A stretch of DNA of 64,000 nucleotides, from the NCBI GenBank assembly GCA_045595395.1, contig JAZOAH010000008.1:27857-91856 (forward strand). Direction: 5' to 3'. The DNA comes from Eubacteriales bacterium. Lineage in GTDB: Bacteria > Bacillota > Clostridia > Oscillospirales > UMGS1783. The translations under genes and the position numbers were made by a program. This document shows, one piece after another, positions 1 to 64,000 of this stretch. The notes beneath the pieces are model-generated. The model searched no databases, was not told the origin of the DNA, and saw only the letters and a list, made by a program, of their open reading frames with translations. Within the stretch, counting starts at the first letter, position 1. The number at the start of each line of letters is the position of its first letter.

Positions 1-955
1 AGAAATACCGACGAGGGACACCAATTTTGACTCGTGATGAACCAACACCCAAATCGGTGCTTATCATGTCACACTCATCCACATACTCATTGGCGTTGAC
101 GCTTGACATATAGTCCATCAAATTGCGTATCCGTCCATGAGGCAGGGGTGACTGAATTAAAGTGTCCAATAAAGACTTTTTGAGAGGTTCATCATCAGAA
201 AGTGATGTGACCCACCCCGGTAAATCTACGCTCAATTCTTTAATGGGAAATTCAAACAATACACTCTCTAAAATGCTGCGTATATCCTGTTCATCCAAGG
301 TGGTGCAATTACAGGCAAGAACAGGCACATCAAATGTTTGATGTAAATGCTCAACGATTGATGTGGCGGCATCTGCTGTCGGTTCAGCACTATTTACAAT
401 GACAACAAATGGCTTATCAAGGTCTTTTAATTCTCGGATAACCCGCTCTTCGGCCTCAAGAAATTCATGCCTTTCCAAATCTCCAAAACTACCGTCCGTG
501 GTCAGAACAATACCGATCGTTGAATGGTCGGTAATAACCTTTTTTGTTCCGATTTCAGCAGCTAGATTAAAGGGGATCGGTTCGGAAAACCATGGCGTAC
601 GAACCATGCGCGGTGTATCGTTTTCAATATACCCTAAGGCGCTGGGAACGATATATCCGACACAGTCGATCATTTTTACGCGTAATGATGCGCCACCGGT
701 CAATTCAATACGAACTGCCTCATCGGGAATAAATTTGGGTTCAGCTGTCATAATTGTTCGCCCGGCCGCACTCTGAGGGAGCTCGTCAATGGCACGCTGC
801 TTTTGAAAATCTCCGCTAATGTTTGGCACAACAAGTGATTCCATAAACCTTTTGATAAAGGTTGATTTTCCTGTTCGTACCGGTCCGACAACTCCGATAT
901 AAATATCACCGTTTGTTCGTCTGCTTATGTCACTATACAATTTGTTTGTATCCAT
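1..955 (-). CDS. spoIVA: Stage IV sporulation protein A (partial, runs off the window edge)
   Basis: Manual translation from ATG 955: MDTNKLYSDISRRTNGDIYIGVVGPVRTGKSTFIKRFM...DELPQSAAGRTIMTAEPKFIP, the SpoIVA N-terminus with Walker A; GGAGGGAG RBS at 961-968. Confidence 0.95.
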   Translation of the reverse strand, partial: MDTNKLYSDISRRTNGDIYIGVVGPVRTGKSTFIKRFMESLVVPNISGDFQKQRAIDELPQSAAGRTIMTAEPKFIPDEAVRIELTGGASLRVKMIDCVGYIVPSALGYIENDTPRMVRTPWFSEPIPFNLAAEIGTKKVITDHSTIGIVLTTDGSFGDLERHEFLEAEERVIRELKDLDKPFVVIVNSAEPTADAATSIVEHLHQTFDVPVLACNCTTLDEQDIRSILESVLFEFPIKELSVDLPGWVTSLSDDEPLKKSLLDTLIQSPLPHGRIRNLMDYMSSVNANEYVDECDMISTDLGVGSSRVKIGVPRRYF

Positions 956-984
956 AGATACTCCCTCCATCCTGTTATCGGTAA

Positions 985-1058
985 ATCATATTAGTCCGGC
1001 ATCTGCTTTATGCAATTTTTTAAGCAAAGATTAGTTCTAAAACCTGTCCGCATAGTAT
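985..1058. promoter_or_regulatory. Candidate divergent sigma-E-type promoters for spoIVA and spoIIIA
   Basis: Minus strand GCATAAA-N14-AATATGAT (1013-985); plus strand CATAGTAT -10-like box at 1051-1058; both operons are sigma-E dependent in studied spore formers. Confidence 0.4.
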
Positions 1059-1087
1059 AAGCATTACTGTACGGAGGGACATACAGT

Positions 1088-2056
1088 ATGCAAAAACCGT
1101 TGATGGACGTAAGCTACTATCTACCACCAACCATTCGACCGATCATAGAAAGCATTGCTCGCAGTGATCCGTTTCCTATACAAGAAATACGTCTGCGTGT
1201 CAATCAGCCTTTAGCGATCGTGGCCGGTGGACAAAATTTGTTTGTAACCAAGCAGGGGGAGATAACCGTTTCTCCCTCTGTTGGGCAAAAAATCACGGGA
1301 AATGATATTAAACACATCTTTATGTGTGCGTGTCAGAATTCCGTTTATGCCTATAATAAGGAACTTCAAAACGGTTATATTACTCTATCCGGCGGGCATC
1401 GTATGGGATTGGCCGGGCGAATTGTATACGAGAACAACTCGATTCATACCATTCGCGATCTGTCTTCACTATCTATCCGCATTGCCGGAGAGAAAAAAGG
1501 CTGTAGCCATGCCCTTTTGCCTTATTTAATAAACAATAAAAGCATACGTTCCTGCGCCATTATTTCGCCGCCCGGAGGCGGCAAAACAACGGTTTTGCGT
1601 GATATTGCCCGTAATATATCGCTACAGGGACACCGCGTATGTGTTATTGATGAACGAGGCGAAATTGCAGGCTGTCATCAAGGTAATGTTGGTTACGATT
1701 TAGGCCCTTCGTGTGATGTGCTGGATAGATGCGATAAGACAGACGGTTTACAGTGGGCGCTACGTTGCCTGTCGCCATCGGTCATGATCGTTGATGAGTT
1801 GGGAAGCAACAGGGAAGCGCAGGCCGTTTTGCAAGGGATCAGCGGCGGTGTCGGCACCATATTTTCCCTTCATGCGGCAAACATGCAGCAGGCACTGCAG
1901 CGTTCTCCCATGTTGTTACTGATGAGGCAACGAGTTCCGGAACTGTGTGTTATGCTCGGCTCATCTCAGACGCCGGGTAAGATCGTGCATATCTATGATT
2001 TTTCACGCAAGGAGGATGCGCTACTTGTTCAAAGCATTTGGAATTCTTCTGCTTAG
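1088..2056 (+). CDS. spoIIIAA: Stage III sporulation protein AA (ATPase)
   Basis: EIRLRVNQP, GYITLSGGHRMG, SPPGGGKTT, IDERGEIAG, DELG motifs; first gene of an 8-gene operon. Confidence 0.95.
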   Translation: MQKPLMDVSYYLPPTIRPIIESIARSDPFPIQEIRLRVNQPLAIVAGGQNLFVTKQGEITVSPSVGQKITGNDIKHIFMCACQNSVYAYNKELQNGYITLSGGHRMGLAGRIVYENNSIHTIRDLSSLSIRIAGEKKGCSHALLPYLINNKSIRSCAIISPPGGGKTTVLRDIARNISLQGHRVCVIDERGEIAGCHQGNVGYDLGPSCDVLDRCDKTDGLQWALRCLSPSVMIVDELGSNREAQAVLQGISGGVGTIFSLHAANMQQALQRSPMLLLMRQRVPELCVMLGSSQTPGKIVHIYDFSRKEDALLVQSIWNSSA

Positions 2057-2510
2057 TACAATACCGATCCTTCTGGGATTGAGAAAAAGTCGTCAACTTG
2101 TGCAACAACGGGAAGATATTGCCGGACTCTTGTTTCTGGTTAATCAATGCCGACAAGACATTGCCTATCAGCAGCTACCGCTTGCCGAATTGATCAGCCG
2201 TCTGCCTAGGCAGCGCTACAAAATTGTTGACTGTTTGATCAAACACATGCAACATGAACCGACACCGTTGTCGGCATGGAACAAAACAAAACAGATCCTC
2301 ACTCATCAACCGTCTTTATCGGTTATGAATGATTTTTTTTCAGCGCTTGGTACCAGTGATCGGGACTCTCAAATAAAAATCTGCAACATGATCGCAGCCA
2401 GACTTGAGGAGCTGCGACTTGCTCTGGAATCAGAAGCATCGACAAAGGCCAAACTGTATCGTACCGTCGGCATACTCGCCGGCGTCTTTATCGCTATATT
2501 ACTCATATAA
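2025..2510 (+). CDS. spoIIIAB: Stage III sporulation protein AB
   Basis: N-terminal TM, LGTSDRDSQ, C-terminal KLYRTVGILAGVFIAILLI; TTG start chosen 9 nt after GGAGG. Confidence 0.88.
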   Translation: MFKAFGILLLSTIPILLGLRKSRQLVQQREDIAGLLFLVNQCRQDIAYQQLPLAELISRLPRQRYKIVDCLIKHMQHEPTPLSAWNKTKQILTHQPSLSVMNDFFSALGTSDRDSQIKICNMIAARLEELRLALESEASTKAKLYRTVGILAGVFIAILLI

Positions 2511-2520
2511 GGATATAATT

Positions 2521-2715
2521 ATGGAAGTTGATCTTATTTTCAAAATTGCTGCTGTTGGGATTGTTATTACGGTACTCAACCAGGTCCTGATACGGTCCGG
2601 CAGGGAGGATCAGGCCATGCTGGTTGCTTTGGCCGGTGTTGTTGTTGTATTATTTATCATCATAGAGCAGGTTAGCGACCTATTCGAAACCGTAAAATCG
2701 GTTTTTGGTTTGTAA
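2521..2715 (+). CDS. spoIIIAC: Stage III sporulation protein AC
   Basis: MEVDLIFKIAAVGIVITVLNQVLIRSGREDQA, 64 aa. Confidence 0.95.
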   Translation: MEVDLIFKIAAVGIVITVLNQVLIRSGREDQAMLVALAGVVVVLFIIIEQVSDLFETVKSVFGL

Positions 2716-3101
2716 TGGATGTTTTGCGGCTGATTGGTATTGGCATGGTCATTTGCTTTGCCAGCGTCACCTTGCGCAATCGAAATCCGGAATTTGCTCT
2801 CATGGTGTCGATAACAGGCGGATTGCTGATTTTAGGATTATTGTTTAGCCAGATCGGAGATGTTGTCGCATACTTTGACGATTTAATTAGCCGATTACAT
2901 ATACCAGCCGACGGCGTGTTGATTCTCATCAAATGTCTTGGTCTTTCCTATATCGCAAAAATTGCCTGCGATACCTGCATCGATTGCGGTGAGACCTCAA
3001 CAGCAACTAAAATTGAATTTGCTGCCAAAGTCGGCATGTTGGTTACGGCCATGCCGCTTTTTGAGCAACTCCTGAACACGGTCACACACTTTTCAGGATA
3101 G
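2715..3101 (+). CDS. spoIIIAD: Stage III sporulation protein AD
   Basis: IKCLGLSYIAKIACDTCIDCGETSTATKIEFAAK motif; operon position. Confidence 0.92.
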   Translation: MDVLRLIGIGMVICFASVTLRNRNPEFALMVSITGGLLILGLLFSQIGDVVAYFDDLISRLHIPADGVLILIKCLGLSYIAKIACDTCIDCGETSTATKIEFAAKVGMLVTAMPLFEQLLNTVTHFSG

Positions 3102-3110
3102 GGACGAGGT

Positions 3111-4217
3111 ATGAGAAAAAAATTTATACTCTTTGCGTTACTTTTCGTAGTGTGTCTGATTTTACCGACAAGGGCATCCGAATTTGACGGACAGGCCGCT
3201 CTGAATGAGCTGTATCAAGCAGCACCAGATCGGATAACGCAACACATAAATCAAGCACAACTCGACACCGAGTCGATTGCCGAAACCTTTCGTATCGAGT
3301 CCCTCATTGATATGCTGACATCCCAGCTGGTGTCAACCTTTACCGAAAATATCGGCATGATGATTTCGGTAATCGGTGCCCTCATCATTATCGGAATCTA
3401 TGACACTCTTCGGAATTCTTTTGCATCTAAGGGGACCGAGAAAATTGCCGACTTTTTTTGTGCCGCCGCAATCGCTTTAGTCCTCTGTCCGCCCTTGTTG
3501 GAACGCGCAAATGAACTGGGACAGGTGATTCGAGAATTATCGGACTATATGGAAATTTCCATGCCGATTCTCAGTAGCCTTTTGGTCGCATCCGGCAATG
3601 CCGCATCAGCATCCGTTCTTCATTTTTTTATCTATTATGCCGCCGTGTTGGCCGGAACACTGTTTGCTGAAGTACTGCTGCCATTAACAGGTACCTATAT
3701 GAGTATTGGTATTTCTGCTGCAATTACCGACAATGACGGATTAAAAAACTTAGCATCTTCCATTCGGACGATCACAACCAAAACCATGGTGTTTTTTTGT
3801 ACTGTTTTTACGGCGCTGTTATCACTACAGGGCTTGATTGCCGGTGCCGGAGATACCGTTTCACGGCGAACGCTTAAGTTGGCAGTTGGATCGTTTTTAC
3901 CTGTTGCTGGAAATCTAATGGCTGAATCGGTGGACACCTTCATGAGCGGGGTAGGTGTGATTCGCTCGGTGGCCGGCGTGTTCGGTGTCATTGTTATATT
4001 TTATTTGATCATCATTCCTGTTCTTAAAACACTGTCTAACTATCTTATCGTTAAAATATCAGCATTCACCGGAGACATGATCGGTACCGCACGTATGCGA
4101 TCTTTTCTGGTTATTGTTGCAGACGGGTATGGCATGATCTTGTCTATTGCTGCCGGTGTAGGTATCATGTTTATTGTGTGTTTGGCCTTTTTATTGATCA
4201 TAGGAGGAGTAACATGA
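3111..4217 (+). CDS. spoIIIAE: Stage III sporulation protein AE
   Basis: Multi-TM protein with signal peptide, GSFLPVAG motif; operon position. Confidence 0.9.
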   Translation: MRKKFILFALLFVVCLILPTRASEFDGQAALNELYQAAPDRITQHINQAQLDTESIAETFRIESLIDMLTSQLVSTFTENIGMMISVIGALIIIGIYDTLRNSFASKGTEKIADFFCAAAIALVLCPPLLERANELGQVIRELSDYMEISMPILSSLLVASGNAASASVLHFFIYYAAVLAGTLFAEVLLPLTGTYMSIGISAAITDNDGLKNLASSIRTITTKTMVFFCTVFTALLSLQGLIAGAGDTVSRRTLKLAVGSFLPVAGNLMAESVDTFMSGVGVIRSVAGVFGVIVIFYLIIIPVLKTLSNYLIVKISAFTGDMIGTARMRSFLVIVADGYGMILSIAAGVGIMFIVCLAFLLIIGGVT

Positions 4218-4693
4218 CCCTAATCAAGGACTATGTTCTGCTCCTAATAGGCGCATGCTTAACCTGCGGAGTCCTGACGATTCTGGCGCCCAGCGGGAGT
4301 TTTGAACAGATCATTCGTCTGATTGGCAGTATTTTTCTTCTTTTGTGCATGATTTCTCCTATGATTGATATATTTCATGAAATGATTGAATATCCGTGGA
4401 ATCATACGGTATCCGATGCAACCGATCAAACATCGAATTCTTGGGCATATATAGCCCATACGATGGAACAAACACTGACCAATACCGTTAACGAATGCGT
4501 GACTACCGTTACCGGGCGAGACGCAAAAGATATTGATCTGGAGATCTCCATCAATAATCAAACATTTGTCGTGACAGATATTACTATTATCCTTTATAGC
4601 AGTGACTCTTCAAAGATTTCAGCCGTCACGGATTATGTTGCTATAAAAACAGGCATCCGGCCAACAGTCATATGCGAACAGAAAGGGGAATAA
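4214..4693 (+). CDS. spoIIIAF: Stage III sporulation protein AF
   Basis: Two N-terminal TMs with LAPSGSFEQIIRLI; GGAGGAG RBS; operon position. Confidence 0.82.
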   Translation: MTLIKDYVLLLIGACLTCGVLTILAPSGSFEQIIRLIGSIFLLLCMISPMIDIFHEMIEYPWNHTVSDATDQTSNSWAYIAHTMEQTLTNTVNECVTTVTGRDAKDIDLEISINNQTFVVTDITIILYSSDSSKISAVTDYVAIKTGIRPTVICEQKGE

Positions 4694-4694
4694 G

Positions 4695-5228
4695 ATGAAG
4701 AATGTAGCGTGGCTGCAGGAAAAAATCCAACCGTTTTTCCTTAAATACGGACTATGGATCGCCCTAGGTGCTTTGGGAATTCTTTTTATTGTTTTATCGT
4801 CAGGAGGTTCTGCAGAGACTCCTGTTACACAATCCGCACAAGATTTTTGTCAGGAATATGTTGAAAATCTGGAGCAAAAACTCAGCCAAATGGTTTGTGA
4901 GGTTGCAGGTGTAAAAGAATGTGATGTCATGATCACATTAAAATCCGGCGTGGAATATGTTTATGCAACCGATGAATCGGCCAATACCGATGTCAACACA
5001 CAAGGGGGAGATAAGAAGGAGCAAAGCGAGGAAAAGATTACCATCGTGACCGATAAGCAAGTCGGTGAAAAGGCCGTCATCATTACCGAACGGTATCCGC
5101 AGATTAACGGAGTTTCTATTATCTGCAATGCTCCTGATTCGCCATCCTTAACGCTGGCAGTAAAAAATGTCGCTGCAACAGCACTCGGGGTCGACTCTGG
5201 AAAAGTATGTGTTATTTTGAAAGGATAG
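4695..5228 (+). CDS. spoIIIAG: Stage III sporulation protein AG
   Basis: YVENLEQKL...VAGV..VMITL, PQINGVSIIC, C-terminal KVCVILK. Confidence 0.9.
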   Translation: MKNVAWLQEKIQPFFLKYGLWIALGALGILFIVLSSGGSAETPVTQSAQDFCQEYVENLEQKLSQMVCEVAGVKECDVMITLKSGVEYVYATDESANTDVNTQGGDKKEQSEEKITIVTDKQVGEKAVIITERYPQINGVSIICNAPDSPSLTLAVKNVAATALGVDSGKVCVILKG

Positions 5229-5235
5229 GTGTCTT

Positions 5236-5754
5236 ATGAAATTTTTGAAAAAACAAATGATTTTGATTGCCGTTGTGGCTGTGATTGGACTTGCCGTTTT
5301 TTTGAATTGGCAGTTAAGCAATAATCAAAATGCCGACGAAGTAATGAGTCAACAACAAAGCACACAAAGCAGCATTTTGGGGCAAGCTGAATTTGTAAGT
5401 TCCAATACCGAATATTTTGACGCCGCACGCCTAAACCGCCAGGAAAGCAGACAACAGGCCATAGATATTGCCAATGGCGTTCTATCCAATGAATCAGCAA
5501 CACAAGATGAACGAGATCAGGCTGCATCACAAATTCTAACGCTGAGTAACGCCGCCGATACCGAAGGCCGCATAGAAAATTTAATTAAAGCTAAAGGATA
5601 CAGCGAATGTGTGGCATTTATTAGTACCGATACCGTGAATATTGTTGTAAAGTCTGATGGCTTAACATCAAATGATGTCATTGCTATTAAGGATATTGCC
5701 GTTGCTCAAACGGAAATGGATGCCGCATCCATAAAAATTATTGAAAGTAAGTAG
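5236..5754 (+). CDS. spoIIIAH: Stage III sporulation protein AH
   Basis: YFDAARLNRQESR and IENLIKAKGYSECV motifs. Confidence 0.92.
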   Translation: MKFLKKQMILIAVVAVIGLAVFLNWQLSNNQNADEVMSQQQSTQSSILGQAEFVSSNTEYFDAARLNRQESRQQAIDIANGVLSNESATQDERDQAASQILTLSNAADTEGRIENLIKAKGYSECVAFISTDTVNIVVKSDGLTSNDVIAIKDIAVAQTEMDAASIKIIESK

Positions 5755-5782
5755 TTGTTTTATCGGAAATTTGTGGTATAAT
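5755..5782 (+). promoter_or_regulatory. Sigma-A promoter candidate for the asp23-family gene
   Basis: TTGTTT-N16-TATAAT with extended -10 (TGTGgTATAAT). Confidence 0.55.
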
Positions 5783-5821
5783 AGATCTGAAGATACCCAA
5801 ACCCCGAAGGAGGTTTAAATT

Positions 5822-6193
5822 ATGGGAAAGTATTTAACCACTGAAGCACTTGGCAATATTCAGATATCGGATGATGTAATTACGGCCATTGTATCCTTGG
5901 CAGCATCTGAGATTGACGGCGTTGTGTCCATCGGAAGCAAGCCTTCAGCCGTTGACATTAAGGATATTATTGGCAAAAAGGGATTCGGCAAAAATGTTCG
6001 TGTTGACATTTCCGGCGGCATGATTACCATTGATGCCGATATCACCATTACGCACGGCAAGCCCATTGCCATGATTGCAGAAAAGGTTCAGGATGCTGTA
6101 AGAGATGCTGTTTCCGATGCAACCGGCCTAGCGGTAGGCAAGGTAAATGTACATGTATGCGGCATTGTTTTCCCCAAGCCCAAAGAAAAGTAA
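5822..6193 (+). CDS. Asp23/Gls24 family envelope stress protein (YqhY-like)
   Basis: GNIQISDDVITAIV, VQDAVRDAV..TGL.V.KVNVHV; lies upstream of nusB as usual. Confidence 0.9.
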   Translation: MGKYLTTEALGNIQISDDVITAIVSLAASEIDGVVSIGSKPSAVDIKDIIGKKGFGKNVRVDISGGMITIDADITITHGKPIAMIAEKVQDAVRDAVSDATGLAVGKVNVHVCGIVFPKPKEK

Positions 6194-6212
6194 AAAAAAT
6201 TGAAAAAAATAT

Positions 6213-6244
6213 CCCTTCGCAGCCTGCGAAGGGTTTATTTTTTT
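6213..6244 (+). terminator. Rho-independent terminator
   Basis: CCCTTCGCA-gcc-TGCGAAGGG followed by a T tract. Confidence 0.75.
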
Positions 6245-6302
6245 GTAAATATATAGTATACTATGTTTATATGAATAAATATTCTACATATTTGGAGGCA
6301 TT

Positions 6303-6710
6303 ATGGATAGACGTTTGGCCCGAAAAGAGGCGCTCAGTTTATTGTTTGATTATACATTTAATGGAGAAAAAAGTGTTGCCGTCTTGTTTGATGATGCTGC
6401 ACAGGCACGTGATTTTGAGCCGGATGACTTTGTAAAAACATTAGTTGCCGGCGTTGTTTCGCAACTGGATGATATAGATGCCGTTATCGAAAACAATCTT
6501 AAGGGCTGGAAAAAGAACCGCCTTTCTCGTGTTGTGCTCACGATCCTTCGCATTGCCATCTACGAGATCCTTTATATGGACAGTGTTCCCATCAGTGTAT
6601 CCATCAATGAGGCCGTGGAATTAGCCAAAATATTCGCTGATGATAAGGATGCGCCTTTTGTTAACGGTCTGCTGGGCAGCGTTGCACGTGCTGTCGAGGC
6701 TAACGAGTAA
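6303..6710 (+). CDS. nusB: Transcription antitermination factor NusB
   Basis: RRLARKEAL, ILRIAIYEI, SINEAVELAK, FVNGLL. Confidence 0.96.
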   Translation: MDRRLARKEALSLLFDYTFNGEKSVAVLFDDAAQARDFEPDDFVKTLVAGVVSQLDDIDAVIENNLKGWKKNRLSRVVLTILRIAIYEILYMDSVPISVSINEAVELAKIFADDKDAPFVNGLLGSVARAVEANE

Positions 6711-7927
6711 TGAATGCCATTACCGTTAAACAACTGAATACTTATGTAAAAGCACTGATTGAGTCAGACGTCCGGCTTCATCATGTTGTTGTCAAGGGCG
6801 AGTTGTCAAATTTTAAGAATCATAGCTCCGGCCATTGCTATTTCAGTCTGAAATATGACGGTTGCGTCGTCCGTGCCGTTATGTTTCGTTCATCAGCGGC
6901 CAAACTGACCTTTACCCCTAAAGACGGTATGCAGGTTATTGCACAAGGAAGGGTATCGGTCTTTGAGCGGGACGGCAACTATCAATTATATGTCGATGCC
7001 ATGTCAATGGACGGACAAGGGGATCTGTATGTAGCCTTTGAAATGCTCAAGCGCAAGCTTGAAGCTGAAGGTTTATTTGACACAGCAAGAAAGCGCCCCT
7101 TACCTAAAACACCGCTTCGTGTGGGTGTTATTACATCTCCGACAGGCGCGGCGGTGAGGGACATCATCAATGTTCTCGGCCGTCGTTTTCCTACAGCCAA
7201 CGTCTATTTATATCCCGTTTTAGTTCAAGGGACGGGAGCGGCAGCATCCATTTGTGAAGCGCTAGCCTATTTTTCCGTCAATCGAGCAGCCGATGTGCTG
7301 ATCGTGGGGCGGGGCGGAGGCTCCATCGAGGATCTATGGGCCTTTAATGAAGAAAGCGTTGCTCGTGCCATTGCAGACAGTGACATTCCGGTGATCTCAG
7401 CCGTCGGCCATGAAACCGATTTCACCATTGCCGATTTTGTATCCGATATGCGTGCACCTACACCATCCGCAGCGGCCGAATTGGCCGTACCGGATACACG
7501 CTCACTGATGAATAAATTTGACAATGTCACAGCCCGCCTTAAACTGCTACTGACATCGAATGTTACCCAAAGACGGCAACAGTTGACCTATTTGACCGAA
7601 CACTCCACGCTGCGGCATCCTGAAAAATTATTGGATGAACGCCGACTTGTCGTCGATCATCTGTGCATGAATATGTGCAATCAGATGCAACTGAAGTATG
7701 CAGCAGACAAGGGCCGCTTTAACACGGTCGTTGCCAAGCTGGATTCCTTAAGTCCTTTGTCAGTCCTTAGCCGAGGCTTTTCAGTTATGAAAAGTGATGA
7801 GGGCCAAATTATCAAAAGCGCAACACAACTTTCCATCGGACAACAACTTCAGGTGAACCTTGCTGACGGACAAACCGATATTGAGGTACTTTCGATTCAT
7901 TTGAGTGAGGATAATGATCATGAATAA
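6710..7927 (+). CDS. xseA: Exodeoxyribonuclease VII large subunit
   Basis: GELSNFK..SGHCYFSLK, GRGGGSIEDLWAFN, SAVGHETD, APTPSAAAE. Confidence 0.97.
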   Translation: MNAITVKQLNTYVKALIESDVRLHHVVVKGELSNFKNHSSGHCYFSLKYDGCVVRAVMFRSSAAKLTFTPKDGMQVIAQGRVSVFERDGNYQLYVDAMSMDGQGDLYVAFEMLKRKLEAEGLFDTARKRPLPKTPLRVGVITSPTGAAVRDIINVLGRRFPTANVYLYPVLVQGTGAAASICEALAYFSVNRAADVLIVGRGGGSIEDLWAFNEESVARAIADSDIPVISAVGHETDFTIADFVSDMRAPTPSAAAELAVPDTRSLMNKFDNVTARLKLLLTSNVTQRRQQLTYLTEHSTLRHPEKLLDERRLVVDHLCMNMCNQMQLKYAADKGRFNTVVAKLDSLSPLSVLSRGFSVMKSDEGQIIKSATQLSIGQQLQVNLADGQTDIEVLSIHLSEDNDHE

Positions 7928-8171
7928 TAATGAAAAAAAACTGACATTTGAAGAAAGCTTAAAGCGTTTGGAAGAAATAGTACATGCTTTGGAAAACGGA
8001 GAGACCCCACTGGAGGAGTCCATTAAATTATTTGAAGAGGGCGTCAAGCTATCCGGCTATTGCAACGCCTTATTGGAAACGGCTGAACAAAAGGTTTCTG
8101 TATTAACAAAAGATGCTTCCGGTGCTGTTACCGAAGCCCCCATGTCGGAGATGCGTAATGAATATGTTTGA
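7920..8171 (+). CDS. xseB: Exodeoxyribonuclease VII small subunit
   Basis: TFEESLKRLEEIV..LE.GE.PLEESIKLFEEG. Confidence 0.95.
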   Translation: MNNNEKKLTFEESLKRLEEIVHALENGETPLEESIKLFEEGVKLSGYCNALLETAEQKVSVLTKDASGAVTEAPMSEMRNEYV

Positions 8172-9024
8172 GGCTTATCTGACGCAAATAGAAAAAGCGT
8201 TAGACCTATATGTGCCGGACCGAAAAGGGGAGGCCGATGCACTGGTCTTTGAGGCTGCAAGATACAGTCTTTTGGCCGGCGGTAAGCGCATCCGGCCCAT
8301 TCTGTTGCTGGAATTTGCCAAACTTTTTGGTGTTCCTGCATCCGCAGCCATGCCCTTTGCTTGCGCACTGGAATGCATCCACACCTATTCCTTGATTCAT
8401 GATGACATGCCCTGCATGGACAACGATGACCTACGCCGTAATCGACCGACAAATCACAAAGTATACGGCGATGCCATGGCTCTCTTGGCCGGCGACGCTC
8501 TTCTCAATCGTGCCTATGAGATCATGCTTGCTGCGGTAACAAACGATAAGACAGCTAAGGCCGCATCCTATATTGCTGACTGCGCCGGCGTGAATGGTAT
8601 GGTCGGCGGTCAATGCATTGATTTGGATAACGAAGGAAAAAAGATATCCGCTCAAATACTGCATCAAATGCACGCAAAAAAGACAGGAGCCCTCATCCGT
8701 GCAGCTTGCGTCGGCGGCACCCTTTTGGGGACCGATGACGCCGAAACAATCGCCATTGCTGAACGATATGCTCTTGAACTGGGTATTGCCTTTCAAATTA
8801 TAGATGACATTTTGGATGTAGTAGGGGATGCCTCCCGACTGGGAAAAAACATCGGAATGGATGCTGAACAAGGGAAAAACACGTTTGTATCGATATACGG
8901 ACTGTCAAAAGCCAAGGAAATGGCGCAAACACACACACAACGGGCCATGGATATATTAAAACAACTGCCTCCCAGTGAATTTCTGGTAGAATGTACGCAG
9001 TTTTTGTTACAAAGAAAATATTAA
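8158..9024 (+). CDS. ispA: Farnesyl/geranyl diphosphate synthase
   Basis: GGKRIRP, HDDMPCMDNDDLRR, FQIIDDILD. Confidence 0.95.
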   Translation: MNMFEAYLTQIEKALDLYVPDRKGEADALVFEAARYSLLAGGKRIRPILLLEFAKLFGVPASAAMPFACALECIHTYSLIHDDMPCMDNDDLRRNRPTNHKVYGDAMALLAGDALLNRAYEIMLAAVTNDKTAKAASYIADCAGVNGMVGGQCIDLDNEGKKISAQILHQMHAKKTGALIRAACVGGTLLGTDDAETIAIAERYALELGIAFQIIDDILDVVGDASRLGKNIGMDAEQGKNTFVSIYGLSKAKEMAQTHTQRAMDILKQLPPSEFLVECTQFLLQRKY

Positions 9025-9035
9025 ATGGTGAAATC

Positions 9036-10883
9036 ATGAGTATTTTAGATGGTATACATTCACCCTCTGATCTCAAAAAATTAAATGTGAAGCAACTTGA
9101 TGCGCTAGCCGGCGACATCCGTGAATCTCTGATTCGCACCGTTTCACGTACCGGCGGGCACATTGCCTCCAGCCTCGGAGCCGTTGAATTGACCATTGCT
9201 CTGCATCGTGTCTTTCAGTCTCCGCAGGACAAAATCATATTTGATGTCGGCCATCAATCCTATGCCCATAAAATTTTAACCGGCCGACACCATCAAATGC
9301 ATACATTGCGACAATTTAAGGGCATCAGCGGCTTTCCCAAACCTCATGAAAGTGAACACGACGCCTTCATTGCCGGACACGCCAGCACATCCATTTCGGT
9401 TGCTCTCGGCTACGCAACCGCTGACAAGCAACTTGGCAACGACAATTACAGCATTGCTGTGATCGGTGACGGTGCTCTGACCGGCGGCATGGCCTATGAG
9501 GCCATCAGTAATGCCGGTCGCAGCAAAACCAATCTAATCATTTTACTCAATGACAATGGCATGGCTATCTCGCAAACGGTTGGATCGATTGCCGGTGTTC
9601 TGACTAAGATCCGCACTTCACGTCGATATTTTCGTGCCAAGGATTATTTCCATCGGTTTATGAGTAAAGTTCCACTGATCGGCAAGCCCATCGATAGGTT
9701 TATATCTTCCATGATTCGTCACATAAAAGGCGCTATATATAACACTACTATTTTTGAAGATCTCAGTCTGTCTTACCTTGGGCCGGTCGACGGCCACGAC
9801 ATTAACGCCCTAACCGTTATTTTAGAGCGAGCAAAACAACTGAAACGTCCTTGTTTTGTGCATGCTGTGACTGTAAAGGGAAAGGGCTTTTCAGCCGCAG
9901 AGCACAATCCGGTCGCCTTTCATGGCGCTTCGACCTTTAATATGCAATCCGGTGAATTTGATCATCATCAAACAGATAACTTTTCCTGCCAATTCGGCAA
10001 GATTCTATGCGAAATGGCTGATAAGGATGATAAAATTTGCGCAATTACTGCTGCTATGACAGACGGTTGCGGCCTTTGCAAGTTTGGAGAACAACACCCC
10101 GACCGGCTTTTCGATGTGGGAATTGCTGAAGAGCATGCGGTAACCTTTGCTGCCGGTCTGGCTGCCGGCGGGATGAAGCCGGTTGTGGCTATGTATTCAA
10201 CATTTCTGCAACGTTGTGCCGATCAGTTGATCCACGATGTCGCTTTATCCGGTCACAAAGTCCTGTTTGCGATTGACCGAGCCGGTCTTGTCGGCGCTGA
10301 TGGTGAAACGCACCAAGGTTTATATGATCTGGCACTGCTACGCAATGCCGGAATCACTGTGCTTGCCCCTTCAAATTATGCGGAACTGAAGTCTGCATTG
10401 GAAAGGGCCATGTATCAAATTGAGGGGCCTGTTGCCATTCGCTATCCGCGTGGTGCTGAGCCGCAAAACACACCGTCAGACTCTATGGATAACCCATACA
10501 TCAATGTAAAGTCAGGCCGAAAAATTGCTATTGTATCGCATGGCGTGACCATTGCTACTGCGTGGCAAGCAGCTGAAAAACTGGACGATGTCGCCGTTGT
10601 AAAACTAAATCAGCTTTGGCCGATCCCATCCGATTTAGTTGACTCTCTCAAGCAGTATGATCATGTGGTTTACGTGTCAGAGGAGGAGAAAGCCGGCGCT
10701 ATTGGTGAATCGATTGCTACACAATTGTCCGGATGTGCAACAAAAGTACACATCTTAGCGCCACATGGATTTGTGGAGCAGGGAAGCATACCGCAATTGC
10801 AACATATGCTTGCTTTGGATGCGCAGAGCATTGCTGAATATTGCCTAAAGGAGTGTGTTCATGAGCACAAAGCAACGACTTGA
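9036..10883 (+). CDS. dxs: 1-deoxy-D-xylulose-5-phosphate synthase
   Basis: GGHIASSLG, DVGHQSY, GDGALTGG, DVGIAEEHA, DGETHQG. Confidence 0.97.
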   Translation: MSILDGIHSPSDLKKLNVKQLDALAGDIRESLIRTVSRTGGHIASSLGAVELTIALHRVFQSPQDKIIFDVGHQSYAHKILTGRHHQMHTLRQFKGISGFPKPHESEHDAFIAGHASTSISVALGYATADKQLGNDNYSIAVIGDGALTGGMAYEAISNAGRSKTNLIILLNDNGMAISQTVGSIAGVLTKIRTSRRYFRAKDYFHRFMSKVPLIGKPIDRFISSMIRHIKGAIYNTTIFEDLSLSYLGPVDGHDINALTVILERAKQLKRPCFVHAVTVKGKGFSAAEHNPVAFHGASTFNMQSGEFDHHQTDNFSCQFGKILCEMADKDDKICAITAAMTDGCGLCKFGEQHPDRLFDVGIAEEHAVTFAAGLAAGGMKPVVAMYSTFLQRCADQLIHDVALSGHKVLFAIDRAGLVGADGETHQGLYDLALLRNAGITVLAPSNYAELKSALERAMYQIEGPVAIRYPRGAEPQNTPSDSMDNPYINVKSGRKIAIVSHGVTIATAWQAAEKLDDVAVVKLNQLWPIPSDLVDSLKQYDHVVYVSEEEKAGAIGESIATQLSGCATKVHILAPHGFVEQGSIPQLQHMLALDAQSIAEYCLKECVHEHKATT

Positions 10884-11664
10884 TGTCCTTCTGTGTTCTA
10901 AGGGACTCGCAGATAGCCGTCAGAAGGCACAACAATACATTATGGCCGGTGAGGTTTATGTCAACGATGTCCGCATCGACAAGCCAGGCACCTCGGTCAG
11001 CGAAGATGCCCACATAGAGCATCGCGGCGCTGCTTGTCCATTTGTCAGCCGCGGCGGCTACAAACTGGACAAGGCCATGCGGTGTTTTCCTATTGATCTT
11101 ACTGGGAAAGACTGTATGGATATCGGCGCATCAACCGGAGGATTTACCGATTGCATGTTACAAAACGGCGCCAATCATGTATATTGTATCGATGTCGGCT
11201 ACGGGCAGTTGGCTTGGAAATTACGCAATGATCCGCGCATTACCAATTATGAGCGGACAAATGTCCGCGCCTTAACATCGGCCCAGGTCCCGCAGTTACT
11301 CGACTTTATCAGCATAGATGTTTCCTTTATATCTCTTACCCTGGTTCTACCTGTTGCCAAACAGTTTCTTAAGCCCGATGGCAGTATTGTTGCGCTGATC
11401 AAGCCGCAATTTGAAGCCGGGCGGCAACTGGTCGGCAAAAACGGCGTCGTTCGAGACCCAAAGGTACATCAGCAGGTTATTAAAAAAATACTTGCCTTCT
11501 GTCAAGAACAAGACTTTACCGTTTCCGGTCTATCGTTTTCACCGGTCAAAGGACCAAAAGGGAATATCGAATTTTTACTTTATCTGTCAAATGACAGCGC
11601 ATCTGTTGATGTTGCCGCTGTTGTAGATCAAGCACATCTTGAATTGGACGGTGAGCAGGAATGA
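10861..11664 (+). CDS. tlyA: TlyA family RNA methyltransferase
   Basis: S4 domain, VSRGGYKL, DIGASTGGFTD, LIKPQFE. Confidence 0.95.
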   Translation: MSTKQRLDVLLCSKGLADSRQKAQQYIMAGEVYVNDVRIDKPGTSVSEDAHIEHRGAACPFVSRGGYKLDKAMRCFPIDLTGKDCMDIGASTGGFTDCMLQNGANHVYCIDVGYGQLAWKLRNDPRITNYERTNVRALTSAQVPQLLDFISIDVSFISLTLVLPVAKQFLKPDGSIVALIKPQFEAGRQLVGKNGVVRDPKVHQQVIKKILAFCQEQDFTVSGLSFSPVKGPKGNIEFLLYLSNDSASVDVAAVVDQAHLELDGEQE

Positions 11665-12524
11665 AAATGATTGGTTTATTGCCTAATCCCATTAAGGATC
11701 CCGACTTTTCGCTCAGCCAGAAAATCAGTAATTATCTGCATTCTTTAGGTGCACAGATATATACCAATGAATTATATCGCGACCTTGCACCCCAACATGT
11801 GACCTTGCTGCCCATTGATGAGATATATAGAACATGTGACTGTATTATCTCTCTTGGCGGTGACGGTACGCTTTTACGAGCAGCACAATCGGCCGCTCTG
11901 GCCCATACGCCGCTTTTAGGTATTAACTATGGAAAGATCGGCTATATGGCAGAGTTGGAATATAATGAACTCGAACTGCTGCGCTACTTAATTGAGGATC
12001 GCTTTAAAATTGAAGACCGATCCATGCTCCGCGTATCGGTGATCCGCAACGGGCAGACTATCTTCCGGTCACTGGCTCTGAATGATGCCGTTATTTCCCG
12101 TGGCGCCATCACGCGCTTGATTGATATGGATGTCATAGCAAACGATCAACCGATCGCTGCCTATTCAGCTGACGGCTTGATTGTTTCAACTCCGACCGGA
12201 TCCACCGGATACTCGCTTTCGGCAGGCGGTCCAATACTGGAGCCAACGAGCACAGCACTCATTCTAACACCGATCTGCCCGCACACACTAGGTGCTCGTC
12301 CTATTGTTTTTGCTTCGGATTCCACGATTAAAATCACGCCTATCAATCTCATCAATAAAGATGCGCATCTGACTGTGGATGGCTATCAGACGCTACCGTT
12401 ATGTGACGGTGACACACTGGAAATCTATCGATCGTCCTATGTAACGAAGTTAATTAAAATTAAGAATCTGAATTTTTATCAAATACTCAATCACAAACTG
12501 GTGAATGGAGATCACTTACGATGA
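11661..12524 (+). CDS. nadK: NAD kinase
   Basis: GGDGT, LND, DGLIVSTPTGSTGYSLSAGGP. Confidence 0.96.
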   Translation: MKMIGLLPNPIKDPDFSLSQKISNYLHSLGAQIYTNELYRDLAPQHVTLLPIDEIYRTCDCIISLGGDGTLLRAAQSAALAHTPLLGINYGKIGYMAELEYNELELLRYLIEDRFKIEDRSMLRVSVIRNGQTIFRSLALNDAVISRGAITRLIDMDVIANDQPIAAYSADGLIVSTPTGSTGYSLSAGGPILEPTSTALILTPICPHTLGARPIVFASDSTIKITPINLINKDAHLTVDGYQTLPLCDGDTLEIYRSSYVTKLIKIKNLNFYQILNHKLVNGDHLR

Positions 12525-12976
12525 AATATCAAAGACACATGAAAATCCTCCAATTAGTACAAACCGAATCAATCGAAACGCAGGAGCAGCTATTAGACAG
12601 ATTGTGCGCAAACGGATTTTCCGTAACCCAGGCGACGGTATCACGAGATATTAAAGAACTGCGCCTATTTAAGCGTCTGGACAAAAACGGTCGCTCCCGA
12701 TATGATGTGGAATCATCCGCCTCCGACTCGATTACCCAGCCCGAACGGTATCAGGGTATCCTTCGTGATGGTATACGCAGCATTGATATTGCCGGTCACT
12801 TGATCGTTATTAAGTGCTACGCCGGCATGGCACAGGCTGTTTGTGCAGCTATTGACACCATGAGTTTTGACGGTGTTGTTGGATCCTTAGCAGGAGATGA
12901 CACTATTTTTCTGGCCATCCGTACTAATGAAGATGCCAAAGAACTAACGATTGAGTTGCAAAGGATTTTTCAATAA
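12521..12976 (+). CDS. argR: Arginine repressor
   Basis: TQATVSRDIKEL, GSLAGDDTIF. Confidence 0.96.
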   Translation: MKYQRHMKILQLVQTESIETQEQLLDRLCANGFSVTQATVSRDIKELRLFKRLDKNGRSRYDVESSASDSITQPERYQGILRDGIRSIDIAGHLIVIKCYAGMAQAVCAAIDTMSFDGVVGSLAGDDTIFLAIRTNEDAKELTIELQRIFQ

Positions 12977-13000
12977 AACGACCCGTAAAGGGAGAGAGCT

Positions 13001-14668
13001 ATGCTTGAAAAGTTATTCATTGAAAATGTAGCCGTTATTGAAAAGACGGAGATCGAGTTTACCGGTGGGTTTAATATTCTCACCGGTGAAACCGGTGCCG
13101 GAAAATCAATCATTATTGATTCTCTAAATCTTTTGCTCGGCCAGCGCGCCTCCCGTGATATGATTCGCACCGGATCGGACTGCGCCTTTGTTGCTGCCGA
13201 ATTCTCCGTTAACGAACCATACCTGAAAAACATTTTAGAACAGCATGAAATTTCTCCCGATGATGACGGCAATCTGTTTATTGAGCGTAGTTTTCGCACG
13301 GATGGCCGTGGCGGCGCCAAAATCAACGGACGCCCTGTTTCACTCTCGGTACTCAAAGACTTGTCATCCTATCTCGTTACCATTCATGGTCAGCATATGA
13401 ATCAACAGATCATGGACCCATCGACCCATATTCGATATATTGACAATTACGGTAACTATGGTCAGTTATTGGACGATTACCGTGTGCTTTATATGGAAGT
13501 AACAGCAGCTCGAAAAGAATTGCTGCGACTTAAAAAAATTGAGCAAGACAAGGCCGATCGGCAAGATTATTTGGCCTATCGTGTCCAGGAACTTAAGCAA
13601 GCTCATTTAGTCCCAGGGGAAGAGGAGGAGCTGACCGAAAGACGCAACGCCGCTGCCAATGCCGAAAAGATTACCGGTGCACTTGTGCACAGTTTGGACA
13701 TGCTCTCCCACCGAGAAGACTCCGTTTGCGATCTGCTGCTAAGAGCAAAAAATGAATTGGAGCGTGTTGGATCCTACTCCTCAAAACTACAAGAGATTAC
13801 CACATCGCTGTCGAATATAACCCCTGTTGTGGATGAAGCCGTCAATTCGCTGCGAGAAGCTCAAAATGCTATGTCATACAAGCCGGGAGAGCTGGACGAG
13901 ATCGAGAATCGTCTGGGTGAAATCAAACGCATAAAGGCAAAATACGGCGGATCTGTTGATGCTGCGCTTGCTGAATTAGAACGTGCGCAAACCGAACTGG
14001 ACAACCTGGAACTCTCGGAAGAAAATCGAATCAAACAGGAAAGCATCTTTCAACAACTTGCATCCAAATTGGCCGAAAAATCCACGCAATTAACATCCGC
14101 ACGACAAGAATGCGGCGAGCGTTTGGCCGTCGGCATTATGGAAAAACTGTCTTTTTTAGACATGGAGAAGTGTCACTTCACCGTTAACATTACCCCCAGC
14201 AAAAAATACACGGAATTCGGCCATGATGAAGTGGAGTTCTTTATCTCAGCAAACCCAGGCGAACCACCAAAACCACTGGCCAAAATTGCATCGGGCGGTG
14301 AATTATCCCGCATTATGCTGGCCATCATAAATGTATTGTCAGAACGCGAAAATACCGGCACTATGATCTTCGATGAAGTAGATTCCGGAGTAAGCGGTAA
14401 AACAGCTCAAAAAATCGGCGTTTTACTTAAGGCCGTATCCAAGCAATCGCAAGTTCTTTGCGTTACTCATCTGGCCCAAATTGCAGCCATGGCTGATAAC
14501 CACCTGTTTATTTCAAAGCAAACCGATAATGTGCGCACATATACCAATGTAACTCGGCTGGATGCCGAAGGACGGCGACGAGAGGTTGCACGCATTATCG
14601 GTGGCGCCGACATTACAGATACCACATTAAAAACCGCCGATGAGCTGATCGCCTACGGCATATCATAA
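13001..14668 (+). CDS. recN: DNA repair protein RecN
   Basis: LTGETGAGKS, ASGGELSR, FDEVDSGVSG, VTHLAQIA. Confidence 0.97.
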   Translation: MLEKLFIENVAVIEKTEIEFTGGFNILTGETGAGKSIIIDSLNLLLGQRASRDMIRTGSDCAFVAAEFSVNEPYLKNILEQHEISPDDDGNLFIERSFRTDGRGGAKINGRPVSLSVLKDLSSYLVTIHGQHMNQQIMDPSTHIRYIDNYGNYGQLLDDYRVLYMEVTAARKELLRLKKIEQDKADRQDYLAYRVQELKQAHLVPGEEEELTERRNAAANAEKITGALVHSLDMLSHREDSVCDLLLRAKNELERVGSYSSKLQEITTSLSNITPVVDEAVNSLREAQNAMSYKPGELDEIENRLGEIKRIKAKYGGSVDAALAELERAQTELDNLELSEENRIKQESIFQQLASKLAEKSTQLTSARQECGERLAVGIMEKLSFLDMEKCHFTVNITPSKKYTEFGHDEVEFFISANPGEPPKPLAKIASGGELSRIMLAIINVLSERENTGTMIFDEVDSGVSGKTAQKIGVLLKAVSKQSQVLCVTHLAQIAAMADNHLFISKQTDNVRTYTNVTRLDAEGRRREVARIIGGADITDTTLKTADELIAYGIS

Positions 14669-14677
14669 GGATCCTAT

Positions 14678-15349
14678 ATGAATTTTACCGGATTTTCTGA
14701 ACAAACAAATGACTATTTCTGGGGAGCCAGCCTGGACAACAGCAAATCATTCTATGAAAAGAATAAAGATACGTACCTTACCTTTGTAAAGAAACCACTT
14801 CACGCTTTACATCAAGATCTTTTGCCGATTGCGCAACAGATCGATGAAAGCATCTGCGTAACCCCGGCTCGATGTGTTTCCCGCGCCTTTAACGATTTTC
14901 GTTACACCGGAAAAATCTATCCCATAAAAAACTATATGCACCTGCATTTTTGCGCATCGGTTGCTCAAGAGGATAAAGATACGCCCGGCTTGTTTTTTAG
15001 CGCATCGCACAATGGTTGGGATTGCGGATTTTTTGTGTATCACGCCACAAACGCCGGTATGACAGCATTTCGAGATGCCATTCTGAATCATGTAGATGCT
15101 TTTGTTGCCATTGCAAAGAAGATACAAAAAGACCCCCGCATACACATCGAGGGAGAAGAGTATAAGCGAGATCATTATCCGGATCTCCCGCAGGAAGCCA
15201 AGATCTATTTGAATAAAAAGCGCTTTTGGTTGATCGCCAAATACACGCCGGACGACAATTACTATTCCTCTGCATTATCAAGCGAAATAGCTTCTGTCTG
15301 GCAAACGGTAGCGCCTATGTATCATTTTTATCTGTCTGCCATGAAATAA
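14678..15349 (+). CDS. DUF2461-like protein
   Basis: MNFTGFS...NSKSFYEKNK..Y, SR.F.DFRY pattern resembles this family. Confidence 0.65.
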   Translation: MNFTGFSEQTNDYFWGASLDNSKSFYEKNKDTYLTFVKKPLHALHQDLLPIAQQIDESICVTPARCVSRAFNDFRYTGKIYPIKNYMHLHFCASVAQEDKDTPGLFFSASHNGWDCGFFVYHATNAGMTAFRDAILNHVDAFVAIAKKIQKDPRIHIEGEEYKRDHYPDLPQEAKIYLNKKRFWLIAKYTPDDNYYSSALSSEIASVWQTVAPMYHFYLSAMK

Positions 15350-15382
15350 TACGAGCCATCCTGTAGGATGGCTCGTATTTTT
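15348..15382. terminator. Bidirectional terminator between convergent genes
   Basis: AATACGAGCCATCC-tgta-GGATGGCTCGTATT. Confidence 0.85.
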
Positions 15383-15854
15383 AATAGTTAAAAAATTCTT
15401 CAAAATAATAGGCAATATCCGAATTGCCATCCAGCATAGTGAAGAAAGCTAACATCATGAGCAAACCAATCACAACACCAACAATCCCAACAAGGAAAGC
15501 AGTAATAGAAAGCGCCTTTGATGAAACACTTTTCATACTGACAGCAGATAGTATAACGCCGGCCACGCAAAGGGGAATACCCAACATCATGCCTCCAAGC
15601 ATATAAAATATTGCGCTAATCCCGAGTCCGACACAGGATAACACCAACCCAATAATCGCTAAACCCTTTTTATTATCCTTAACAAGATCTGCAGCCGCCG
15701 TGTCAGTTATCTGATCGTCTATCATTGTTTCGACCGGCTCAACACTTGGAATATCAGAAACAGGGGAGGGGGTAGGGTGAAAAATCGGCGAACCGCAATT
15801 TTCACAAAAATTTGCATGATCCGAATTTTGCTTGCCACATTGCGGACAAAACAT
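15381..15854 (-). CDS. Zinc-ribbon domain membrane protein
   Basis: MFCPQCG...FCENCGS followed by three hydrophobic segments; AAGGAG RBS. Confidence 0.8.
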   Translation of the reverse strand: MFCPQCGKQNSDHANFCENCGSPIFHPTPSPVSDIPSVEPVETMIDDQITDTAAADLVKDNKKGLAIIGLVLSCVGLGISAIFYMLGGMMLGIPLCVAGVILSAVSMKSVSSKALSITAFLVGIVGVVIGLLMMLAFFTMLDGNSDIAYYFEEFFNY

Positions 15855-16060
15855 ATTTGTGTATCTCCTTTGTATGTGTTTTATTTAAGTATAGCATATC
15901 TTGTATCTGATTGCAATCCTTTTAGAGTTCTCACGCACATGTTTACATAAATAAGTAAACATAATATTGTTAAATATAATTTTTTTGCAAAAAGCTATTG
16001 AAATCTTTTATGTTTTATATTATAGTAATAAGCACCTACCCATAAATAGGAGACATAATT

Positions 16061-16864
16061 ATGAAGAACAAGATAGGCTTTATAGGCGCTGGCAATATGG
16101 CAGGCGCCATCATAAACGGAATCCTATCCAATATCGATCAACAAGAACTATACGTCTTTGATATAGACAAGTCCAAGTGCGAACGCTTTGGAAGTCGCGT
16201 GATCTACTGTGAATCATTAACGCTGCTTGTTCAAACCTGTGAATATCTTTTTTTTGCCATAAAACCCCAGGTTATTGATTCAGTCCTCGACCAATTAAAA
16301 ACCTTACCGATTGACTGGAATAACAAGACCATTGTCACGATGGTAGCAGGAATTTCTACCGATTATATCGCAAATCAACTTCCCTGCAACGCCATTCCTA
16401 TTGTTCGCATCATGCCGAACACACCCATTATGCTCGGTAACGGCGCAACCACGATCTGCGCAAATACTCACGTAGGCCCCCTGCAAGCAGACCTTGTCAA
16501 GTCCCTCTTGTCAGGAGCAAGTTATGTTCGCAATATTCCTGAATCGCAAATGAACTCTTCCATCAGCGTCAACGGCAGCAGTCCGGCCTACCTGTTCCTA
16601 TTTGCGAAAGCCGTAGTTGATTACGCCAAATCAGAAGGCATTGACGAAACCTGCGCACTGGAACTCTTTGCGCACACCATGCTGGGCAGCGCTAAAATGC
16701 TGCTGGAATCCAACATGGACCCACATTCCTTGATCCGCATGGTCACATCGCCCGGCGGCACAACACAAGAAGCTCTACGCGTTTTTGACGAGAGCGGCTT
16801 CGAGAAAACTGTTTTTAACGCAATGTCCGCTTGCACGAAACGTGCCGACGAACTTGGCCGATAA
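16061..16864 (+). CDS. proC: Pyrroline-5-carboxylate reductase
   Basis: IGAGNMA, RIMPNTP, GSSPAY, VTSPGGTT. Confidence 0.96.
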   Translation: MKNKIGFIGAGNMAGAIINGILSNIDQQELYVFDIDKSKCERFGSRVIYCESLTLLVQTCEYLFFAIKPQVIDSVLDQLKTLPIDWNNKTIVTMVAGISTDYIANQLPCNAIPIVRIMPNTPIMLGNGATTICANTHVGPLQADLVKSLLSGASYVRNIPESQMNSSISVNGSSPAYLFLFAKAVVDYAKSEGIDETCALELFAHTMLGSAKMLLESNMDPHSLIRMVTSPGGTTQEALRVFDESGFEKTVFNAMSACTKRADELGR

Positions 16865-16892
16865 CATATCCTTGTCCGCTTGTGAATATATT
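16864..16892 (+). promoter_or_regulatory. Candidate sigma-E promoter of spoIIM
   Basis: ACATATC-N14-AATATATT. Confidence 0.4.
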
Positions 16893-16923
16893 AGACTATA
16901 ATTCTGATAAAGGCGGACACAAT

Positions 16924-17526
16924 GTGAAACTAAAGATCAAGAAAAGGCGATTATCCCGCTACCATATAAACTCTGACAATAGAATTGGACTATTTTTGAT
17001 CAGCTCTTTGTTTTTTGGCGTAATTGTCGGGAGTCTGGTCATTACATTTTCCAATGATGTGCATAGCGTCTTGATTGGATACGCACAGAGTATTAGTACG
17101 AGCACTCCGGCAGTCAATATTTTATTAAATAATTTCATTATCAGTTTTTTATTTTTTTCCACTTTGTTTTTGCTCGGCGTGTCAGTATACGGCTATGTTT
17201 TCATCCCCGTTCTTCCGTTCATGAAAGGGTTTTCCTACGGATTCTCCGCTTCATTTTTTTATGCCGTATTCGGTGCACGAGGTATACTTGTCTGTGCGCT
17301 TGGAATTCTTCCGCAATCCTTCATATTTTCTACAGCTTTACTGATAGGTGCATATCTGTCCTTCGTCAAATCTCGCTCGTTTCGACCACGTGCGACAGAT
17401 CATTCCACCCATAGCGGCAGCATGAAAAACTATTGCCTGTTCTTCCTGATTCTGTTTTTCATTTCTTTTTCAACAACACTATTTGATATTTTTGTCACGA
17501 AACATGTAATCAACTTATTTTGTTAG
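16924..17526 (+). CDS. spoIIM: Stage II sporulation protein M
   Basis: Five-TM protein, KGFSYGF, GILPQ motifs; upstream of xerD/ripX as in other Firmicutes; GTG start inferred. Confidence 0.8.
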   Translation: MKLKIKKRRLSRYHINSDNRIGLFLISSLFFGVIVGSLVITFSNDVHSVLIGYAQSISTSTPAVNILLNNFIISFLFFSTLFLLGVSVYGYVFIPVLPFMKGFSYGFSASFFYAVFGARGILVCALGILPQSFIFSTALLIGAYLSFVKSRSFRPRATDHSTHSGSMKNYCLFFLILFFISFSTTLFDIFVTKHVINLFC

Positions 17527-17535
17527 GATATTTAT

Positions 17536-18420
17536 ATGGAGAAGATTTTAACCGGATTTCTTACTTACATTAAGGAAGAAAAGAAAGCAACAGCAAATAC
17601 TTGCGCATCCTATCGCCGCGATCTGGATGCTTATTTTTCGTTTCTGATTATACACGGCAAAAGAGATCCGCTGATTGCATCAAAAGATACATTAAACGAT
17701 TATCTTAATAATCTTAAGGATGGCGGCAAATCAGGCAACACGATTGCTCGCAACCTTTCTTCCATACGTAGTTTCTATCAATACTTAATGATTCAAGGTA
17801 AAATAGAGGAAAACCCGGCTAAAAACATTAAATACCATATCGCAGACCGCAAATTACCGGATATTCTGACCGCAGAAGAAGTGAATTTACTTCTCGAACA
17901 GCCGCAATGCACCACACCAAAAGGGTTTCGCGATAAAGCGATGTTGGAGTTATTATATGCAACCGGCATGAAGGTCACAGAACTTGTTGATCTTGAGATT
18001 CATGATGTAAATATTCATCTTGGCGTCATTCACTGCACAGGCAGCACCGGAGGGCGCATCGTCCCCATGCATAAAACTGCTGCAAAAGCTCTTGAGGATT
18101 ACATGGCAAAAATTCGCCCGCTCATGGTGGATAATAAGGAAAATACCGCTCTTTTCGTTAACACAAATGGCGCACGGCTAACACGACAGGGCTTCTGGAA
18201 AATCATCAAAGCCTACGCACACAGCGCCGGTATACATAAGGACATTACCCCACAAACGATTCGCCATTCTTTTGCTTCACACCTATTAGAGAACGGGGCG
18301 GATATAAAGGCTATTCAGGAAATGCTGGGGCATACCGACATTTCCTCCACACAATTTTATGCAAAAATAATTAAAAACCGCTATAAGGATGTATACAATA
18401 AATTTCATCCCCGCGCATAG
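17536..18420 (+). CDS. xerD: XerD/RipX-family tyrosine recombinase with substituted catalytic residues
   Basis: LTRQGFWKIIK XerD signature, RHSFASHLLENGAD, LGH..ISSTQFY; but TGMKVTE (R to K), TPQTIRH (H to Q) and no GKGxKER lysine. Confidence 0.88.
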   Translation: MEKILTGFLTYIKEEKKATANTCASYRRDLDAYFSFLIIHGKRDPLIASKDTLNDYLNNLKDGGKSGNTIARNLSSIRSFYQYLMIQGKIEENPAKNIKYHIADRKLPDILTAEEVNLLLEQPQCTTPKGFRDKAMLELLYATGMKVTELVDLEIHDVNIHLGVIHCTGSTGGRIVPMHKTAAKALEDYMAKIRPLMVDNKENTALFVNTNGARLTRQGFWKIIKAYAHSAGIHKDITPQTIRHSFASHLLENGADIKAIQEMLGHTDISSTQFYAKIIKNRYKDVYNKFHPRA

Positions 18421-18422
18421 AA

Positions 18423-18447
18423 AAGCCGTGTCATTAAGACACGGCTT
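18423..18447. terminator. Hairpin terminator between the two convergent recombinase genes
   Basis: AAGCCGTGTC-attaa-GACACGGCTT. Confidence 0.75.
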
Positions 18448-18469
18448 ATGCAAATAAAAGGGGAGGGGA

Positions 18470-19450
18470 TTATTCTTCATTCTTACCAACCTTGATCTTA
18501 CCCAATGGATTAGCGTTCGCTGCTTCTTCCAACTGCGTTTTCCCAAGGTGCGTGTATATCTGCGTCGTACCAAGATTTTCATGGCCCAAAACCTCTTTGA
18601 GCACACGAATATCCACGCCATTTTGAAACATAAGCGTCGCTGCCGTATGGCGTAGTTTGTGCGTAGAAAACCGTTGCGGATCCAAGCCAGCCTTTTCAAT
18701 ATATTTTTTCACCAAGTTTTGGACCATCTGATGGCTGATTCTGGTCTTACGATTACTTAAAAATAGGGCCTTTTTATCAATAACGCCGTCAACTGGGCGT
18801 ACCCGCATGTAAATATGAATCGCTTCCTGACAGGCCTCATTTAGATAAACAACACGCTCTTTGCCGCCTTTTCCTAATACTCGCAAACGATTATCGTGTA
18901 TATCGGTTAAATTGATACCAACTAATTCCGATAATCGTATTCCGGTATTTAAAAAAACCACAAGAATCGCATAATCGCGCTGACGGTTTTTTCCGTCAAC
19001 GGCAGCCAGCAGACGCAGGCATTCATCATATTCCAAATGCACCGGCAAGTTCCGTCTAGGCTTTGGAAGATCGAGATCGGCCACAGGATTAAAATCCAAC
19101 AATCCGGCTTTTACCGTTAAATACTTATAGAAGCTTCGCAACGTTGATGCTTTGCGAGCCCTGGTACGACTACGATTATTACGATCATTTGCAAGGTAAA
19201 TAAAGAACTCATAAATATCAGAAACAGTAATGGATTTAATCAGATCAATATCAACGGTGCTGATATCAATTTCTTCAAACGGAACAGAATCCGGACATAA
19301 GTTTTTTGATAAAAGTATATAACGAAAAAATGTACGTAAGTCCAGATAATATTCATCAACCGTTTTTGTTGATTTGCCTCGAATTGTCTGTGCGTGAACC
19401 AGAAACTCACGAATTGGCCCAGAAACATCAGAAAATCGGTATTTTGTCAT
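18470..19450 (-). CDS. xerC: Xer-family tyrosine recombinase (clostridial XerC-type), catalytically intact
   Basis: TGIRLSEL (R), GKGGKER (K), HKLRH (HxxR), LGHEN (H), TQIYTH (Y); GAGGGG RBS at 19458-19463. The symbol is a family label; orthology to E. coli XerC is not shown. Confidence 0.85.
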   Translation of the reverse strand: MTKYRFSDVSGPIREFLVHAQTIRGKSTKTVDEYYLDLRTFFRYILLSKNLCPDSVPFEEIDISTVDIDLIKSITVSDIYEFFIYLANDRNNRSRTRARKASTLRSFYKYLTVKAGLLDFNPVADLDLPKPRRNLPVHLEYDECLRLLAAVDGKNRQRDYAILVVFLNTGIRLSELVGINLTDIHDNRLRVLGKGGKERVVYLNEACQEAIHIYMRVRPVDGVIDKKALFLSNRKTRISHQMVQNLVKKYIEKAGLDPQRFSTHKLRHTAATLMFQNGVDIRVLKEVLGHENLGTTQIYTHLGKTQLEEAANANPLGKIKVGKNEE

Positions 19451-19466
19451 TTTTCTTCCCCTCTAA

Positions 19467-19494
19467 ATTGAACAAAATATTCATTTTGTTTAAT
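19467..19494 (+). other. attL: symmetric dif-like recombination site (11-6-11)
   Basis: ATTGAACAAAA-TATTCA-TTTTGTTTAAT; arms are inverted repeats (extend to 13 bp, 19465-19496, one mismatch); each arm matches the E. coli XerD arm TTATGTTAAAT at 9/11. Confidence 0.85.
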
Positions 19495-19496
19495 TT
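19478..19496 (+). repeat. Left 19-bp att core direct repeat
   Basis: TATTCATTTTGTTTAATTT, identical to 25113-25131. Confidence 0.95.
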
Positions 19497-19510
19497 AAGG
19501 GGGGATTTTT

Positions 19511-19600
19511 TTGTCTGTTTTAGAATGGCTTTTGTTCATGTCCGTTTCCCTGCAAGTGCTCCAATTTTTATTTTTTCTAAAGGATAGGTATCTAAAATGA
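19511..19600 (+). CDS. Prophage 29-aa hydrophobic peptide (not in ORF track)
   Basis: TTG start after AAGGGGGGA; MSVLEWLLFMSVSLQVLQFLFFLKDRYLK; ATGA overlap with the next ORF. Confidence 0.55.
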   Translation: MSVLEWLLFMSVSLQVLQFLFFLKDRYLK

Positions 19601-19782
19601 ATGAAATTAAAAATGTTAAGTTTCGTTTGAAATCTGAAATGCCCAAGTTGTCTACTGATGCCGTGCAAGAGTTTGAAGATGCTTTTTGGCGTCTTGTAGA
19701 TATGTATGGCATACCCGAGGCCTGCAATAAAACTTTGTCTATTGTTGAAGATCTTCTTGATGAGATCATGAACCATGAGTAA
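19597..19782 (+). CDS. Prophage hypothetical protein, 61 aa
   Basis: RBS-like AAGGATAGGT; part of the chain of overlapping ORFs. Confidence 0.65.
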   Translation: MNEIKNVKFRLKSEMPKLSTDAVQEFEDAFWRLVDMYGIPEACNKTLSIVEDLLDEIMNHE

Positions 19783-19942
19783 TGATGTGTATGCCGTGAA
19801 CGGCTTTTATTGGGCTTTAGATTCCCTTTGCCGTTATCATGCCGGTAATAATGATGTCATTACTACAATTCGTGCACTAGATGAAGTGCGTGAGACTCTG
19901 CTTAAAGATGCAGAATATAAAACAAATAATGAGGTGAAATAA
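19775..19942 (+). CDS. Prophage hypothetical protein, 55 aa (not in ORF track)
   Basis: MSNDVYAVNGFYWALDSLCRYHAGNNDVITTIRALDEVRETLLKDAEYKTNNEVK; overlaps both neighbours (8 nt, TAATG). Confidence 0.6.
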   Translation: MSNDVYAVNGFYWALDSLCRYHAGNNDVITTIRALDEVRETLLKDAEYKTNNEVK

Positions 19943-20055
19943 TGTATCGTTCTACTGCTCCCCGTGGTGATCACCACGTTTTCCGCCGTACTGCCGCCAG
20001 TACCAAGCGCATCAATGTGAATCCAGGTAATTATCGTGGAGGTATCCGTCTGTGA
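19942..20055 (+). CDS. Microvirus DNA-binding/packaging protein VP8 (J-like), 37 aa (not in ORF track)
   Basis: MYRSTAPRGDHHVFRRTAASTKRINVNPGNYRGGIRL with the FRRTA..K.IN..RGGIRL hallmark; GAGGTG RBS. Confidence 0.9.
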   Translation: MYRSTAPRGDHHVFRRTAASTKRINVNPGNYRGGIRL

Positions 20056-20219
20056 GTGATAAATTTCTAAAAATTTTGATGGATGCTCGGTTATTTCTTC
20101 TGGAAATCTTAAATGAGGTTGAGGATGCCGATGATCTCGGCTATATGTGCCGCAATCTTAAAACTTTACTATCTGAACATGAACTGCTCAGTATTTACAA
20201 AAAGGAGTGTCAAGAATGA
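20052..20219 (+). CDS. Prophage hypothetical protein, 55 aa (not in ORF track)
   Basis: GTG start 8 nt after GGAGGT; MSDKFLKILMDARLFLLEILNEVEDADDLGYMCRNLKTLLSEHELLSIYKKECQE; GTGA and ATGA overlaps. Confidence 0.6.
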   Translation: MSDKFLKILMDARLFLLEILNEVEDADDLGYMCRNLKTLLSEHELLSIYKKECQE

Positions 20220-20551
20220 AACAGCGCTTATATTCGATTTATGATATGCGTTCCAAAACCTATGGAATCCCTTTCGTTGCAGTAAACGACGACATTGCCA
20301 AGCGCACTGTGGCGTCGACTTTGCTCAGTGTCCCCCCTACCCATCTGATGTTTGCCTTTGCATCCGACTATGAATTATATTATCTTGGTGAGGTGATGGA
20401 AAATGGTAGTTTGGCTACGGCTGAAACTGGCGCTCAAGCAATTACTTTCCTTAGTGATATCCTTCAAGTATACAAAGTGAATGAAAAAAGAGAGGTGATT
20501 TTGAATGATGTTCGCATGCAGAACGAGCCGCAGAGAGACCACGCCGAGTAA
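20216..20551 (+). CDS. Microvirus nonstructural protein VP5 (C-like)
   Basis: LYSIYD....YGIPF....DD.A.R...DYELYYLGE...G pattern; AAAGGAG RBS favours ATG 20216. Confidence 0.85.
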   Translation: MKQRLYSIYDMRSKTYGIPFVAVNDDIAKRTVASTLLSVPPTHLMFAFASDYELYYLGEVMENGSLATAETGAQAITFLSDILQVYKVNEKREVILNDVRMQNEPQRDHAE

Positions 20552-20984
20552 GTCCGGCTCTCCTACTGCCCCTATTTTCGTTAAAGCCTTTGATGAAAAT
20601 GGTGAGCCTTATCTCGCTGAAAAAGGTGTTAAAAATATTTACGATATCATTCAGTCTTATCATGATGATACTCGTATCGAGAGCATTGTATCTCGTTATG
20701 AGCAAGGTGATAAGTCTGTCCTTGGCAAGCTGCAGGGCTTTTATGCAGATATGACTGCCCAGGCTAAAACGCTCCAAGAGGCTGAAAATGCTATGATCAA
20801 AGTAAAATCCTTGTATGATCGTATGCCTACTGCTGTGAAACATAAATTTCCTGATGTAAATTCTTTCATTGGCGCTATTGGTACTGATGATCTGAAACAG
20901 ATGCTCACGCCGGCGAAGGACACGGACAAGCCCAGTGAAGTTAAAGAAACGGTAAAGGAGAAGGTAGATAATGTTACAGCGTAA
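20505..20984 (+). CDS. Microvirus internal scaffolding protein VP3 (B-like)
   Basis: IQSYHDDTRIESIVSRYEQGD...GFYADMT...LQEAEN...YDRMPTAVKHKF pattern; directly upstream of VP1. Confidence 0.85.
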   Translation: MMFACRTSRRETTPSKSGSPTAPIFVKAFDENGEPYLAEKGVKNIYDIIQSYHDDTRIESIVSRYEQGDKSVLGKLQGFYADMTAQAKTLQEAENAMIKVKSLYDRMPTAVKHKFPDVNSFIGAIGTDDLKQMLTPAKDTDKPSEVKETVKEKVDNVTA

Positions 20985-22791
20985 TGTAAATAGCCGTTTT
21001 GCACAAAATCCCACCCTTGAAAATCAACGCTCCCGTTTTGATCGAAATAATACTTATAAGACCACTTTTAATGCTGGTGATCTCATTCCCATTTATGTTG
21101 ATTCAGATATTCTTCCCGGCGATACGGTAACTATGGATACTGCGTCTGTTGTCCGCATGTCCACCCCGATTTACCCGGTCATGGATAATGCTAATATCGA
21201 CATTTTTTGGTTCTTCGTCCCCCATCGTATTGTATGGGATGATTTTGAACACTTTATGACTGGCGGGCTCGATGCCGGCGAATGGGATGCCCCGACCGTA
21301 TATGAGCCGCCTATGGTGCGCCCTCGAACTTTTTCCTATCCTTCCGGTCAGTTTGAATACAAAGGTTATCCATCTAAAACTTTAGCGGACTATATGGGTA
21401 TTCCTTGTGGTTTTTCTGCACCTGGTGATGAGCGTGCTTTTAATACGGATATTGCCGAAGGTGTTTCTGCTCTTCCTTTCCGTGCGTATGCTAAGATCTG
21501 GAACGATTGGTTTCGGTCATCGTCGATTCAACCGGAAATTCTTATTCCGACCACTAGTGGTTTTTCTTGGCAACCCATATTTTATGTGAATGATGGCGCT
21601 CCTGTAGATGGATATAAGCAATTATATTCTTATGGTGATCATGCTAATGTTCTTGTAAAAAATGAAGGCACGACCGTTTATGGCGGTGCTTTGCTTAAGG
21701 CCAACAAATATCATGACTTTTTCACCAGCGCTCTTATCGAGCCTCAGCGTGGTGAGCCTGTCGGTGTTCCGCTTGAAGGTGCTTTGCCTGTTGTTACTAC
21801 TGGTGTTAATACATGGCATATTCCGCTGGATACTCCTCCGCTTATGTTTGCTAAACAGGACAAGGCCATGTCTGGCACATATGAAGAGGTAGGTTTTTTA
21901 CAGACAGTTGGGCCTGACAATGTTTATGCTTCGCCTGGTTCTGTATCTGCTGGTCAGGAAAATCTTAACGGTTATTGGTTAAATCCTGTTAATCTTGTTG
22001 CTGATACTTCGGTAAGCAATACATTGCAGATTTCCATTAACGATCTTCGTCATGCTATGGCTGTTCAGCACATTCTCGAACTTGACGCTCGTTCCGGATC
22101 CGGACGATATATTGACCTTTTGAAAGGTCATTTCGGTGTCACCTCTCCTGATGCTCGCCTTCAGCGTGCTGAGTATCTTGGCGGTGCCTCGATTCCCATT
22201 AACATTACTCCGGTAGCGCAGACCTCGCAGACGAGTGATGTGTCCCCTCAGGGTAATGTTGCGGCATACTCTTGGACTAGTGATGTGTCCAGTTCTTTTA
22301 CTAAGTCTTTTGTTGAGCATGGTACTTTGATGTGTCTTGCCGTTGTTCGTCATGTCAGATCTTATCAGCAAGGCCTTCACAAGATGTGGTCACGGCCGAC
22401 CCGCTACGATCACTATTGGCCGTCTTTGGCTAATATATCTGAACAGGCTATCCTCAACAAGGAGATCTTTGTTTCCGGTGATCCGGAAATAGATAACCAG
22501 GTTTTTGGATATCAAGAGGCCTTTGCCGAGTATCGTTATAAGCCTAGTATTGTTACTGGCGCTATGCGTTCCTCTTATCCGCAGCCGTTGGACGCTTGGC
22601 ATTATGCTGACTATTATACCGGCACGCCGCATCTGTCCTCTGAATGGTTGCAGGAAGGTAGTGAAGAAATTGACCGCACACTTGCAGTTTCTTCGGCTGT
22701 TGAAGATCAGTTTATCGGTGACTTTGCGTTCAACTCCCAGTGGTACCGTGTAATGCCGATGTATTCGATCCCTGGCCTCGATCGCATGTAA
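20971..22791 (+). CDS. Microvirus major capsid protein VP1 (F-like), 606 aa
   Basis: RSRFDR..TYKTTFNAGDLIP, PGDT, PVMDN, FFVPHRIVW, LPFRAY..IWNDWFR, DARLQRAEYLGG, FGYQEAFAEYRYKPS, MPMYSIPGL. Confidence 0.98.
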   Translation: MLQRNVNSRFAQNPTLENQRSRFDRNNTYKTTFNAGDLIPIYVDSDILPGDTVTMDTASVVRMSTPIYPVMDNANIDIFWFFVPHRIVWDDFEHFMTGGLDAGEWDAPTVYEPPMVRPRTFSYPSGQFEYKGYPSKTLADYMGIPCGFSAPGDERAFNTDIAEGVSALPFRAYAKIWNDWFRSSSIQPEILIPTTSGFSWQPIFYVNDGAPVDGYKQLYSYGDHANVLVKNEGTTVYGGALLKANKYHDFFTSALIEPQRGEPVGVPLEGALPVVTTGVNTWHIPLDTPPLMFAKQDKAMSGTYEEVGFLQTVGPDNVYASPGSVSAGQENLNGYWLNPVNLVADTSVSNTLQISINDLRHAMAVQHILELDARSGSGRYIDLLKGHFGVTSPDARLQRAEYLGGASIPINITPVAQTSQTSDVSPQGNVAAYSWTSDVSSSFTKSFVEHGTLMCLAVVRHVRSYQQGLHKMWSRPTRYDHYWPSLANISEQAILNKEIFVSGDPEIDNQVFGYQEAFAEYRYKPSIVTGAMRSSYPQPLDAWHYADYYTGTPHLSSEWLQEGSEEIDRTLAVSSAVEDQFIGDFAFNSQWYRVMPMYSIPGLDRM

Positions 22792-22805
22792 GCCTATCCC
22801 GTCCA

Positions 22806-22850
22806 TTGCCCGGTATGCCCTCGTGACCTCTGCCGGGCACAATTTTTATT
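22806..22850 (+). terminator. Stem-loop after VP1 (candidate weak terminator)
   Basis: TGCCCGGTA-N15-TGCCGGGCA then CAATTTTTATT. Confidence 0.45.
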
Positions 22851-22860
22851 GAGGTGTATT

Positions 22861-23013
22861 ATGAATCAGATCCAATTAGAAAGTGTTTTAGATGCTATTG
22901 AGCATAAACTAGATATTCTTTTCGATTCCTGTACTGGTGTTCAGTTGTTTGATATTTATGGTTACCTTCGTGATGAATCAGATCGTTTTCTAAAAAAGTA
23001 TATTGATGCATAA
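22861..23013 (+). CDS. Prophage hypothetical protein, 50 aa (not in ORF track)
   Basis: GAGGTG RBS; MNQIQLESVLDAIEHKLDILFDSCTGVQLFDIYGYLRDESDRFLKKYIDA; stop overlaps the VP2 RBS (TAAGGAG). Confidence 0.65.
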   Translation: MNQIQLESVLDAIEHKLDILFDSCTGVQLFDIYGYLRDESDRFLKKYIDA

Positions 23014-23024
23014 GGAGTGATTTT

Positions 23025-23711
23025 ATGCTTGCTCAACATGCCGGTGGTGGTTTTGCCGCAGGTAATTCCGCTAGTAATATTCTTAATGGAAAAACTAACG
23101 GTAATACTCTTGTCGGTGCTTTTGATGCGTATGCGCAAGATTTTGCATTAAGTAGTGGTAATTATATTGCCCCGCTTATAAATGGTCTTTATGACTCTAT
23201 TTTGAGTGCTGAGCAGACCAGTGCAAATAAGCAGATGGCATTTCAGCGAGAGCAGAATGAACTTGCTATGTCTTATAATTCTTCTGAGGCGCAGAAAGCG
23301 CGTGATTTTAATGCTGAACAAGCCGCAATTAATCGTCAATTTCAGCAAACTAGTGCTGATAAGCAGATGGCGTTTCAGGAGCGTATGAGTAATACTCAGT
23401 ATCAGCGTGCTGTTGAGGATCTGAAGAAAGCCGGATTGAATCCTATTCTTGCCGCAGGTGCTAGCGCATCTTCCCCGGCTGGATCCTCGGCCTCCGGCTC
23501 TTCGGCCTCCGGTGCGTCTTCCGCAATTTCTGCAATGTCGGGATCTAAGGCTAATGCCTCCGGTGCTGGTTCCTCTGCTGTTTCTGCTTTTAATGCTCTA
23601 CTTGGATTTATTGGTAATCAATCGGAAATGTATAATTCCGGCATGCAAGGTCTTACTGGTCTTGCCAATCGTGCATTTTCTCTTTTAGGTGTTAATGCAA
23701 AACGCCGTTGA
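23025..23711 (+). CDS. Microvirus DNA pilot protein VP2 (H-like), 228 aa
   Basis: FQERMSNTQYQRAVEDLKKAGLNPILA motif, 11-residue coiled-coil repeats, Ser/Ala/Gly-rich tail. Confidence 0.93.
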   Translation: MLAQHAGGGFAAGNSASNILNGKTNGNTLVGAFDAYAQDFALSSGNYIAPLINGLYDSILSAEQTSANKQMAFQREQNELAMSYNSSEAQKARDFNAEQAAINRQFQQTSADKQMAFQERMSNTQYQRAVEDLKKAGLNPILAAGASASSPAGSSASGSSASGASSAISAMSGSKANASGAGSSAVSAFNALLGFIGNQSEMYNSGMQGLTGLANRAFSLLGVNAKRR

Positions 23712-23843
23712 TTATCCATATACTTCTTGTAGTGTTTCAAGGAACATTTGCATTGCTTTGAATCTACTCGTATAGTCAAGTAATATGATTACTAAAACTA
23801 TAACGGTTATTGCAAGTATTGCTATGGTGATATTTTTCCACAT
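23712..23843 (-). CDS. Prophage antisense 43-aa single-TM protein (not in ORF track)
   Basis: MWKNITIAILAITVIVLVIILLDYTSRFKAMQMFLETLQEVYG; GAAAGGA RBS 8 nt upstream; stop abuts the VP2 stop exactly. Confidence 0.7.
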   Translation of the reverse strand: MWKNITIAILAITVIVLVIILLDYTSRFKAMQMFLETLQEVYG

Positions 23844-23866
23844 GGTCCCTTTCCTTTCTATTCAGC

Positions 23867-23875
23867 ATTGTAGCA
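23867..23875 (-). promoter_or_regulatory. Extended -10 promoter candidate for the antisense gene
   Basis: TGcTACAAT on the minus strand, placing the start of transcription near 23860 just ahead of the RBS; no good -35. Confidence 0.5.
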
Positions 23876-23960
23876 ATTTTTATTTGACAAGCTGTACAGT
23901 TCCCGAGCCGAAAGCCGCCTTGCGGCGAACCCGGCACCGTCCAGTTGTAATTGACGGATG

Positions 23961-23997
23961 CTCAGCCCCATTACCCTCTTGATGTAATGGGGCTGAG
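23961..23997 (+). other. Viral-strand rolling-circle origin hairpin
   Basis: Perfect 14-bp stem CTCAGCCCCATTAC/GTAATGGGGCTGAG with loop CCTCTTGAT, matching the phiX174 nick core CTTG^AT; just upstream of rep. Confidence 0.85.
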
Positions 23998-24028
23998 TGA
24001 CACAATTTACAGAAAAGAGGTGATAATT

Positions 24029-25105
24029 GTGTCTTGTGATTGTCCTAATATTGGTATCTTTAAGCGTGGCCTAGATGGTAAACGTGAACTTGTGAAAATG
24101 TTTCAGTATGTACCGGATAAGATGATTGATAATTACTACAAAGATTATTGTAATCTCTTTGCCGATAAATCCGATACTGAGATAAAATACCAAAAGACCG
24201 CTGATGGATACCATGAAATTATGCTTTTGCCTTGTGGTAAGTGTATAGGTTGTCGGTTAGAGTATTCTCGTCAATGGGCGATGCGTTGTACTCTTGAGGC
24301 TCTACAGCATGAGTGCAATTATTTTGTTACCCTCACTTATGATGACCTTTCTGTCCCTACAAACCCCTACAAGTTGTGTTGTGATCCTGATACTGGCCTT
24401 GTTACACATGATGGTCATTCTCATCCCCTTGTTCCGGATGATCTGAAGAAATTTATTAAGGACTTGCGCCGTCATTATGAGTATCATTATAACCATAAAG
24501 GTATTAGGTTTTTCGCTTGTGGTGAGTATGGCGGTAAGACCGCACGCCCTCATTTCCATATCATACTGTTTAATTGCCCAATTTTAGACCTAGAACTTTA
24601 CAAGAGGAATTTTCAAGGAAAGCCTTACTTTAATTCAAAAACATTTGACAAGATATGGAATAAAGGTTATACTGTTATTGCAGAGTGTTGTTTTGATACT
24701 TGCGCCTATGTTGCCCGGTATATCATGAAAAAGCAGACCGGACAAAACAGGGTTATTTATGACAATCTCGATGTAACTCCTGAATTTACTCGCATGTCAA
24801 GAAAGCCCGGCATAGGCCGAACTTATTTTGATGAAAATCTAGATAAGATCTACACCTATGATCAAGTTACCTTGCTAGGTGCAGATGGTAAAGCATTACA
24901 GCCCTGCCCGCCTAAATACTTTGATAAGATTTATGCGGAACTCGAGCCTGACCACTTTGAAGAGGTCAAGCAAAAACGGCTTGTTAATCAAGCCAAAGTA
25001 GAAAGGAGTCGTGAATATCAAACAGGTTTATCCAAGGCAACTCATATCCACATGCAAACGCACGAGCGTGATCGTGCAATTCTCGCTCTAAAACGGCAGA
25101 ATTAG
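24029..25105 (+). CDS. Microvirus replication initiator VP4 (HUH endonuclease, A-like), 358 aa
   Basis: PCGKCIGCRL, FVTLTY (motif I), RPHFHIILF (HUH), YVARYIMKK (motif III, two Tyr), MSRKPGIG; GTG start after GAGGTG gives MSCDCP. Confidence 0.96.
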   Translation: MSCDCPNIGIFKRGLDGKRELVKMFQYVPDKMIDNYYKDYCNLFADKSDTEIKYQKTADGYHEIMLLPCGKCIGCRLEYSRQWAMRCTLEALQHECNYFVTLTYDDLSVPTNPYKLCCDPDTGLVTHDGHSHPLVPDDLKKFIKDLRRHYEYHYNHKGIRFFACGEYGGKTARPHFHIILFNCPILDLELYKRNFQGKPYFNSKTFDKIWNKGYTVIAECCFDTCAYVARYIMKKQTGQNRVIYDNLDVTPEFTRMSRKPGIGRTYFDENLDKIYTYDQVTLLGADGKALQPCPPKYFDKIYAELEPDHFEEVKQKRLVNQAKVERSREYQTGLSKATHIHMQTHERDRAILALKRQN

Positions 25106-25129
25106 AGAATAGTATTCATTTTGTTTAAT
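25102..25129 (+). other. attR: hybrid dif-like site with degenerate phage arm
   Basis: TTAGAGAATAG-TATTCA-TTTTGTTTAAT; the left arm matches the host arm at only 5/11 and contains the VP4 stop codon. Confidence 0.8.
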
Positions 25130-25131
25130 TT
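25113..25131 (+). repeat. Right 19-bp att core direct repeat
   Basis: TATTCATTTTGTTTAATTT, identical to 19478-19496. Confidence 0.95.
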
Positions 25132-25156
25132 TATCATAAAATATAACTATTGTCAA
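25128..25156 (-). promoter_or_regulatory. Sigma-A promoter, inferred native promoter of the recombinase gene, now facing antisense into VP4
   Basis: TTGACA (25156-25151)-N17-TAAAAT (25133-25128) with extended TG; the -10 box overlaps the att repeat. Confidence 0.8.
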
Positions 25157-25203
25157 TATCTTTTATCCCCCAAACAAAATACGATACTTAGGAGAAAAAA
25201 CTC

Positions 25204-26118
25204 ATGTGGAATGAATTAGTTATTACGATTGCCGCAAAAAACTGCGATTTGGCCGCAAATATTTTAACGGTTTTGAATCATGATGGTATGTTTATTGAAG
25301 ATTTTTCTGATCTCATGGAAAATGACGCAGTGAAACAAACCAATCTTGTTGAGCAAGAATTATTAGATAAAATCTACAATGATCCCATCATCCACCTCTA
25401 CATCTCCCCTAATCAAAATCTAGCGGAAATGACACAATCCGCTCAGTCGTTATTGGATCAAAACCAAATTGAATATCATCTTGACGTAAAAGAAATTCCT
25501 GACAAAAACTGGAACGAAGAATGGATGAAATATTATAAGCCGGTGCATATCAATGACCGTTTAACCATTGTTCCTCGCTGGTTAAATTATAAGCCACAGA
25601 CGGACGAGTTGACGGTTTTATTAGATCCGGGCGCAGCCTTTGGAACCGGCACCCATGAAACAACAAAACTTTGCTTGGATGCATTAACCCGATACGTAAA
25701 AAATAATGACCGCATCCTCGATGTCGGTACAGGAAGCGGCATTTTAGCGATCACCTCTCTCCTTCTTGGCGCTAAATCAGCCGACGCTATTGATATTGAC
25801 CCTCTCTCCGTTAAGGCAGCCGGCGAAAACGCCAGATTAAACCATGTTCACGAGAAATTAAGCGTAAAGCTTGGTAGCTTGCTTGATGAAGCAACCGGGC
25901 ACTATCAGGTCATAACTGCCAATATTGTGGCCGACGTTATCATCTCCATGCTATCCGATCTAAAGCAACACATGAATACCGAAAGTACACTGATCCTCTC
26001 CGGCATCATTCGTGAGCGCGCACAAGATGTTCTAGATGCACTCAGCAAACATTCCTATCGTATAAAAGAGCATTTGCAAGACGGTGAATGGGTTGCATTT
26101 GTCGTAAGTATACAATAA
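25204..26118 (+). CDS. prmA: Ribosomal protein L11 methyltransferase
   Basis: WMKYYKP, DPGAAFGTGTHETT, LDVGTGSGILAI, ILSGII. Confidence 0.96.
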   Translation: MWNELVITIAAKNCDLAANILTVLNHDGMFIEDFSDLMENDAVKQTNLVEQELLDKIYNDPIIHLYISPNQNLAEMTQSAQSLLDQNQIEYHLDVKEIPDKNWNEEWMKYYKPVHINDRLTIVPRWLNYKPQTDELTVLLDPGAAFGTGTHETTKLCLDALTRYVKNNDRILDVGTGSGILAITSLLLGAKSADAIDIDPLSVKAAGENARLNHVHEKLSVKLGSLLDEATGHYQVITANIVADVIISMLSDLKQHMNTESTLILSGIIRERAQDVLDALSKHSYRIKEHLQDGEWVAFVVSIQ

Positions 26119-26155
26119 GAAAAGCAGAGTTAACATGGTTAACTCTGCTTTTCTT
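26117..26155. terminator. Bidirectional terminator
   Basis: AAGAAAAGCAGAGTTAAC-atg-GTTAACTCTGCTTTTCTT. Confidence 0.88.
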
Positions 26156-27562
26156 TTATGCCTCTTTCAAAAAACATTCTATGGCTCGATGAGTCATATA
26201 CACATCAAGTTTGCTAACAACCTCATATGGCGCATGCATAGATAACACACCAACACCGAGATCAACAACATCAATATCCATAGCTGCAACATATTTAGCC
26301 ACGGTGCCGCCACCGCCGGCATCAACCTTGCCCAGTTCGCCAGTCTGCCATATGACCTGATTATCATCAAGTATCTTGCGAATCTCACCCAGAAATTCAG
26401 CATTGGCATCATTGGTATCATACTTACCACCAGATCCGGAATATTTCATGATGATAGTACCATAATTGAGTTTGGTCGTATTGCGTTTTTCATATACATC
26501 CGGATAATTCGGATCAAAGGCCGCATTCACATCCGCCGACAAACACTTAGAATGGCGCATGCATTCACGCACATTCGCTCCGCTCCCGTTACACAATTCG
26601 GTGATAAAATTCTTCAAATAGTCAGCCTTAAGTCCGGTATTGCCGGATGATCCGATCTCTTCCCTGTCGGTCAGGACACCGATCACGGTCTTACCTTCCC
26701 CATCATTGGCCAACATGCCCGTCAAAACAGGATAAGCACAAACATGATCATCATGGCCGTAGGATCCAATCATAGAGCGGTCAAAGCCAACATCCTGAGC
26801 CTTATAGGCAGGCACCACACAAAGATCCGCCGACAGGAAATCCTCTTCTATGATATCGTATTTCTCATACAGCAGATTGAGAATGTTTAGTTTAACCTTT
26901 TCCGATGCCTTATCATCACGGAACGGGCAACTGCCGATCAGCACATTGAGCGCTTCTCCGACAATGGCTTCGGCTAACGGCTTGGTATTTTGTGCCTTAG
27001 ACAGGTGCGGCAACAAATCCGTCACGCAAAAAACCGGCTCATCCTCCTGCTCGCCCAGACAAACATTAACGACCGTGCCGTCCTTCTTGGCCACAACACC
27101 ATGCAAAGCAAGCGGTATTGCCGTCCATTGATATTTCTTGATACCACCATAATAATGCGTCTTAAACAGACACAGTTCGCTGTCCTCATATACGGGCGCC
27201 GGTTTCAGATCCAACCGCGGACTATCAATATGGGCAGCCGCAATATTAACGCCCTGGCTCATGGGCGTCTTGCCAATGACAGCAAATACAATAGAGCGAG
27301 ATCGGTTATTATAATATACTTTATCTCCCGCACGATAGGTATCCCCAAAACGAAATGGTTTATAGCCTTCTTTTTCAAGCACTTGTTGCACATATGTCAC
27401 ACATTCACGCTCTGTCTTGCCTACATTCAGAAAATTCTTGTATTCTACACAATAATCAAAGGCTTCCTCCGCTTGAGCATCCGTAATGCGTTCATAGCCA
27501 TTCTTGGGACTATAAAACAACTTTTCGCAAAGCTGCTCCCCTGCTGTTTTTTCTACATTCAT
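26156..27562 (-). CDS. M18 family aminopeptidase
   Basis: AHIDSPRLDLK, YYGGIKKYQW, GHDD, DREEIGS, LSMHAPYE. Confidence 0.93.
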   Translation of the reverse strand: MNVEKTAGEQLCEKLFYSPKNGYERITDAQAEEAFDYCVEYKNFLNVGKTERECVTYVQQVLEKEGYKPFRFGDTYRAGDKVYYNNRSRSIVFAVIGKTPMSQGVNIAAAHIDSPRLDLKPAPVYEDSELCLFKTHYYGGIKKYQWTAIPLALHGVVAKKDGTVVNVCLGEQEDEPVFCVTDLLPHLSKAQNTKPLAEAIVGEALNVLIGSCPFRDDKASEKVKLNILNLLYEKYDIIEEDFLSADLCVVPAYKAQDVGFDRSMIGSYGHDDHVCAYPVLTGMLANDGEGKTVIGVLTDREEIGSSGNTGLKADYLKNFITELCNGSGANVRECMRHSKCLSADVNAAFDPNYPDVYEKRNTTKLNYGTIIMKYSGSGGKYDTNDANAEFLGEIRKILDDNQVIWQTGELGKVDAGGGGTVAKYVAAMDIDVVDLGVGVLSMHAPYEVVSKLDVYMTHRAIECFLKEA

Positions 27563-28173
27563 TATTTTTTCTCCTCCAATATAGTACATGAAAAGATTTT
27601 ATCATAAATACGCTTAGTTTGGCATCTCAAGTGCTCTAAATCCGAACAATTCCAAATCACATAATCTGCATGCATTCGATAAAAGGACTTCGGTTTTTGA
27701 GCCTTTAGTCGTTGTCTTGCATCACGAAGACTCATGTCATCTCGCTCCATGATCCGTCGTAACTGTTTGTATTTGGGGGCAAGAACGGCAATCACACAAT
27801 CACATTTTGTCAGGTATCCGCTCTCTGCCAACGCTGCAGCATCCACAACAACACCCGTTTGGGAAGTAGCCTCCTGAATGCGTTGATCAACACTCGCCAG
27901 AATATATTTGTGCGTAATTCGGTTTAATGCTAATGTCTGCTCCGGATCAGAAAATGCACGTCTGGCCAGTTCCTTACGATTGAGAGTTTTATCTTCCTGT
28001 AAAATCTCACAACCAAAATGTTCAACCAATTCCGCCAAACACGGCGTACCGGGCTCAACAACCTCTCGTGCAATCTGATCACAATCAATATGATCTAGTC
28101 CCATATCGGTCAAATAAGATGCCACCAAGCTTTTACCGCAACCCGATCCACCGATCAAACCGATGATCTTCAC
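27562..28173 (-). CDS. coaE: Dephospho-CoA kinase
   Basis: IIGLIGGSGCGKS, LNRKELA, LNRITH; GTG start after GAGGAG. Confidence 0.92.
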   Translation of the reverse strand: MKIIGLIGGSGCGKSLVASYLTDMGLDHIDCDQIAREVVEPGTPCLAELVEHFGCEILQEDKTLNRKELARRAFSDPEQTLALNRITHKYILASVDQRIQEATSQTGVVVDAAALAESGYLTKCDCVIAVLAPKYKQLRRIMERDDMSLRDARQRLKAQKPKSFYRMHADYVIWNCSDLEHLRCQTKRIYDKIFSCTILEEKK

Positions 28174-28183
28174 TCTGTTCTCC

Positions 28184-29212
28184 TCACAACTCAATCTTAC
28201 AAAAACCTGACGCTTTCAGTAATCGGTTATATACGCCCAAAAATTCACCGTCATTGCGACAATTTCTCGCATAGATCTCAGTCACTTCCAGCTGATCAAA
28301 GCGGCGCAGTGCCGCAAATAGATTTCGAGAAAGCGAATAGGCATCATCTGCATTGCCCAGCGTCAATACCCGGCCACTGACAAATTCATCTTCTTCGCCA
28401 TCAAAACAAAGAATCCCCGTGGAATCTGTGGCCTTGCTATTGATATAAGAGATCACATCCGCTTCCCTGCCGGAAACGATCATCATCGGACATTGGGGCG
28501 CATAATGCCGATATTTCATGCCGGGAGACTGCACCTTGCTCTCATCCGGTAATTGTGACTCGATCGCCGGTGACAGATCTACAGGCCCGATGACCGACTC
28601 GATCTCCTCTCGCCCGATAATGCCGGGGCGTAAGATCATCGGCCGCTCTCCTACCATCGAGATAACTGTACTCTCAACGCCGACACAACAGGAACCGCCA
28701 TCAAGGATCAGCGGTATTCTCCCATCCATATCATCAAACACATGCTGTGCCGTTGTTGGACTGGGCCGTCCCGAACGATTGGCGCTGGGTGCAGCAATGG
28801 GCAAGCCGGAGCGACGGATCAATTCTCTAGCGATTTCGTTCTCCGGACAGCGAAGCCCAACGGTATTGAGTCCGCAGGTGACTTCTGCTGCAATACAGGC
28901 CGCACTTTTTACCACTAAAGTCAGTGGGCCAGGCCAAAACTTCTCCGCCAATGCTTTTGCCTTATCGTTGACATCTATCCCATATTTGAATATTTCATCA
29001 GCATGACAAATATGTACGATCAACGGGTTGTCTTGCGGCCGCCCCTTGGCTTGAAATATTTTTTTTACCGCACTCGAATCCAGCGCATTAGCCCCAAGAC
29101 CATATACCGTTTCGGTGGGAAAACCAACGACCTCACCGTCACGAATCAGGGCTGACGCCAGATCTAATGATACATCATTAGGCGGCATCATGTTTGTTTG
29201 TATCCTTTTCAT
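28184..29212 (-). CDS. sua5: L-threonylcarbamoyladenylate synthase (Sua5/TsaC)
   Basis: FPTETVYGL, KGRPQDNPLIVH, APSANRSG, PGMKYRHYAP. Confidence 0.95.
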   Translation of the reverse strand: MKRIQTNMMPPNDVSLDLASALIRDGEVVGFPTETVYGLGANALDSSAVKKIFQAKGRPQDNPLIVHICHADEIFKYGIDVNDKAKALAEKFWPGPLTLVVKSAACIAAEVTCGLNTVGLRCPENEIARELIRRSGLPIAAPSANRSGRPSPTTAQHVFDDMDGRIPLILDGGSCCVGVESTVISMVGERPMILRPGIIGREEIESVIGPVDLSPAIESQLPDESKVQSPGMKYRHYAPQCPMMIVSGREADVISYINSKATDSTGILCFDGEEDEFVSGRVLTLGNADDAYSLSRNLFAALRRFDQLEVTEIYARNCRNDGEFLGVYNRLLKASGFCKIEL

Positions 29213-30279
29213 TCAATATCCGCCTTTAATTTTTCCGCCTGCGCATTCGCAATCAAAGCATTTAACACATCATCAATCTCACCGTTCATAAAAGACTCCA
29301 ACTTATAGATCGTAAGTCCAATTCGATGATCGGTGATCCGTCCCTGCGGAAAATTATAGGTGCGTATCCGCTCACTGCGATCTCCCGACCCAACCTGATC
29401 CTTTCGGGCTGCTGAAATCTTATCGGCCTGCTCCTTTTGCTTTTGATCGTAGAGGCGGGATCGTAGAATCTTCAGCGCCTTGTCTTTATTCTTGAACTGG
29501 CTTCTTTCATCCTGACACTCCACCACCAAGCCCGTGGGCAAATGGGTCACACGGATGGCCGAGGATGTTTTATTCACATGCTGGCCGCCTGCGCCGGAAG
29601 AACGAAAGGTATCAATCTCTATATCTTTAGGGTCAATTTCAATTTCAACATCATCCGCCTCAGGCAGCACGGCAACGGTAACGGCCGAGGTATGGATACG
29701 TCCCGACGATTCGGTCTCCGGAACACGCTGCACACGATGGGCACCGCTTTCAAATTTTAATCGACTGTATACGCCGTCTCCTTCAACCAAAAAAGTAATT
29801 TCTTTATATCCGCCAAGCTCGGTATCGTTGGCAGACAGAATATCGACCTTATAGCCACGCATCTCTGCATACATGCTGTACATACGAAACAGAGCGCCGG
29901 CAAACAGCATTGCCTCTTCCCCGCCAACACCGGCACGGATCTCGACGATTGCACTTTTATCATCATCCGCATCCTTAGGCAGAAGCAAAATTTTCAGTTC
30001 TTCTTCCAAAAGCGGCAGTTTTCCCTTGCAGTCAAAATACTCTTCCTGCACCATCTGTTTAAACTCCGGATCCAGCTCGGTCTCAAGCAGTTGCGCCGCC
30101 TCATGAAAGGATTGGCTTATTAACTCAAACTCATGAAATTTTTCTACAATCGGCTCCAGGCTTTTCCGCTCCTTCATCAGTTTGCAGTATAACTCCTGGT
30201 CGGAAACGATCGAAGGATCCATCAGCTTATTGTCAATATCATTAAATTTTTCGGCAATACTCCTAAGTTTATCGATCAT
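29209..30279 (-). CDS. prfA: Peptide chain release factor 1
   Basis: HRVQRVPETE (PxT), GGQHVN, ERIRTYNFPQGR. Confidence 0.97.
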   Translation of the reverse strand: MIDKLRSIAEKFNDIDNKLMDPSIVSDQELYCKLMKERKSLEPIVEKFHEFELISQSFHEAAQLLETELDPEFKQMVQEEYFDCKGKLPLLEEELKILLLPKDADDDKSAIVEIRAGVGGEEAMLFAGALFRMYSMYAEMRGYKVDILSANDTELGGYKEITFLVEGDGVYSRLKFESGAHRVQRVPETESSGRIHTSAVTVAVLPEADDVEIEIDPKDIEIDTFRSSGAGGQHVNKTSSAIRVTHLPTGLVVECQDERSQFKNKDKALKILRSRLYDQKQKEQADKISAARKDQVGSGDRSERIRTYNFPQGRITDHRIGLTIYKLESFMNGEIDDVLNALIANAQAEKLKADIE

Positions 30280-30449
30280 TCTACACCTTTAATACTCTTT
30301 ATAATTTTAATGCGCGGTATCATCATTTCACGGCCACAACCGCAGCAGCGAAGCTTAAAATCCAAACCGGTCCGTAGCACAGTAAAACGGTTACTGCCAC
30401 AGGGGTGCTGCTTTTTCATGATCACACAGTCGCCTACTTTTATATCCAT
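30276..30449 (-). CDS. DUF951 (YyzM-like) small protein, 57 aa (not in ORF track)
   Basis: MDIKVGDCVIMKKQHPCGSNRFTVLRTGLDFKLRCCGCGREMMIPR; ATGA overlap with prfA. Confidence 0.88.
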   Translation of the reverse strand: MDIKVGDCVIMKKQHPCGSNRFTVLRTGLDFKLRCCGCGREMMIPRIKIIKSIKGVE

Positions 30450-30524
30450 GCCCGCACCTCACAATTCATTCCCTTATATGATACATCGTTTTGGAAAATC
30501 TGTAAAGCAAAAAGCAAAAGATAC

Positions 30525-30553
30525 TTGCAAAAAACATGATAAAAAAATATAAT
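30525..30553 (+). promoter_or_regulatory. Sigma-A promoter of ruvX
   Basis: TTGCAA-N17-TATAAT. Confidence 0.65.
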
Positions 30554-30559
30554 ATATGT

Positions 30560-30973
30560 ATGATTATCTTAGGAATTGATTATGGTGATGCTCGAACCGG
30601 TGTTGCCCGTGTCAACACAACCTGCCCGATCGTCACCCCCGTCGGCACAATTAAAGACAAAAGCATTGAAGGCGCCGCTCAAAAGGTTGCTGATCTGGCT
30701 CACGCTGAAAAAGCCGAAAAACTTGTTCTCGGCCTGCCCCGCAACATGGATGGAACTGAAGGACCTCGTGCTGAAAAAACAAGGCATTTCGGCGAATTGG
30801 TGCAGCAACATATTGATTTGGAGATCATTTTCTGCGATGAACGGCTCAGCAGCAGCTATGCCCATAACATCATGAATTTTACTGATACCCGCGGTAAAAA
30901 ACGCAAAGAAAGCGTAGATGCTTTGGCCGCCACCATCATTTTGCAGACTTATGTGGACTCTTTGAAGGACTGA
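30560..30973 (+). CDS. ruvX: YqgF/RuvX family nuclease
   Basis: ILGIDYGDARTGVA, GLPRNMDG, DERLSS, VDALAATIILQ. Confidence 0.94.
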   Translation: MIILGIDYGDARTGVARVNTTCPIVTPVGTIKDKSIEGAAQKVADLAHAEKAEKLVLGLPRNMDGTEGPRAEKTRHFGELVQQHIDLEIIFCDERLSSSYAHNIMNFTDTRGKKRKESVDALAATIILQTYVDSLKD

Positions 30974-31307
30974 ATAGATCCTTAACACCGATCACCATCA
31001 ACAAGACGCCAAATCCGAGGCGTATGATCTTAGCATCCATGGCCATAGCAACCAATGACCCGGCGATAGCGCCCATGCCTGAAAATATCATAAGTGGCCA
31101 TACGGTTTTCCACTGAATCATTTTTTGTTTCATATATAAAACGGTCGATAAGACTGCGCAGGGCAAAAAAAACAACAGATTCGTACCGGCCGCCATCTTA
31201 TGCTCTACCCCTTTGACTAGTGTCAGGTATAAAAGCAAGACCGATCCACCACCAAAGCCCATGCTGCTGAGAATGCCGACGATCAAGCCAACCCCTATAT
31301 CAAGCAT
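30936..31307 (-). CDS. TauE/SafE (TSUP) family transporter, half-size subunit
   Basis: MGFGGGSVL, AAGTNLLFFLP; four TMs. Confidence 0.85.
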   Translation of the reverse strand: MLDIGVGLIVGILSSMGFGGGSVLLLYLTLVKGVEHKMAAGTNLLFFLPCAVLSTVLYMKQKMIQWKTVWPLMIFSGMGAIAGSLVAMAMDAKIIRLGFGVLLMVIGVKDLFSPSKSPHKSAK

Positions 31308-31650
31308 CGATAAATATCCTCACTGCACAATAGATCATAAACACTGCGAAACTCTTCTTAATGAAAGAAGGCTTCGCTTTTTTTAATAAAAAGACACCTA
31401 TCGGTGCAGCGGCAACGCCACCAAGCAAATACCGCCAGGACATGCCGAAATCAATCTGTCCGTGTATGGCGTAGATCACCGTACTGACAGCACTGGCTGC
31501 TAAAATCGTCGCAACAGTATAGGCATGCGACCCCTTTTCCTCCTGCAACTGCTTACGCAAAAGCGGAACGCATAACATACCTGCCCCGCCGCCGATCAGG
31601 CCGTTTAACATGCCGGTAAGCAAACCAGTAAACGCCAGCTTTTTCTTCAT
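31300..31650 (-). CDS. TauE/SafE (TSUP) family transporter, half-size subunit
   Basis: GMLNGLIGGGAGMLCVP; GGAGG RBS before ATG 31650. Confidence 0.85.
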   Translation of the reverse strand: MKKKLAFTGLLTGMLNGLIGGGAGMLCVPLLRKQLQEEKGSHAYTVATILAASAVSTVIYAIHGQIDFGMSWRYLLGGVAAAPIGVFLLKKAKPSFIKKSFAVFMIYCAVRIFIDA

Positions 31651-31717
31651 ATTTCCTCCATAAACCATCTTTTCTTTAGTATGGCTTACGAATATGAAAA
31701 TATGAAAAGGTGATCGC

Positions 31718-32866
31718 TCAGCGATCACCTTGGTAACATTCCGACAGATGATTCATTATGGTGTTGGAAATACGAAAGCCTCTTTCCGTTAAAGCAAAGC
31801 CATCCTGTGTAAATTGAATCAGGCCATGCTGCGATAACACTTTTAACCGACATTTTAAGTTATCAAACTGAAAATACTCGGCTAATTCAGCATATTGCAC
31901 TCCGTCTTTCATGCGCAACCCCATCACTAATCTCTCATACGATAGCGAGGCCTTGGTCAACACTTCTTCCGACACAGGTGTCGTCTCTCCTAGGATATAC
32001 TCATCAAGATCGGCCGGTTGAGAATATCGAACACCCTGTATAAAGGAATGGGCGGCCGGCCCAAAACCGAGATACGGAAGGCTTTTCCAGTATTTTGTAT
32101 TGTGTCGACAGGCAAAACCCGGCTTTGCAAAATTGGAAATTTCATAATGCTCATAGCCATGGTCGGCCAAACGAGAACACAACAGGTCATACATCTGCTC
32201 TTCCGTTTCTTCATCCGGAAAGCGATAATGCTTTACAGATTGACACAAAGGTGTATTCTCTTGTACGGTAAGATTATAACAAGAAATATGCGGAATATCT
32301 AGGGTAAGTATCCCGCTCAGTGTTTCAGAAAAGGCATGCATGTGATCGATTCGACAACACCGATGGCCGACACCGAACATGATATCAACATTGATATTGC
32401 TAAACCCGACTTGACGCAGATCATGACATGCCTGTAATACGCGCTCTCGATCATGCAGGCGACCGAGATCGATCAACTCTTCTTCGCAAAGACTCTGCGC
32501 CCCCAAACTGATGCGATTGACTCCTATCTTCTTGAGTTGTATCATCAGATCCTTAGTCAGCGATTCTGGATTGGCTTCACAGGTTATCTCGATATCTTCC
32601 GTATAGGTGAAGCATTCCTTTGCCTTTTTTAAGATGCGGATCAAATGCTCACCGGCAACCGACGGCGTTCCTCCACCCACAAACAGCGTATCAATTCGGT
32701 AGTCACGATAACTCTCCGCCTGTCTTTCCATATCCAAAATCACGGCATCAGCATAACGGCGGATCCGATCGGGATCCGCCGTTACTGAATAGAAATCACA
32801 ATAATTACATTTCCGCTTACAAAACGGAATGTGAATGTAAAGTCCTAGTGCTTGTCGATTCATCAT
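31718..32866 (-). CDS. hemW: Radical SAM heme chaperone HemW (HemN-like)
   Basis: [36 protein letters not shown]; downstream of lepA. Confidence 0.92.
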
Positions 32867-34668
32867 ACATCCAATTTCAATACACTCATAAACGCTTCAG
32901 CCGGCACCTCGACAGAACCAAACTGTCTCATGCGCTTTTTGCCCTCTTTTTGCTTTTCCAGCAACTTTTTCTTGCGGGTAATATCGCCGCCGTAGCACTT
33001 GGCCAACACATCTTTACGAACAGCCTTGACCGTTTCACGGGCAATAACCTTACCGCCAATCGCAGCCTGAACAGGAATTTCAAAAAGTTGTCTGGGAATA
33101 TTCTCCTTCAGATTTTCTACCATCTTGCGGGCTTTGGGATAGGCACGATCCGCATGAAGAATAAAGGAAAGCGCATCAATTACATCGCCGTTTAAGAGAA
33201 TATCAAGTTTTACCAAGTTACTTCTCTTGTAGGCAGTGAACTCATAATCAAGAGATGCATACCCGTGTGTACGGGACTTCAGGCAATCAAAGAAATCATA
33301 AATAATTTCATTGAGCGGCATTTCATAATGAATATTGGTACGCCCCTGATCCAAATAGGTCATATCAATAAAAGTACCACGTCGCTCCTGACACAGATCC
33401 ATAACAGCGCCGACATGCTCAGTCGGCGAGAAGATATGGGCCGAAACCATCGGCTCTTCGGCATATTCAATTGATGTCGGTAACGGATAGTTGGTTGGGT
33501 TATCGATATAAACGGTTTCACCCGAGGTCAGCTTGAATTTATATATGACCGATGGGGCAGTCGTAATAATATCCAGATTATACTCACGCTCTAAGCGTTC
33601 CTGGATGATCTCCATATGCAAAAGACCCAAGAATCCACAACGAAAACCAAAGCCAAGCGCCGCCGAGGTCTCCGGCTCATAGCTAAGCGCCGCATCATTC
33701 AGCTGGAGCTTTTCCATGGCATCGCGCAGGTCCGAATAGTGTGCGCCATCGGCAGGATAAATGCCGCAATACACCATAGGATTTACTTTTTTGTAGCCTG
33801 GCAACGGCGTATCTGCAGGACAATCGGCAATGGTGACCGTATCACCCACTTGCGTGTCACGTACAGTTTTGATGCTGGCAGTAATATAACCGACCTCACC
33901 GGCAGTCAACTCCTCGGCCTTCTCCAAAGATGTCGCCCGCATATAGCCGACCTCGACCACGTCAAATTCCGCACCGGTCGACATGAGTTTCATGCGTTGA
34001 CCGGCACGAATTCTGCCCTCCATGATACGCACGTAAACAATAACTCCACGATAGCTATCATAGATCGAGTCGAAAATCAGCGCTTGCAACGGAGCATTGG
34101 AATCCCCGGTCGGTGCAGGAACATCTGCGACAATATGTTCAAGCACATCATCAATATTCGTTCCCATCTTAGCCGAAATACGAGGCGCATCTTCAGCCGG
34201 CAAGCCTATGATCTCCTCAATTTCTTCTATGGCACGATCAGCATCCGCACTGGGCAGATCCATTTTATTGATAACGGGAACGATCTCCAGATTATGATCA
34301 ATAGCCAGATAGGTGTTGCCCAAGGTCTGCGCTTCGATCCCCTGCGTGGCATCCACGATCAAAACCGCACCCTCACAAGCAGCCAAGGAACGGGAGACCT
34401 CATAGTTAAAGTCCACATGCCCCGGCGTGTCGATCAGATTCAATATATAATTTTGACCATCCTTTGCCTGGTATTCAAGTTTAACGGCACGTGCTTTAAT
34501 GGTAATGCCACGCTCTTTTTCCAGGTCCATATTATCCAGAATTTGTGCTGTCATATCCCGTGTATTGACCGAGCCGGTATGCTCCAGCAACCGATCGGCA
34601 AGGGTTGACTTGCCGTGGTCAATATGTGCGATAATCGAAAAATTCCGAATGTTTTTCTGATCAATCAT
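32863..34668 (-). CDS. lepA: Translation elongation factor 4
   Basis: [44 protein letters not shown]. Confidence 0.98.
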
Positions 34669-34680
34669 TCAAAATATACC

Positions 34681-35847
34681 TCAGTTTAATTTGCTGAGAG
34701 TCTCCATTACATAGTTACCGAATTCCTCACTGGTAGCGCCGGTATTGCGGCCGGTAATCTTCAGCTTGGCTTCTTCAAACATACAGATATCCAGTGCACG
34801 CTCCAGCTTATCAGCAAGCGCCTGTCTGCCAATATGGGACAGCAGCATTACGCAAGCACGAAGCATCGAGCAGGGATCGGCATACTGGCCACGGCCCTCA
34901 TCCATCATACGAGGTGCCGAACCGTGAATAGCCTCAAACATGGCATAACGCTTACCGATATTGGCACTGCCGGCCGTGCCGACACCGCCCTGGAACTCAG
35001 CCGCTTCATCGGTGATGATGTCGCCGTAGAGATTCGGCAAAACAAAAACACGGAAAGCCGTTCTGCGCTTCTCATCGATCAGTTTAGCTGTGGTAATGTC
35101 AATGTACCAGTCATCCATCTCAACAGTAGGATAGTCCTTGGCAACCTCTTTGCAGATGTTAAGGAACTTACCGTCAGTGGTCTTAATAACATTTGCCTTT
35201 GTGATGACCGAAACTTTATTCTTACCGGATTTTGCAGCATAATCAAAGGCCAGCCGAGCAATGCGCTTGCAGCCCTCGGTGGTTGCAACGGTAAAATCAA
35301 AAGCCAGATCCTCGTCCACATTCACACCCTCAGAGCCCAGGGTATAGGCTCCCTCGGTATTTTCTCTGTAGAAGGTCCAGTCAATGCCCTTATCGGGAAC
35401 TTTGACAGGACGAACATTGGCAAACAGATCCAGTTCCTTGCGCATGGCAACATTGGCGCTCTCGATATTGGGCCAAGGATCGCCCTGACGGGGGGTCGTG
35501 GTCGGCCCCTTAAGGATAACGTGGCACTGCTTAAGCTCTTCCAGTACATCATCGGGAATGGCCTTCATCACCTCAACACGACGCTCAATGGTCAGTCCGT
35601 CAATAACACGGAATTCCACCTTGCCGGCCTTGACCTCATCAGCGAGCATGTGCTCGAGTACTCGAGCAGCCTCATTGGTAATGATAGGGCCAATGCCGTC
35701 GCCACCACAGACGCCTATGATCAGTTTGTCCAGCTTGCTGTAGTCAACAAAATCGCCTTGCTCCTTCATTTTGCGCACACGGGCATCCTGTTTATCTAAC
35801 AGCGCAGCAAATTTCTCCAGTGCTGCCTGTTTCTGCTGTTCGTTCAT
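34681..35847 (-). CDS. Isocitrate/isopropylmalate dehydrogenase family protein (probable isocitrate dehydrogenase)
   Basis: GDGIGP, RENTEG.Y, PNLYGDI.TD, FEAIHGSAP; downstream of aconitase. Confidence 0.88.
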   Translation of the reverse strand: MNEQQKQAALEKFAALLDKQDARVRKMKEQGDFVDYSKLDKLIIGVCGGDGIGPIITNEAARVLEHMLADEVKAGKVEFRVIDGLTIERRVEVMKAIPDDVLEELKQCHVILKGPTTTPRQGDPWPNIESANVAMRKELDLFANVRPVKVPDKGIDWTFYRENTEGAYTLGSEGVNVDEDLAFDFTVATTEGCKRIARLAFDYAAKSGKNKVSVITKANVIKTTDGKFLNICKEVAKDYPTVEMDDWYIDITTAKLIDEKRRTAFRVFVLPNLYGDIITDEAAEFQGGVGTAGSANIGKRYAMFEAIHGSAPRMMDEGRGQYADPCSMLRACVMLLSHIGRQALADKLERALDICMFEEAKLKITGRNTGATSEEFGNYVMETLSKLN

Positions 35848-35859
35848 GCTTATTTCTCC

Positions 35860-37782
35860 TTATCGATTCTTGGTGTAATTGAGAAGACCGCCGGCACAGA
35901 GCATCTGCTTCTGACGTTCAGACAGAGTAACAACACCGGTCACAGTCTTATTCTTCGTTTTATTCACAATGAGGATCTCTTCCCCATTTATGATACGCTT
36001 ACGCACATCAGGCAACTCAAGTTCATCGCCCAGCGCAAAACCGTCATAATCATCAGGATTGGCAAAGGTAATGGGGATAATGCCGTTATTGATAAGATTA
36101 GCGGCATGGATGCGAGCAAACGACTTAGCAACGACCGCCTTGACGCCTAAATACAACGGAACAAGTGCCGCATGCTCACGGGAAGATCCTTGGCCGTAAT
36201 TGGCACCGCCGATAATTATGCCACCACCCCACTGACGGGCTCGAGACGGGAACTGCTCATCACAGCGCACAAAGCAAAATTCCGAAAGTTTAGGAATGTT
36301 CGAACGATAGGGCAGAATCTTAGCACCGGCCGGCATAATGTGGTCGGTCGTTATGTTGTCACCCACGATCAACAGCGCACGTTTGGCAATGGTATCCGGC
36401 ATCGCTTCATTGATCGGGAAAGGCTTGATGTTGGGCCCCTGCTCTACCTCGACCATATCCGAAGAAGCAGCAGGAGCATCAACCAAATTATCATTTACTG
36501 TAAAGTGATCCGGCATTACGATCTCAGTTGATAAGGCAAAGGTAGTCGGATCGGTCATGACGCCGGTAATAGCCGAAACAGCTGCTGTTTCCGGGCTGAC
36601 CAGATAAACCTGTGCATCTTCCGTGCCACTGCGTCCTTCAAAATTACGGTTAAAGGTACGCAGCGATATGCCGGCACTCTTAGGCGACTGGCCCATACCG
36701 ATGCAAGGTCCGCAGGCGCACTCAAGAATACGAGCACCCGAATCAATGATATCGGATAGAGCGCCGTTAGCAGCAAGCATATTAAAGACCTGCTTGGAGC
36801 CCGGCGAAATCGCCAGTGAAACATCACTATGAACCGTCTTGCCCTTCAGGATAGCGGCAACCGTCATCATGTCCAGGTAGGACGAGTTAGTGCAAGAGCC
36901 AATACAAGACTGCGAGACCGGCATACCTGCCAGCTCCGATACCGGCTTGACATTGTCCGGGCTATGAGGACAAGCAGCAAGCGGAACAACCTGTGTCAGA
37001 TCAATGTCGATCGTTTTATCATATTCCGCATCGGCATCCGCACAGAGCTCAGTATAGTCCTCTTCTCTGCCTTGTGCAGCCAGGAAACTACGGGTGATCT
37101 CATCAGCCGGGAAAACCGAAGTCGTAGCACCGGTCTCGGCGCCCATATTGGTAATGGTTGCACGCTGGGGCACGGTCAGCGTCTTTACGCCCTCGCCACA
37201 ATATTCAATAATATAACCGACGCCACCTTTAACGCCAATGCGACGAAGAACTTCCAGGATAATATCCTTAGCACCTACCATCGGGCGCAGTTTCCCGGTC
37301 AGATTGACACGGATCACACCGGGACAGGTAATAAAATATTCACCGCCACCCATGGCAACAGCAACATCCAAACCGCCGGCTCCAATCGCCAGCATACCGA
37401 TACCGCCGCCGGTCGGGGTATGTGAATCACTACCAAGTAATGTCTTGCCCGGTTTGCCAAAACGCTCCAGGTGAACCTGGTGGCAAATACCGTTGCCGGG
37501 GCGAGAGAAATATACGCCGTGCTTCTTGCAGACCGTCTGTATGTATCGATGGTCATCCGCATTTTCAAAGCCGTTTTGAAGGGTATTATGATCGATGTAT
37601 GCAACCGAACGCTCGGTCTTTACTCGGTCGATTCCCATGGCTTCAAACTGCAGATACGCCATTGTTCCGGTAGCGTCTTGCGTCAATGTTTGATCAATCC
37701 GAATTCCGATCTCCGTGCCCTTTTTCAGTTCCCCGGAGACCAGATGGGTACTGAGTAATTTATAGGCTACAGTCATTCCCAT
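35860..37782 (-). CDS. Aconitate hydratase
   Basis: QDATGT, GICHQVH, GSDSHT, IGSCTN, CGPCIG, TTDHI, GQGSSREHA. Confidence 0.93.
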   Translation of the reverse strand: MGMTVAYKLLSTHLVSGELKKGTEIGIRIDQTLTQDATGTMAYLQFEAMGIDRVKTERSVAYIDHNTLQNGFENADDHRYIQTVCKKHGVYFSRPGNGICHQVHLERFGKPGKTLLGSDSHTPTGGGIGMLAIGAGGLDVAVAMGGGEYFITCPGVIRVNLTGKLRPMVGAKDIILEVLRRIGVKGGVGYIIEYCGEGVKTLTVPQRATITNMGAETGATTSVFPADEITRSFLAAQGREEDYTELCADADAEYDKTIDIDLTQVVPLAACPHSPDNVKPVSELAGMPVSQSCIGSCTNSSYLDMMTVAAILKGKTVHSDVSLAISPGSKQVFNMLAANGALSDIIDSGARILECACGPCIGMGQSPKSAGISLRTFNRNFEGRSGTEDAQVYLVSPETAAVSAITGVMTDPTTFALSTEIVMPDHFTVNDNLVDAPAASSDMVEVEQGPNIKPFPINEAMPDTIAKRALLIVGDNITTDHIMPAGAKILPYRSNIPKLSEFCFVRCDEQFPSRARQWGGGIIIGGANYGQGSSREHAALVPLYLGVKAVVAKSFARIHAANLINNGIIPITFANPDDYDGFALGDELELPDVRKRIINGEEILIVNKTKNKTVTGVVTLSERQKQMLCAGGLLNYTKNR

Positions 37783-38052
37783 TGGTTATCACCGCCTTAT
37801 TTATAATAATTATATATTTTAGTATCAATGGTGTCCTCTTGTCAAGACCTTCCGAAAATTCTTCACCGTCTTTTGTTGTTACATTTTTACCATTTTTTTT
37901 GAATAATTAGTTAACATAATGTTAAAAAATAATCTGTTTTTTACTGCAAGTTACCCACAGTATCAACAGGGTTTTCCACTAAAGTTGGGTGATTTGAGCA
38001 TTCATACCGCTAAAATCAATAAAATTTACCCAAATTTTCGCTCATGACCATA

Positions 38053-38080
38053 TGTTTACATAATGCTATTTTTAGGAGTC
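38053..38080 (-). other. Bacillus-type dif-like site
   Basis: GACTCCTAAAA-ATAGCA-TTATGTAAACA versus B. subtilis dif ACTTCCTAGAA-TATATA-TTATGTAAACT (7/11 and 10/11 in the arms); intergenic. Confidence 0.6.
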
Positions 38081-38103
38081 GTTTTCAATTCTTGTGCAAA
38101 GCA

Positions 38104-39135
38104 TTAGAATTCGGTCGTATCCGAATAATTTGAGGTAATATCCATCGTTGCATAGGCATTCAAATCCGGTTTCGCCGTCACTCCGCTGCGATATTCATAA
38201 TAAGCCTGAGAAGCGATCATAGCCGCATTGTCGCCGCAGTATTTGAGCGGCGGCATAAACAGCTGCATGCCGTATTTTTTCGCCGCCTGCTCTACCTTGG
38301 CACGTAACATTCCATTAGCCGAAACACCACCGGCCAACACCAATGTATCTTGTTTGTGGTCGAGTGCAGCTTGTAAAAAGTGGTCACACAGGGTCGAGGT
38401 AATGGTATCACAAAAACTCGCCGCCACATCGGCCTTGTTGATCTCTTCCCCATTTTGCTTGTGCTTGTGAACATAATTGATCACGTTCGTTTTCAAACCC
38501 GAAAAACTGAAATCATACGGATTTTCCGAAAAGGAACTGTGCGGTAAAGATAAGGCCTTCGTATCTCCGCCGGCGGCTAATTTTTCAATTTCCTTGCCAC
38601 CCGGATAGCCAATATCCAAGATACGGGCTACTTTATCAAAGGCCTCCCCTGCCGCATCATCATGCGTCCGACCGAGAATTTCATAATCGGTATAGTCCTT
38701 AACATGGACAATATGGCTGTGTCCGCCTGACACGATCAACGCCAAAAAAGGCGGCTTCAAATCTGAAAAGGTCAAATAGTTGGCCGCTACATGCCCCCTC
38801 AGATGATGCACGGGAATCAGCGGCACACCCAAGCCATAGGCATACGCCTTAGCAAAGCCGACACCCGTTAACAACGCACCGATCAAGCCCGGCGCATAGG
38901 TAACGGCGACAGCATCAATATCTTTCGCCTCCAAATGCGCCTCATCCAAAGCTGCAGCTGTGACTGCCGTGATCTTTTCGGTATGCTTTCGCGAGGCGAT
39001 CTCCGGCACGACACCGCCGTAGATCTTATGAATATCGATCTGTGTGTAAACAGCGTTGGAGAGAACATGCCGTCCATCCTCAACAATGGCCGCAGCTGTT
39101 TCATCGCAGGAACTTTCAATCGCTAATATCTTCAT
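38104..39135 (-). CDS. tsaD: tRNA N6-adenosine threonylcarbamoyltransferase
   Basis: ILAIESSCDET, GGVVPEIASR, HHLRGH, DDAAGEAFDK, DNAAMIA. Confidence 0.97.
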   Translation of the reverse strand: MKILAIESSCDETAAAIVEDGRHVLSNAVYTQIDIHKIYGGVVPEIASRKHTEKITAVTAAALDEAHLEAKDIDAVAVTYAPGLIGALLTGVGFAKAYAYGLGVPLIPVHHLRGHVAANYLTFSDLKPPFLALIVSGGHSHIVHVKDYTDYEILGRTHDDAAGEAFDKVARILDIGYPGGKEIEKLAAGGDTKALSLPHSSFSENPYDFSFSGLKTNVINYVHKHKQNGEEINKADVAASFCDTITSTLCDHFLQAALDHKQDTLVLAGGVSANGMLRAKVEQAAKKYGMQLFMPPLKYCGDNAAMIASQAYYEYRSGVTAKPDLNAYATMDITSNYSDTTEF

Positions 39136-39577
39136 CTTGTTTAACACTCCATTGTGCCTTCATGATTATCGCATCCTCTTCCGGCTGTCGGTAAAAACCC
39201 TTCCGTGTCCCATATGTGGCAAAACCGAGGGATTCGTAAAGATGCCGAGCCGCAGCATTACTTTCTCTCACCTCAAGATAACACCAGCCGATCCCTAGCT
39301 TCGACGCCTCATTTTTAACCTCTGATAACATGCGGCGGCCAAAGCCATTGCGACACCAGGCAGGGTCAACGGCAATGCGCAAGATCTCCATTTCATCCAG
39401 CACACACTGCGCCAGAAAATACCCAAGCACACGATCCTCATCCTTCAAAACAACGAAAAAATCCTTCTCGAGCGATTGCGTCAGCAAGTCCTGACTCATA
39501 GCATCGGAAAATATCTGTCGTTCCAGATCAGCAACCTGCGCCATATCCGCAACCGTTGCACGTAATACCTGCGGCAT
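39116..39577 (-). CDS. rimI: Ribosomal-protein-alanine N-acetyltransferase
   Basis: IAVDP...GFG, LEVRESN.AA..LY..LGF...RKGFY..P.EDA. Confidence 0.92.
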   Translation of the reverse strand: MPQVLRATVADMAQVADLERQIFSDAMSQDLLTQSLEKDFFVVLKDEDRVLGYFLAQCVLDEMEILRIAVDPAWCRNGFGRRMLSEVKNEASKLGIGWCYLEVRESNAAARHLYESLGFATYGTRKGFYRQPEEDAIIMKAQWSVKQDEDISD

Positions 39578-40008
39578 CAGTGATTCTCCAGCGCCTTGAG
39601 AACATTCGGCAATTCTGCCTTTATCTGATCTCGGCACAAACGGTACATATCCAGATCTCCGCCAAAGGGATCACTGATACCACGACCAAGCACATAAAGT
39701 TTGTCCATAGCTTGCGGATAGATGGCCGCTACCGTAGCGACATGCGCATCGGTCATACAAAAGATCACATGTGCGTTGCTGATATCGTTTCCTGTCAGCT
39801 GACGCGCCCGATGATAGGACATATCAATTCCCTCTTCACTCATCGCATCCATGGCATTTGCCGAGATGAGCATACCCTCATTTACGGCGATGCCCGCGCT
39901 GGTCGCCTGAATATCCAGGCCCTTTCGATGAGAGAATTGATTCATTAACCCCTGTGCCATCGGGCTGCGGCAGGTATTGCCTGTACATACAAATAAAACT
40001 CGTTTCAT
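39577..40008 (-). CDS. Low-molecular-weight protein phosphatase (YwlE-like arginine phosphatase)
   Basis: VCTGNTCRSPMA and ISDPFGG motifs. Confidence 0.88.
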   Translation of the reverse strand: MKRVLFVCTGNTCRSPMAQGLMNQFSHRKGLDIQATSAGIAVNEGMLISANAMDAMSEEGIDMSYHRARQLTGNDISNAHVIFCMTDAHVATVAAIYPQAMDKLYVLGRGISDPFGGDLDMYRLCRDQIKAELPNVLKALENH

Positions 40009-40012
40009 ATTC

Positions 40013-42535
40013 TTATCCTTTCGCTTGATACCAGTTTTGGCCGATACCCAGATCGACCTTGAGCGGAATCCCCATGTTGCCGGCATTTTCCATTTCTTCA
40101 ATCAAAATAGCCTGAGCACGCTCCACTTCGTCATCCGGACTTTCCAGGATCAGTTCGTCGTGCACCTGCAGGATAATATGGGTTTTCATATTCTCCTGTT
40201 TCAATCGACGATGCACGGCAACCATGGCAATTTTAAGCAGATCAGCAGCACTGCCTTGAATCGGTGTATTCATGGCAACCCGTTCGCCAAAGGCGCGCAC
40301 ATTGTGATTTTGCACCGAAAGCTCGGGAATATAGCGACGACGTCCAAACAAGGTCGTCACATATCCGCTTGCTTTGGCATCCAGTACCGTCTTGTCCAAA
40401 TATTCTTTGATGCCACGATAGGTGTTGAAATAGTTTTCAATATATTGTTTTGCCTCTTTCCTGGGGACCTTGATGTCGGCAGCCAGAGAAAAGTCAGAAA
40501 TGCCATAGACAATGCCGAAATTGACTGCCTTGGCCCGTGAACGAAGTTCCGACGAAACCAGTTCCATCGGCACTTTGAAGACCTCGGACGCTGTCTTTGT
40601 ATGAATATCCTCGCCGGTGCGAAAAGCTGTGAGCATTTTCTCATCCTTTGAAATAAAGGCGAGCACTCGCAATTCGATCTGTGAATAGTCCGCATCGATC
40701 AAATGATATCCGGGCTTGGTCACAAACAGCTTGCGCAACTGCCGCCCAAGCGGCTGACGCACGGGAATATTTTGCAGATTCGGCTCGGACGACGAGATAC
40801 GACCGGTCTGGGTAATGGTTTGATGAAATACCGAGTGGATTCGGCCGGTATCATCGATCAGATCGACAAAACCCTCGACATAAGTGGAATTGAGTTTGGT
40901 CAAGCGCCGATATTCCAATACCGCATCTATGATCTCATGATATCCACGCAGACGCTCCAGAACCTCAGCACTGGTCGAAAATCCGGTTTTAGTTTTGGCA
41001 TAGGCCGGCAGCTTCAGCTCAACAAAGAGCACCTCACCCAACTGCTTGGGCGAATTGATGTTAAATTCTCTGCCCGCCATAAAATAGATCGTCTTGGTCA
41101 ACTCGTCAATACGGCTGCGTAACATGGCGCCAAACTCGGTCAACTGCTGCTTATCCATGCTAAAGCCCTCATGCTCCATTTGCGCAAGCACCTCGGTCAG
41201 CGGCAACTCGATCTGTTCAAACAGAGGCAACATATCAGCATCCGCCAAAGCGTCCCGCATCTTCTGCGCAGCATCCAGAAAATAGGCGCAGGCCGTCATG
41301 TCATTGTCAGGGGTAATGGCCAACTGCTCACGCAATATGGAGGCGATGCTGTAGTTAGCGATAGAGGGATTGAGCACATAGGCCGCCACCTTTAGGTCAA
41401 AACTGATCCCTTTTGCCACAATTCCGTAGCCCAGCAATTTTCGTAGAAACGGCTTGGCGGCAAATGTCGTTTTTCTTGGTAAATCTCGAGAAAACAGCTC
41501 ATTTAAAAAGGCTTCATTCGGCCTTGTCCGATAAAGAATACCTCCGGCACAGAGCATCATGTCTTCTTCCATCGGCAAAAAAGCGATCTCTTCTTCCTTT
41601 AGCAGAATCGGCAACAAGTCCTGACAATCCATCTCGGTTATATCTGCACTAACACCGAGATCGGCCTGTTTTTCCTGCAAACCAAAACGGGTAATAAACT
41701 TGTCAAATTCCAACTGCGCCAGTAATTCAAACAACCGATCGGCATCATATTCTTGCCGCATGAGATCGTCTTGAGTCAGGTCGATCTCCATATCGGTCTT
41801 GATAGTTACAAGGACACGGGAAAGAAATGCGCTCTCTTTTCCGGCCTCCAGTTTTACACGCTGAGCCGGCTTGATGGCAGGGTCTTCCAGGTTTTCATAC
41901 ACCTGTTCCAGGGAGCCGAATTTTGCAATCAGTGCCGATGCGCCTTTTTCTCCAATACCGGCCACACCGGGGACATTGTCAGACGAATCGCCCATGATCG
42001 CCTTGACATCAATCAGTTGCTGCGGCACAACACCGTATTTTTCCATCACCTGCTCCGGTCCGTAACTGACACTTTCACTACCCGAGCGGGTGCTGACCGA
42101 AAGCAAAACCCTGGTCCTATCATTAACCAACTGCAAACTGTCACGGTCTCCCGTTACAATTACACAGTCCATATCTGAGAACTTACGAGTCAGCGTTCCA
42201 ATAATATCATCCGCCTCAAACCCCGGATACTCCAACCGCCGAATACGCATAGCGTCCAGAAGTTGCTTAGCAATGGGGATCTGACTGGCCAGCTCGGAAG
42301 CCATGGCCTTACGCTGTGCCTTATACCCGTCATACATATGGTGACGGAAGGTCTTTTCCTTAACATCAAAAGCCGCAACGATATAATCCGGCTTCTCCTC
42401 CTGCAACAGTTTAAGCAGGATATTCAAAAAACCATACACGGCATTGGTCGGCACACCGACCTTGGTGGTTAGCGGTGGCATGCCGAAAAAAGCACGGTTT
42501 AATATGCTATTGGCGTCCAGGATCATTAGTTTCAT
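40013..42535 (-). CDS. polA: DNA polymerase I
   Basis: 5'-3' exonuclease (EADDIIG), DYSQIELR, AKAVNFGIVYG, LQVHDEL. Confidence 0.98.
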   Translation of the reverse strand: MKLMILDANSILNRAFFGMPPLTTKVGVPTNAVYGFLNILLKLLQEEKPDYIVAAFDVKEKTFRHHMYDGYKAQRKAMASELASQIPIAKQLLDAMRIRRLEYPGFEADDIIGTLTRKFSDMDCVIVTGDRDSLQLVNDRTRVLLSVSTRSGSESVSYGPEQVMEKYGVVPQQLIDVKAIMGDSSDNVPGVAGIGEKGASALIAKFGSLEQVYENLEDPAIKPAQRVKLEAGKESAFLSRVLVTIKTDMEIDLTQDDLMRQEYDADRLFELLAQLEFDKFITRFGLQEKQADLGVSADITEMDCQDLLPILLKEEEIAFLPMEEDMMLCAGGILYRTRPNEAFLNELFSRDLPRKTTFAAKPFLRKLLGYGIVAKGISFDLKVAAYVLNPSIANYSIASILREQLAITPDNDMTACAYFLDAAQKMRDALADADMLPLFEQIELPLTEVLAQMEHEGFSMDKQQLTEFGAMLRSRIDELTKTIYFMAGREFNINSPKQLGEVLFVELKLPAYAKTKTGFSTSAEVLERLRGYHEIIDAVLEYRRLTKLNSTYVEGFVDLIDDTGRIHSVFHQTITQTGRISSSEPNLQNIPVRQPLGRQLRKLFVTKPGYHLIDADYSQIELRVLAFISKDEKMLTAFRTGEDIHTKTASEVFKVPMELVSSELRSRAKAVNFGIVYGISDFSLAADIKVPRKEAKQYIENYFNTYRGIKEYLDKTVLDAKASGYVTTLFGRRRYIPELSVQNHNVRAFGERVAMNTPIQGSAADLLKIAMVAVHRRLKQENMKTHIILQVHDELILESPDDEVERAQAILIEEMENAGNMGIPLKVDLGIGQNWYQAKG

Positions 42536-42755
42536 CGTACTACCTACACTTACCTATATCTTTTTTGCATGTATTATGTTATTATATCATTAGTAACGCC
42601 ATCTTTCAATCCAAATCAAAGGAAATTCTTGTCACCTTTTTGACAATGATGAAATTTTCTGTAACTATTTTGAAACTTTTTTGAAATATTCCTTTCTTTT
42701 TCAAAAAATATAGTGTATAATATTTTAGTTATTAGATATCAGAGGTGTTACATAT

Positions 42756-43514
42756 ATGGAAAACCTAAACGGAAAGCGACTGGCGATCGGCATCAATCCC
42801 GTTGCTGAGTTATTGCGCAGCGGCAATCCGGTGGATCGAATCTATGTCAGCAAAGGCAAATCCACCCCCCAGATCGCCCGCTTGATCGAAAAAGCAAAAC
42901 GAGCCGATGTTCCCGTTATTTTTTCCGATACCATGCGATTGGACAAACTATGTGACGGCGCCAACCATCAAGGCATCATCGCCATATGTGCCGAAAAAGA
43001 ATATTGCACGATTGATGATATTCTTGACCTGGCCGCCTCTCGCAACGAGAAACCCTTTGTCATCATTCTTGATGAACTCAAAGACCCCCACAACTTTGGC
43101 GCCATTATTCGCAGTGCCGACGGTGCAGGCGCACATGGCATTATCGTTGCCAAGCGAGGTAACGCCCCCTTGTCGGAAACGGTTTCCAAAACCTCGGCCG
43201 GTGCGCTGGAATATGCAAAAATTGCCCGAGTTCCGAATTTGGCTGCCGCTTTGGAAGAGCTAAAAAAGAAAGGGCTCTGGATCTTCGGCACATCCGATAA
43301 GGCTCAAACCACCTATACCGATGCCGATTTTGATATCCCCTGCGCACTCATCATCGGTGACGAAGGCTTCGGCATTGGCCGATTACTTAGTGAAAAATGC
43401 GATTTTCTTATTAATATCCCTATGCGTGGCAATGTCAGTTCCCTCAACGCTTCGGTAGCTGCCGGCGTTGTGATGTATGAAGTGCTGCGCCAGCGTGACG
43501 TAAAAAACAGATGA
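42756..43514 (+). CDS. rlmB: 23S rRNA G2251 2'-O-methyltransferase (SpoU family)
   Basis: NHQG, DPHNFGAIIRS, IGDEG, SLNASVA. Confidence 0.93.
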   Translation: MENLNGKRLAIGINPVAELLRSGNPVDRIYVSKGKSTPQIARLIEKAKRADVPVIFSDTMRLDKLCDGANHQGIIAICAEKEYCTIDDILDLAASRNEKPFVIILDELKDPHNFGAIIRSADGAGAHGIIVAKRGNAPLSETVSKTSAGALEYAKIARVPNLAAALEELKKKGLWIFGTSDKAQTTYTDADFDIPCALIIGDEGFGIGRLLSEKCDFLINIPMRGNVSSLNASVAAGVVMYEVLRQRDVKNR

Positions 43515-43529
43515 CGGAGGAGATTAGCC

Positions 43530-46082
43530 ATGTCTGACAAAGATTTATTTGATTCCATTCTCGGCGATATCTGGTCCACACCAAGCAAGGCCTCATCTAA
43601 TGCGGCCGACAATAAGTACAAAACCTCGGATTTTCAGTTGGACGATATTCTTAAAGAATTCGGCGTTGTAGAGGATAAGCCCAAAGCCGACTCACCAAAG
43701 CACAACAACTATGCCGATGATTTTCTTTCCGGCAGCAGCACCGGCGATATTTGGGCCAATATGCTCAAGGATCTTTCGACTGAAAAGCCTCAATCCAAAA
43801 TGGAGCCGATTCCTACCATCCATGAAGATGTTCTCCAGCCTGACCCGGTTATCGTTGCCGACGTGCAAAAGCAACATACCATTGCCCGCGCCGTTGAGCC
43901 GATCCTTGATCCTGTTACCGCACAAGAAAAAGAGCAGGCTCGTAACTATGTAGCCGAGCTGTTTAGCAACAATTCCCCCAATGCTCTGTCCGGCTCGAAT
44001 GACACTGTATCCGAAGATCAGCCCACTATAGTAGCCGATGAGCCCATCGTCGCACCCATTCGGCCGATTAAAAAGATCTTGACTGAGCGAGAAGAGGAAA
44101 ACTATAAAATGCGCAGCGGCTATATTGATCTCAACGCTATCCGCGAAGCCACTGCCGCCCGCAATCCCGTTCGACCGGAAGAAGCCACCCAAAAATATAC
44201 TTCAATGAACACCGACCAACGTGCCCTTTTCGGAAAGATCGGTGATTTCTTCTCGGATGCCACCTTCCAATATGATACCTCTTCGGTCAACAATATATCC
44301 GCTGAACTGATCAACGGCCGTCCTCGCAAGCAGAAAAACAATGTGCCGGAAAATGAAGACGAGATCAAGATCAACGACCAGTTTGAAGATATCTACGATA
44401 AAAAAGATATTCCCGCCGTTGAACAGGAATTGATGTTCCAGGTCAACATCGCCGGCATCAAATCGATCATTACTGCTATCCTCTCTCTTCCTCTGGCTCT
44501 GTTGAATTTCTTCCCCGGCCTGATCGATAATATTTTACCCGCTCTCGGCACCTCTCAACCCGTCAATCATGCAATCGCCAATCTGTTTCTTCTCGGCATA
44601 ATCGCTATTCTTAACTTTAATATTATCGGCAAGGGCATCGCCAGCCTTTTCCGCCTGCGCCCGACAGGCTCCACCCTCGCTTCCCTGTCTGTCATTGCCG
44701 GCTTGACACACTGTATTTATACTCTGATCTCCAAAGATTCTACCGGCATGTACAGTGCCGTAGCTGCCTTATCCGTTCTCTTTGTACTGCTTGGCAAATA
44801 TCTGTACTATAAAAATGTTCTCAAAAATTTCGAGATCCTTGCCTTTGATACACAAAAGACTGCCTGCGTCAATGTTGCCGGCGGCTACTCACTCAAAGAA
44901 CTTTACAGCGATAAGGAACGAATCAGCGCCTGCCGCTCGGTCGATCTTATCACCCGTTTTCTGAGCAATTCCTTTGATTATAACTTTGCCGATAAGACCT
45001 CACGTGTGAGCATCCTTTCCTGTGTCGGCATCCTGATCGTTTCGATTCTCATAGCCATCCTACTGCATGACACCACCTCCGTTTTCACCTTTATCTCGGC
45101 GGGATGCTGCATCGTGACTCCCTTCTGTTATGATCTGGCTTATTCCCTTCCTTTTTATTCGATATCCTCTAAAATCCGCAAAAACGGCAGTGCTGTTGTC
45201 AGCTATACCAGAGCCGATGAATTCTCCAAGACCTCGACTATGGTACTTTGTGACAGCGATCTGTTTAAGCCCGAAAACATTATCGTTCACTCCATGAAGA
45301 TCAACGGTAACGATCGCATCAACGATGTCATTATTAACTGCGCCTCTCTCCTTCACGAAAGCGGCAGTCCCGTTGCCGGTGCCTTCATGAACATCCTGGA
45401 TAACAAAGCAGAAATGCTGTTACCCGTCTATAATTTCGATTGGATCCCCGAAAAAGGCGTTTCCGGTTATATCAATAATGTAAAATACTTTATCGGAAGC
45501 AGCCAATACCTTGCTGATTGCGGCATTAAACTGCCCTCTGTCGACCTGGAAGAAAAATATAAGCGTGCCGGCCGCCAGGTCATCATGTTTGCCGATAGCA
45601 CAAAATTGCTGGCTGTCTTCTCCATCTCCTATTGCCGCGATGAGCAGATCTTCCGCAACCTGCACCGTATCAATCTCGGCAGTCTGAATCTTTTGGTCCT
45701 CACCCGTGACTGCAACATCACTGCCGAACTGATGTCACAGCTATATGAGATGCCCGTCCACAATTTTACGATTGCATCCAAGAATGAGTTTGATCGTCTG
45801 TATCATAAAGATGATTCCAAACCCAAGCATCCCGCCGGCATCTATTCCATTACCGGCGCCACCGGCATCACCTATGCGCTGGCCAACTGCCGCCGCCTGA
45901 TGGGCACGGTACGAGCTTCAGTTGTCATGAGAACACTGGCTCTTGCCTGCGGCGCTCTCCTTCTTCTGCTTGTCGGCATTACCTCGGGCGATATCTACTC
46001 CACCATCAATCCTGCAAACATGGCTCTATTCCATCTGCTCTGGATGATTCCTTCGCTCTTTATTTCCCTGTTTGCCGGTTAA
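43530..46082 (+). CDS. Large membrane protein with degenerate P-type (P1B-like) ATPase fold
   Basis: About 300-aa acidic N-terminus, about 8 TMs, N-domain-like F.WIPEKGVSGYI....YFIGS..YL..CGI; no DKTGT or TGES. Confidence 0.6.
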   Translation: MSDKDLFDSILGDIWSTPSKASSNAADNKYKTSDFQLDDILKEFGVVEDKPKADSPKHNNYADDFLSGSSTGDIWANMLKDLSTEKPQSKMEPIPTIHEDVLQPDPVIVADVQKQHTIARAVEPILDPVTAQEKEQARNYVAELFSNNSPNALSGSNDTVSEDQPTIVADEPIVAPIRPIKKILTEREEENYKMRSGYIDLNAIREATAARNPVRPEEATQKYTSMNTDQRALFGKIGDFFSDATFQYDTSSVNNISAELINGRPRKQKNNVPENEDEIKINDQFEDIYDKKDIPAVEQELMFQVNIAGIKSIITAILSLPLALLNFFPGLIDNILPALGTSQPVNHAIANLFLLGIIAILNFNIIGKGIASLFRLRPTGSTLASLSVIAGLTHCIYTLISKDSTGMYSAVAALSVLFVLLGKYLYYKNVLKNFEILAFDTQKTACVNVAGGYSLKELYSDKERISACRSVDLITRFLSNSFDYNFADKTSRVSILSCVGILIVSILIAILLHDTTSVFTFISAGCCIVTPFCYDLAYSLPFYSISSKIRKNGSAVVSYTRADEFSKTSTMVLCDSDLFKPENIIVHSMKINGNDRINDVIINCASLLHESGSPVAGAFMNILDNKAEMLLPVYNFDWIPEKGVSGYINNVKYFIGSSQYLADCGIKLPSVDLEEKYKRAGRQVIMFADSTKLLAVFSISYCRDEQIFRNLHRINLGSLNLLVLTRDCNITAELMSQLYEMPVHNFTIASKNEFDRLYHKDDSKPKHPAGIYSITGATGITYALANCRRLMGTVRASVVMRTLALACGALLLLLVGITSGDIYSTINPANMALFHLLWMIPSLFISLFAG

Positions 46083-46097
46083 TTATTCATATTTTTT

Positions 46098-46131
46098 GTG
46101 GCTGATCCATGAGATCAGCCACTCTTTTTTT
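46098..46131 (+). terminator. Rho-independent terminator
   Basis: GTGGCTGATC-catga-GATCAGCCAC then a T tract. Confidence 0.8.
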
Positions 46132-46136
46132 ATTCT

Positions 46137-46164
46137 CACACAACCGCCCATCCTTCATAAAATG
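46137..46164 (+). promoter_or_regulatory. Candidate sigma-K promoter of dpaAB
   Basis: AC-N16-CATAaaaTG; dpaAB is sigma-K dependent in B. subtilis. Confidence 0.55.
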
Positions 46165-46196
46165 ATAGTAGTATTGTATGAATGGGAGGAAATGCA

Positions 46197-47054
46197 ATGT
46201 CCGGATATACATTTACTGTTCTCGGCGGTGATCTTCGCATGGCCTGGCTGGCTCAGTTGCTTGCCCATGATGGCTATATTGTAAAACTGTTCGGCCACGA
46301 AGAAAACGATTTTTCCTTTTCTGAAGAGATCATTCACTGCGCCGACATAGAAACGGCTCTTGCCCATTGCGATGTTTGTCTACTCGGCCTTCCCTGTACA
46401 CGTGACCAAAAAACGGTGGTTGCTCCCTTTTCTCAAAAAACAATCACGTTTTGTGATATCATGTCAAACACAACATCAGATCAAATGTTATTTGGCGGCA
46501 TGCTGCCGGATCTTCATGCCGATATTATAACCATTGATTATTCTATCGATGAGTCCTTTCTTTTGTCAAATACGGTACCAACCGCCGAAGGTGCGCTGCA
46601 ACTGCTGATGGAACATTCATCGGATACTGTCTTCGGCAGCAATATAGCCATTGTGGGCTATGGTCGTGTTGCTAAGCAGGCGGCTTGGATTCTTCGTGCT
46701 ATCGGTGCCCATGTCACGGTGTTTGCCCGTAGTCACACAGCCCGTACTCAAGCCGAAATCTTAGGTTATGATACACAGAATCTTTCGCATATCCTTCATT
46801 ATCACTCGCAGTACGATGCCGTTATCAATACCGTACCGAACATTCTGTTTACATCGGATAGCCTAAAGACAGCCAATGCTCACACCTGCTTTATGGAACT
46901 GGCCTCAGCGCCCGGTGGGTTTGATATGGATGCCATTTCTCAATACCGTCTCAACTATATTCCTGCCGGCGGCTTACCTGGCAAGGTTGCACCTCGAGCC
47001 GCCGCAAAATACATGAAAAACACCATCCTAAAACGATTGGAGGAGCTAACATGA
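46197..47054 (+). CDS. spoVFA: Dipicolinate synthase subunit A
   Basis: LGGDLR, NTVPTAEGA, GYGRV, ELASAPGG, GLPGKVAP. Confidence 0.93.
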   Translation: MSGYTFTVLGGDLRMAWLAQLLAHDGYIVKLFGHEENDFSFSEEIIHCADIETALAHCDVCLLGLPCTRDQKTVVAPFSQKTITFCDIMSNTTSDQMLFGGMLPDLHADIITIDYSIDESFLLSNTVPTAEGALQLLMEHSSDTVFGSNIAIVGYGRVAKQAAWILRAIGAHVTVFARSHTARTQAEILGYDTQNLSHILHYHSQYDAVINTVPNILFTSDSLKTANAHTCFMELASAPGGFDMDAISQYRLNYIPAGGLPGKVAPRAAAKYMKNTILKRLEELT

Positions 47055-47629
47055 ATGAGAACATCCGACACATTGGATTCGCCCTCTGCGGCTCTTTTTG
47101 CACCTTCTCGCAGGTCATTCCGCAAATACAAGCGCTTTGCGATCTCGGCCATGATGTTATACCCATCATGTCCTATCATGCGTACCGAACTGACACCCGA
47201 TTCGGCAAAGCTGCCGAGCATATTCAAAAAATAGAAACGATCACCGGCCACCCCGTTTTGCACACCATTGACCAGGTTGAGCCGATCGGTCCGAAGAAGA
47301 TGTTGGATATCCTGGTCGTTGCCCCCTGTACCGGCAATACGCTGGGAAAATTGGCCGCCGGTATTTATGATACGCCCGTCACCTTAGCCGTCAAGTCCCA
47401 TCTGCGCAACGCTCGACCTGTCGTCATTGCCGTATCCACCAACGACGGCCTCTCGGGCAGTGCACGGAATATCGGCTTTTTGCAAAACCTGAAACATGTG
47501 TACTTTGTCCCATATTCTCAGGACGATCCCATCAAAAAGCCCATGTCCTTGGTGGCTCACATGGATATGATCCCTCAAACCATAACACAAGCCTTACAAG
47601 GAAAACAGATCCAGCCAATGCTCGCCTAA
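47051..47629 (+). CDS. spoVFB: Dipicolinate synthase subunit B
   Basis: GFALCGSFCT, EPIGP, APCTGNTL, QDDPIKKP.SL. Confidence 0.95.
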   Translation: MNENIRHIGFALCGSFCTFSQVIPQIQALCDLGHDVIPIMSYHAYRTDTRFGKAAEHIQKIETITGHPVLHTIDQVEPIGPKKMLDILVVAPCTGNTLGKLAAGIYDTPVTLAVKSHLRNARPVVIAVSTNDGLSGSARNIGFLQNLKHVYFVPYSQDDPIKKPMSLVAHMDMIPQTITQALQGKQIQPMLA

Positions 47630-47706
47630 AGGCACCGCCACAGGCGGGCCTACATAATATGTTGAATTTTCATCAAACATCTGCTACAATAGCTACGGGT
47701 GATAAC

Positions 47707-48309
47707 ATGATCAACAGTACACGTGCCATCTTTTATGAGCGTCAGAAAAAATTTAATATTGTGGAAAAACTGGCCAATCGGCTGCCGGCAGCTAAAAAAT
47801 TACCGAAAGAGCATCTGTATCATGGGCAACGCCGGGCGGCCGACCTGCTTTTGAAAAAGGGACAGGTTGTCATGGCCTGCGTCGCCGAAGCCGATCCGGC
47901 GCTGATGCAACCCGGCAAAAGCATCTGCGAAGCCTCCGTCGTCTACAGCATTGATGAGATCTTTGATGAAATGCCCTCGCTGCTGGCTCATGTTGCCATT
48001 ACCGTAACTTCCATTCGGGAAAACCCCGATCTCGGCACCGAATACACGCTCCTGGTCGATTGTATGGATGCTAAAACCAACTATCGACTCAGCCTTCCCG
48101 TCCCTAAGGACATTAGTTACGACAAAGATGTTTTTCTCACCACACTCTACGTCAATCCCGCCCATCTCCCCTTACCGATGCTCTATCGCGGATTTTTCCC
48201 CATCCTGATCTGCCCGGAACAAACACCCTACGCCATGGTCCTCCCGGCCCATTACTGGTCCGAGGAAATGAAAGCAGCCTGGCTGGAAGAACGAGATCAT
48301 AACGCATAA
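47707..48309 (+). CDS. Hypothetical protein
   Basis: 200-aa ORF with its own TTGAAT-N17-TACAAT promoter (47662-47690) and a downstream terminator; no family recognised. Confidence 0.7.
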   Translation: MINSTRAIFYERQKKFNIVEKLANRLPAAKKLPKEHLYHGQRRAADLLLKKGQVVMACVAEADPALMQPGKSICEASVVYSIDEIFDEMPSLLAHVAITVTSIRENPDLGTEYTLLVDCMDAKTNYRLSLPVPKDISYDKDVFLTTLYVNPAHLPLPMLYRGFFPILICPEQTPYAMVLPAHYWSEEMKAAWLEERDHNA

Positions 48310-48339
48310 AAACCGGAAGGCAAAAGCCTTCCGGTTTTT
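48308..48339. terminator. Bidirectional terminator
   Basis: AAAAACCGGAAGGC-aaaa-GCCTTCCGGTTTTT. Confidence 0.88.
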
Positions 48340-48341
48340 CT

Positions 48342-49190
48342 TTATTTGTTTTGCAACTGAGCGGCACGCAAGGTGTTTTCCAACAGCGTCGTGATGGTCA
48401 TCGGACCAACACCGCCGGGCACCGGTGTAATATACGACGCCTTTGCCTCAACGTTCGCAAAATCCACATCGCCGCACAACTTACCGTTTTGATCACGGTT
48501 GATGCCGACATCAATGACCACCGCTCCATCCTTTACCATATCAGCCGTAACAAATTTTGCACGCCCTACTGCAGCAATCAAGATATCAGCCTGCCGAGTG
48601 ATCTGTGCCAAATCCTTGGTGCGGGAATGACAAATGCTGACCGTGGCATGGCGGTGTAGCATCAGCATGGCCTGCGGCTTGCCAACGATATTGCTTCTTC
48701 CGATGATCACGCAATGCTTGCCGGCGATCTCGATCCCGCTTCTATCCAAAAGCGTCATAACACCAGCCGGCGTACAGGGCAGAAAATCGAAATCACCGAT
48801 CATGATCTTGCCCACATTAGCCGGATGAAAAGCATCCACATCCTTACGAGGATCAATCGCATGGATCACAGCCGTTTCGTCAATATGCTTGGGTAACGGC
48901 AACTGCACCAGAATGCCGTTAACTCGCTCATCCTTATTTAACTGCTCTACCAGTTCCAATAATTGCTCTTGTGTGGTTTCCTCCGGCAGCGCATATTGAA
49001 AAGACTCAATACCGACATCCGTGCATGCCTTATGTTTATTGGCGACATACACCTTGGATGCGCTGTCTTCACCAACGATAATAACCGCCAGCCCAGTCGA
49101 AACACCACTCTCTTGCAGCTGCTGCACCTTTATACGAATATCCGCACGACAGGATGCCGCTATCGCTTTGCCGTCAATGATCTGCGCCAT
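48342..49190 (-). CDS. folD: Methylenetetrahydrofolate dehydrogenase/cyclohydrolase
   Basis: GILVQLPLP, KDVDAFHP, GRSNIVGKP, TPVPGGVGPMT. Confidence 0.97.
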   Translation of the reverse strand: MAQIIDGKAIAASCRADIRIKVQQLQESGVSTGLAVIIVGEDSASKVYVANKHKACTDVGIESFQYALPEETTQEQLLELVEQLNKDERVNGILVQLPLPKHIDETAVIHAIDPRKDVDAFHPANVGKIMIGDFDFLPCTPAGVMTLLDRSGIEIAGKHCVIIGRSNIVGKPQAMLMLHRHATVSICHSRTKDLAQITRQADILIAAVGRAKFVTADMVKDGAVVIDVGINRDQNGKLCGDVDFANVEAKASYITPVPGGVGPMTITTLLENTLRAAQLQNK

Positions 49191-50127
49191 CTTGCTTTTC
49201 CTCCGTCATCGTCTCTTCTGCCTGAGCCTCCTCTTGCGGGAGCTCATACATCGGCGTATAGTCTTGATCGGCTGCCGCCTGATTGCGCTCCTTGCGTGAT
49301 GTGCGAGGCACATATTCAAAACTGACAGCGCCTACCTTTTTCACTTCAATAAACTTAACAATCAACACAAACGCACAGATGACAAAGACGGTAAAGGCAA
49401 CCAATTGATGAATCGGCAGAGAACCAAGCGTTTCAATATACTTGGTGTCACGCAAGCCTTCCATCCAGCCACGTCCAAGCCCATACCAACCCATATAGAT
49501 CAGCGCGATCTGACCCGGGAATTTGCGATACTTTTTCGAAATGATATGCAATGCAATAAAGCCGATCAGATTCCACAAGATCTCATACAAGAACAGCGGA
49601 TGCACCGTTTTATTGCCGATCTGCATACCCCACGGTAACGAGGTGGCCACACCGTAAACTTCACGGTTGATGAAATTACCCCAGCGCCCCACGATCTGAC
49701 CGATCATAAAGCCCATCGCCACAAGATCTAACACATTACCCAAGCGCAACTTCTTAAATCGACAGAAGAAAATTATAAATATCCCAACAAAGAAAATGCC
49801 GCCGTAGATGGCCAATCCACCTTCCCGAATGGCAAAAATATCGGCAAATTTCGTAATCTCACCCGCCGGAGCAAAGGCACAATACCACAGACGAGCCCCA
49901 ACAATGCCGATCGGAACACCAAAGATCAGGCCATCAAGCAGGTCATTATTGGTGATATAAAACTGCTTGGCACGACGGCTGCAGTATATGTACGCCAGCA
50001 CGACACCGGCGCAAATAAATACTGCATAAAAGAAGATATTAAAACCAAAAACCGTAAAATAATTAGGGAAATCAAACTCCCAGCCCAAGCGTGGAAATGC
50101 AATGGGCGAATCGCCTACATTGATCAT
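49174..50127 (-). CDS. lgt: Prolipoprotein diacylglyceryl transferase
   Basis: GGLAIYGG, GRWGNFINREVYG, HPLFLYE. Confidence 0.95.
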   Translation of the reverse strand: MINVGDSPIAFPRLGWEFDFPNYFTVFGFNIFFYAVFICAGVVLAYIYCSRRAKQFYITNNDLLDGLIFGVPIGIVGARLWYCAFAPAGEITKFADIFAIREGGLAIYGGIFFVGIFIIFFCRFKKLRLGNVLDLVAMGFMIGQIVGRWGNFINREVYGVATSLPWGMQIGNKTVHPLFLYEILWNLIGFIALHIISKKYRKFPGQIALIYMGWYGLGRGWMEGLRDTKYIETLGSLPIHQLVAFTVFVICAFVLIVKFIEVKKVGAVSFEYVPRTSRKERNQAAADQDYTPMYELPQEEAQAEETMTEEKQDGADH

Positions 50128-50146
50128 AAATAAAACCTCCTTTATT

Positions 50147-51418
50147 TTAAGCCGGTAAAATAATAGACAAAGCGCAATGGTCCTGCGTAAAGTGTGTTGC
50201 AAGCCACCGTTCACAATCCTGCATCGTCACCGATTGGTAGATGTTCATATACTCCGCAAAATCCACACCAAGAAAATCAAGATCCATAAAGGTCATTGCC
50301 GTGTTTTCAACACTATTGAGTTTTTGCATGTTCCGACCGTATATCTTATTTTTCGCCCGCCGAAAACTGTCGGCGTCCATGCCCTGTTTCTTTGCCTGAT
50401 CCAGAGTAGTCCTTACCTGCTCTAAAATGGCGTCCGGATCCTCCGCTTCGCCACCGATCAGACTGGCGCCAAAACCGTAACCGCCATAATACGCCGCTGA
50501 AAAATCATGATTGATCACACCGGCCTGATACAGATCGCCATAAAAATCACTGGAATGTCCAAAGAGCATATCCAGCACGATTTCCGACATAGCCTCTTTT
50601 TTCACCGCCTGAGCACCCACGGACGCCTCCGGATCTTTAAAACCAATCAAAAACTGCGGCTTGGCAACTGCTCGCTTTTCTACCACACGCTTAGCCTTGA
50701 CGGCATCGGGCTCATCTGTCAGCTTCCGCTTGACCGGAGACACCGGTCTATGCTCTAAATATCGCTCACACAACAACTGCACCTTGATAGGATCGACATC
50801 ACCGCACACAACGATTCCCATATTGGACGGATTGTAAAAGGTATTGTAGCAAGCGTAGAGCATCTCCGGCGTAATCCGTGCAATCGATTCGACCGTTCCC
50901 GCCGTATCAATACGAGCCGGATTGTTATGAAACATGGACTGCATGACATTCATCACGACCCGCCAATCCGGATCATCGTCATACATTTTGATCTCCTGCC
51001 CTATGATCCCTTGCTCCTTAGCCACCGTTTCCTCGGTAAAATAAGGATGCGCCACAAAATCAAGCAATATCTCAAACGATTCCTCAAACCGCTCAGTACA
51101 GGAGAACAAATACACCGTTTTATCCGAACTGGTAAAGGCATTGGCATTGGCGCCGGTACGTGAATATCGCGTAAATGCGTCTTCCTTCTCCCCCTCAAAC
51201 AATTTATGCTCCAAAAAATGAGCCGTGCCGTCAGGAATAGCAAAAGAAGCTGCGCCGTCAATCGGATCACATACCGTATCCATCGACCCGTAATTGGTGC
51301 CGAACATCGCATAGATCTTTGAATGTCCAGGCTTTGAGATGACCGTGACCGGATAACCCGACTTAGTCGTAAATCGATAATATGTCTCGCCGGAGAGTCC
51401 ACAGTTATATTTGGTCAT
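50147..51418 (-). CDS. M16 family zinc peptidase (YmfH-like)
   Basis: GTAHFLEHKLFE (HxxEH), NAFTS, KEQGIIGQEIKMYDD. Confidence 0.92.
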   Translation of the reverse strand: MTKYNCGLSGETYYRFTTKSGYPVTVISKPGHSKIYAMFGTNYGSMDTVCDPIDGAASFAIPDGTAHFLEHKLFEGEKEDAFTRYSRTGANANAFTSSDKTVYLFSCTERFEESFEILLDFVAHPYFTEETVAKEQGIIGQEIKMYDDDPDWRVVMNVMQSMFHNNPARIDTAGTVESIARITPEMLYACYNTFYNPSNMGIVVCGDVDPIKVQLLCERYLEHRPVSPVKRKLTDEPDAVKAKRVVEKRAVAKPQFLIGFKDPEASVGAQAVKKEAMSEIVLDMLFGHSSDFYGDLYQAGVINHDFSAAYYGGYGFGASLIGGEAEDPDAILEQVRTTLDQAKKQGMDADSFRRAKNKIYGRNMQKLNSVENTAMTFMDLDFLGVDFAEYMNIYQSVTMQDCERWLATHFTQDHCALSIILPA

Positions 51419-52661
51419 GACTTTCCCCTCCCTTGAGCACATATACCGTTACAAGACGCACCGTCTTGGCAACTGCCTGAACATCGGCCGCCTCTAATTT
51501 CTCAAGCTGCGCCAATACCGACTCTACGTCAGCATCCTTTCCTAACAACGTCTGTGATATAGCATAATCTTCAATCTGCCCCATCGAATCAGCCATCGAC
51601 CGCAGACTGTTTACATACGCTTTCTTAGCCGCCGTCAGATCCGCTTGCGTAAAGCGACCCTGCTTTACGGCATCCAACTGAGCCAAAATCTCAGCCTTTG
51701 CCGCCTCGATCTTCTCGGGCATCACGCCCGAATAGACGGTCATCATATTCTTATGTTTCTCAGCCGTTGCCGTGCAGTAATAGCACAATGAAAGCTTTTC
51801 ACGCACGTTCATAAACAACAGCGAACTCGGGCTGGCGCCAAACAGAATCACAAACAGCCGCTGCGCAACCTCGTCAACCTCTCTATCAAAACAGAAACCC
51901 ATCGACAGTTTTGCCTGCTCAACCGGATAGTTTTCTTCATATTCGCGTACCGGCCCGACCGGGATCCATGCCGTCGTCAAGACCGTCTGCTCCCGCTGTT
52001 GGTCAAACATTGGGGCAAAAACCTCGGAAATCTGTTTGGCATCCATCCGTCCGAATCCATAGATCTCCACAACAGCTCGCCGCATATAATCACAGTAAAA
52101 CTCATACAAGGAGGCCGCATCAATTTGCTCAACAATATCTTTATCGCCGCATTCATAGACCTCGTAAGGCTGACCCTGCGCCGTCAATTCGCCGCAACGG
52201 CGTAAGGCATACAGTCGTTTATCATTAATGCGCCCGTCGATCATATCGCACAGATTTTTCTTCTCACGCATCACGGCCGATGCTGAGAAAACACCTTCTA
52301 CCAACAGCGGCTCAAATACTATCTTTCGCAACAGTTCCATTGCCCGTTCGGCGATATCCTTTTCCGGTACAAAAGCCGGATCCAAAAATTCAAAACAGAA
52401 AGTCATCAGATGACTGTCGCCCTTCTTGCGCAACATCACATTCAACTGGGCGCCATATAACTCATCTAATGCCCTTGCCAAGGAAATAACATTAGGATAT
52501 GCCGCACATCCGGTCTTAAGCACCATAGACAGCAGCGTCGCATAGGACGCCGTGCGTGCATCCAACGGCATAATGAAGCTGATGGCCACCTGATCGGTCT
52601 TAAATTTATCCATGGGCAGCATGTTCAAATGAACCGCCGGAGCCAGTTGTTCTCGTATCAT
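51405..52661 (-). CDS. M16 family non-catalytic partner (YmfF-like)
   Basis: KFKT, S.LFMNVREKLSLCYY; lacks HxxEH; paired with the YmfH-like gene. Confidence 0.88.
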   Translation of the reverse strand: MIREQLAPAVHLNMLPMDKFKTDQVAISFIMPLDARTASYATLLSMVLKTGCAAYPNVISLARALDELYGAQLNVMLRKKGDSHLMTFCFEFLDPAFVPEKDIAERAMELLRKIVFEPLLVEGVFSASAVMREKKNLCDMIDGRINDKRLYALRRCGELTAQGQPYEVYECGDKDIVEQIDAASLYEFYCDYMRRAVVEIYGFGRMDAKQISEVFAPMFDQQREQTVLTTAWIPVGPVREYEENYPVEQAKLSMGFCFDREVDEVAQRLFVILFGASPSSLLFMNVREKLSLCYYCTATAEKHKNMMTVYSGVMPEKIEAAKAEILAQLDAVKQGRFTQADLTAAKKAYVNSLRSMADSMGQIEDYAISQTLLGKDADVESVLAQLEKLEAADVQAVAKTVRLVTVYVLKGGESHDQI

Positions 52662-52761
52662 GGTATCCTCCGCATTGTTATATCTATTATTTTATCCGCA
52701 AACAGCTTAAAAGTCAATTATATCAGCAGATTCTCTCTTATCTTTCCATAAAAAATCATCC

Positions 52762-53619
52762 TTATCGGTCGGTCAAAAAGCCGTAGCCTGATATTTCTGA
52801 TGTGCTGGACGCAATGAAAAAGGCCTTTGGGTCAGCCTCAAAAACGATCTTTCTCAATCGTGTCAACTCATAAGCATAGACCACGCACAAAATAATGTCC
52901 CGATCCTTTCGGCAATAACTGCCTCTGCCGTATAAGACCGTTGCGCCTCGTCCCAATTTCTTCAGTATCTGCAGTTCGATCTGTTCGCTTTGGGCTGAAA
53001 TAATAAAGCATATCGTTCCCTTTTCGGTATGCGATAAGATGTAGTCGATCGTTTCTGACGCCGTAAAAACCAAGATCAGAGAATACAGCGCCCCGGGTAT
53101 ATCCCGATGGACAAAAATTGTGCCGATGAGTAAGATCAATCCATCGACAAACAAAAGAATCTTCCCCATCTTCCATCGCGGATTGCCAAGCCGAATCAAG
53201 TGTGAAAGAAGATCACTGCCGCCGGTCGTGATCCCCCTTTGAAAAATAATTGCCATCCCAATACCGGAAGCCAGACCGCCGAAAAGGCAGGCCAGGATCC
53301 GATCATTGGTCACCGCCGGCAGAAAGGCAAAAGCATCAACGGCAATGCCGGACATGACAGTGGCAATAATCGTCTTAATCAAAAAATGATGCCCCAGCCG
53401 CCGTATACTCATGATAAATAATGGTAGATTGATCAGCACGATGCCAAGCCCAACAGACAGCCCCGTCAGTTCATTTAAGATAATACCTAATCCGGTAGCG
53501 CCTCCGGGAATCAAATCGCATGGAACAAGAAAAACATTAACCGAGATTCCGTATATGATGCAGCCAACAGCAATGGATAAGGCATCCATCACATATTCCT
53601 TGACCTGTTTTTTTTGCAT
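52762..53619 (-). CDS. YitT family membrane protein
   Basis: PGGATGL, NLPLF, TTGGSD, GRGAT...G.G.Y, DPKAF. Confidence 0.9.
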   Translation of the reverse strand: MQKKQVKEYVMDALSIAVGCIIYGISVNVFLVPCDLIPGGATGLGIILNELTGLSVGLGIVLINLPLFIMSIRRLGHHFLIKTIIATVMSGIAVDAFAFLPAVTNDRILACLFGGLASGIGMAIIFQRGITTGGSDLLSHLIRLGNPRWKMGKILLFVDGLILLIGTIFVHRDIPGALYSLILVFTASETIDYILSHTEKGTICFIISAQSEQIELQILKKLGRGATVLYGRGSYCRKDRDIILCVVYAYELTRLRKIVFEADPKAFFIASSTSEISGYGFLTDR

Positions 53620-53681
53620 ATGATCACCCGTATCAGTATCGGCAACATTTACTAGAATATACAAAAAGACAGATGATCCAA

Positions 53682-54071
53682 TCATCTGTCCTTTTGCTCT
53701 GAAAGATATTCAAATATCGGCTCAAATAACTCCTGCAAGCGCTGCTGCCGCCCCATTAAGTCCAAATAACCAAAAACGGCTTCCAGTGCAGTCGCACGGT
53801 GATAATCGCCCATATCGGCATGGTGCGGTGTATGCGCCGGATTGGCGTTGCGTGCCCGCATAAAAATCGATTCCTCGTCCTGTTCCAGCATCGGGATCAG
53901 TACCTCGCAGGCTTTACTTTGCCGTGTAGCACTGACATAGTTCATGGCAAGCCGATGCATCTGTCCTGCCGGCAGTGCTGCTTGCGAAATCAGCGCACGG
54001 CGCACCATCAGTTCATACACGGCATCACCTTGATAAGCAAGGGTCAGTACATTCACCAAAAACGGATCCAT
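53682..54071 (-). CDS. mrnC: Mini-ribonuclease III
   Basis: LAYQGDAVYEL, YVSA..Q, RARN, Y.RATALEAVFGYL. Confidence 0.9.
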   Translation of the reverse strand: MDPFLVNVLTLAYQGDAVYELMVRRALISQAALPAGQMHRLAMNYVSATRQSKACEVLIPMLEQDEESIFMRARNANPAHTPHHADMGDYHRATALEAVFGYLDLMGRQQRLQELFEPIFEYLSEQKDR

Positions 54072-54080
54072 ACCTATACC

Positions 54081-54686
54081 TCAATCAATACTGCGACGGC
54101 CCTCAAAGGCACGAAGCAGCGTAACCTCATCGGCATAGCGCAGGTCACCGCCGACTGGAATACCGTAGGCGATGCGAGTAACCTTAACATCCAACACCTT
54201 GAGCAGTTTATTGATATAGGTTGCCGTCATTTCCCCTTCGATGGTGGGGTTGGTGGCCAAAATAATCTCCTTGACATCATCAGCGCCGGCACGAGTGATC
54301 AATTCCTTGATCTTCAACTGTTCCGGACCGACTCCATCCATCGGCGAAATAACACCATGCAGCACATGATATAATCCTTTATAATCACGGATACGTTCAA
54401 AGGAAACAATGTCCTGCGGCTGCTCTACCACACAAATGCGAGAGTGATCTCGGCGCTCATCAGCACAGATCTCACACATATCCTCCTGTCCCGTCAAGCC
54501 AAAGCAGATCGGACAGGTCGAGGTGTGCTCCTTGGCATAGAGAAGTGCGCCGGCAAAGGCCTGCACCTCTTCCTTGGACATTTCAATCACCTCATATGCC
54601 AAGCGCTGTGCCGTTTTGGCACCAATGCCGGATAACTTGCGGAACTGCTCCGCTAAATTCTGCACCGGAGTATGAAAGGCACTCAT
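54081..54686 (-). CDS. recR: Recombination protein RecR
   Basis: GIGAKTAQRLA, C4 zinc finger, YHVLHG, ATNPTIEGE. Confidence 0.97.
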   Translation of the reverse strand: MSAFHTPVQNLAEQFRKLSGIGAKTAQRLAYEVIEMSKEEVQAFAGALLYAKEHTSTCPICFGLTGQEDMCEICADERRDHSRICVVEQPQDIVSFERIRDYKGLYHVLHGVISPMDGVGPEQLKIKELITRAGADDVKEIILATNPTIEGEMTATYINKLLKVLDVKVTRIAYGIPVGGDLRYADEVTLLRAFEGRRSID

Positions 54687-54700
54687 TTACATTCTCCCAC

Positions 54701-55048
54701 TTAAAACATTCCGGGAAGACCCATACCGCTCAAACTGCCGGTGATCTGACCGAGTTCTTCCTCCGAAGCCTTGTCGATAGCCTCCATGACCTCATTAACA
54801 GCGGCACAAACCAAATCTTCCAGTGTTTCAGCATCGTCGGCATCAATAACATCCGGATCGATCTTGACCGACTGGATACGATGAGTACCCAGGGCAGTCA
54901 CGGTAACAGCACCGCCACCGGACGATGCGCTGTATTCTCTTTCGGCAAGCTCAACCTGCTTAGCCTCCATCTCCTCCTGCATTCTCTTGAGTTTGTTGAG
55001 GGAACTGAGGCTGGGGCCGCCGGCATCCTTAGGAATTCTGACTTTCAT
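54701..55048 (-). CDS. YbaB/EbfC nucleoid-associated protein
   Basis: SGGGAVTV, LEDLV.AAVNE; between dnaX and recR. Confidence 0.93.
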   Translation of the reverse strand: MKVRIPKDAGGPSLSSLNKLKRMQEEMEAKQVELAEREYSASSGGGAVTVTALGTHRIQSVKIDPDVIDADDAETLEDLVCAAVNEVMEAIDKASEEELGQITGSLSGMGLPGMF

Positions 55049-55060
55049 AAATCGCTCTCC

Positions 55061-56518
55061 TTATAGTGAAAAAGTATCGTGTGTTTCATTTGTTTGATCC
55101 GGCATGCCCTTGGGTGACACGACATGGATCACACAATTTTCCAGTCCGATGGCAGCACAGGCGTCTCGCAGATGCTTTTGCGTTTCGGGGCGGGACGCCA
55201 TATCATATTCCGATTTGGCCGTAGCATATAAAAACAACTGACCGTTTTCATATTTGCCGTTTTGCGGAATGCAAAAACGAATGTTAGGCATCTTGATCTG
55301 AGCCAATATTTTCTTGTATACATCACCGTCAACCGACAATTTCGGCTCCGGTTGCTTGACCGGTTCGGACTTAGGCTCCTCAATTGGGACGGGAGCAGGC
55401 GCAGGCTTAACCGGTGCCGCCACTGGCACCGTTACCGGCGCATCAACAGGGCGACACAAACGCAAAATGCACATTTGCGCCACAGTCAAATTGCCGCTGT
55501 TTTTGGTTGCTCCGGCCATAGCTTCGGTCAATCGGTCAATACAATAGAAAATATAATCCTGCTGCAAATGTTGCGACAGTTCGGCAAAGGCCTTCTTCTC
55601 ATCCTGGCTGCGTCGCACACAATCCTGTGCACCCATACGCAGCAGCAACAGATCACGGTAGCAGCCAATCAACTCACCCAATAGGGTGTCCATACGTTTG
55701 GATGTAGCATAGAAGCCATCTAAAATTGAAATTGCTTTTGCAATATCCTGATCAGCGCAGGCACGGATCAATGCCAGCATTTCCTCTGCACCGGCAATAC
55801 CAACTGTTTCCAAGACTGTCTGGCGGGTAACGGTACCGGCCGTCTGACACTGCTCTAAGATCGACAACGCATCACGCATCGCACCATCTGCTAACAAGGC
55901 GATCATCTCTGCCGCCGGCCCATCCAGTGTAATGCTCTCCTGCTTTGCAACTTGTTCCAGCCTGGCCATAATGACCGAAACCGGCAAGCGTTTGAAATCA
56001 AAGCGCTGGCAACGTGATAAAATAGTTGCCGGAATCTTTTGCGCCTCGGTAGTAGCCAAAATAAACACGACATACTCGGGCGGCTCCTCCAAGGTCTTCA
56101 GCAGAGCATTGAAGGCATTGTTGGTCATCATCTGGACCTCGTCGATGATATAGACCTTGCGCTTACCGATCGAGGGGGCATAGACGACTTCTTCTATGAT
56201 TGAACGAATATCCTCGACACGGCTTTTGCTGGCTGCGTCGATCTCCACAACATCATATAAACTTTCCTGTTCAAACAGGCGGCAGTTCTCGCACTGCCCG
56301 CACGGCTCTCCATCCTGCGGGGACAGGCAATTGACAGCCTTGGCCAATATCTTGGCACAGGTCGTCTTCCCGGTGCCGCGCGTGCCGGTAAAGAGATAGG
56401 CGTGGCCAATCTTTTCCTGTTTGATCTGATTTTTCAGGGTAACGGTAACATGATCCTGCCCATAGACATCTTCAAATTTTGCAGGACGCCATTTTCTGTA
56501 CAGGGCCTGATATTCCAA
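55061..56518 (-). CDS. dnaX: DNA polymerase III gamma/tau
   Basis: YQALYRKWRP, GTRGTGKT, IIDEV, NALLKTLEEPP, SRCQRFDF. Confidence 0.97.
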   Translation of the reverse strand: MEYQALYRKWRPAKFEDVYGQDHVTVTLKNQIKQEKIGHAYLFTGTRGTGKTTCAKILAKAVNCLSPQDGEPCGQCENCRLFEQESLYDVVEIDAASKSRVEDIRSIIEEVVYAPSIGKRKVYIIDEVQMMTNNAFNALLKTLEEPPEYVVFILATTEAQKIPATILSRCQRFDFKRLPVSVIMARLEQVAKQESITLDGPAAEMIALLADGAMRDALSILEQCQTAGTVTRQTVLETVGIAGAEEMLALIRACADQDIAKAISILDGFYATSKRMDTLLGELIGCYRDLLLLRMGAQDCVRRSQDEKKAFAELSQHLQQDYIFYCIDRLTEAMAGATKNSGNLTVAQMCILRLCRPVDAPVTVPVAAPVKPAPAPVPIEEPKSEPVKQPEPKLSVDGDVYKKILAQIKMPNIRFCIPQNGKYENGQLFLYATAKSEYDMASRPETQKHLRDACAAIGLENCVIHVVSPKGMPDQTNETHDTFSL

Positions 56519-56543
56519 ATCGTCACCACCTAAAATTAAATAG

Positions 56544-56647
56544 AATGAGACAGGGTACCTACTGCACCCGGAACGAACTGCTTAATGCTGCTCGGTTCCC
56601 CGCCTGACATGGTTCACAGACATCCGCCGCGTAGGACCTGTCTCATT
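56544..56647 (-). ncRNA. ffs: Signal recognition particle RNA (short form)
   Basis: GTCAGGCGG-GGAA-CCGAGCAGC domain IV motif, terminal 11-bp stem AATGAGACAGG/CCTGTCTCATT; upstream of dnaX. Confidence 0.92.
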
Positions 56648-56651
56648 TAGT

Positions 56652-56680
56652 ATTATACAATATATCCTATCCGATTTCAA
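56652..56680 (-). promoter_or_regulatory. Sigma-A promoter of SRP RNA
   Basis: TTGAAA-N17-TATAAT. Confidence 0.8.
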
Positions 56681-56683
56681 GCC

Positions 56684-57340
56684 TTATTTGCGATTGACCG
56701 ACTTGAAATAATTGACCGCCGCCTCTACATCCTGTGCGCAGAAAACAGCACTGCCCGCCACTAACACATCGGTGCCGGCATCGACCAACAGCTGGGCATT
56801 GTCGAAATTAACCCCGCCGTCTACCTCGATCAAATAGGAATATCCATGCTCTTTACGTTTCTGATCCAGCCATTCGATCTTGGGTAGCATATCCGCCATA
56901 AATTTCTGGCCGCCGAAGCCGGGCTCAACCGTCATGATCAACACCATGTCCAGCTCAGACAGATAGGGCTCGCAGACCTCGACCGACGTACCGGGCTTTA
57001 CCGTCAAAGCCGCACGGAGTCCGTGAGCCTTGATCTGATCTATACATCCCTGAATATCTTGCGTACTTTCGGTATGCACAGTGATGATATCCGCACCGGC
57101 TTTGGCGAAATCGTCAAGATAGCGCTCCGGCTCATTGATCATCAGATGAACGTCAAAAACAGCATCCGATGCTGTGCGCAAAGACTTGATCACGCACTGA
57201 CCCAGGGTAATGTTCGGTACAAAAGCACCGTCCATCACATCAATATGCAGGTACTGGGCGCCGGCATCCGTCACCTTTTTACAGTCACGAGCCAGATGAG
57301 CAAAATCAGCCGATAAAATCGAGGGTGCAACAATCGCCAT
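56684..57340 (-). CDS. rpe: Ribulose-phosphate 3-epimerase
   Basis: APSILSADF, HIDVMDG, MTVEPGFGGQ, EVDGG. Confidence 0.97.
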   Translation of the reverse strand: MAIVAPSILSADFAHLARDCKKVTDAGAQYLHIDVMDGAFVPNITLGQCVIKSLRTASDAVFDVHLMINEPERYLDDFAKAGADIITVHTESTQDIQGCIDQIKAHGLRAALTVKPGTSVEVCEPYLSELDMVLIMTVEPGFGGQKFMADMLPKIEWLDQKRKEHGYSYLIEVDGGVNFDNAQLLVDAGTDVLVAGSAVFCAQDVEAAVNYFKSVNRK

Positions 57341-57352
57341 AGTCTTCACTCC

Positions 57353-58006
57353 TTATTTCAAAATCAAATCTACTAATTGCGACGGCGTGACAGCCATACT
57401 ATCCGCACCGGCCGCAAGCAACTCTTCCCTGCCGCGATAACCCCACTCACAACCGATACAAGGCAGTCCGGCATTGTGGGCCGCATAGACATCGACATTG
57501 CTGTCGCCAATAAAGACCGCTTCGTCCTTAAACACCTTATGATCGCTCAGTATTTTTTGCAGATAGGTGGGATCCGGCTTGAGCGGATATCCGCTGCCGG
57601 CACCGTAAACGCCGCAAAAAGAAATGTCCGGAAGCAATTTTTGACACAGAACAAGCGAATGCTCCTCTGCCTTATTGGATAACACCGCTAAGTTGACACC
57701 CTGCACCTGCAAGGCCAGCAAAGCCTCTCGCAATCCTTCATAAGGATAGGTGTAATCGGCATAATGCGAGCTATAGGCTTCATGATAGATACGACACATA
57801 TCGGCAAACTGCTCTTCATTATCAAAGTCTGCCGGCAGGATGCGGCGCAGAGCGGTTTGAAAGCCGTTGCCGATCACCCGTCCAAACCGCTCCGGCGGGC
57901 ATGGTGCATAGCCATAAGTCTGTACGGCTGCATTAAAGGCGGGTAAAAGGTCGGGTTGTGTATTAAAAAGGGTGCCATCCAGGTCAAAAACAGCTAATTT
58001 ATACAT
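57353..58006 (-). CDS. HAD-family hydrolase (phosphoglycolate phosphatase-like)
   Basis: FDLDGTL, LSNK, KPDP, IGDS.VD. Confidence 0.9.
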   Translation of the reverse strand: MYKLAVFDLDGTLFNTQPDLLPAFNAAVQTYGYAPCPPERFGRVIGNGFQTALRRILPADFDNEEQFADMCRIYHEAYSSHYADYTYPYEGLREALLALQVQGVNLAVLSNKAEEHSLVLCQKLLPDISFCGVYGAGSGYPLKPDPTYLQKILSDHKVFKDEAVFIGDSNVDVYAAHNAGLPCIGCEWGYRGREELLAAGADSMAVTPSQLVDLILK

Positions 58007-58146
58007 TTTTTCACCGCAATAATATAAATTTCATGGTATTATAACACATGAAATTGAAAAAGAAAAGTTGATTTATTAAAAAATTTCATGTATAATAGAA
58101 ATAAATTAGATGTAACACCATTCTACAGAAAGGTTTGGTCGCCTCC

Positions 58147-58620
58147 ATGTATGCAATAGGAGACAAGGTCGTGTGTCCGATGCACGGCGCAGGGATCATT
58201 GAACAAATCGAAACACGCACCATCAATGGTGTCGATCAGCAGTATTATGTCGTTTCGCTCTTTTTAGGAAACATAAAGATCATGATACCTGTTGCCAAGG
58301 AAGCCTCTCAGATCCGGACCATCACGCATAAAGATCATGCGCAACATATTTTAGATGCCTTACACGATCTGGAAACCGAGCAAAACAGCAACTGGTCCAA
58401 GCGCTATCGAGAAAATATGGACAAGCTCAAATCCGGCGATCTCATTGAAACGGCAAAGGTCTTCAAAAGCCTGGTGTTGCGCAATAAAGAAAAGACTCTT
58501 TCGGCAGGCGAACGCAAGATGTTGCATAGCGCCAAGCAGATCCTGATGAGCGAACTCATGATCGCTCTGGACGCAGACATCAGCGATCTAGAACGAGAAA
58601 TATACAATGCCATAGGCTAA
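58147..58620 (+). CDS. carD: CarD family transcriptional regulator
   Basis: GDKVVCPMHGAG, NWSKRYRENMDKLKSG. Confidence 0.92.
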   Translation: MYAIGDKVVCPMHGAGIIEQIETRTINGVDQQYYVVSLFLGNIKIMIPVAKEASQIRTITHKDHAQHILDALHDLETEQNSNWSKRYRENMDKLKSGDLIETAKVFKSLVLRNKEKTLSAGERKMLHSAKQILMSELMIALDADISDLEREIYNAIG

Positions 58621-58651
58621 GCCCTATGGCATTACTCTTAGGAGGACAGGC

Positions 58652-59353
58652 ATGACAACGCATCGCACCTGTGCCATTATCGTAGCTGCCGGGCGCAGCA
58701 GTCGGATGGGACAAGATAAGCAACTGATCCCTATCGGCAACACCACCGTAATCGACCGATGTTTGGCAAATTTCCAACAAGCCGATACGATTGACGATAT
58801 TGTCGTTGTAACATCCGCAAGCCTCTGTGCACACGTGGCGCATACGGCGCAGACTAAAGTTTGCGCTATCATAGAAGGCGGAGCAACCCGCCAAGAATCG
58901 GTCCAGCGCGGTTTAGCTGCCGTTCCCTCCTCCTGTCAATATATAGCCATTCATGACGGAGCACGCCCCTTTGCTTCCCCTGCTCTCATTGATCGTGTTA
59001 ATCATGCGGCTTACAAAACCGGCGCTGCAGCACCGGTCATTCCTGTAACCAGCACTGTAAAGTTAATTGACGATACAGACAAAATCATTGATACGGTCGA
59101 TCGAAACCGATTGCGCCTGGTGCAGACACCACAGACTTTTGATTTGGCGCAATATCGGATGGCACTCGATGCAGCTATTCAGGCAAAAGAAGACCTGACC
59201 GATGACTGTCAGCTTTTTGAACGGCGAAACCAAACGATCGTATGGGTCGAAGGCAGCGAAGAAAACATTAAACTAACCACGCCGGCCGATATTGCGCTGG
59301 CGCAAATCATAGCACAAAGGATGGATGAGGATGAGAATAGGGATCGGATATGA
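58652..59353 (+). CDS. ispD: 2-C-methyl-D-erythritol 4-phosphate cytidylyltransferase
   Basis: [36 protein letters not shown]. Confidence 0.95.
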
Positions 59354-59807
59354 CGTACATCGCCTCAGAGAAGGGCGCAAGCTGATTCTGGGCGGCGTTG
59401 AGGTGCCGCACGCAATGGGGTTGGACGGACATTCAGATGCTGATGTACTGATCCACGCCATTATGGATGCCTTACTGGGCGCCTTGGCGCTAGGCGATAT
59501 CGGCAAACATTTTCCCGACACCGATGAACGATATCACGGCATTTCCAGCATACTCCTATTGGATCATTGCTGTGAATTGCTGCAAAAACACGGATACCGC
59601 ATTGTAAATATTGACTCAACCGTCATCGCACAGGCACCCAAGCTCGCCCCCTTTATTGAACAAATGAGAAACATGGTGGCAAAAGCCATGAGGATCGACA
59701 TCGAACAGGTCAGCATTAAAGCAACGACCGAAGAAAAACTAGGGTTTACCGGCGCCGAACTCGGTATCAGCGCACAGGCCGTTGCTCTGATTGAGAAAAA
59801 CATGTAA
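59331..59807 (+). CDS. ispF: 2-C-methyl-D-erythritol 2,4-cyclodiphosphate synthase
   Basis: [28 protein letters not shown]. Confidence 0.96.
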
Positions 59808-59880
59808 ATTAGATGTTGCAAAATAACAAGAGTATGTGTAAAATAAGAACATAACATAATAATGGTAAGGAGTTTTTATC

Positions 59881-60450
59881 ATGAACGAAATCAATATCGA
59901 AACCTCCGCCCGTCACATCCATGTATCGGTTGCGGACCTGGAAAAACTGTTTGGTGCCGGCTATGCCCTCACTCCTAAGAAGGAACTGTCTCAGCCCGGT
60001 CAGTATGCCTGCAATGAGAAGGTTACCGTCAAAGGCCCGAAGGGTGAACTCAAGATGAGCATCCTTGGCCCTACCAGAAAGCAGACTCAGGTCGAGATCT
60101 CGCTGACTGACGCCCGCGCCATCGGCTTGAAGGTACCCATCCGTGAGTCGGGTGATCTGGCCGGAAGCGCCGGCTGCACCATCGTCGGCCCTGCCGGTGA
60201 AGTGACCATCGAAGAAGGCGTTGTTGCGGCCAAGAGACATATCCATCTTTCGGTAGACGAAGCGGCCGCTCTCGATGTGACCGACAAACAGATCGTCAAA
60301 GTGCAGATCGATTCGAAAGAGCGCTCCATCATCTTCGGCGATGTTGTCGTCCGTGTAAACAAGGATTATCGCAATGCCATGCATATCGACACCGACGAAT
60401 CCAACGCTGCCTGTCTGGACGGCACAGAAAAGGGTACGATCCTGAAATAA
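59881..60450 (+). CDS. pduL: Phosphate propanoyltransferase (PduL family)
   Basis: SARHIH, LSQPGQY, RESGD, AKRHIH, HIDTDE.NA. Confidence 0.93.
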   Translation: MNEINIETSARHIHVSVADLEKLFGAGYALTPKKELSQPGQYACNEKVTVKGPKGELKMSILGPTRKQTQVEISLTDARAIGLKVPIRESGDLAGSAGCTIVGPAGEVTIEEGVVAAKRHIHLSVDEAAALDVTDKQIVKVQIDSKERSIIFGDVVVRVNKDYRNAMHIDTDESNAACLDGTEKGTILK

Positions 60451-60459
60451 TCCATACAT

Positions 60460-60486
60460 ATCCCCTAACTTGCTTAGGGGATTTAT
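60460..60486 (+). terminator. Hairpin after pduL
   Basis: ATCCCCTAA-cttgc-TTAGGGGAT. Confidence 0.6.
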
Positions 60487-60506
60487 GTTATAAAGAAGGT
60501 GTTATC

Positions 60507-61781
60507 ATGAAACGATTGATCAGCTTAATTTTGATTCTCCTATTTAGCCTGAACTGCTTGCCTGTCCTGGCTACTGAGACGCAGCCAAAACAGGTTACCC
60601 TTATGAATTGCGACACCGGACGCAAAATCACAGCATCGGACGGAAGCACAGCCTTTACCATGGAAAATCATGACAACGACACAACCTTCAAGGACGCCGC
60701 AGGTAATTATCTGGATCTGAGCGGATCGCAACCTAAGAGCGTAAGCCATGCGATCTACTACACCGTGACCGAGCTGACTATGGGTCGCACTCACATTCAG
60801 TTAACCAACGGCAAGTACATTTATGATAGCGATGAGGGTACAGATAATGCCGCAACACTGGCTAACAGCAGCAACGGTACTCCCATCAATACCGCATGGT
60901 TTATTACCGATGCTGATGCGCAGCAGCCGCTCAAAGTTCTGACGATCGGTGATTCTCTGACCTATGGTGTGGATCAGGAATTAAGCAACACCAACAAACC
61001 CCGAGTGGCATACCGCCAGACCCTTTCGCAAAACCTGATCGATTATTTCGGCAAGGTCGCCTTTGTCGGAAATATTGATGAATACACGACCACCATCAAC
61101 GATCCGTATCTGTTCCGCCATTCGGGATACAGCGGTTATGTCATTGAAGATGTCTATCATATTGAAAATCATCCCGGTGTAAAACCCATGGTCAACGACA
61201 TGATGAAAAAATACAAGCCGGACATCGTGATCATGATGCTAGGCACCAACGATTTGTTTCAGTCAACGATGACAAAAGATATCTTCCCTCGTTGGGAGAG
61301 TTTCGTGCTGCAGGTCGAAGCTCAACTACCGGAAAACGGACTATTGATATGTTCTGCCATTCCGCCAACCGAAGGCAAAACCACCGAAACCATTTTCAAT
61401 GAAAATGTCCTGGTGAGAACGCGAGCGCTGGCCATGGAAGGCTACAAGGTCGGTTTTGCCGATCCCTATACACCGCTAAGCGAGCATACCGACACCTATC
61501 TCAACAAAGACGGTACTCATTTAAATTATATGGGCTATAATGTGATCGCCCGGGTCTTTACCGAGGCTATCACCACAGCCTACACAACCGACAGTGAAAA
61601 GGTTATGCCCAACCCCCTGATCCCTGCCGATCCTTATGCGGAAGCAAGCAGCGTTCCCGAAACCCAAGAGGGCTCAACAGACTCCCTCTCTCCCATGATT
61701 TTTATACTGATCGGTATTGGTGTGGTTGTGATCGCAACCGTCATCGTTCTGATTATCCGGCTAAAAAAGAAAAACAAGTAA
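60507..61781 (+). CDS. Exported, C-terminally anchored SGNH/GDSL hydrolase
   Basis: Signal peptide, GDSLT, GTND, DGTH blocks; C-terminal TM plus basic tail. Confidence 0.85.
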   Translation: MKRLISLILILLFSLNCLPVLATETQPKQVTLMNCDTGRKITASDGSTAFTMENHDNDTTFKDAAGNYLDLSGSQPKSVSHAIYYTVTELTMGRTHIQLTNGKYIYDSDEGTDNAATLANSSNGTPINTAWFITDADAQQPLKVLTIGDSLTYGVDQELSNTNKPRVAYRQTLSQNLIDYFGKVAFVGNIDEYTTTINDPYLFRHSGYSGYVIEDVYHIENHPGVKPMVNDMMKKYKPDIVIMMLGTNDLFQSTMTKDIFPRWESFVLQVEAQLPENGLLICSAIPPTEGKTTETIFNENVLVRTRALAMEGYKVGFADPYTPLSEHTDTYLNKDGTHLNYMGYNVIARVFTEAITTAYTTDSEKVMPNPLIPADPYAEASSVPETQEGSTDSLSPMIFILIGIGVVVIATVIVLIIRLKKKNK

Positions 61782-61787
61782 GTAAAG

Positions 61788-61814
61788 AAGCGGCGGAAAT
61801 TTCCGCCGCTTTTC
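61788..61814. terminator. Bidirectional terminator
   Basis: AAGCGGCGGA-aatt-TCCGCCGCTT. Confidence 0.82.
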
Positions 61815-63803
<1,989 letters not shown>

Positions 63804-64000
63804 CTATCCTAATTCTAAAAAGTTATTGACTTTATCCCACAGATCTTCATTTGTGGCAACATGCGTGTAATTATCCGGTACCTTACCCAACAATACCGAT
63901 TCTCCAAGCACGATGGATGTACTGACGGTGGCATATTCGGTATAAGCAGGCATAACGATACCTATCGTCACCGTCACCTCCAACAAAATCTGATGGATGG
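63804..64000 (-). CDS. yunB: Sporulation protein YunB, C-terminal part (truncated by window)
   Basis: LEVTVTIGIVMP...VSTSIVLGESVLLGKVPDNY resembles the YunB C-terminus. Confidence 0.65.
   Translation of the reverse strand, partial: IHQILLEVTVTIGIVMPAYTEYATVSTSIVLGESVLLGKVPDNYTHVATNEDLWDKVNNFLELG

Follow-up and report, generated by a model that had tools for sequence, protein, structure and literature searches.

A gokushovirus-like prophage at a dif-type site separates a xerC-like gene from its predicted promoter

The prophage and its host flanks

The window (the whole 64,000-nt stretch of DNA analysed) contains a gokushovirus-like microvirus prophage at approximately 19497-25112, with a unit length of 5,635 nt, lying between two Xer-type recombinase genes and prmA. 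The genes of this region are as follows.

17536..18420, plus strand: xerD (294 aa); TIGR02225, 338.2 bits; PF00589 and PF02899
18470..19450, minus strand: XerC-like tyrosine recombinase, Xer-type (326 aa, intact); PF00589, 133 bits
19451..19466, minus strand: leader of the XerC-like gene with ribosome-binding site GAGGGG, from direct reading
19497..25112, plus strand: gokushovirus-like microvirus prophage, each recognised gene being on the plus strand
19597..20219, plus strand: three small phage ORFs (61, 55 and 55 aa) without an assigned family
20207..20551, plus strand: VP5-like DNA-binding protein; PF20577, E=4.9e-13; phrog_1670
20505..20984, plus strand: VP3 internal scaffold protein; PF09675 (Chlamy_scaf), E=1.8e-22
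20971..22791, plus strand: VP1 major capsid protein (606 aa); PF02305, E=8e-146
23025..23711, plus strand: VP2 DNA pilot protein; PHROG pilot-protein families, e.g. phrog_8742, E=3.2e-23
23951..25105, plus strand: VP4 replication initiator; PF23343; phrog_942, E=1.9e-99
25204..26118, plus strand: prmA, divergent, marking the host flank; TIGR00406, 237.8 bits, above cut-off

VP1, VP2, VP3, a VP4 Rep and VP5 are thus all carried on one strand of a 5,635-nt unit, as expected of Gokushovirinae-type Microviridae, for which a size of about 4.5-6 kb was taken. Matches to the prophage DNA came from Microviridae records only and were distant in every case; the capsid protein is only ∼40% identical to the nearest record retrieved. 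Pfam and PHROG searches with the three small ORFs returned nothing better than E=0.03. The same databases revealed no integrase among the prophage ORFs, and a genome-wide search for PF00589 gave four places, all of them outside the prophage. The element thus resembles an IMEX in lacking its own recombinase. Of the 401 genomes of the order searched, one carried microvirus capsid genes, and it is the single lysogen found.

The xerD gene passes the XerD equivalog cut-off of TIGR02225 (338.2 versus 329.6 bits). Its neighbor, 50 nt away and convergent, encodes the only Xer-type partner for XerD in the assembly. The best NCBIfam match of this protein is XerC (TIGR02224), but the score of 222.8 bits is under the cut-off of 335.15, and it is therefore named XerC-like (the gene is called xerC below); its closest solved chains are XerA 5hxy and XerD 1a0p. 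Orthologs are present in 37 of 41 genomes across the order, that of the lysogen included, with E≤3e-48 and usually convergent with xerD, which establishes the recombinase as a host gene.

Attachment sites and the chromosomal dif

The prophage is flanked by an exact 19-nt direct repeat (19478-19496 and 25113-25131; spacing 5,635 nt), and the features at or near these junctions are as follows.

19467..19494: attL, an intact 28-bp dif-type site made up of an 11-nt arm, the 6-nt core TATTCA and an 11-nt arm
19478..19496: left copy of the 19-nt repeat (core, promoter-side arm and two more nucleotides); repeat family D4
24977..24995, minus strand: terminator-like hairpin with a T-run, ∼125 nt downstream of the predicted start of the displaced promoter
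25102..25129: attR, a hybrid site in which an identical core, TATTCA, joins a degenerate phage arm to the promoter-side arm of the host
25128..25156, minus strand: displaced xerC promoter (TTGACA, 17 nt, TG, TAAAAT), found at the same place in six related loci

The arms of attL match as an inverted repeat at 10 of 11 positions, and the stop codon of VP4 falls within the degenerate arm of attR. IMEXs leave this same arrangement, an intact dif paired with a hybrid site in which only the core and a single arm are shared. At 19 nt, the repeat is shorter than the usual assembly k-mers, which counts against an assembly artefact.

attL is the sole full ACAAAA-N6-TTTTGT site in the 1.43-Mb assembly, and GC skew changes across it from ∼0 on the left to ∼-0.12 on the right. 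In a complete related genome, a homologous site sits 51.4% of the way along the sequence, opposite dnaA (22-1320). Because this homologue occupies such a position in a genome that starts at dnaA, the att motif is, on sequence and location, the chromosomal dif, and the unique palindrome, the skew change and the position in the related genome together place the insertion there, as for IMEXs.

The displaced promoter and empty sites in relatives

Inspection of the minus strand beyond attR confirmed to the base the originally predicted TTGACA-N17-TAAAAT promoter with TG at 25156-25128. As also predicted, its -10 hexamer (25133..25128) overlaps the att repeat, with which it has 4 nt in common, and removal of the 5,635-nt unit moves the predicted start from 25121 to 19486, 36 nt before the ATG of xerC (A at 19450). 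At attL, the equivalent minus-strand positions carry AAAACA and TTAAAT, separated by a 17-nt spacer that lacks TG, again in agreement with the prediction. No other promoter-like match in 10 kb is as good as the displaced promoter, which fits 11 of 12 consensus positions; it alone among 22 promoter-like hits has TG before the -10 element. As a class these hits were not enriched (22 versus 26.2, sd 4.7, in shuffles), and a single match is therefore by itself weak evidence.

Relatives indicate that the match is not accidental. In six insertion-free loci (L002-L006 from the same genus and L008 from the same family), the order is prmA start, TTGACA-17-TA(A/T)AAT, dif, ribosome-binding site and xerC, and the promoter abuts the palindromic site in these six of eight related empty-site loci (L007 and L009 are without it). 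The sequence between promoter and prmA differs in length and content among the promoter-bearing loci. The attR side of the window aligns with the promoter half of the empty loci and the attL side with the gene half; the prmA start codon lines up, and the leader GAGGGG aligns with a GGGGGAG ribosome-binding site. Given this layout, the state obtained by in-silico excision is the real ancestral one, and the claim that the displaced promoter is the recombinase's own is proven by the empty sites. A -35 element, a -10 element, 17-nt spacing and a position conserved in six of eight empty sites are features expected of a sigma-70/sigma-A promoter.

A dif-like palindrome was found no more than 90 nt from the xerC start in all nine loci of the family (L001-L009) and no more than 1.5 kb from xerC in 15 of the 20 loci examined; the site begins ∼38 nt before the ATG in L001-L006, L008, L009 and L018. 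In this family, the 28-bp dif is located inside the predicted xerC promoter and leader, at approximately -8 to +20 from the predicted start, and any insertion there therefore cuts off the promoter. In L009, the -10 position reads TTAAAT, like attL, and TTGACA is absent; xerC of L009, lacking the canonical promoter, must therefore use another.

Uncoupling of xerC and competing explanations

In the lysogen, xerC is physically uncoupled from its promoter, which is now 5.6 kb away. The reading that we lean towards, with some reserve, is that integration at dif unplugs xerC and makes the lysogen more stable but costly, as a by-product of host architecture. An integrase-less gokushovirus-like microvirus would have entered the chromosomal dif of its host by Xer-type recombination, parting xerC from its -35 element, spacer, TG and -11A. 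The gene is left with an intact dif and ribosome-binding site and without a recognisable sigma-A promoter, while the strong orphan promoter now faces the phage rep gene in antisense orientation. A sharp drop in xerC transcription would be expected in lysogens, and with less xerC, Xer activity at dif would fall, which would affect the resolution of chromosome dimers as much as prophage excision and further integration. In E. coli, XerC and XerD are required for integration of gokushovirus prophages, which are continuously excised, according to the available sections of PMC7062461. The att site being the chromosomal dif, xerC silencing would also disable dimer resolution.

The original prediction of a self-locking lysogeny switch thus stands in part. 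The host recombinase, the integrase-less prophage, the promoter's ownership and the lack of a comparable replacement within 790 nt support it; two points need correction, as the logic is already in print as a speculation for difSL-xerS, and att is dif. The sequences establish the uncoupling and the ancestral layout; xerC silencing and an excision lock are proposed consequences. The effect arises from the layout of the host locus and is not clearly an adaptation on the part of the phage.

A possible alternative, although one we rate as rather unlikely, is that the uncoupling is functionally neutral. Cryptic promoters or promoters for alternative sigma factors at the left end of the phage, or else transcripts running through from the orphan promoter, would supply enough xerC, so that lysogeny would be as reversible as with the E. 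coli gokushoviruses. On the xerC strand, no promoter-like match of at least 8/12 was found within 790 nt upstream (19451-20240), nor was an extended -10 element (TGnTAnnnT), in consensus scans of a kind that overlooks weak and alternative-sigma promoters. Two minus-strand promoter-like sites do lie 791 and 924 nt upstream (20268..20241, 8/12; 20402..20374, 10/12), and the recognised phage genes, all being on the opposite strand, do not read into xerC. The host encodes Spo0A and therefore probably has sporulation sigma factors. These two sites speak for neutrality, as does the missing canonical promoter at the equivalent spot in L009. So does the state of xerC in the lysogen, which is intact and not evolving fast, with no sign of decay (3 lysogen-specific versus 6 amino-acid changes specific to the relative G002, 19 being unresolved). 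The lysogen was moreover abundant enough to be assembled across both junctions, the window being within one contig. The natural TTAAAT of L009 and the undecayed xerC, like the two upstream sites and possible orphan-promoter read-through, count against the main reading, as would the possibility that low amounts of Xer recombinase may suffice.

Against neutrality, the candidate sites lie at a distance of 790-925 nt and are of a class no more frequent than expected by chance (22 versus 26.2), and a near-consensus promoter conserved in six relatives argues for one that works. Read-through would demand a 5.6-kb untranslated antisense transcript against the phage genes, past the terminator-like hairpin at 24977..24995. 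This hairpin is also present in the RNA fold, but may be due to chance, as eight terminator-like sites were found and 8.0 were expected.

It is improbable that the arrangement is instead a fuse for the host, with dif in the xerC promoter having evolved for autoregulation or as a penalty on insertion. The lysogen would then be costly and counter-selected, its chromosome dimers unresolved, and the phage would gain nothing. Just such a proposal was made for xerS in the Discussion of PMC1914069, the layout is kept in nine of nine family loci, and microvirus capsid genes occur in only 1/401 genomes of the order searched. Yet microvirus prophages are rare in general, for which other explanations exist, as the available text of PMC7062461 indicates, and this account partly overlaps the main reading, both requiring xerC silencing. 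That a free microvirus genome was misjoined into the host contig through the common 19-nt sequence is highly improbable: the assembly is metagenome-type with 29 contigs and caution about microviruses in binned genomes is advised in the accessible part of Kirchberger et al. 2022 (PMC9239249), but one contig holds both junctions in the orientation expected for Xer integration, and joining the two host flanks restores exactly the arrangement of six relatives.

Relation to known systems

Integration-dependent expression of recombinase or transfer genes through the position of an att site is familiar from lambda int-sib retroregulation and from the circle junction promoters of IS911 and Tn916, where the regulated gene is the mobile element's own. 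Here, by contrast, it is a housekeeping recombinase of the host.

The closest counterparts are the Enterogokushovirus prophages at E. coli dif (Kirchberger and Ochman 2020, PMC7062461, available sections), which likewise are gokushoviruses without an integrase, are bounded by the 28-bp dif of the bacterium and by a dif-like motif from the phage with a degenerate far arm, and have the att site adjoining the end of VP4. The hosts differ, E. coli there and an endospore-forming Firmicute here. In the available sections, no xer promoter is reported to include E. coli dif, and integration outside such promoters therefore leaves xerC and xerD expression untouched, whereas dif here falls within the xerC promoter and leader. 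The Vibrio and Neisseria IMEXs (CTX-phi, TLC-phi and the gonococcal island) also hijack host Xer at dif, and how stable they are is set by how good the hybrid site is; in the accounts accessible to us, their stability depends on a destroyed or weakened dif arm or a phage activation factor, not on unplugging of a recombinase gene.

The difSL-xerS and difH-xerH modules (PMC1914069, PMC5357621 and PMC9765430, each in its available parts) resemble the present locus in having dif directly beside a recombinase gene. They comprise one recombinase and atypical sites (difSL, 31 bp); here, a XerD equivalog and a classical 11-6-11 site are present, and no single recombinase replaces XerC/XerD. Le Bourgeois et al. 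2007, at a time when the xerS start site was unknown, speculated that insertion at difSL would part xerS from its promoter, and autoregulation was also raised (PMC1914069, available text). The logic itself is thus not new; no natural case of an insertion parting a xer gene from its promoter, and no actual insertion in such a module, was found in the literature searched. A dif inside the xerC promoter beside a XerD gene also appears to be undescribed in that literature.

Continual excision by host Xer is considered one reason for the rarity of gokushovirus prophages, according to the available sections of PMC7062461. This account, like the 2007 speculation that dif-xer linkage penalises insertions, would find a natural test in a host whose xerC is cut off by integration itself. 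A classical 28-bp dif that sits where a XerC-like gene has its promoter and leader, beside xerD and at the replication terminus, would allow direct tests of how Xer is autoregulated and of what its loss costs.

A more elaborate form of the favored reading, which we rate as unlikely, is a two-part latch. In it, dif would serve a strong, autorepressed xerC promoter as its operator, and attachment-site geometry alone would give repressor-free lysogeny. In the first part, xerC would be unplugged and XerC diluted out, blocking excision, further integration and dimer resolution. In the second, the orphan promoter, left with one Xer-binding arm, would be derepressed and fire antisense into rep, the phage gene that it faces in the lysogen. 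The best promoter-like site of the phage lies at 24645-24673, within rep; integration would also move it from upstream of the phage genes to the far end of the prophage, from where it would read out into prmA.

The displaced promoter and the attachment sites

The original prediction held that entry of the prophage, a gokushovirus-like microvirus at about 19497-25112, had split the adjacent recombinase gene (xerC) from its own promoter and so created a possible self-locking lysogeny switch. The host features concerned are:

17536-18420, convergent with xerC: xerD
18470-19450, minus strand: xerC, encoding a 326-aa Xer-type tyrosine recombinase
19467-19494: attL, a 28-bp dif-type site (11-nt arm, 6-nt core TATTCA, 11-nt arm) that includes the left repeat copy
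25102-25129: attR, with core and right arm identical to attL; the unrelated left arm holds the rep stop codon of the phage
25156-25128, minus strand: displaced promoter

Direct reading of the minus strand at 25156..25128 revealed TTGACA, a 17-nt spacer with TGA at its end, and TAAAAT. When positions 17000-27000 were scanned for promoters, this was one of two matches at 11 of 12 positions and the only match with an extended -10 TG. Promoter-like matches were not enriched as a class (22 observed vs 26.2, sd 4.7, in shuffles), and the match by itself therefore proves little. An exact 19-nt direct repeat (family D4) is present at 19478-19496 and 25113-25131, and the arms of attL pair as an inverted repeat at 10 of 11 positions, the classical dif layout. 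Removal in silico of the 5,635 nt that separate the repeat copies places the predicted start, at about 25121, 36 nt ahead of the xerC ATG (19450). At attL, the equivalent minus-strand positions read AAAACA and TTAAAT, separated by a spacer lacking the TG. Every element of the original observation was thus borne out, and the arrangement of promoter, dif and prophage is regarded as close to certain.

The sequence ATTTTATCATAAAAT at 25128-25142 is an inverted repeat, with TAAAAT present on each strand. The plus-strand copy (25137-25142) could act as the -10 element of the divergent gene prmA; as this copy remains with prmA at attR, prmA probably retains its promoter.

Empty sites and the chromosomal dif

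The region upstream of the xerC ortholog was compared in 19 other genomes, giving 20 loci in all (L001-L020). In five loci from the same genus (L002-L006) and one from the same family (L008), the region was uninterrupted by any insertion and showed a common order of prmA start codon, short variable spacer, TTGACA, 17 nt, TA(A/T)AAT, dif palindrome, GGGGGAG and xerC start. Alignment A1 revealed that the attR side of the window corresponds to the promoter half of these empty loci and the attL side to the gene half, the two overlapping only in the repeat. As judged from this alignment, the configuration obtained by in silico excision is the true ancestral state. The dif site spans about -8 to +20 of the conserved, near-consensus xerC promoter, and integration shifted that promoter 5.6 kb away while an intact dif remained with the promoterless gene.

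Two other family loci differ in detail. The palindrome lies 86 nt from the start in L007, and L009 carries TTAAAT at the -10 position, with TTGACT-17-TACTAT about 50 nt further upstream. The palindrome was found no more than 90 nt from the xerC start in all nine family loci (L001-L009) and no more than 1.5 kb from it in 15 of the 20 loci; it was missing from the 1.5 kb examined in the remaining five (L013, L015, L016, L019 and L020). Distances of 7.9 and 104 kb were observed in genomes G020 and G015, respectively. That the palindrome is near xerC throughout the family but not in all other loci indicates that placement of dif inside the promoter is a family-level trait.

The 1.43-Mb assembly contains a single full palindrome, and the GC skew of the contig changes from about 0 on the left of the site to about -0.12 on its right. 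In the related complete genome G020 (2,229,578 bp; dnaA at 22-1320), a homologous palindrome is found at 1,146,003, flanked by convergent genes and 51.4% of the way around the circle. On sequence and position, the attachment site is identified as the chromosomal dif. No tRNA gene was found, and the att site is thus not of the tRNA type. The genes xerD and xerC, with dif, form a compact module at the skew change (17536-19494; also loci L002-L009), and dif is positioned within the promoter and leader of xerC in all nine loci of the family. In L010 and L011, dif is 290-740 nt from xerC. In L012 (genome G024), about 580 nt upstream of xerC, there is a full dif-like site followed by GGGGAG, which resembles a ribosome-binding site, at 546 nt from the gene start, and a lone dif arm directly before the gene forms TTGACT-17-(TG)TATAAT; an old insertion that gave xerC a new promoter may have left this arrangement behind.

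The top-scoring model for the XerC-like protein was XerC, at 222.8 bits and below the equivalog cut-off of 335.15; its convergent neighbor exceeded the XerD equivalog cut-off. The nearest solved chains were XerA and XerD. Of 41 genomes searched, 37, that of the lysogen included, had strong orthologs (E<=3e-48), often beside xerD; xerC is accordingly a housekeeping gene of the host rather than cargo of the phage. Spo0A is also encoded by the host, above the family cut-off, placing it in an endospore-forming Firmicute lineage. In G025, a genome of the same order listed as 100% complete, the sole match to the XerC-like protein had E=9e-5, and this organism may be without a XerC/XerD pair altogether.

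Gene content and relatives of the prophage

A complete gokushovirus-type gene set, every gene on the plus strand, lies between the repeats, preceded at the left end by three small ORFs that lack family matches:

19597-20219, plus strand: three small ORFs (61, 55 and 55 aa) in about 700 nt at the left end
plus strand: VP5 (PF20577)
plus strand: VP3 scaffold (PF09675)
plus strand: VP1 capsid (PF02305, E=8e-146)
plus strand: VP2 pilot (PHROG families)
plus strand: VP4 Rep (PF23343, phrog_942)

A genome-wide PF00589 search identified four places, none within the prophage; the chromosomal dif is occupied by a microvirus with no integrase. A repressor or directionality factor was sought among the small ORFs and none was found, no Pfam or PHROG match being better than E=0.03. 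The element is a gokushovirus prophage of the IMEX type, inserted at a dif-xer module.

Matches to the prophage DNA were restricted to Microviridae records, all distant, the best covering 18% of the query; none of the 790 GenBank phage records covered at least 80%. The capsid protein was present in only one of 401 genomes of the order, that of the lysogen. Capsid searches returned three short and distant loci in genome contigs, 80 loci in IMG/VR (full-length matches no more than 41% identical) and 49 loci in metagenome contigs (best full-length match 43% identical, partial segments up to 51%). The core plus an arm, and likewise the palindrome, were absent from all 129 loci of viral and metagenome origin. 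The nearest full-length capsid relative (L106) is a metagenome contig of 5,870 nt whose 55-nt terminal repeat makes it circular. Within the main non-coding region of this contig is TTTTGTATAAT, which is identical to the arm of dif in other families of the order and also a perfect extended -10; its meaning is ambiguous.

The second 11-of-12 promoter-like site, TTGACA-17-TATACT at 24645-24673 (plus strand), lies within rep, toward its 3' end. When the phage is circular, transcription from this site would pass through attP and on to the genes at the left end; in the prophage, the site is directed outward into prmA, and no terminator-like site is predicted on the plus strand before that gene. Because the site reads outward in the prophage, integration may detach phage genes from a phage promoter too. 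Further downstream, prmA and the M18 aminopeptidase gene converge on a perfect 18-nt inverted repeat (I6; 26117-26155), probably a terminator acting in both directions; the only Rfam match, to a miRNA model far below threshold, falls on this hairpin.

Predicted consequences for xerC expression

Scans by -35/-10 consensus matching, a method that does not cover alternative sigma factors, revealed no match of at least 8 of 12 and no TGnTAnnnT on the xerC strand at 19451-20240. The nearest matches on that strand (20268..20241, 8 of 12; 20402..20374, 10 of 12) are 791 and 924 nt upstream, within antisense phage coding sequence, and all recognized phage genes are oriented away from xerC. A minus-strand ORF at 19495-19776 (93 aa) that could have read into xerC was rejected as a gene, having no family match and no promoter-like site and overlapping a plus-strand ORF. 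The displaced promoter now faces rep in the antisense direction. Read-through from it over 5.6 kb to xerC seems unlikely; about 125 nt downstream of this promoter (24995..24977) there is a modest terminator-like hairpin with a T-run, although such sites occur at chance rate in the region.

Transcription of xerC in the lysogen would be expected to fall strongly, XerC would become limiting, and excision, re-integration and chromosome dimer resolution would all be reduced. The overlap of dif and promoter also suggests that Xer binding at dif may autoregulate xerC. A substantial loss of xerC transcription is considered somewhat probable, and a biologically meaningful lock remains a doubtful proposition. 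The L009 sequence indicates that the canonical xerC promoter is not universal, which is neutral to silencing or counts against it. Three amino-acid changes in XerC were specific to the lysogen vs six to the compared genome G002 (19 unresolved), giving no signal of relaxed selection, and these counts are compatible with recent integration or continued function alike. Conceptually related cases are lambda sib retroregulation and, for IS911 and Tn916, the junction promoters.

The original interpretation is partly supported: the empty sites in relatives uphold the physical uncoupling of the promoter from the host gene, but the logic of the switch had already been anticipated in print. Le Bourgeois et al. 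2007 (PMC1914069) proposed that difSL may separate xerS from its promoter or form part of it, and that its position might autoregulate xerS; they also speculated that DNA inserted at difSL would cut xerS off from the promoter. The idea was put forward there as a host safeguard rather than a phage lock. The interest of the present locus is as a natural instance of this long-standing speculation. The literature covered, which was incomplete and excluded supplementary prophage tables, contained no actual insertion of an element separating a xer gene from its promoter; neither a dif located in the promoter of xerC among Clostridia-type genomes nor this layout together with a retained XerD was described there.

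In E. coli lysogens, roughly 1 in 5 cells are reported to be non-lysogens. E. coli gokushovirus prophages at dif require XerC and XerD and are continuously excised, an instability to which the authors of that work tie the rarity of such prophages (PMC7062461). The first Firmicutes microvirus prophages were described in 2022, with caution over binned genomes (PMC9239249). XerS and XerH systems, which use a single recombinase, are considered to be marked by a dif site adjoining the recombinase gene (PMC5357621 and PMC9765430); here, dif is likewise adjacent, but a XerD equivalog is kept. The dif arms of the family are nearly perfect inverted repeats despite the presence of this equivalog, such arms being described as typical of single-recombinase systems in the Legionella paper (PMC9765430).

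Follow-up and report, generated by a model that had tools for sequence, protein, structure and literature searches.

We consider it probable that a 28-bp palindrome next to a Xer-family gene is the chromosomal dif of this Oscillospirales bacterium, that the adjacent 326-aa recombinase is its enzyme, and that a microvirus was inserted there by this host enzyme. At dif, a site in the replication terminus, chromosome dimers are resolved and joined daughter chromosomes unlinked. In the textbook case a XerC/XerD heterotetramer resolves dimers on an asymmetric dif. Four single-enzyme exceptions are known: XerS, XerH, XerA and XerL. The window analysed here is a 64,000-nucleotide stretch of contig JAZOAH010000008.1 (GCA_045595395.1, positions 27,857 to 91,856), and all coordinates refer to it (Table 1).

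Table 1. Features of the recombinase locus and the inserted prophage, in window coordinates
Feature	Position	Strand	Remarks
Canonical xerD, P0002, 294 aa	17536..18420	+	TIGR02225 338.2 bits, cut-off 329.6
Xer-family tyrosine recombinase, P0001, 326 aa	18470..19450	-	Pfam Phage_integrase 133 bits
Leader with ribosome-binding site GAGGGG	19451..19466	-	16 bp, site to ATG
Complete dif-like site	19467..19494	.	ATTGAACAAAA-TATTCA-TTTTGTTTAAT; prophage junction, recombinase side
Microviridae prophage without integrase	19495..25101	+	Repeat unit 5,635 nt site to site
Prophage DNA-binding protein	20207-20551	+	Pfam, PHROGs
Prophage scaffold	20505-20984	+	Pfam, PHROGs
Prophage major capsid	20971-22791	+	Pfam, PHROGs
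Prophage pilot protein	23025-23711	+	Pfam, PHROGs
Prophage replication initiator	23951-25105	+	Pfam, PHROGs
Hybrid site	25102..25129	.	TTAGAGAATAG-TATTCA-TTTTGTTTAAT; prophage junction, prmA side
Native recombinase promoter	25128..25156	-	11/12 matches; 5.6 kb from gene

The site ATTGAACAAAA-TATTCA-TTTTGTTTAAT consists of two 11-bp arms, complementary at 10 of 11 positions, around a 6-bp spacer. It lies 16 bp from the ATG of the minus-strand recombinase ORF. An earlier note on this DNA had described a palindrome at this distance upstream of a 326-aa recombinase with an R-K-H-R-H-Y catalytic set, and the sequence, the ORF and the catalytic residues confirm that description. Under the start codons chosen in this analysis, the distance from site to start is 13–17 bp in eight of nine loci of the same family (L001–L009), with L007 at 67 bp. 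The window has a single exact copy of the 28-mer (none in 100 shuffles), as has the whole 1.43-Mb assembly, whose contigs vary in G+C (0.46–0.58), so genome-level counts may mix organisms. Besides the two prophage junction sites, no third copy was found in the assembly. Inverted repeats of the 11-6-11 form with at least 10/11 matches number six in the window, where 20 first-order Markov shuffles average 0.95; the other five are G+C-rich, terminator-like hairpins. Palindrome quality alone is thus not rare, and we draw the significance of the site from its conservation and from the prophage junctions.

Conservation was assessed in a census of recombinase loci, with sites chosen for at least 8/11 complementarity. 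An 11-6-11 palindrome with an AAAA/TTTT inner core lies no more than 900 bp upstream of the recombinase gene in 89 of 139 loci, and 50 loci have no site by this criterion. Perfect 11/11 palindromes make up 72 of the 89 upstream sites. The site is within 40 bp of the gene start in 34 loci and at 41–150 bp in 43; 77 of the 89 site-bearing loci thus have no more than 150 bp between site and gene. When 80 of these loci were scanned over their full length (up to ~7 kb each), all hits but one were upstream of the gene. The 28-bp layout with its 6-bp spacer is present in all 88 aligned sites, and the inner arms read CAAAA/TTTTG. The inner arms of canonical dif are ATAA/TTAT. Conservation upstream of orthologs was the test put forward in the earlier note, and these palindromes uphold its reading of site and gene as one module, conserved and belonging to the host, not to the phage.

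The arms are symmetric, and they change together. Outer arm bases differ symmetrically between lineages, with 6 of 11 arm positions varying on both sides. We counted 67 symmetric-change cells, versus 18.6 ± 3.0 in shuffles (0 of 500 reached 67) and no more than 11 when partners were slid; because the sites were preselected for at least 8/11 complementarity and the genomes are related, these counts overstate the covariation to some extent. There are 14 distinct perfectly symmetric arm types. This pattern of sequence change suggests that both arms share the same specificity.

Symmetric covariation would also arise from an RNA or DNA hairpin, and the palindrome overlaps the promoter and start region of the gene. 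It could then be a regulatory element only, either an mRNA-leader hairpin or an operator bound by some other protein, with no role in recombination. We regard this as very improbable. The prophage crossover falls inside the palindrome, and G-T pairs, at a single cell, are nearly absent from the arm covariation. The position of the site relative to the start ranges from less than 40 to more than 600 bp. In three genomes (G020, G015 and G031) the site is not adjacent to the gene and a perfect palindrome is found elsewhere in the genome; these non-adjacent copies are separated from it by 8 kb, by 104 kb or by a whole contig. The G020 copy, 7.9 kb from the recombinase gene, is near the terminus, and the ORFs and half-sites listed for the fetched interval include no second good site beside the gene. 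The strict core is matched only 1–3 times per genome in the four genomes with any match, and just one of these matches per genome is a perfect palindrome.

The position of the site on the chromosome agrees with its reading as dif. GC skew passes from weakly positive to strongly negative at ~12–26 kb of the window, and gene orientation flips in the same region; to the left of the site the skew is weak. The distance between site and dnaA is 51.4% and 50.6% of the chromosome in two closed genomes. In a third closed genome the site divides the chromosome 35.5/64.5% from dnaA, not at 50%.

The complete site is also one end of an inserted element. The element carries capsid F, a replication initiator, an internal scaffold and a pilot protein in a genome within the 4–6.5 kb range of Microviridae. 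Its Pfam matches are Phage_F (487 bits), REP_ORF2-G2P and Chlamy_scaf, and the PHROGs pilot and replication families are matched as well. No integrase was found among the 10 prophage ORFs compared with PHROGs, eight of which were also compared with Pfam. At the far junction, the hybrid site has the same spacer, host-side arm and two flanking T as the complete site, giving 19 identical bases common to the two sites that flank the prophage. The phage-derived arm of the hybrid site is degenerate (4/11), and the phage rep gene has its stop codon there. Two relatives (G002 and G005) have the empty site between prmA and the recombinase gene. The junction sites, the empty site in relatives and the Pfam and PHROGs searches thus bear out the earlier proposal that a phage without an integrase sits in the site. 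An element with no recombinase of its own, flanked by dif and a dif-like site and absent from an intact dif in relatives, shares these features with integrative mobile elements exploiting Xer (IMEX); its integration would then depend on the host Xer.

The nearest named phages are faecal microviruses of 5.2–5.7 kb with 47–49% capsid identity. Of the order's 401 genomes searched, one has the capsid gene, and no microvirus prophage was found in the other 400. Among 75 IMG/VR loci (capsids 35–49% identical over the best segment) only chance-level matches to the site were seen, and the four nearest GenBank microviruses (47–49% capsid identity) have no convincing half-site. Neither set thus offers a circular genome that would confirm attP, and a look for public sequencing runs containing the stretch, as a source of excision or circle joints, listed none.

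The recombinase gene abuts the prophage end, and both PHROGs and Pfam place it in integrase families. It might therefore be the prophage's own integrase, with the palindrome as its attachment site, a reading to which we give almost no credence. The gene lies outside both junction sites. The same xerD–xer–site–prmA context is conserved in relatives without the microvirus, and the rare capsid gene stands against a recombinase ortholog that is single-copy in 37 of 41 relatives (30 of the 31 of high quality). A phage integrase identity was rejected on these grounds.

The recombinase itself is widespread and conserved. A profile match was obtained in 286 of 401 Clostridia genomes, and the residues R172, K197, H264, R267, H290 and Y299 are invariant across 30 orthologs. 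The assembly has only four tyrosine recombinases, with no other XerC candidate among them. The protein falls below every NCBIfam Xer equivalog cut-off, scoring 201.3 bits on the XerA model (NF040815, cut-off 220) and 222.8 bits on the XerC model (TIGR02224, cut-off 335.15). On the XerS model (NF003462, cut-off 267) it scores 149.7 bits, split over two stretches; although the earlier note called the module XerS/difSL-like, the protein is not a member of the XerS family. Among solved structures, the best sequence matches are XerA (5hxy, 120 bits) and XerD (1a0p, 118.7 bits); XerH, at 69.8 bits, is far off. The recombinase probably belongs to a separate Xer branch that carries a XerC label in databases; NCBI names its orthologs 'tyrosine recombinase XerC'.

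Nor is it the only Xer of the source genome. The earlier note spoke of a single Xer, and this part of it falls: a canonical xerD is the convergent neighbour, with 49 bp between the stop codons. The pair could be an ordinary two-recombinase system. Here the 326-aa protein would be the XerC partner of XerD, each would take one arm, XerD would be activated by FtsK, and the symmetry would reflect near-equal specificities of two paralogs. The intact, adjacent xerD speaks for such a system, as do the XerC name given by NCBI and the canonical 11-6-11 layout. Of 37 recombinase-bearing relatives, 24 retain XerD, and 12 of 30 related loci have xerD as the convergent neighbour. In three species of the same genus (L003–L005) the symmetry of the gene-side arm falls to 8–9/11. 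A further point for two enzymes is that the arms agree with the E. coli XerD arm at 9 of 11 bases.

Other observations make this arrangement unlikely, although we still give it appreciable weight. In canonical dif, outer arm positions distinguish the XerC arm from the XerD arm; here the two sides agree at these positions and vary in step across at least 14 arm types. On the XerC model the recombinase scores not only below the cut-off but below XerD's own 276 bits. XerD is absent from 13 of the 37 recombinase-bearing relatives, with all candidates scored, and two genomes that are 100% complete (G015 and G031) have only two tyrosine recombinases each. Whole Clostridia families lack it as well: the recombinase was found in 4/4, 9/9 and 13/13 genomes of families f9, f43 and f55, and XerD in 0/4, 0/9 and 0/13, with five candidates per genome scored. 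This was the depth of all class-wide searches, and some XerD genes may thus be missed. The site is equally perfect with XerD (G002, G006, G008, G009 and G020) and without it (G013, G015, G022, G026 and G031). Judging from gene content, XerD appears to be dispensable within the group. The symmetric arms together with the 13 of 37 relatives without XerD favour one enzyme on both arms; in the source genome the neighbouring XerD may still take part.

The native promoter of the recombinase lies beyond the prophage. It has a -35 TTGACA (25156-25151), a 17-nt spacer and a TG-extended -10 TAAAAT (25133-25128), whose last two bases double as the first two of the site. An identical promoter precedes the empty site in relatives without the prophage. 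As had been claimed earlier, the site in its empty state lies over the -10/+1 region: the relatives and the prmA-side junction both show TTGACA-17 nt-TAAAAT with the 2-nt overlap. Since the empty-state promoter overlaps the site, bound recombinase could lower its own transcription, and it is solely from this overlap that we infer autoregulation. The same promoter–site register occurs in 14 of 86 loci, versus 6 of 172 control windows, and is therefore not general. At 10/12 matches, a promoter-like sequence is lacking in 46 of 87 loci and lies downstream of the palindrome in 15.

In the mechanism that we propose for the palindrome as dif, recombinase monomers would occupy both symmetric 11-bp arms. 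Two sites would then synapse and exchange strands across the 6-bp spacer. The exchange would probably be controlled by FtsK at division; an FtsK gamma domain is present in 5/5 genomes tested, the source genome included. A 5.6-kb microvirus bearing a mimic of the site (one good arm and an identical spacer) would be inserted by the host enzyme, after which dif would remain complete beside the gene and the far junction would be a crippled hybrid site. In the empty state bound recombinase could damp its own transcription. In the lysogen the insertion parts the promoter from the gene.

We tentatively extend this to a broader proposal, which we hold to be possible rather than probable. Much of Clostridia, including the abundant gut Oscillospirales, may have a fifth single-recombinase Xer system, in which the enzyme labelled 'XerC' would act alone on a perfectly symmetric 28-bp dif, usually in its own promoter region. 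XerD, where kept, would serve another purpose. Microviruses and other small integrase-less phages would enter these hosts through the site and unplug xer from its promoter, which would slow excision and make lysogeny more stable.

The results indicate another Xer module, widespread in Clostridia, with a perfectly symmetric site whose arms would co-evolve with one enzyme. With XerD lost repeatedly, these lineages form a natural series in which the purpose of XerD could be studied, as could the way the order of strand exchange is set on a symmetric site. The palindrome could serve as a ready dif marker for termini in assemblies of gut Clostridia. Integrase-less single-stranded-DNA phages are abundant in gut viromes and have few known hosts. 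The insertion described here would explain how such phages become temperate in Gram-positive-type anaerobes.

In open-access article text, our literature search found no published palindromic dif or single Xer from Clostridia or Oscillospirales, and the arm sequences searched as text returned nothing relevant. Canonical XerC/XerD-dif shares the 28-bp 11-6-11 site at the terminus, the presence of xerD and the XerC database name; Kono 2011 (PMC3025954) reports that xerC genes tend to be near dif. Canonical dif (E. coli; CodV/RipX in B. subtilis) has two different half-sites, whereas the Clostridia arms are symmetric and co-varying, at 10/11 here and as perfect palindromes in 72 of 89 sites. The canonical system differs also in its enzymes: of the 37 recombinase-bearing relatives, 13 lack XerD, and the protein scores below the XerC equivalog cut-off.

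Among single-recombinase modules, the likeness to XerS/difSL drawn in the earlier note stands, and it extends to XerH/difH, on the gene-adjacent site, the A4/T4 inner arms, the symmetry and the many relatives without XerD. The Clostridia module would also work like XerA and XerL. According to Castillo 2017 (PMC5357621), difSL is a 31-bp site with an 11-bp central region and imperfect, unequal arms. XerS/difSL of streptococci and lactococci resembles the Clostridia module in that site and recombinase gene lie side by side as a module, A4/T4 borders the spacer in the inverted arms, FtsK is present and one enzyme, as is likely for the Clostridia module, serves both arms. It differs in protein length (356 aa, versus 326 aa here), in geometry (31 bp with an 11-bp centre, versus 28 bp with a 6-bp spacer) and in its unequal arms, whereas symmetry is usually perfect in Clostridia. 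The XerS system is also defined by the lack of XerC/XerD, whereas XerD coexists in the source genome. The same review describes XerH/difH of Helicobacter and Campylobacter and the archaeal XerA/dif as single-recombinase dimer resolution on a roughly symmetric site. XerL/dif of Legionellales (Nicholson 2022, PMC9765430) likewise uses a single recombinase and was found through a mobile element with a dif mimic. In some of these systems site and gene also form a module; the Clostridia module differs in its host range, which is bacterial Clostridia, and in the XerD kept in many lineages.

For the phage, the nearest parallel is the Enterogokushovirus prophages at the dif of E. coli (Kirchberger & Ochman 2020, PMC7062461). 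Secure prophage cases in Firmicutes, according to Kirchberger 2022 (PMC9239249), are only Erysipelatoclostridium and Mammaliicoccus. Both the Enterogokushovirus prophages and the element here are integrase-less microviruses with a conserved host dif on one side and, on the other, a more variable dif-like site of phage origin into which the end of a phage gene extends. In contrast to the E. coli case, the host here is a Gram-positive-type gut Clostridia member, a different Xer with a palindromic site supplies the target, and the insertion cuts the xer gene off from its promoter.

A 28-bp dif-like palindrome lies directly upstream of the gene for an Xer-family tyrosine recombinase. The protein combines a Phage_integrase catalytic domain with SAM-like N-terminal domains, and its residues R172, K197, H264, R267, H290 and Y299 are invariant in 30 orthologs. 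This bears out the earlier note, which described a near-perfect palindrome next to a recombinase retaining R-K-H-R-H-Y. The 28-mer is single in the window (0/100 shuffles) and in the assembly (1.43 Mb, 29 contigs). A palindrome of such quality is unremarkable by itself. Six 11-6-11 inverted repeats with 10/11 or more matches occur in the window, versus 0.95 expected; all five others are G+C-rich hairpins resembling terminators. Between the recombinase gene and xerD, the 49-bp gap (18421-18469) contains an inverted repeat of 10 bp, AAGCCGTGTC ... GACACGGCTT; it is likely a shared transcription stop for the two genes, although the terminator scan made no call there.

Features of the recombinase locus and the inserted prophage
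Feature	Position	Strand	Description
xerD	49 bp from recombinase, downstream	convergent	294 aa; XerD equivalog (NCBI) 338.2 bits, cut-off 329.6
Recombinase ORF	18470-19450	minus	326 aa; start 16 bp from site, GAGGGG ribosome-binding site ahead
Complete site	19467-19494		ATTGAACAAAA-TATTCA-TTTTGTTTAAT; two 11-bp arms, 10/11 complementary, 6-bp spacer
Microviridae gene set	19495-25101	+	DNA-binding protein, Chp2-type scaffold, F-type major capsid (487 bits), pilot protein, replication initiator
Hybrid site	25102-25129		TTAGAGAATAG-TATTCA-TTTTGTTTAAT; degenerate left arm contains the stop codon of rep, the replication initiator gene
xer promoter	25156-25128	minus	TTGACA, 17-nt spacer, TAAAAT plus TG extension; 11/12 matches

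The recombinase and the site belong to the host. With the protein as query, one ortholog was found in 37 of 41 related genomes (30 of 31 high-quality ones), at 41-91% identity, and the carriers are Oscillospirales (Acutalibacteraceae, Oscillospiraceae, Ruminococcaceae and Butyricicoccus). For the site, 139 ortholog loci were surveyed (30 from relatives, 80 named genome contigs and 29 from Clostridia of other orders), over an interval reaching from 900 bp upstream of the gene to 30 bp within it. Two loci repeat genomes already in the set, and the upstream sequence is 150 nt or longer in 137. A site was defined as an 11-6-11 inverted repeat with AAAA/TTTT beside the spacer and at least 8/11 complementarity. 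By this definition it is absent in 50 loci and present in 89, with arms matching at 11/11 in 72, 10/11 in nine, 9/11 in seven and 8/11 in one; among the rows, L217 is apparently a false match and L223 duplicates L012. The conserved palindrome that the earlier note proposed to look for upstream of orthologs across Clostridia is thus present. The start codon is within 40 bp of the site in 34 loci, at 41-150 bp in 43 and beyond in 12; in ten loci (L010, L011, L012, L028, L116, L125, L174, L182, L183 and L205) the distance is 270-730 bp.

In genomes that have no site beside the gene, whole-genome searches with the site core located palindromes elsewhere: perfect ones 7.9 kb away in G020, 104 kb away in G015 and on another contig in G031, and a 9/11 copy in G040. 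No palindrome with the strict core was found in G036. The perfect site of closed G020 (L228, G020:C1:1144500-1157000) directly follows a 330-aa ORF, inside which, 687 bp ahead of the site, one arm has a second 11/11 match (L228 positions 812-839 and 1499-1526); this match may be a remnant of an earlier insertion, or chance.

The position of the site is consistent with dif at the terminus. Cumulative GC skew along the 114-kb contig rises weakly to window ~8-12 kb and falls steeply from ~26 kb (-0.1 to -0.2 per 2-kb bin), and almost all genes are on the plus strand left of the prophage and on the minus strand right of it. In closed genomes the site lies 51.4% (G020) and 50.6% (CP181263.1) of the chromosome from dnaA; OZ006971.1 is less tidy, at 35.5/64.5%.

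A microvirus prophage interrupts the site. The relatives G002-G005 carry xerD, recombinase, site, promoter and the host gene prmA in this order, with the phage absent. Here the complete and hybrid sites have 19 identical bases (spacer, right arm and two flanking T), the site-to-site unit is 5,635 nt, and prmA follows at 25204. Alignment of two empty sites with both window junctions shows that the junctions have ATTAAACAAAATGAATA in common, with phage DNA beyond on either side. The capsid family occurs in one of 401 genomes of the order, the source genome. Together, the empty-site relatives, the junction alignment and the capsid count show that the insertion into this conserved host site was precise and is a rare event. 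No recombinase is present among the prophage genes (19495-25101), and with the common ATTAAACAAAATGAATA and the empty sites this supports the earlier claim that the phage parasitises the site. The recombinase as the phage's own integrase was ruled out by the orthologs in relatives, the same context free of phage in G002-G005 and the single capsid genome.

In gene direction, the reconstructed phage site is ATTAAACAAAA-TGAATA-CTATTCTCTAA, in which the host's spacer stands between a perfect arm and a 4/11 arm overlapping the rep stop. Strand exchange within or beside the spacer would produce exactly both observed junctions, leaving a complete dif on the gene side and a crippled hybrid on the prmA side. 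No close free relative of the prophage was found among IMG/VR loci and the nearest GenBank microviruses.

The two arms of the site change together. In canonical dif, the outer arm positions tell the XerC arm from the XerD arm. Across 88 aligned sites (57 distinct rows), which were preselected for partial complementarity and come from related genomes, the four inner arm positions are invariant and all six outer positions have changes on both arms. Such both-arm changes fill 67 cells, versus 18.6 +/- 3.0 with shuffled partners (0/500 shuffles reach 67) and at most 11 with partners slid by 1-3 columns. Complementary cells make up 96.5%, a G-T pair occurs in one cell only, and perfect symmetry is seen in fourteen distinct arm types, such as ATTATACAAAA, ACTCAACAAAA, ACGCAACAAAA, ATTGCGCAAAA and GGTCAACAAAA. 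Concerted change at the outer positions is what one DNA-binding specificity would be expected to give, and the alignment argues that arm symmetry is maintained by selection, in a sample so preselected and related. The spacer is asymmetric and, seen from the gene, can run either way (TGAATA or TATTCA), so the direction of the site is set by the spacer alone. A perfect -10 hexamer, TATAAT, facing the gene is embedded in the commonest arm, TTTTGTATAAT; symmetry gives another that faces away.

The earlier note also placed the empty-state site over the -10/+1 region, and this stands. The last two -10 bases are the first two site bases, so that without the insertion transcription is predicted to begin within the promoter-side arm. 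This register is found again in 14 of 86 loci, spread over several families, versus any promoter-like site at all in 6 of 172 shifted control windows. At a stricter threshold, 46 of 87 loci have no consensus promoter, and in 15 the promoter is downstream of the site. Promoter occlusion by bound recombinase is thus a plausible prediction for the source lineage, but not a general one. In the lysogen the xer promoter is now directed into the antisense strand of rep, and no promoter-like site was found from the prophage end to the recombinase ATG; with its promoter displaced and none in the remaining leader, xer expression may be lowered by the prophage. Some 130 nt downstream of the displaced promoter, a terminator-like antisense hairpin (24977-24995, minus strand; 7 pairs, then a T run) sits within the 3' end of rep. 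Two terminator-like sites fall in 24900-25300, versus 0.2 expected. The hairpin could stop host read-in after integration, or be chance.

One enzyme or two may act at the site. The earlier picture of a single intact Xer recombinase does not hold here, since the adjoining intact xerD, itself preceded by spoIIM, passes its own cut-off. The protein scores 149.7 bits against the XerS equivalog (cut-off 267). It also falls below the cut-offs for XerC (222.8 versus 335), XerD (205.6 versus 329.6) and XerA (201.3 versus 220). By sequence, the nearest solved structures are archaeal XerA and E. coli XerD, with XerH distant; NCBI labels the orthologs 'tyrosine recombinase XerC'. The assembly has only four tyrosine recombinases, with no other XerC candidate. 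Its contigs vary in G+C from 0.46 to 0.58 (the window's C8 0.468, C2 0.470, most others 0.53-0.58); this could reflect a bin of mixed organisms or a terminus region with a composition of its own, and the unevenness affects whole-genome statements such as the recombinase count and FtsK on C16.

When every candidate in the 41 relatives was scored with the XerD model, 24 had a second, XerD-like match, and in 13 the recombinase ortholog was the sole match (G013, G014, G015, G016, G019, G022, G026, G027, G031, G032, G033, G036 and G040). Completeness is 90% or more in all 13 and 97% or more in most. A Pfam search confirmed the missing XerD for five, and G015 and G031, each 100% complete, have two tyrosine recombinases in total. 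In G025 (same order, 100% complete) neither protein was matched at the thresholds used; it may have a more divergent system. Class-wide, with five candidates per genome scored and some genes possibly missed, the recombinase profile matches 286 of 401 Clostridia genomes and XerD 238. Recombinase and XerD matches by family are 4/4 and 0/4 (f9), 9/9 and 0/9 (f43), 13/13 and 0/13 (f55), 16/16 and 3/16 (f49), 0/12 and 11/12 (f41), and 0/4 and 4/4 (f31). Presence or absence of XerD makes no difference to how perfect the sites are, and all five genomes tested, source genome included, have an FtsK with a gamma domain. Taken with the sub-cut-off scores, these patterns suggest a one-recombinase mechanism as the better reading for the family. 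For the source genome, where xerD is adjacent, we judge it about as likely as not, or somewhat likelier.

In the literature searched, no paper was found that describes palindromic dif sites or a lone Xer for Clostridia; in Kono 2011 (PMC3025954), a Bacillus seed was used to predict dif sites of Firmicutes. Kirchberger 2022 (PMC9239249) gives only two secure Firmicutes microvirus prophages, none in Oscillospirales. The prophage shows the same insertion pattern as integrative elements that exploit Xer. Its layout also matches that of the enterobacterial gokushovirus prophages, where dif on the upstream side is conserved, the phage-derived motif downstream varies and host Xer proteins are required for integration (PMC7062461). 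Curated models place the recombinase outside the XerS, XerA and canonical XerC families. The module would resemble in function the single-recombinase Xer modules covered in a 2017 review (PMC5357621), and XerL (PMC9765430).

Follow-up and report, generated by a model that had tools for sequence, protein, structure and literature searches.

The stretch of DNA analysed here (the window, 64,000 nucleotides of JAZOAH010000008.1:27857-91856 from the Eubacteriales bacterium assembly GCA_045595395.1) carries a microvirus genome between two host tyrosine recombinase genes and the host gene prmA (Table 1). The core phage genes are all on the plus strand and are full length without internal stops. The complete gene set described in an earlier note on this DNA stands for VP5, VP3, VP1, VP2 and VP4, while its VP8 is tentative only. 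The name of this 37-residue peptide comes from a weak match to a PHROG family of unknown function and from its position, which in GenBank relatives is occupied by a gene annotated as 'DNA binding protein'. The VP1 match covers positions 4-501 of the 501 positions of the PF02305 profile. VP2 has no match in Pfam and matches 17 PHROG families, the majority of them annotated as 'pilot protein for DNA ejection'; against VP2 from four GenBank relatives it shows 34-42% identity (tblastn). The VP4 frame is open from a TTG at 23951, and its translation carries the stretches HFHIILF and YVARYIMKK, which we take to be the HUH and tyrosine motifs. The phage ORFs without a family (orfA to orfE) encode 43-61 residues, and GenBank relatives have a hypothetical ORF at the place of orfD.

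Table 1. Phage genes, recombination sites and neighbouring host genes, in window positions
Feature	Position	Strand	Details
xerD (host)	17536..18420	+	294 aa; TIGR02225 338.2 bits, cut-off 329.6
XerC-like tyrosine recombinase (host)	18470..19450	-	326 aa; PF00589 9.8e-39
attL, host-type dif	19467..19494	.	ATTGAACAAAA + TATTCA + TTTTGTTTAAT; 28 bp, 11-6-11
Direct repeat, copy 1	19478..19496	.	dif central 6 bp, one 11-bp arm and 2 nt
Phage-unique DNA	19497..25112	+	5,616 bp; with one repeat copy, a 5,635-bp circle
orfA	19597..19782	+	61 aa, no family
orfB	19775..19942	+	55 aa, no family
VP8-like basic peptide (tentative)	19942..20055	+	37 aa; phrog_10695, E 1.3e-4
orfC	20052..20219	+	55 aa, no family
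VP5 (ORF5 family)	20216..20551	+	111 aa; PF20577 4.9e-13; phrog_1670 2.1e-14
VP3 internal scaffolding protein	20505..20984	+	159 aa; PF09675 Chlamy_scaf 1.8e-22
VP1 major capsid protein	20971..22791	+	606 aa; PF02305 8e-146; phrog_514 1e-183
orfD	22861..23013	+	50 aa, no family; between VP1 and VP2
VP2 DNA pilot protein	23025..23711	+	228 aa; phrog_8742 and others, E down to 2.4e-26
orfE, hydrophobic	23712..23843	-	43 aa, no family; in VP2-VP4 spacer
Hairpin, candidate replication origin/priming site	23961..23997	+	perfect 14-bp stem, 9-nt loop
VP4 rolling-circle replication initiator	24029..25105	+	358 aa from GTG; PF23343 1.8e-17; phrog_942 1.9e-99
attR, phage-type dif-like site	25102..25129	.	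TTAGAGAATAG + TATTCA + TTTTGTTTAAT
Direct repeat, copy 2	25113..25131	.	exact copy of the 19-nt repeat
Promoter-like site (host)	25128..25156	-	TTGACA, 17 nt, TAAAAT, with TG; 11/12 matches
prmA (host), right neighbour of the empty site	25204..26118	+	TIGR00406 237.8 bits, cut-off 183.15

The spacer between VP2 and VP4 is unusually long in this phage, compared with 27 nt in the two closest GenBank relatives. Directly upstream of VP4 lies the hairpin that the earlier note had proposed as an origin; its perfect stem is confirmed and it is kept as a candidate origin. The minimum free energy of the 81-nt stretch around it is -17.5 kcal/mol (z -5.3), a value reached by none of 200 shuffles, and no T-run follows the hairpin on either strand. 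Searches against Pfam and PHROGs with the 11 ORFs between the repeats gave no integrase match, in agreement with the earlier description of the phage as integrase-less. This term carries the caveat that the two host tyrosine recombinase genes are located directly beside the left end.

The best relatives of VP1 among solved structures are 8des_A (2.6e-111) and 9cgm_A (1.3e-102), followed by the F proteins of phiX174 and G4 at about 1e-7. VP1 is 46.5-46.6% identical to its counterparts in GenBank records named Gokushovirus WZ-2015a, and it stays below 60% identity with all GenBank phage records matched, the best being 49.2%. The nearest VP1 relatives are 12 proteins with 55-75% identity, which together with the VP1 described here form one clade of 13 in a quick tree (SH-aLRT 100). 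Two of the nearest are on NCBI contigs of 324,937 and 60,738 bp and are probably other prophages; for the others the contigs measure 2.7-6.2 kb, which corresponds to a complete or partial phage genome. The gene order VP1-VP2-VP4 is the same as in four GenBank relatives, and the 5,635-bp element fits the 5.2-5.8 kb of the nearest GenBank genomes. Judged by its gene content, the element is a complete gokushovirus-type (non-phiX) microvirus genome.

The ends of the phage are marked by an exact 19-nt direct repeat, TATTCATTTTGTTTAATTT, whose two copies start 5,635 nt apart, which confirms the repeat and the 5,635-bp size given in the earlier note. The GC content is 42.5% in the phage-unique DNA and 46.8% in the rest of the window, and the phage DNA is single-copy in the host genome, a metagenome-type assembly of 29 contigs. 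On both sides the flanks consist of host genes (xerD, the XerC-like gene, prmA, an aminopeptidase gene, coaE, tsaC, prfA, recN and spoIIIAE), with a weak spoIIM match in addition. Spo0A is found on contig C12 of the host (TIGR02875, 278.1 bits against a cut-off of 200) and SpoIVA on the phage's own contig, C8 (TIGR02836, 634.8 bits against 459.9); in a control of the SpoIVA model, only Bacillus subtilis gave a match. These genes bear out the proposed integration in a Firmicute chromosome with sporulation genes, and the host is recognised from them as a sporulation-gene-bearing Firmicute. The inducibility of the phage and its carriage in spores, both suggested in the earlier note, are conjectures.

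The recombinase gene next to the phage is convergent with xerD and is the only full-length Xer-type gene in the host genome besides it. Of 30 relatives from its order, 26 have an ortholog (41-91% identity, E <= 1e-74), and at least 10 relatives have a XerD-type match no more than about 1.1 kb away from the ortholog on its contig. This distribution identifies it as a conserved host gene outside the phage. The 326-aa protein scores 222.8 bits with the XerC model TIGR02224 (cut-off 335.15), 205.6 bits with the XerD model and 201.3 bits with the XerA model, the last two also below cut-off. On these scores it is called XerC-like rather than XerC. The host also has FtsK with a gamma domain.

The site entered by the phage is 16 nt upstream of the start codon of the XerC-like gene. 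It has an 11-6-11 structure with arms that are complementary at 10 of 11 positions in the host genome and at 11 of 11 in seven relative loci. Ten of the 11 relative loci carry a site of this kind upstream of the XerC-like gene; its arms are conserved, and its 6-bp centre differs between species. In the host genome it is unique at up to five mismatches. At up to two mismatches, 17 of 31 genomes have the pattern, 16 of them in one copy and one (G013) in two copies on separate contigs, and the other 14 have no match; the reversed pattern, used as a control, gives matches only from three mismatches. The terminus position was checked in one closed genome, the one-contig relative G020, where the site maps to position 1,145,998 in about 2.2 Mb (about 52%), opposite dnaA at 22-1320. 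On the window's contig the coding strand switches at the site from mostly plus to mostly minus, and the cumulative G-C maximum is 5-11 kb away from it. The structure, the single copy per chromosome and the terminus location are those of dif. The target of the phage is the host chromosomal dif, a point that goes beyond the earlier note, in which Xer/dif integration was mentioned through analogy only and which turns out to be what the locus displays.

The two ends of the phage differ in one arm. attL is an intact host-type dif, and attR, overlapping the VP4 stop codon with its first 4 nt, has the same centre and the same arm on one side, while its other arm matches that of attL at 5 of 11 positions (manual count). 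The direct repeat and the dif centre share their first base, and the repeat spans the centre, one arm and 2 nt. This arrangement, host-type on the left and phage-type on the right, is exactly that predicted by recombination within a shared centre. The empty XerC-like/site/prmA locus whose presence in relatives the earlier note had made the test of its proposal does exist: the XerC-like gene, dif and prmA are contiguous without a phage in 7 of 11 relative loci, with prmA directly after dif in seven. After removal of 5,635 bp, the sequence is collinear with that of the same-genus relative G002, with about 45 nt identical across the junction. No phage DNA was found in the 30 relatives searched, seven of them of the same genus, and the acquisition is therefore recent. 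The capsid family occurs only in this host among 401 genomes of the order and the 399 scored of the class.

These observations are best explained, with a probability of roughly 80%, by a complete and recently acquired gokushovirus-type prophage that was recombined site-specifically into the host dif by the host Xer recombinases. The double-stranded replicative form would present, directly after VP4, a dif-like site with one perfect recombinase-binding arm, the identical 6-bp centre and an unrelated second arm. Recombination of this site with the chromosomal dif within the shared centre would leave the intact host-type dif at attL and the phage-type site at attR. Since the phage encodes no integrase, we infer that the catalysis is provided by the XerC-like protein, by XerD or by both, which are encoded beside dif. 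The near-identical dif arms would fit XerC-like, XerD or one enzyme acting alone, and do not allow an arm to be assigned to an enzyme. With a shared centre and direct orientation, both sites should allow re-excision of the circle by the same enzymes. The lysogenic state is thus probably reversible, not 'induced' in the classical sense; virions would presumably be produced from the intact phage genes. An element that has no recombinase of its own and is integrated at dif, with dif at one end and a dif-like site at the other, would correspond to the integrative mobile elements that exploit Xer (IMEX). The scores of the XerC-like protein below the curated cut-offs, the single recognisable phage arm and the distance of the G-C peak from dif speak against this model, and it also counts against it that neither a CRISPR spacer nor a transcript, a virion or a circular attP form was found.

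The same sequence would result if the assembler had threaded a free, abundant microvirus with a 19-nt dif match into the contig, without any cell carrying an integrated copy. The fragmentation of the assembly into 29 contigs would agree with such an artefact, as would the warning that microviruses attributed to Gram-positive bacteria occur mostly in binned metagenomic sequences (PMC9239249). The phage is nevertheless embedded in a contig of 113,885 bp, flanked by host genes to its left and right, and two related capsid genes are also on long NCBI contigs. A 19-nt repeat is shorter than the word sizes of common metagenome assemblers, and a join through it is not expected. Even if the join were false, the phage would have the exact centre and one arm of the host's dif, and Xer-mediated integration into this very host would still be implied. 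An artefact is quite improbable. The integration might instead be genuine and the element a cryptic remnant unable to excise, replicate or form particles. The unrelated second arm of attR might block excision, and VP8 is weakly supported. On the other hand, five core genes are full length without stops, the Rep motif stretches are present, the centres of attL and attR are identical, and the absence from 30 of 30 relatives indicates a recent arrival, all of which makes a dead element improbable, if somewhat less so than an artefact.

A different recombinase, from a helper element or from a phage protein of an unknown family, could also have integrated the phage, the position at dif then being coincidental. 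Five small phage ORFs do lack a family, but at 43-61 residues they are too short for a recombinase. The repeat reproduces the dif centre and one arm base for base, and the host genome has two full-length tyrosine recombinase genes only, both beside the site. Such a coincidence is scarcely credible, and recombination into dif by the host Xer proteins remains the preferred reading.

A further, speculative and rather unlikely reading is that in this bacterial family dif forms part of the XerC-like gene's leader. In the empty locus, the promoter-like site is oriented through dif towards the XerC-like gene; in the lysogen it faces VP4 in antisense direction. Six of 10 relative loci have TTGACA at this spacing. 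The -10 box of this conserved promoter would overlap the outer 2 nt of dif, and transcription would read through dif into the XerC-like gene, the product of which would then bind its own leader. An inserted microvirus would separate the XerC-like gene from its promoter, and the same promoter would run antisense into VP4. The prophage might in this way lower the level of its own excision enzyme and damp its own replication. If true, this would amount to a self-stabilising Xer-dependent lysogeny, which is not described for any IMEX.

The closest experimental precedent is the E. coli gokushovirus EC6098, for which integration dependent on XerC/XerD and the dif motif has been demonstrated and in which both motifs are retained, making integration reversible (Kirchberger and Ochman 2020, PMC7062461). 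The prophage described here resembles it in being an integrase-less gokushovirus type whose ends are formed by a conserved bacterial dif and a more divergent phage dif-motif. In contrast to the enterobacterial hosts of the EC6098 type, the host here is a sporulation-gene-bearing Firmicute, and the genome is 5.6 kb rather than 4.3-4.7 kb. EC6098 needed both arms, whereas the phage site here has a perfect centre and one arm, the second being unrelated, and the Xer dependence established experimentally for EC6098 (PMC7062461) is here predicted from sequence. The Bacteroidetes proviruses (BMV/Alpavirinae) are also integrase-less and flanked by dif-like direct repeats; Krupovic and Forterre (2011, PMC3091885) inferred Xer use for them and likewise recognised the empty site by comparing a relative that lacks the provirus. 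They belong to another capsid lineage and another host phylum, and the terminus position, which was not checkable in that study, was checked here in a closed relative.

Two other elements, TLC-phi and the gonococcal island, are IMEX whose attachment site matches the host dif in one arm and the centre and is highly divergent in the other arm, and which lie between two Xer sites once integrated, as in the present case (PMC5357621). Unlike the phage described here, TLC-phi is a filamentous satellite phage and the gonococcal island is 57 kb long, both from Proteobacteria; the host arms here, by comparison, are near-palindromic, and the XerC or XerD side of the conserved arm is not readable from them. 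The linkage of a recombinase gene to its own dif site is shared with the XerS/difSL and XerH/difH modules (PMC5357621). These are single-recombinase modules, whereas a canonical XerD is also adjacent here, and the 28-bp 11-6-11 site with near-identical arms differs from the 31-bp difSL. The XerC-like protein scores 149.7 bits with the XerS model, for which the cut-off is 267.

Like the one described here, the microvirus prophages from isolates of Erysipelatoclostridium and Mammaliicoccus sciuri are complete and located in Gram-positive genomes; Kirchberger et al. (2022, PMC9239249) presented them as the first cases in Gram-positive bacteria, and the novelty claimed in the earlier note for a Firmicute host was thus overstated. 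The terms dif, Xer and integrase are absent from the main text of that paper, which thus offers no integration mechanism. The use of host Xer recombinases, most likely the mechanism at this locus, is already known from Enterobacteria and is hardly documented in Gram-positive bacteria.

Identification of the 28-bp site at the left end of the prophage as the chromosomal dif is concluded from its conservation, its copy number and its position both in the closed genome of a relative, G020, and in C8, the 113,885-bp contig whose positions 27857-91856 form the window. The same 11-6-11 site is found upstream of the ortholog of the XerC-like gene in 10 of the 11 relative loci. Its arms are conserved across relatives and fully palindromic in seven loci while the centres vary by species, a pattern that recombinase-binding arms round a crossover region would be expected to show. 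With up to two mismatches allowed, a pattern search locates the site in 17 of the 31 genomes, as a single copy in 16 and as two copies in one; matches with three mismatches are no commoner than those of a reversed control. In G020, a single closed contig, the site (position 1,145,998 of about 2.2 Mb) is opposite the origin, with dnaA at 22-1320. In C8, the coding strand switches at the site from mostly + to mostly -, and cumulative G-C reaches its maximum 5-11 kb left of the site. Sites of the dif type are predicted by being unique, by their palindromic arms and by lying at the terminus (Kono et al. 2011, PMC3025954), and the host encodes an FtsK with a gamma domain.

The XerC-like gene adjoining the site is a host gene and not phage cargo. 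Of 30 relatives from the same order, 26 have an ortholog, at 41-91% identity (the four genomes lacking a strong match are 69, 80, 85 and 100% complete), and at least ten have a XerD-type match on the same contig as the ortholog, no more than about 1.1 kb from it. No further full-length gene of the XerC-like type is found in the host assembly, which comprises 1.43 Mb in 29 contigs and is 94% complete. The Xer/dif system varies within the order, since two relatives with 100% complete genomes depart from the common arrangement: G025 has neither a strong XerC-like ortholog nor the dif pattern, and G015 has the ortholog but no pattern at up to three mismatches. A further relative, G013, has two perfect 11-6-11 sites with unlike centres on separate contigs (C24:58504-58531 and C42:5107-5134), which could point to a second replicon or to a further element that exploits Xer.

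Features of the prophage and its insertion site (window positions)
Feature	Position	Strand or orientation	Placement	Details
xerD	17536-18420		left flank	above curated XerD cut-off
XerC-like tyrosine recombinase	18470-19450	facing xerD		326 aa; XerC, XerD and XerA models score about equally, all below cut-off
Left-end 11-6-11 site	19467-19494		16 nt upstream of XerC-like start codon	28 bp; ATTGAACAAAA / TATTCA / TTTTGTTTAAT
Direct repeat, left copy	19478-19496			19 nt, exact
orfA		+	first between repeats	61 aa
orfB		+	after orfA	55 aa
VP8-like basic peptide		+	after orfB	37 aa, weakly supported
orfC		+	after VP8-like peptide	55 aa
VP5		+	after orfC	PF20577
VP3 scaffold		+	after VP5	PF09675
VP1		+	after VP3	PF02305, 8e-146, profile covered in full
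orfD		+	after VP1	50 aa
VP2 pilot protein		+	after orfD	PHROG families
Hydrophobic ORF	23712-23843	-	VP2-VP4 spacer	43 aa, membrane-like
Hairpin	23961-23997		upstream of VP4	perfect 14-bp stem, 9-nt loop
VP4 Rep		+	after VP2	PF23343; phrog_942, 1.9e-99
Right-end site	25102-25129		first four bases overlap VP4 stop codon	TTAGAGAATAG / TATTCA / TTTTGTTTAAT
Direct repeat, right copy	25113-25131			19 nt, exact

The earlier note had described a complete gokushovirus-like gene set free of frameshifts, and 19-bp direct repeats bounding a circle of 5,635 bp. Both observations are confirmed, since exact copies of the repeat are spaced 5,635 bp apart, the genes from orfA to VP4 between them are without internal stops, their order agrees with that in the nearest GenBank genomes, and no recombinase-like ORF is present among the ORFs within the repeats. 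The VP4 translation contains the stretches HFHIILF and YVARYIMKK, which we take to be the HUH and tyrosine motifs.

Two ORFs lie on the strand opposite to the phage genes. The one of 93 aa (19495-19776) matches no family, has a composition resembling the antisense of orfA and was rejected as a gene. The one of 43 aa is preceded by a purine-rich stretch resembling a ribosome-binding site; the VP2-VP4 spacer in which it is located is 317 nt long here versus 27 nt in the two closest GenBank relatives, and the ORF could be a lysis or exclusion gene. The hairpin upstream of VP4 folds much better than shuffled sequences (z -5.3). It was rejected as a terminator because a T-run is absent 3' of it on either strand; that it is an origin or priming structure is a plausible guess.

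The anatomy of an insertion at dif is plain in the assembly from which the locus is known. The 19-nt repeat consists of the dif centre from its first base, the right arm and two further bases. Compared with the host dif, the right-end site is identical in centre and right arm, while its left arm agrees at only 5 of 11 positions. A phage site of this form recombining with dif inside the shared centre would produce the left and right ends observed. The empty locus on which the earlier note had made its claim depend does occur in relatives: the XerC-like gene, dif and prmA are contiguous in 7 of the 11 relative loci, and the sequence without the 5,635 bp is collinear with the unoccupied locus of G002, from the same genus, the two being identical over about 45 bases that span the junction. 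These ends are best explained by insertion through host Xer recombination, with catalysis presumed, and the prophage would presumably be reversible and able to produce particles. Because the arms of the host site are near-identical, the sequence neither assigns the XerC-like protein or XerD to an arm nor settles whether the XerC-like protein would be sufficient.

The empty locus has a site resembling a promoter, with TTGACA and TAAAAT 17 nt apart and a TG upstream of the latter, which matches at 11 of 12 positions and is directed through dif to the XerC-like gene, its -10 box overlapping the outer two dif bases; dif is thus in the leader of a recombinase gene. Six of the 10 relative loci have TTGACA at equal spacing, and all six belong to the host's own family. 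Within this family (19451-19494 and 25128-25156 of the window; relative loci L003-L007 and L009) the order is promoter-like site, dif, Shine-Dalgarno and start codon, with a -10 box of TAAAAT or TATAAT and xerD convergent next door. This arrangement suggests that the XerC-like recombinase may be autoregulated through binding of its own predicted site; the retrieved literature on double-recombinase systems contains no description of dif in such a leader. In the lysogen, the promoter-like site is left at the right end (25128-25156), where it is now antisense into VP4, and scanning about 900 nt of phage DNA preceding the XerC-like gene revealed no replacement. Integration may therefore lower expression of the XerC-like gene and stabilize the prophage.

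The phage is probably a recent, foreign acquisition. Its capsid gene is single-copy in the host assembly, and no phage DNA is found in 30 relatives, seven of them from the same genus. In partly overlapping samples, the host is the only carrier of the capsid family among 401 genomes of the order and 399 scored genomes of the class (two were unscored), and there is no carrier among 46 genomes of one further family. The GC content of the phage is 42.5% versus 46.8% in the rest of the window. All 3,498 GenBank phage records matching VP1 are less than 60% identical, the best (49.2%) being a 5,620-nt microvirus from rodent faeces. Full-length identity is at most 41-44% in two scans of IMG/VR and 43% in one scan of metagenome contigs, and one scan of genome contigs gave three loci, on contigs of up to 4.3 kb, with partial matches of 34-51%. 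A large protein collection contains 12 relatives of VP1 at 55-75% identity, the next being at most 49% identical. P0002 and P0005, two of the 12, come from NCBI contigs 324,937 and 60,738 bp long and are therefore probably from prophages; the other ten are on contigs of 2.7-6.2 kb, P0003 and P0004 being on phage-sized ENA contigs of 5.9-6.2 kb. In a quick, midpoint-rooted maximum-likelihood tree built from 40 of 120 proteins (P0001-P0013 and every fourth of P0014-P0118), VP1 and these 12 are set apart, as 13 capsids, by a branch with an SH-aLRT of 100, and the three long-contig members fall within one six-member subgroup with a support of 87.

The host dif arm, with at most one mismatch, occurs in 47 of 80 IMG/VR microvirus loci versus 11-23 in 20 shuffles, an excess due largely to a single 35-nt motif that is repeated among closely related, non-independent contigs. 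This motif, which ends in a one-mismatch host dif arm and is shared by many related microvirus contigs from freshwater (for example L019:3509-3543, L020, L021, L024, L033 and L038), was not counted as dif because it has no palindromic partner arm. Another 83 loci (79 from IMG/VR and four GenBank genomes) show no enrichment, with 23 versus 21-32 in shuffles. A simple scan of the host assembly revealed no CRISPR-like array, and no phage-matching spacer is found elsewhere in it (best match 18 nt, E 0.1).

Gene content shows that the host is a Firmicute with core sporulation genes: Spo0A and SpoIVA exceed their curated cut-offs, the latter encoded on C8, and the window also carries spoIIIAE and a weak spoIIM match. 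The spoIVA, spoIIIAE and weak spoIIM genes (2-970, 3111-4217 and 16831-17526) lie no more than 20 kb from the terminus-side dif, beside xerD. The earlier proposal that the phage could travel in spores adds little, since a spore would carry any chromosomal prophage. The GC content of C8 (46.8%) and of contig C2 (47.0%) is low versus 49-58% in most other contigs of the assembly, which may reflect regional variation round the terminus or a binning problem. The best matches of C8 genes, at 77-91%, are in genomes of the assigned genus, and there is thus no sign of misplacement at genus level.

Gut and environmental viromes are rich in gokushovirus-like microviruses of unknown host, and Gram-positive hosts are barely documented. 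The locus links, with base precision, a deeply diverged microvirus lineage to a small-genome Firmicute bearing sporulation genes. It also pins down the dif of a poorly studied bacterial order, which can be used to seek other Xer-exploiting elements, and dif-like sites of free microviruses could predict their hosts. A literature search found no paper joining Microviridae prophages, Clostridia and XerD.

Temperate integrase-less microviruses at dif are already known, and a 2022 report presented complete microvirus prophages from two isolates of Firmicutes as the first examples in Gram-positive bacteria (PMC9239249), so that the present finding belongs to a known class. That report warns that other Gram-positive assignments depend on binned metagenomic sequence; dif, Xer and integrase go unmentioned in its main text. 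What is new here is the diverged lineage, the new host group and the unusually clean evidence at the integration site. The host Xer route has likewise been proposed for microvirus proviruses of Bacteroidetes (PMC3091885). Hijacking of Xer/dif is proven in E. coli, and the locus, if catalysis is as presumed, extends its use to Firmicutes. Prophages of the E. coli gokushovirus EC6098 lie between a conserved dif of the bacterium and a phage motif that varies more, and the phage is continuously lost and regained in lysogens (PMC7062461). Experiments in the same work show that EC6098 integration requires xerC and xerD and that the phage motif must have its two arms, whereas the prophage site described here has one perfect and one divergent arm. 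In this combination of perfect arm, centre and divergent arm it is like the TLC-phi and gonococcal-island sites described in a review (PMC5357621).

Follow-up and report, generated by a model that had tools for sequence, protein, structure and literature searches.

A displaced host recombinase promoter facing the rep gene of a microvirus prophage at a dif-like site

How does a prophage with neither an integrase nor a recognisable repressor remain quiet in the chromosome of its host? For microvirus prophages of this kind, the available part of the report on the sole experimental system leaves the quietness unexplained (PMC7062461). The locus discussed here lies in a window of 64 kb (the whole stretch of DNA that was analysed), where a gokushovirus-type prophage separates a host recombinase gene from the promoter that precedes it in related genomes. 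This promoter now points into the 3' end of the phage replication gene. The question is what such a promoter does once it has been displaced. The locus offers a concrete layout in which integration itself would rewire three promoters and create a terminator.

The prophage and its attachment sites

The genes and sites that make up the locus are as follows.

17536..18420, plus strand: host XerD gene (NCBIfam TIGR02225 equivalog at 338.2 bits, cut-off 329.6; Pfam Phage_integrase and SAM-like domain)
18470..19450, minus strand: host xerC-like tyrosine recombinase gene (Pfam PF00589)
19465..19496, unstranded: attL, a complete palindromic dif-like site made of a 14-nt arm, ATTC and a 14-nt arm
19497..25131, all genes on the plus strand: Microviridae prophage of gokushovirus type, about 5.6 kb (Pfam, PHROG)
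24029..25105, plus strand: VP4, that is rep, the rolling-circle replication initiator (PF23343, 1.9e-17; phrog_942, 8.7e-99)
25100..25131, unstranded: attR, a hybrid site whose right arm is intact and whose left arm, of phage origin and degenerate, overlaps the stop codon of VP4
25204..26118, plus strand: host prmA (Pfam PrmA, 7.8e-84), the neighbour of dif in empty sites

The prophage genes occur in the order of four small ORFs, VP5, VP3, VP1, VP2 and VP4. Pfam matches were obtained to Phage_ORF5, Chlamy_scaf, Phage_F (8e-146) and REP_ORF2-G2P, along with PHROG matches to a pilot protein and phrog_942. By these two collections, the Microviridae gene set is complete, with capsid F (VP1), scaffold VP3, VP5, pilot VP2 and Rep (VP4). 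On inspection by eye, the VP4 translation carries HFH and YVARY motifs. All ORFs of at least 30 aa within 19497-25131 were listed, and no integrase or recombinase was found in this interval among the main genes and the scanned short ORFs in Pfam and PHROG searches. Neither the four small ORFs (19597-20219) nor the other short ORFs have a significant Pfam or PHROG match, and a protein atlas gave no usable match for two of the small ones. Thus, no repressor-like gene was recognised in the prophage, as a sequence-only reading of the locus had already noted; these small ORFs could encode a regulator.

On the host side, the XerD gene is convergent with the xerC-like gene. The xerC-like protein finds its best NCBIfam match in XerC at 222.8 bits, which is under the cut-off of 335, and its orthologues are present in 41 of the 41 genomes searched. 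As an XerD equivalog adjoins it, a two-recombinase system is probable. The xerC-like gene itself is intact, yet it lies 5.6 kb from its native promoter with the prophage in between.

The element is flanked by one complete dif-like site (attL) and one hybrid site (attR), which form a direct repeat (D4, 81% identical); attL is also an inverted repeat (I4). The left part of attL is host DNA, and its right arm is common to the phage. In the 1.43-Mb assembly (94% complete), attL is the sole full palindrome of its kind. No more than about 10 kb from this site the GC skew changes sign; the XerD and xerC-like genes adjoin the site, and it is conserved in relatives.

Close relatives of the phage are scarce. 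VP4 had no match in the genome contig and viral contig collections and was found in none of 400 other genomes of the order (E <= 1e-10), while Phage_F was absent from all 398 other scored genomes of the class. The closest phage homologue in INPHARED has a VP4 that is 46% identical, with DNA 67-71% identical over at most 18% of the length. When the 19-nt attachment-site word was sought in IMG/VR, it occurred at 24 loci, all without a VP1 or VP4 gene. Alignment of VP1 against genome contigs gave five loci at 34-46% identity, none of them on a xer promoter, and against metagenome contigs five more, all at most 45% identical. Two closer prophages are known here from proteins alone: P0002, whose VP1 is 75% identical and whose contig measures 325 kb, and P0005, with 65% identity and a contig of 61 kb.

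The displaced promoter and its surroundings

Five further features concern transcription across the two junctions.

25128..25156, minus strand: displaced xerC-like promoter, with the -35 TTGACA at 25156-25151 and an extended -10 at 25136-25128
24977..24995, minus strand: weak terminator-like hairpin followed by GTTTTTG, about -7 to -9 kcal/mol, 144 nt past the predicted start
ending at 24805, minus strand: second weak terminator-like hairpin, -8.8 kcal/mol, 317 nt past the predicted start
24645..24673, plus strand: phage promoter-like site inside rep (TTGACA, 17 nt, TATACT; 11/12)
19458..19511, plus strand: composite hairpin with a T7 run across the left host-phage boundary, resembling a terminator when read on the plus strand

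The displaced promoter is real. On the minus strand, 25156-25128 reads TTGACA, a 17-nt spacer and TG-n-TAAAAT (hexamer at 25133-25128), which amounts to 11/12 with an extended -10, and it is the top-scoring promoter site between 18000 and 27000. It has both hexamers of a sigma-70/sigma-A promoter and a spacer within the 16-18 nt range. The pattern TTGACA-N16-18-TANAAT occurs three times in the window against 0.14 expected, a count reached in none of 100 shuffles. The predicted start at about 25121, some 7 nt past the -10, falls inside the dif arm, with which the -10 itself shares 4 nt. From there, the VP4 stop codon (TAG, 25103-25105) is 16 nt away, so that promoter and rep now stand tail-to-tail and the promoter runs antisense into the 3' end of rep.

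The origin of this promoter is seen at empty sites in related genomes, where the order is the xerC-like gene, the palindromic dif-like site, the -10 and -35 in the same register, and prmA. This layout, with the promoter held in the same position relative to the gene it serves, was observed in all five same-genus loci (L002-L006) and also at L008. At L018 the equivalent scores 10/12, and the promoter was not found at L007, L009, L011, L014, L017 and L020. In an alignment of seven sequences (A2), the -35 and -10 columns are invariant, and so is the right arm of dif. Synteny of prmA with dif extends over L002-L006, L008 and L009. At L002-L006, L008, L009 and L018, the dif-like site immediately precedes the xer gene and ends 13-22 nt from its start codon. 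Judged from these alignments, 25156-25128 is the native promoter of the host xerC-like recombinase gene.

The sequence-only reading had placed a promoter at attR, starting near 25121 and aimed into the 3' end of VP4, with the VP4 stop codon at 25103-25105; the promoter scan recovers both the site and its aim, and the stop codon is where it was said to be. Its further claims, that the promoter overlaps an Xer-binding arm and that it is host DNA displaced by integration, agree with the position of the -10 and predicted start in the arm of attR and with the empty sites in relatives, respectively. The same reading saw no terminator ahead of VP4. This stands for the 16 nt that separate the predicted start from the stop codon; farther on, inside VP4, weak terminator-like hairpins occur on the minus strand. 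The one at 24995-24978, a candidate terminator for a discrete small RNA, folds at -7.2 to -8.7 kcal/mol just ahead of GUUUUUG, and terminator-like sites this good are about as numerous as chance predicts (8 against an expected 7.5). Over the whole minus strand from 25121 to 19450, there are eight weak terminator-like sites and no strong one. The search found no Rho above the cut-off, which leaves room for long antisense read-through. When folded, the 172-nt antisense leader is more stable than its shuffles (z = -2.61; 1 of 200 shuffles equal). Rfam returned no family over 17000-27000 except a chance microRNA match at 26096-26172.

The phage promoter-like site at 24645 matches as well as the host promoter (11/12), and the two face each other across the last ~440 bp of rep. 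Within the prophage and attR together, two sites of at least 11/12 were found against 0.15 expected, and only 2 of 300 simulations gave two. On the plus strand, no terminator-like site was found from 24680 to prmA. In three of five microvirus prophages (this one, L046 and L048), 220-560 nt separate the strongest sense promoter-like site from the right end; the other two, L047 and L049, have no strong sense promoter near that end. In L046, the right-end promoter seems to drive a small gene whose match to ribbon-helix-helix DNA-binding domains stays below the threshold. Since the site at 24645 falls within coding sequence, codon choice may have produced it by accident.

At the left junction, the xerC-like gene keeps a perfect dif-like site and only a 7/12 promoter remnant. 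As a replacement xerC promoter at attL, the best match (7/12, with no A as the second base of the -10) was rejected. On the plus strand, the composite hairpin at this junction reaches -25.6 and -26.3 kcal/mol in its folds and has U7 behind it; on the minus strand, it reaches -17.7 kcal/mol and pairs with the ribosome-binding site of xerC. The rebuilt attB (-9.8 kcal/mol) and attP (-14.7 kcal/mol, of a different shape) do not contain the composite hairpin, and attR folds at -9.6 kcal/mol.

What the displaced promoter may do

The explanation that we favour has, taken as a whole, about an even chance of being correct. It holds that an integrase-less microvirus integrated at the host dif through its own dif-like site, located right after the rep stop codon, and that the displaced promoter is a by-product of the integration site and not the main lysogeny switch. 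In the uninterrupted chromosome, the -10 overlaps the outer arm of the dif-like site, the start would lie inside that site, and transcription would proceed after ~36 nt into the xerC-like gene. Integration has left the promoter at attR and the recombinase gene at attL, 5.6 kb away. The promoter would still fire and probably gives convergent transcription, with an antisense RNA that would cover the final ~135 nt of rep or more and be partly stopped at the weak hairpins. Polymerases from the host promoter would collide with those from the 24645 site, which start ~440 bp off; the collision would damp transcription from the 3' part of rep towards prmA and may trim the rep mRNA.

Two other consequences of the integration probably have a larger effect. 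A xerC-like gene without its promoter would yield less Xer and hence less excision, and the phage gene block would lose its connection to the one phage promoter-like site that is near consensus, located just upstream of the phage attachment site. In addition, the composite attL hairpin with its U7 would shield the phage gene block from host read-in. The loss of the xerC promoter and the separation of the phage genes from their promoter are at least as likely to be of consequence as the antisense effect. These two could give a quiet, stable prophage with no antisense effect on rep at all. Against the favoured explanation, it can be said that matches to a promoter are not proof of activity, that the 24645 site lies in coding sequence and that L047 and L049 carry no strong right-end sense promoter. 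Further, the intact xerC-like gene may have another, unrecognised promoter, and Xer bound to the intact attR arm could hold the displaced one shut.

The sequence-only reading had proposed more, namely that host-driven antisense RNA or convergent transcription silences Rep in the integrated state alone and so prevents nicking of the chromosome at ori, with Xer occupancy of the overlapping arm as a possible means of tuning. In its full form, the proposal makes this transcription the principal, selected silencer of Rep, in place of a repressor. A near-consensus promoter with an extended -10 only 16 nt from the rep stop codon is what this proposal calls for, and the lack of a recognised repressor-like gene, a phage attachment site that overlaps the rep stop codon, and the overlap of the -10 and start with the Xer arm are all in its favour; the words 'repressor' and 'antisense' are also absent from the available part of PMC7062461. 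As the minus-strand terminator-like sites are weak throughout the prophage and Rho was not found above the cut-off, an antisense transcript might extend over the whole of rep. We nevertheless consider the proposal unlikely. The overlap with rep begins at its 3' end and not at the 5' leader or ribosome-binding site (~24020); to get there, a transcript from ~25121 would have to pass two weak hairpins and extend for ~1.09 kb. The small ORFs of no assigned function could encode a regulator and relatives may carry one, as the sub-threshold ribbon-helix-helix-like ORF of L046 suggests, while phage genes cut off from their promoter already predict a quiet prophage. With one of two orientations seen in a single case, selection gains no statistical support. 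Another view, that the promoter is a neutral leftover, either largely shut by Xer on the intact arm, as may also happen at the native site, or giving a short transcript without effect on the phage, is one we likewise doubt. The 4-nt overlap of the -10 with the arm and the start inside it mean that a bound recombinase would occlude RNA polymerase, and the hairpin and U-run 144 nt downstream of the start, together with the stability of the antisense leader, agree with a short RNA. That hairpin, however, is weak and of a class found at chance frequency, attR, with its degenerate left arm, should support less cooperative binding than a full dif does, and if integration lowers xerC expression, the occupancy by Xer should drop as well.

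Two more readings extend over the whole prophage. The promoter might still serve the xerC-like gene through a 5.7-kb antisense read-through that silences the phage genes on its way. The absence of a strong minus-strand terminator between 25121 and 19450, of Rho above the cut-off and of a good replacement promoter at attL would permit this, but eight weak terminator-like sites lie en route, the full palindrome, lengthened by a phage G-run, would pair with the ribosome-binding site of xerC (-17.7 kcal/mol), and so long an untranslated RNA is unlikely to be stable; we regard it as very improbable. Rather improbable too, and the most far-reaching, is a lysogeny of a repressor-less ssDNA phage purely by the topology of the junctions, built from half-host, half-phage parts through four effects that excision would reverse. 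The dif would here serve also as operator and leader of xerC. An Xer-autoregulated xerC promoter would become an antisense promoter directed at both rep and the outward-reading promoter of the phage; the phage genes would be severed from the phage promoter; a composite terminator would be built at attL; and xerC would be left without a promoter, its ribosome-binding site buried in the read-through RNA. Low Xer would then lock the prophage in and keep the antisense promoter derepressed. If only the favoured by-product explanation is true, the locus is an instructive example and not a new mechanism.

Comparison with known systems

In the rolling-circle plasmids pT181 and pMV158, rep is controlled by a countertranscript, an RNA encoded by the element itself that targets the 5' leader or ribosome-binding site. 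Here too, an antisense RNA would act on a rolling-circle initiator gene, but the promoter is host DNA, would be effective only once the phage is integrated, and meets rep from its 3' end. Coupling of expression to circularisation is found in Tn916. For the Bacteroides phage BV01, the available part of the report suggests that integration displaces a host promoter (10.1101/2020.04.06.028910). In both, as here, integration or excision alters the joining of promoters and genes; as far as these sources go, neither involves Xer/dif or a microvirus, and the parallel is only conceptual.

In the XerS/difSL system of streptococci and lactococci, as described in the available parts of the reports, dif immediately precedes the recombinase gene (Nolivos et al. 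2010, PMC2965235; PMC2731167), an arrangement shared by the present locus. The two differ in that an XerD equivalog adjoins here and the xerC-like protein reaches 149.7 bits with the XerS model NF003462, below the cut-off of 267, which places it outside the XerS family. In the available text of PMC2965235, 'promoter' appears once, for a pBAD plasmid, and 'autoregul' is absent. A xer gene whose promoter and predicted start lie inside its own dif was not found described in the literature searched, nor was anything relevant to a xer promoter overlapping dif or to autoregulation by Xer, the accessible parts of PMC2965235 and PMC9765430 included. Such a position would imply autoregulation by Xer, and any element that uses such a dif would disturb Xer expression.

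The nearest parallel is that of the enterogokushovirus prophages such as EC6098, which integrate at the E. coli dif via XerC/XerD and whose lysogens keep excising and releasing phage, according to the available part of the report (Kirchberger and Ochman 2020, PMC7062461). Both are integrase-less gokushoviruses with a dif-like motif and dif-like repeats at the flanks; the target, dif in E. coli, is here the putative dif of the host, and that part of the report describes no repressor either. The gene order given there is VP4-VP5-VP3-VP1-VP2-VP8, which, along with the detection primers, suggests that the prophage ends and the phage dif motif lie ahead of VP4. In the present prophage, VP4 comes last, the motif overlaps its stop codon, and the protein shares no more than 46% identity with any of the phage records searched. 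Compared with the EC6098 type as so described, the host here has a small genome and its dif-like site lies on the promoter and leader of the xerC-like gene, so that integration displaces the promoter.

Prophage, attachment sites and the dif-like palindrome

A gokushovirus-type Microviridae prophage of 5.6 kb occupies approximately 19497-25131 and is bordered on both sides by a 32-nt direct repeat (D4). All of its genes, assigned with Pfam and PHROGs, lie on the plus strand, and none of them encodes a recombinase. To the left, the host xerC-like gene is convergent with the XerD gene.

17536-18420, plus: host XerD gene (TIGR02225, 338.2 bits; cut-off 329.6)
18470-19450, minus: host xerC-like recombinase gene (top match XerC at 222.8 bits, under the cut-off of 335)
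19465-19496: attL, the left junction; perfect palindrome of 14-nt arm, ATTC and 14-nt arm
19597-20219, plus: four small ORFs, first in the prophage gene order
20207-20551, plus: VP5
20505-20984, plus: VP3, scaffold
20971-22791, plus: VP1, capsid
23025-23711, plus: VP2, pilot
24029-25105, plus: VP4, rolling-circle initiator (rep); stop TAG at 25103-25105
25100-25131: attR, the right junction; right arm and centre kept, left arm degenerate and overlapping the VP4 stop codon
25204-26118: host prmA, right flank of the prophage

The full palindromic site occurs once in the 1.43-Mb assembly (94% complete), and its 14-nt arm is confined to attL and attR. Along the 114-kb contig, a weakly positive GC skew gives way to a strongly negative one in the interval from about 14 to 26 kb of the window. 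In its uniqueness and in this skew change, the palindrome resembles a chromosomal dif. Over the contig (window -27855 to 86000), the skew is strongly asymmetric about the site, with values of about +0.01 to +0.05 to its left and -0.1 to -0.2 to its right.

The sequence-only reading found no recognisable repressor-like gene in the prophage, and the Pfam and PHROG scans agree: no significant match was obtained for the four small ORFs or for several further short ones. A basic ORF of 37 aa shows weak similarity to a PHROG with no assigned function, and a protein atlas search with two small ORFs gave no usable result. These null Pfam and PHROG searches leave room for a novel small regulator. A short hydrophobic frame with a TTG start was also seen by eye at 19511-19599, after the phage G-run and T-run and ahead of the first annotated phage ORF. 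In the 317-nt gap preceding VP4, a perfect 14-bp inverted repeat (I14, 23961-23997) with a 9-nt loop and no T-run after it is a candidate for the phage origin or for some other structural signal.

The displaced promoter of the xerC-like gene

The phage is inserted between the xerC-like gene and its promoter. The latter now lies at attR on the minus strand, with TTGACA at 25156-25151, a 17-nt spacer and a TG-preceded TAAAAT at 25133-25128, thus scoring 11/12 with an extended -10. It is the top-scoring site within 18000-27000. Promoter-like sites of at least 9/12 are at chance level there (20 against 22.8 expected), whereas the strict pattern TTGACA-N16-18-TANAAT occurs three times in the 64 kb against 0.14 expected, a count that none of 100 shuffles attained. 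Only seven sites in the whole window reach 11/12. The predicted start, about 7 nt past the -10, is near 25121, within the right dif arm and 16 nt past the VP4 stop. The equivalent position at attL reads AAAACA, 17 nt, TTAAAT (7/12) and is devoid of the A at the second -10 position. The xerC-like gene has lost its promoter through integration.

The xerC-like protein was searched in 40 relatives along with the window's own genome and was matched in 41 of 41; the upstream DNA was read at 19 loci. Six of these, five congeneric loci (L002-L006, with 91-66% identity in Xer) and L008 (62%), are empty sites with the order xerC-like gene, ribosome-binding site, dif palindrome, -10, 17-nt spacer, TTGACA and prmA, the -10 ending 3 nt inside the outer dif arm. 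The promoter scores 11/12 with TG in L002-L005, 12/12 in L006 and L008, and 10/12 in L018. A dif-like palindrome with no promoter in that register (7-8/12) is present at L007, L009, L011, L014, L017 and L020, and with the patterns used no palindrome was found within 450 nt upstream at L010, L012, L013, L015, L016 and L019. In alignment A2 (seven sequences), TGTCAA, the -10 positions and the outer arm are invariant, with a variable spacer. The shared register and this invariance indicate that in its native setting the promoter transcribes the xerC-like gene through dif, giving a leader of about 36 nt. The earlier description of host DNA displaced at attR, with a promoter near 25121 directed at the 3' end of VP4, is correct in its coordinates and in the host origin of the promoter; the interpretation built on it is supported in part, in its geometry, convergent on rep with a start within the Xer arm. 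The displaced promoter probably fires in the lysogen.

In L003-L005, the dif arm is only about 25-40 nt from the prmA ribosome-binding site, so dif must be overlapped by the prmA promoter. A TAAAAT on the plus strand of the window (25137-25142) is near-palindromic with the minus-strand -10 (region 25114-25149). This layout suggests two divergent promoters sharing core sequence with the Xer site. At the more distant L014 and L017, TTGACA overlaps the xer-proximal dif arm, rather than the -10 lying on the far arm; a xer promoter set within dif is again the theme, in a different geometry.

Predicted transcription in the integrated state

Between the predicted start and the VP4 stop nothing intervenes, so the claim that this interval holds no terminator stands. 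Further into VP4, the following sites were located.

24995-24978 (stem), minus: terminator-like hairpin, 6 pairs then GTTTTTG, 144 nt from the start
ending at 24805, minus: second terminator-like site, -8.8 kcal/mol, 317 nt from the start
24645-24673, plus: phage-borne promoter-like site within rep (TTGACA, 17 nt, TATACT; 11/12)

The first hairpin (-7.2 to -8.7 kcal/mol) also forms in the minimum-energy structure predicted for the initial 172 nt. A full minus-strand scan from 25121 to 19440 gave eight such sites, all of -6.7 to -8.8 kcal/mol; the prophage is thus without a strong intrinsic terminator on this strand. In the terminator scan of the region, sites of this quality were no commoner than chance (8 against 7.5 expected). 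A profile search for Rho in the 94%-complete 1.43-Mb genome returned nothing above the cut-off (best 39.5 bits against 509). Its two top matches (39.5 and 27.4 bits) are neighbours on another contig, C21, and fall in open frames roughly 500 aa long. Given the weak hairpins and the null Rho search, the antisense RNA could be of about 150 nt or a longer read-through; the shorter species could cover the last 44 or so rep codons.

The phage site at 24645 matches the consensus as well as the host promoter does and faces it, the predicted starts being about 440 bp apart. Two sites of at least 11/12 were observed in 19497-25160, against a simulated mean of 0.15, and 2 of 300 first-order Markov runs reached two. 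Polymerases from the two convergent promoters may interfere with each other, and Rep output may be lowered as a result. In the circular phage, transcription from the 24645 promoter would cross the attachment site and enter the small ORFs and structural genes. Once integrated, this promoter would read outward to prmA, no plus-strand terminator-like site having been found in between by the scan, and those genes lie at the far left, where no site of at least 9/12 precedes the first phage ORF.

At attL, host CCCCTC, which is complementary to the xerC ribosome-binding site, joins with the phage G-run to lengthen the palindrome; the resulting stem has about 21 pairs, with T7 after it. This composite folds at -25.6 to -26.3 kcal/mol on the plus strand, compared with -9.8 for the rebuilt empty site, -14.7 for the rebuilt phage junction (of another shape) and -9.6 for attR. 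It looks like a terminator peculiar to the integrated state that would block host read-in from the left. On the minus strand, the attL stem folds at -17.7 kcal/mol and takes the GGGG of the xerC ribosome-binding site into its pairing; the native leader, with its start within the arm, reaches only -3.7 kcal/mol.

We favour, with about even confidence, the view in which the antisense arrangement is genuine, though secondary: it follows from integration into a dif that also serves as the promoter and leader of xerC. The main effects would be lower Xer expression, hence less excision, and the parting of phage genes from their promoter. The sequence-only reading instead took antisense transcription as the principal, selected silencer of Rep; the convergent geometry fits it, the loss of the xerC promoter and the separation of the phage genes from theirs could also account for a quiet prophage, and we consider it unlikely. 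Similarly improbable is a neutral leftover, with the promoter shut by Xer occupancy, as its start within the arm would permit, or the transcript ending at the first hairpin, which is of chance quality. That the promoter continues to serve xerC via a 5.7-kb read-through transcript appears very doubtful; the lack of a strong minus-strand terminator speaks for it, and against it are the eight weak sites on the way and the attL stem, which would then pair with the ribosome-binding site.

Related prophages and known systems

Five microvirus prophages were scanned: the window's, three from Clostridia assemblies (L046, L047, L048) and one from a Gastranaerophilales assembly (L049). In three of the five (the window's, L046 and L048), the strongest sense-strand promoter-like site is found near the right end, at a distance of 220-560 nt; neither L047 nor L049 has such a site there. 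This lends limited support to a promoter near the right end in related prophages. None of the other four is inserted at a xer promoter, and they are therefore uninformative on the recurrence of the window's layout. In L046, an 11/12 promoter-like site and then a 70-aa ORF lie between VP4 and attR (11411-11630); the match of the ORF to a ribbon-helix-helix family (RHH_1, E = 0.0035, 17.7 bits) falls short of the 20.5-bit threshold. The L048 contig begins (1-11) inside a dif-like arm that is repeated at 6058-6068, about 6 kb on, so the assembly probably broke at a microvirus prophage attL; this arm belongs to the type seen in the window's order. The nearest prophage relatives of the window phage are in Clostridia assemblies, and two closer ones (P0002 and P0005) are known as proteins only. 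Among the genomes sampled, microvirus prophages were scarce, with VP4 in 0 of 400 other genomes of the order and Phage_F in 0 of 398 others of the class.

Rolling-circle plasmids control rep by countertranscripts. They are the nearest functional analogue, differing in where the promoter comes from and in the gene end targeted. The XerS/difSL system, like the window, has dif immediately upstream of the xer gene, whereas the window's recombinase fails the XerS model and has a XerD neighbour. A xer promoter overlapping dif, or Xer autoregulation, was not found in the literature searched, nor in the excerpts of PMC2965235 and PMC9765430. The hosts of predicted microvirus prophages listed in the abstract of PMC9753089 are Bacteroidales, Hyphomicrobiales and Enterobacteriaceae, Clostridia not being named there.

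Gokushovirus prophages that integrate at dif via host XerC/XerD are already known (PMC7062461). Their gene order is VP4-VP5-VP3-VP1-VP2-VP8; this order and the detection primers suggest that the prophage ends, and hence the phage dif motif, lie ahead of VP4. Excision and re-integration continue in those lysogens, and the words 'repressor' and 'antisense' are absent from the portions of that paper drawn on here. Compared with the prophages described in those portions, the window's has a dif motif that overlaps the VP4 stop, a different host and a target dif that carries a promoter.
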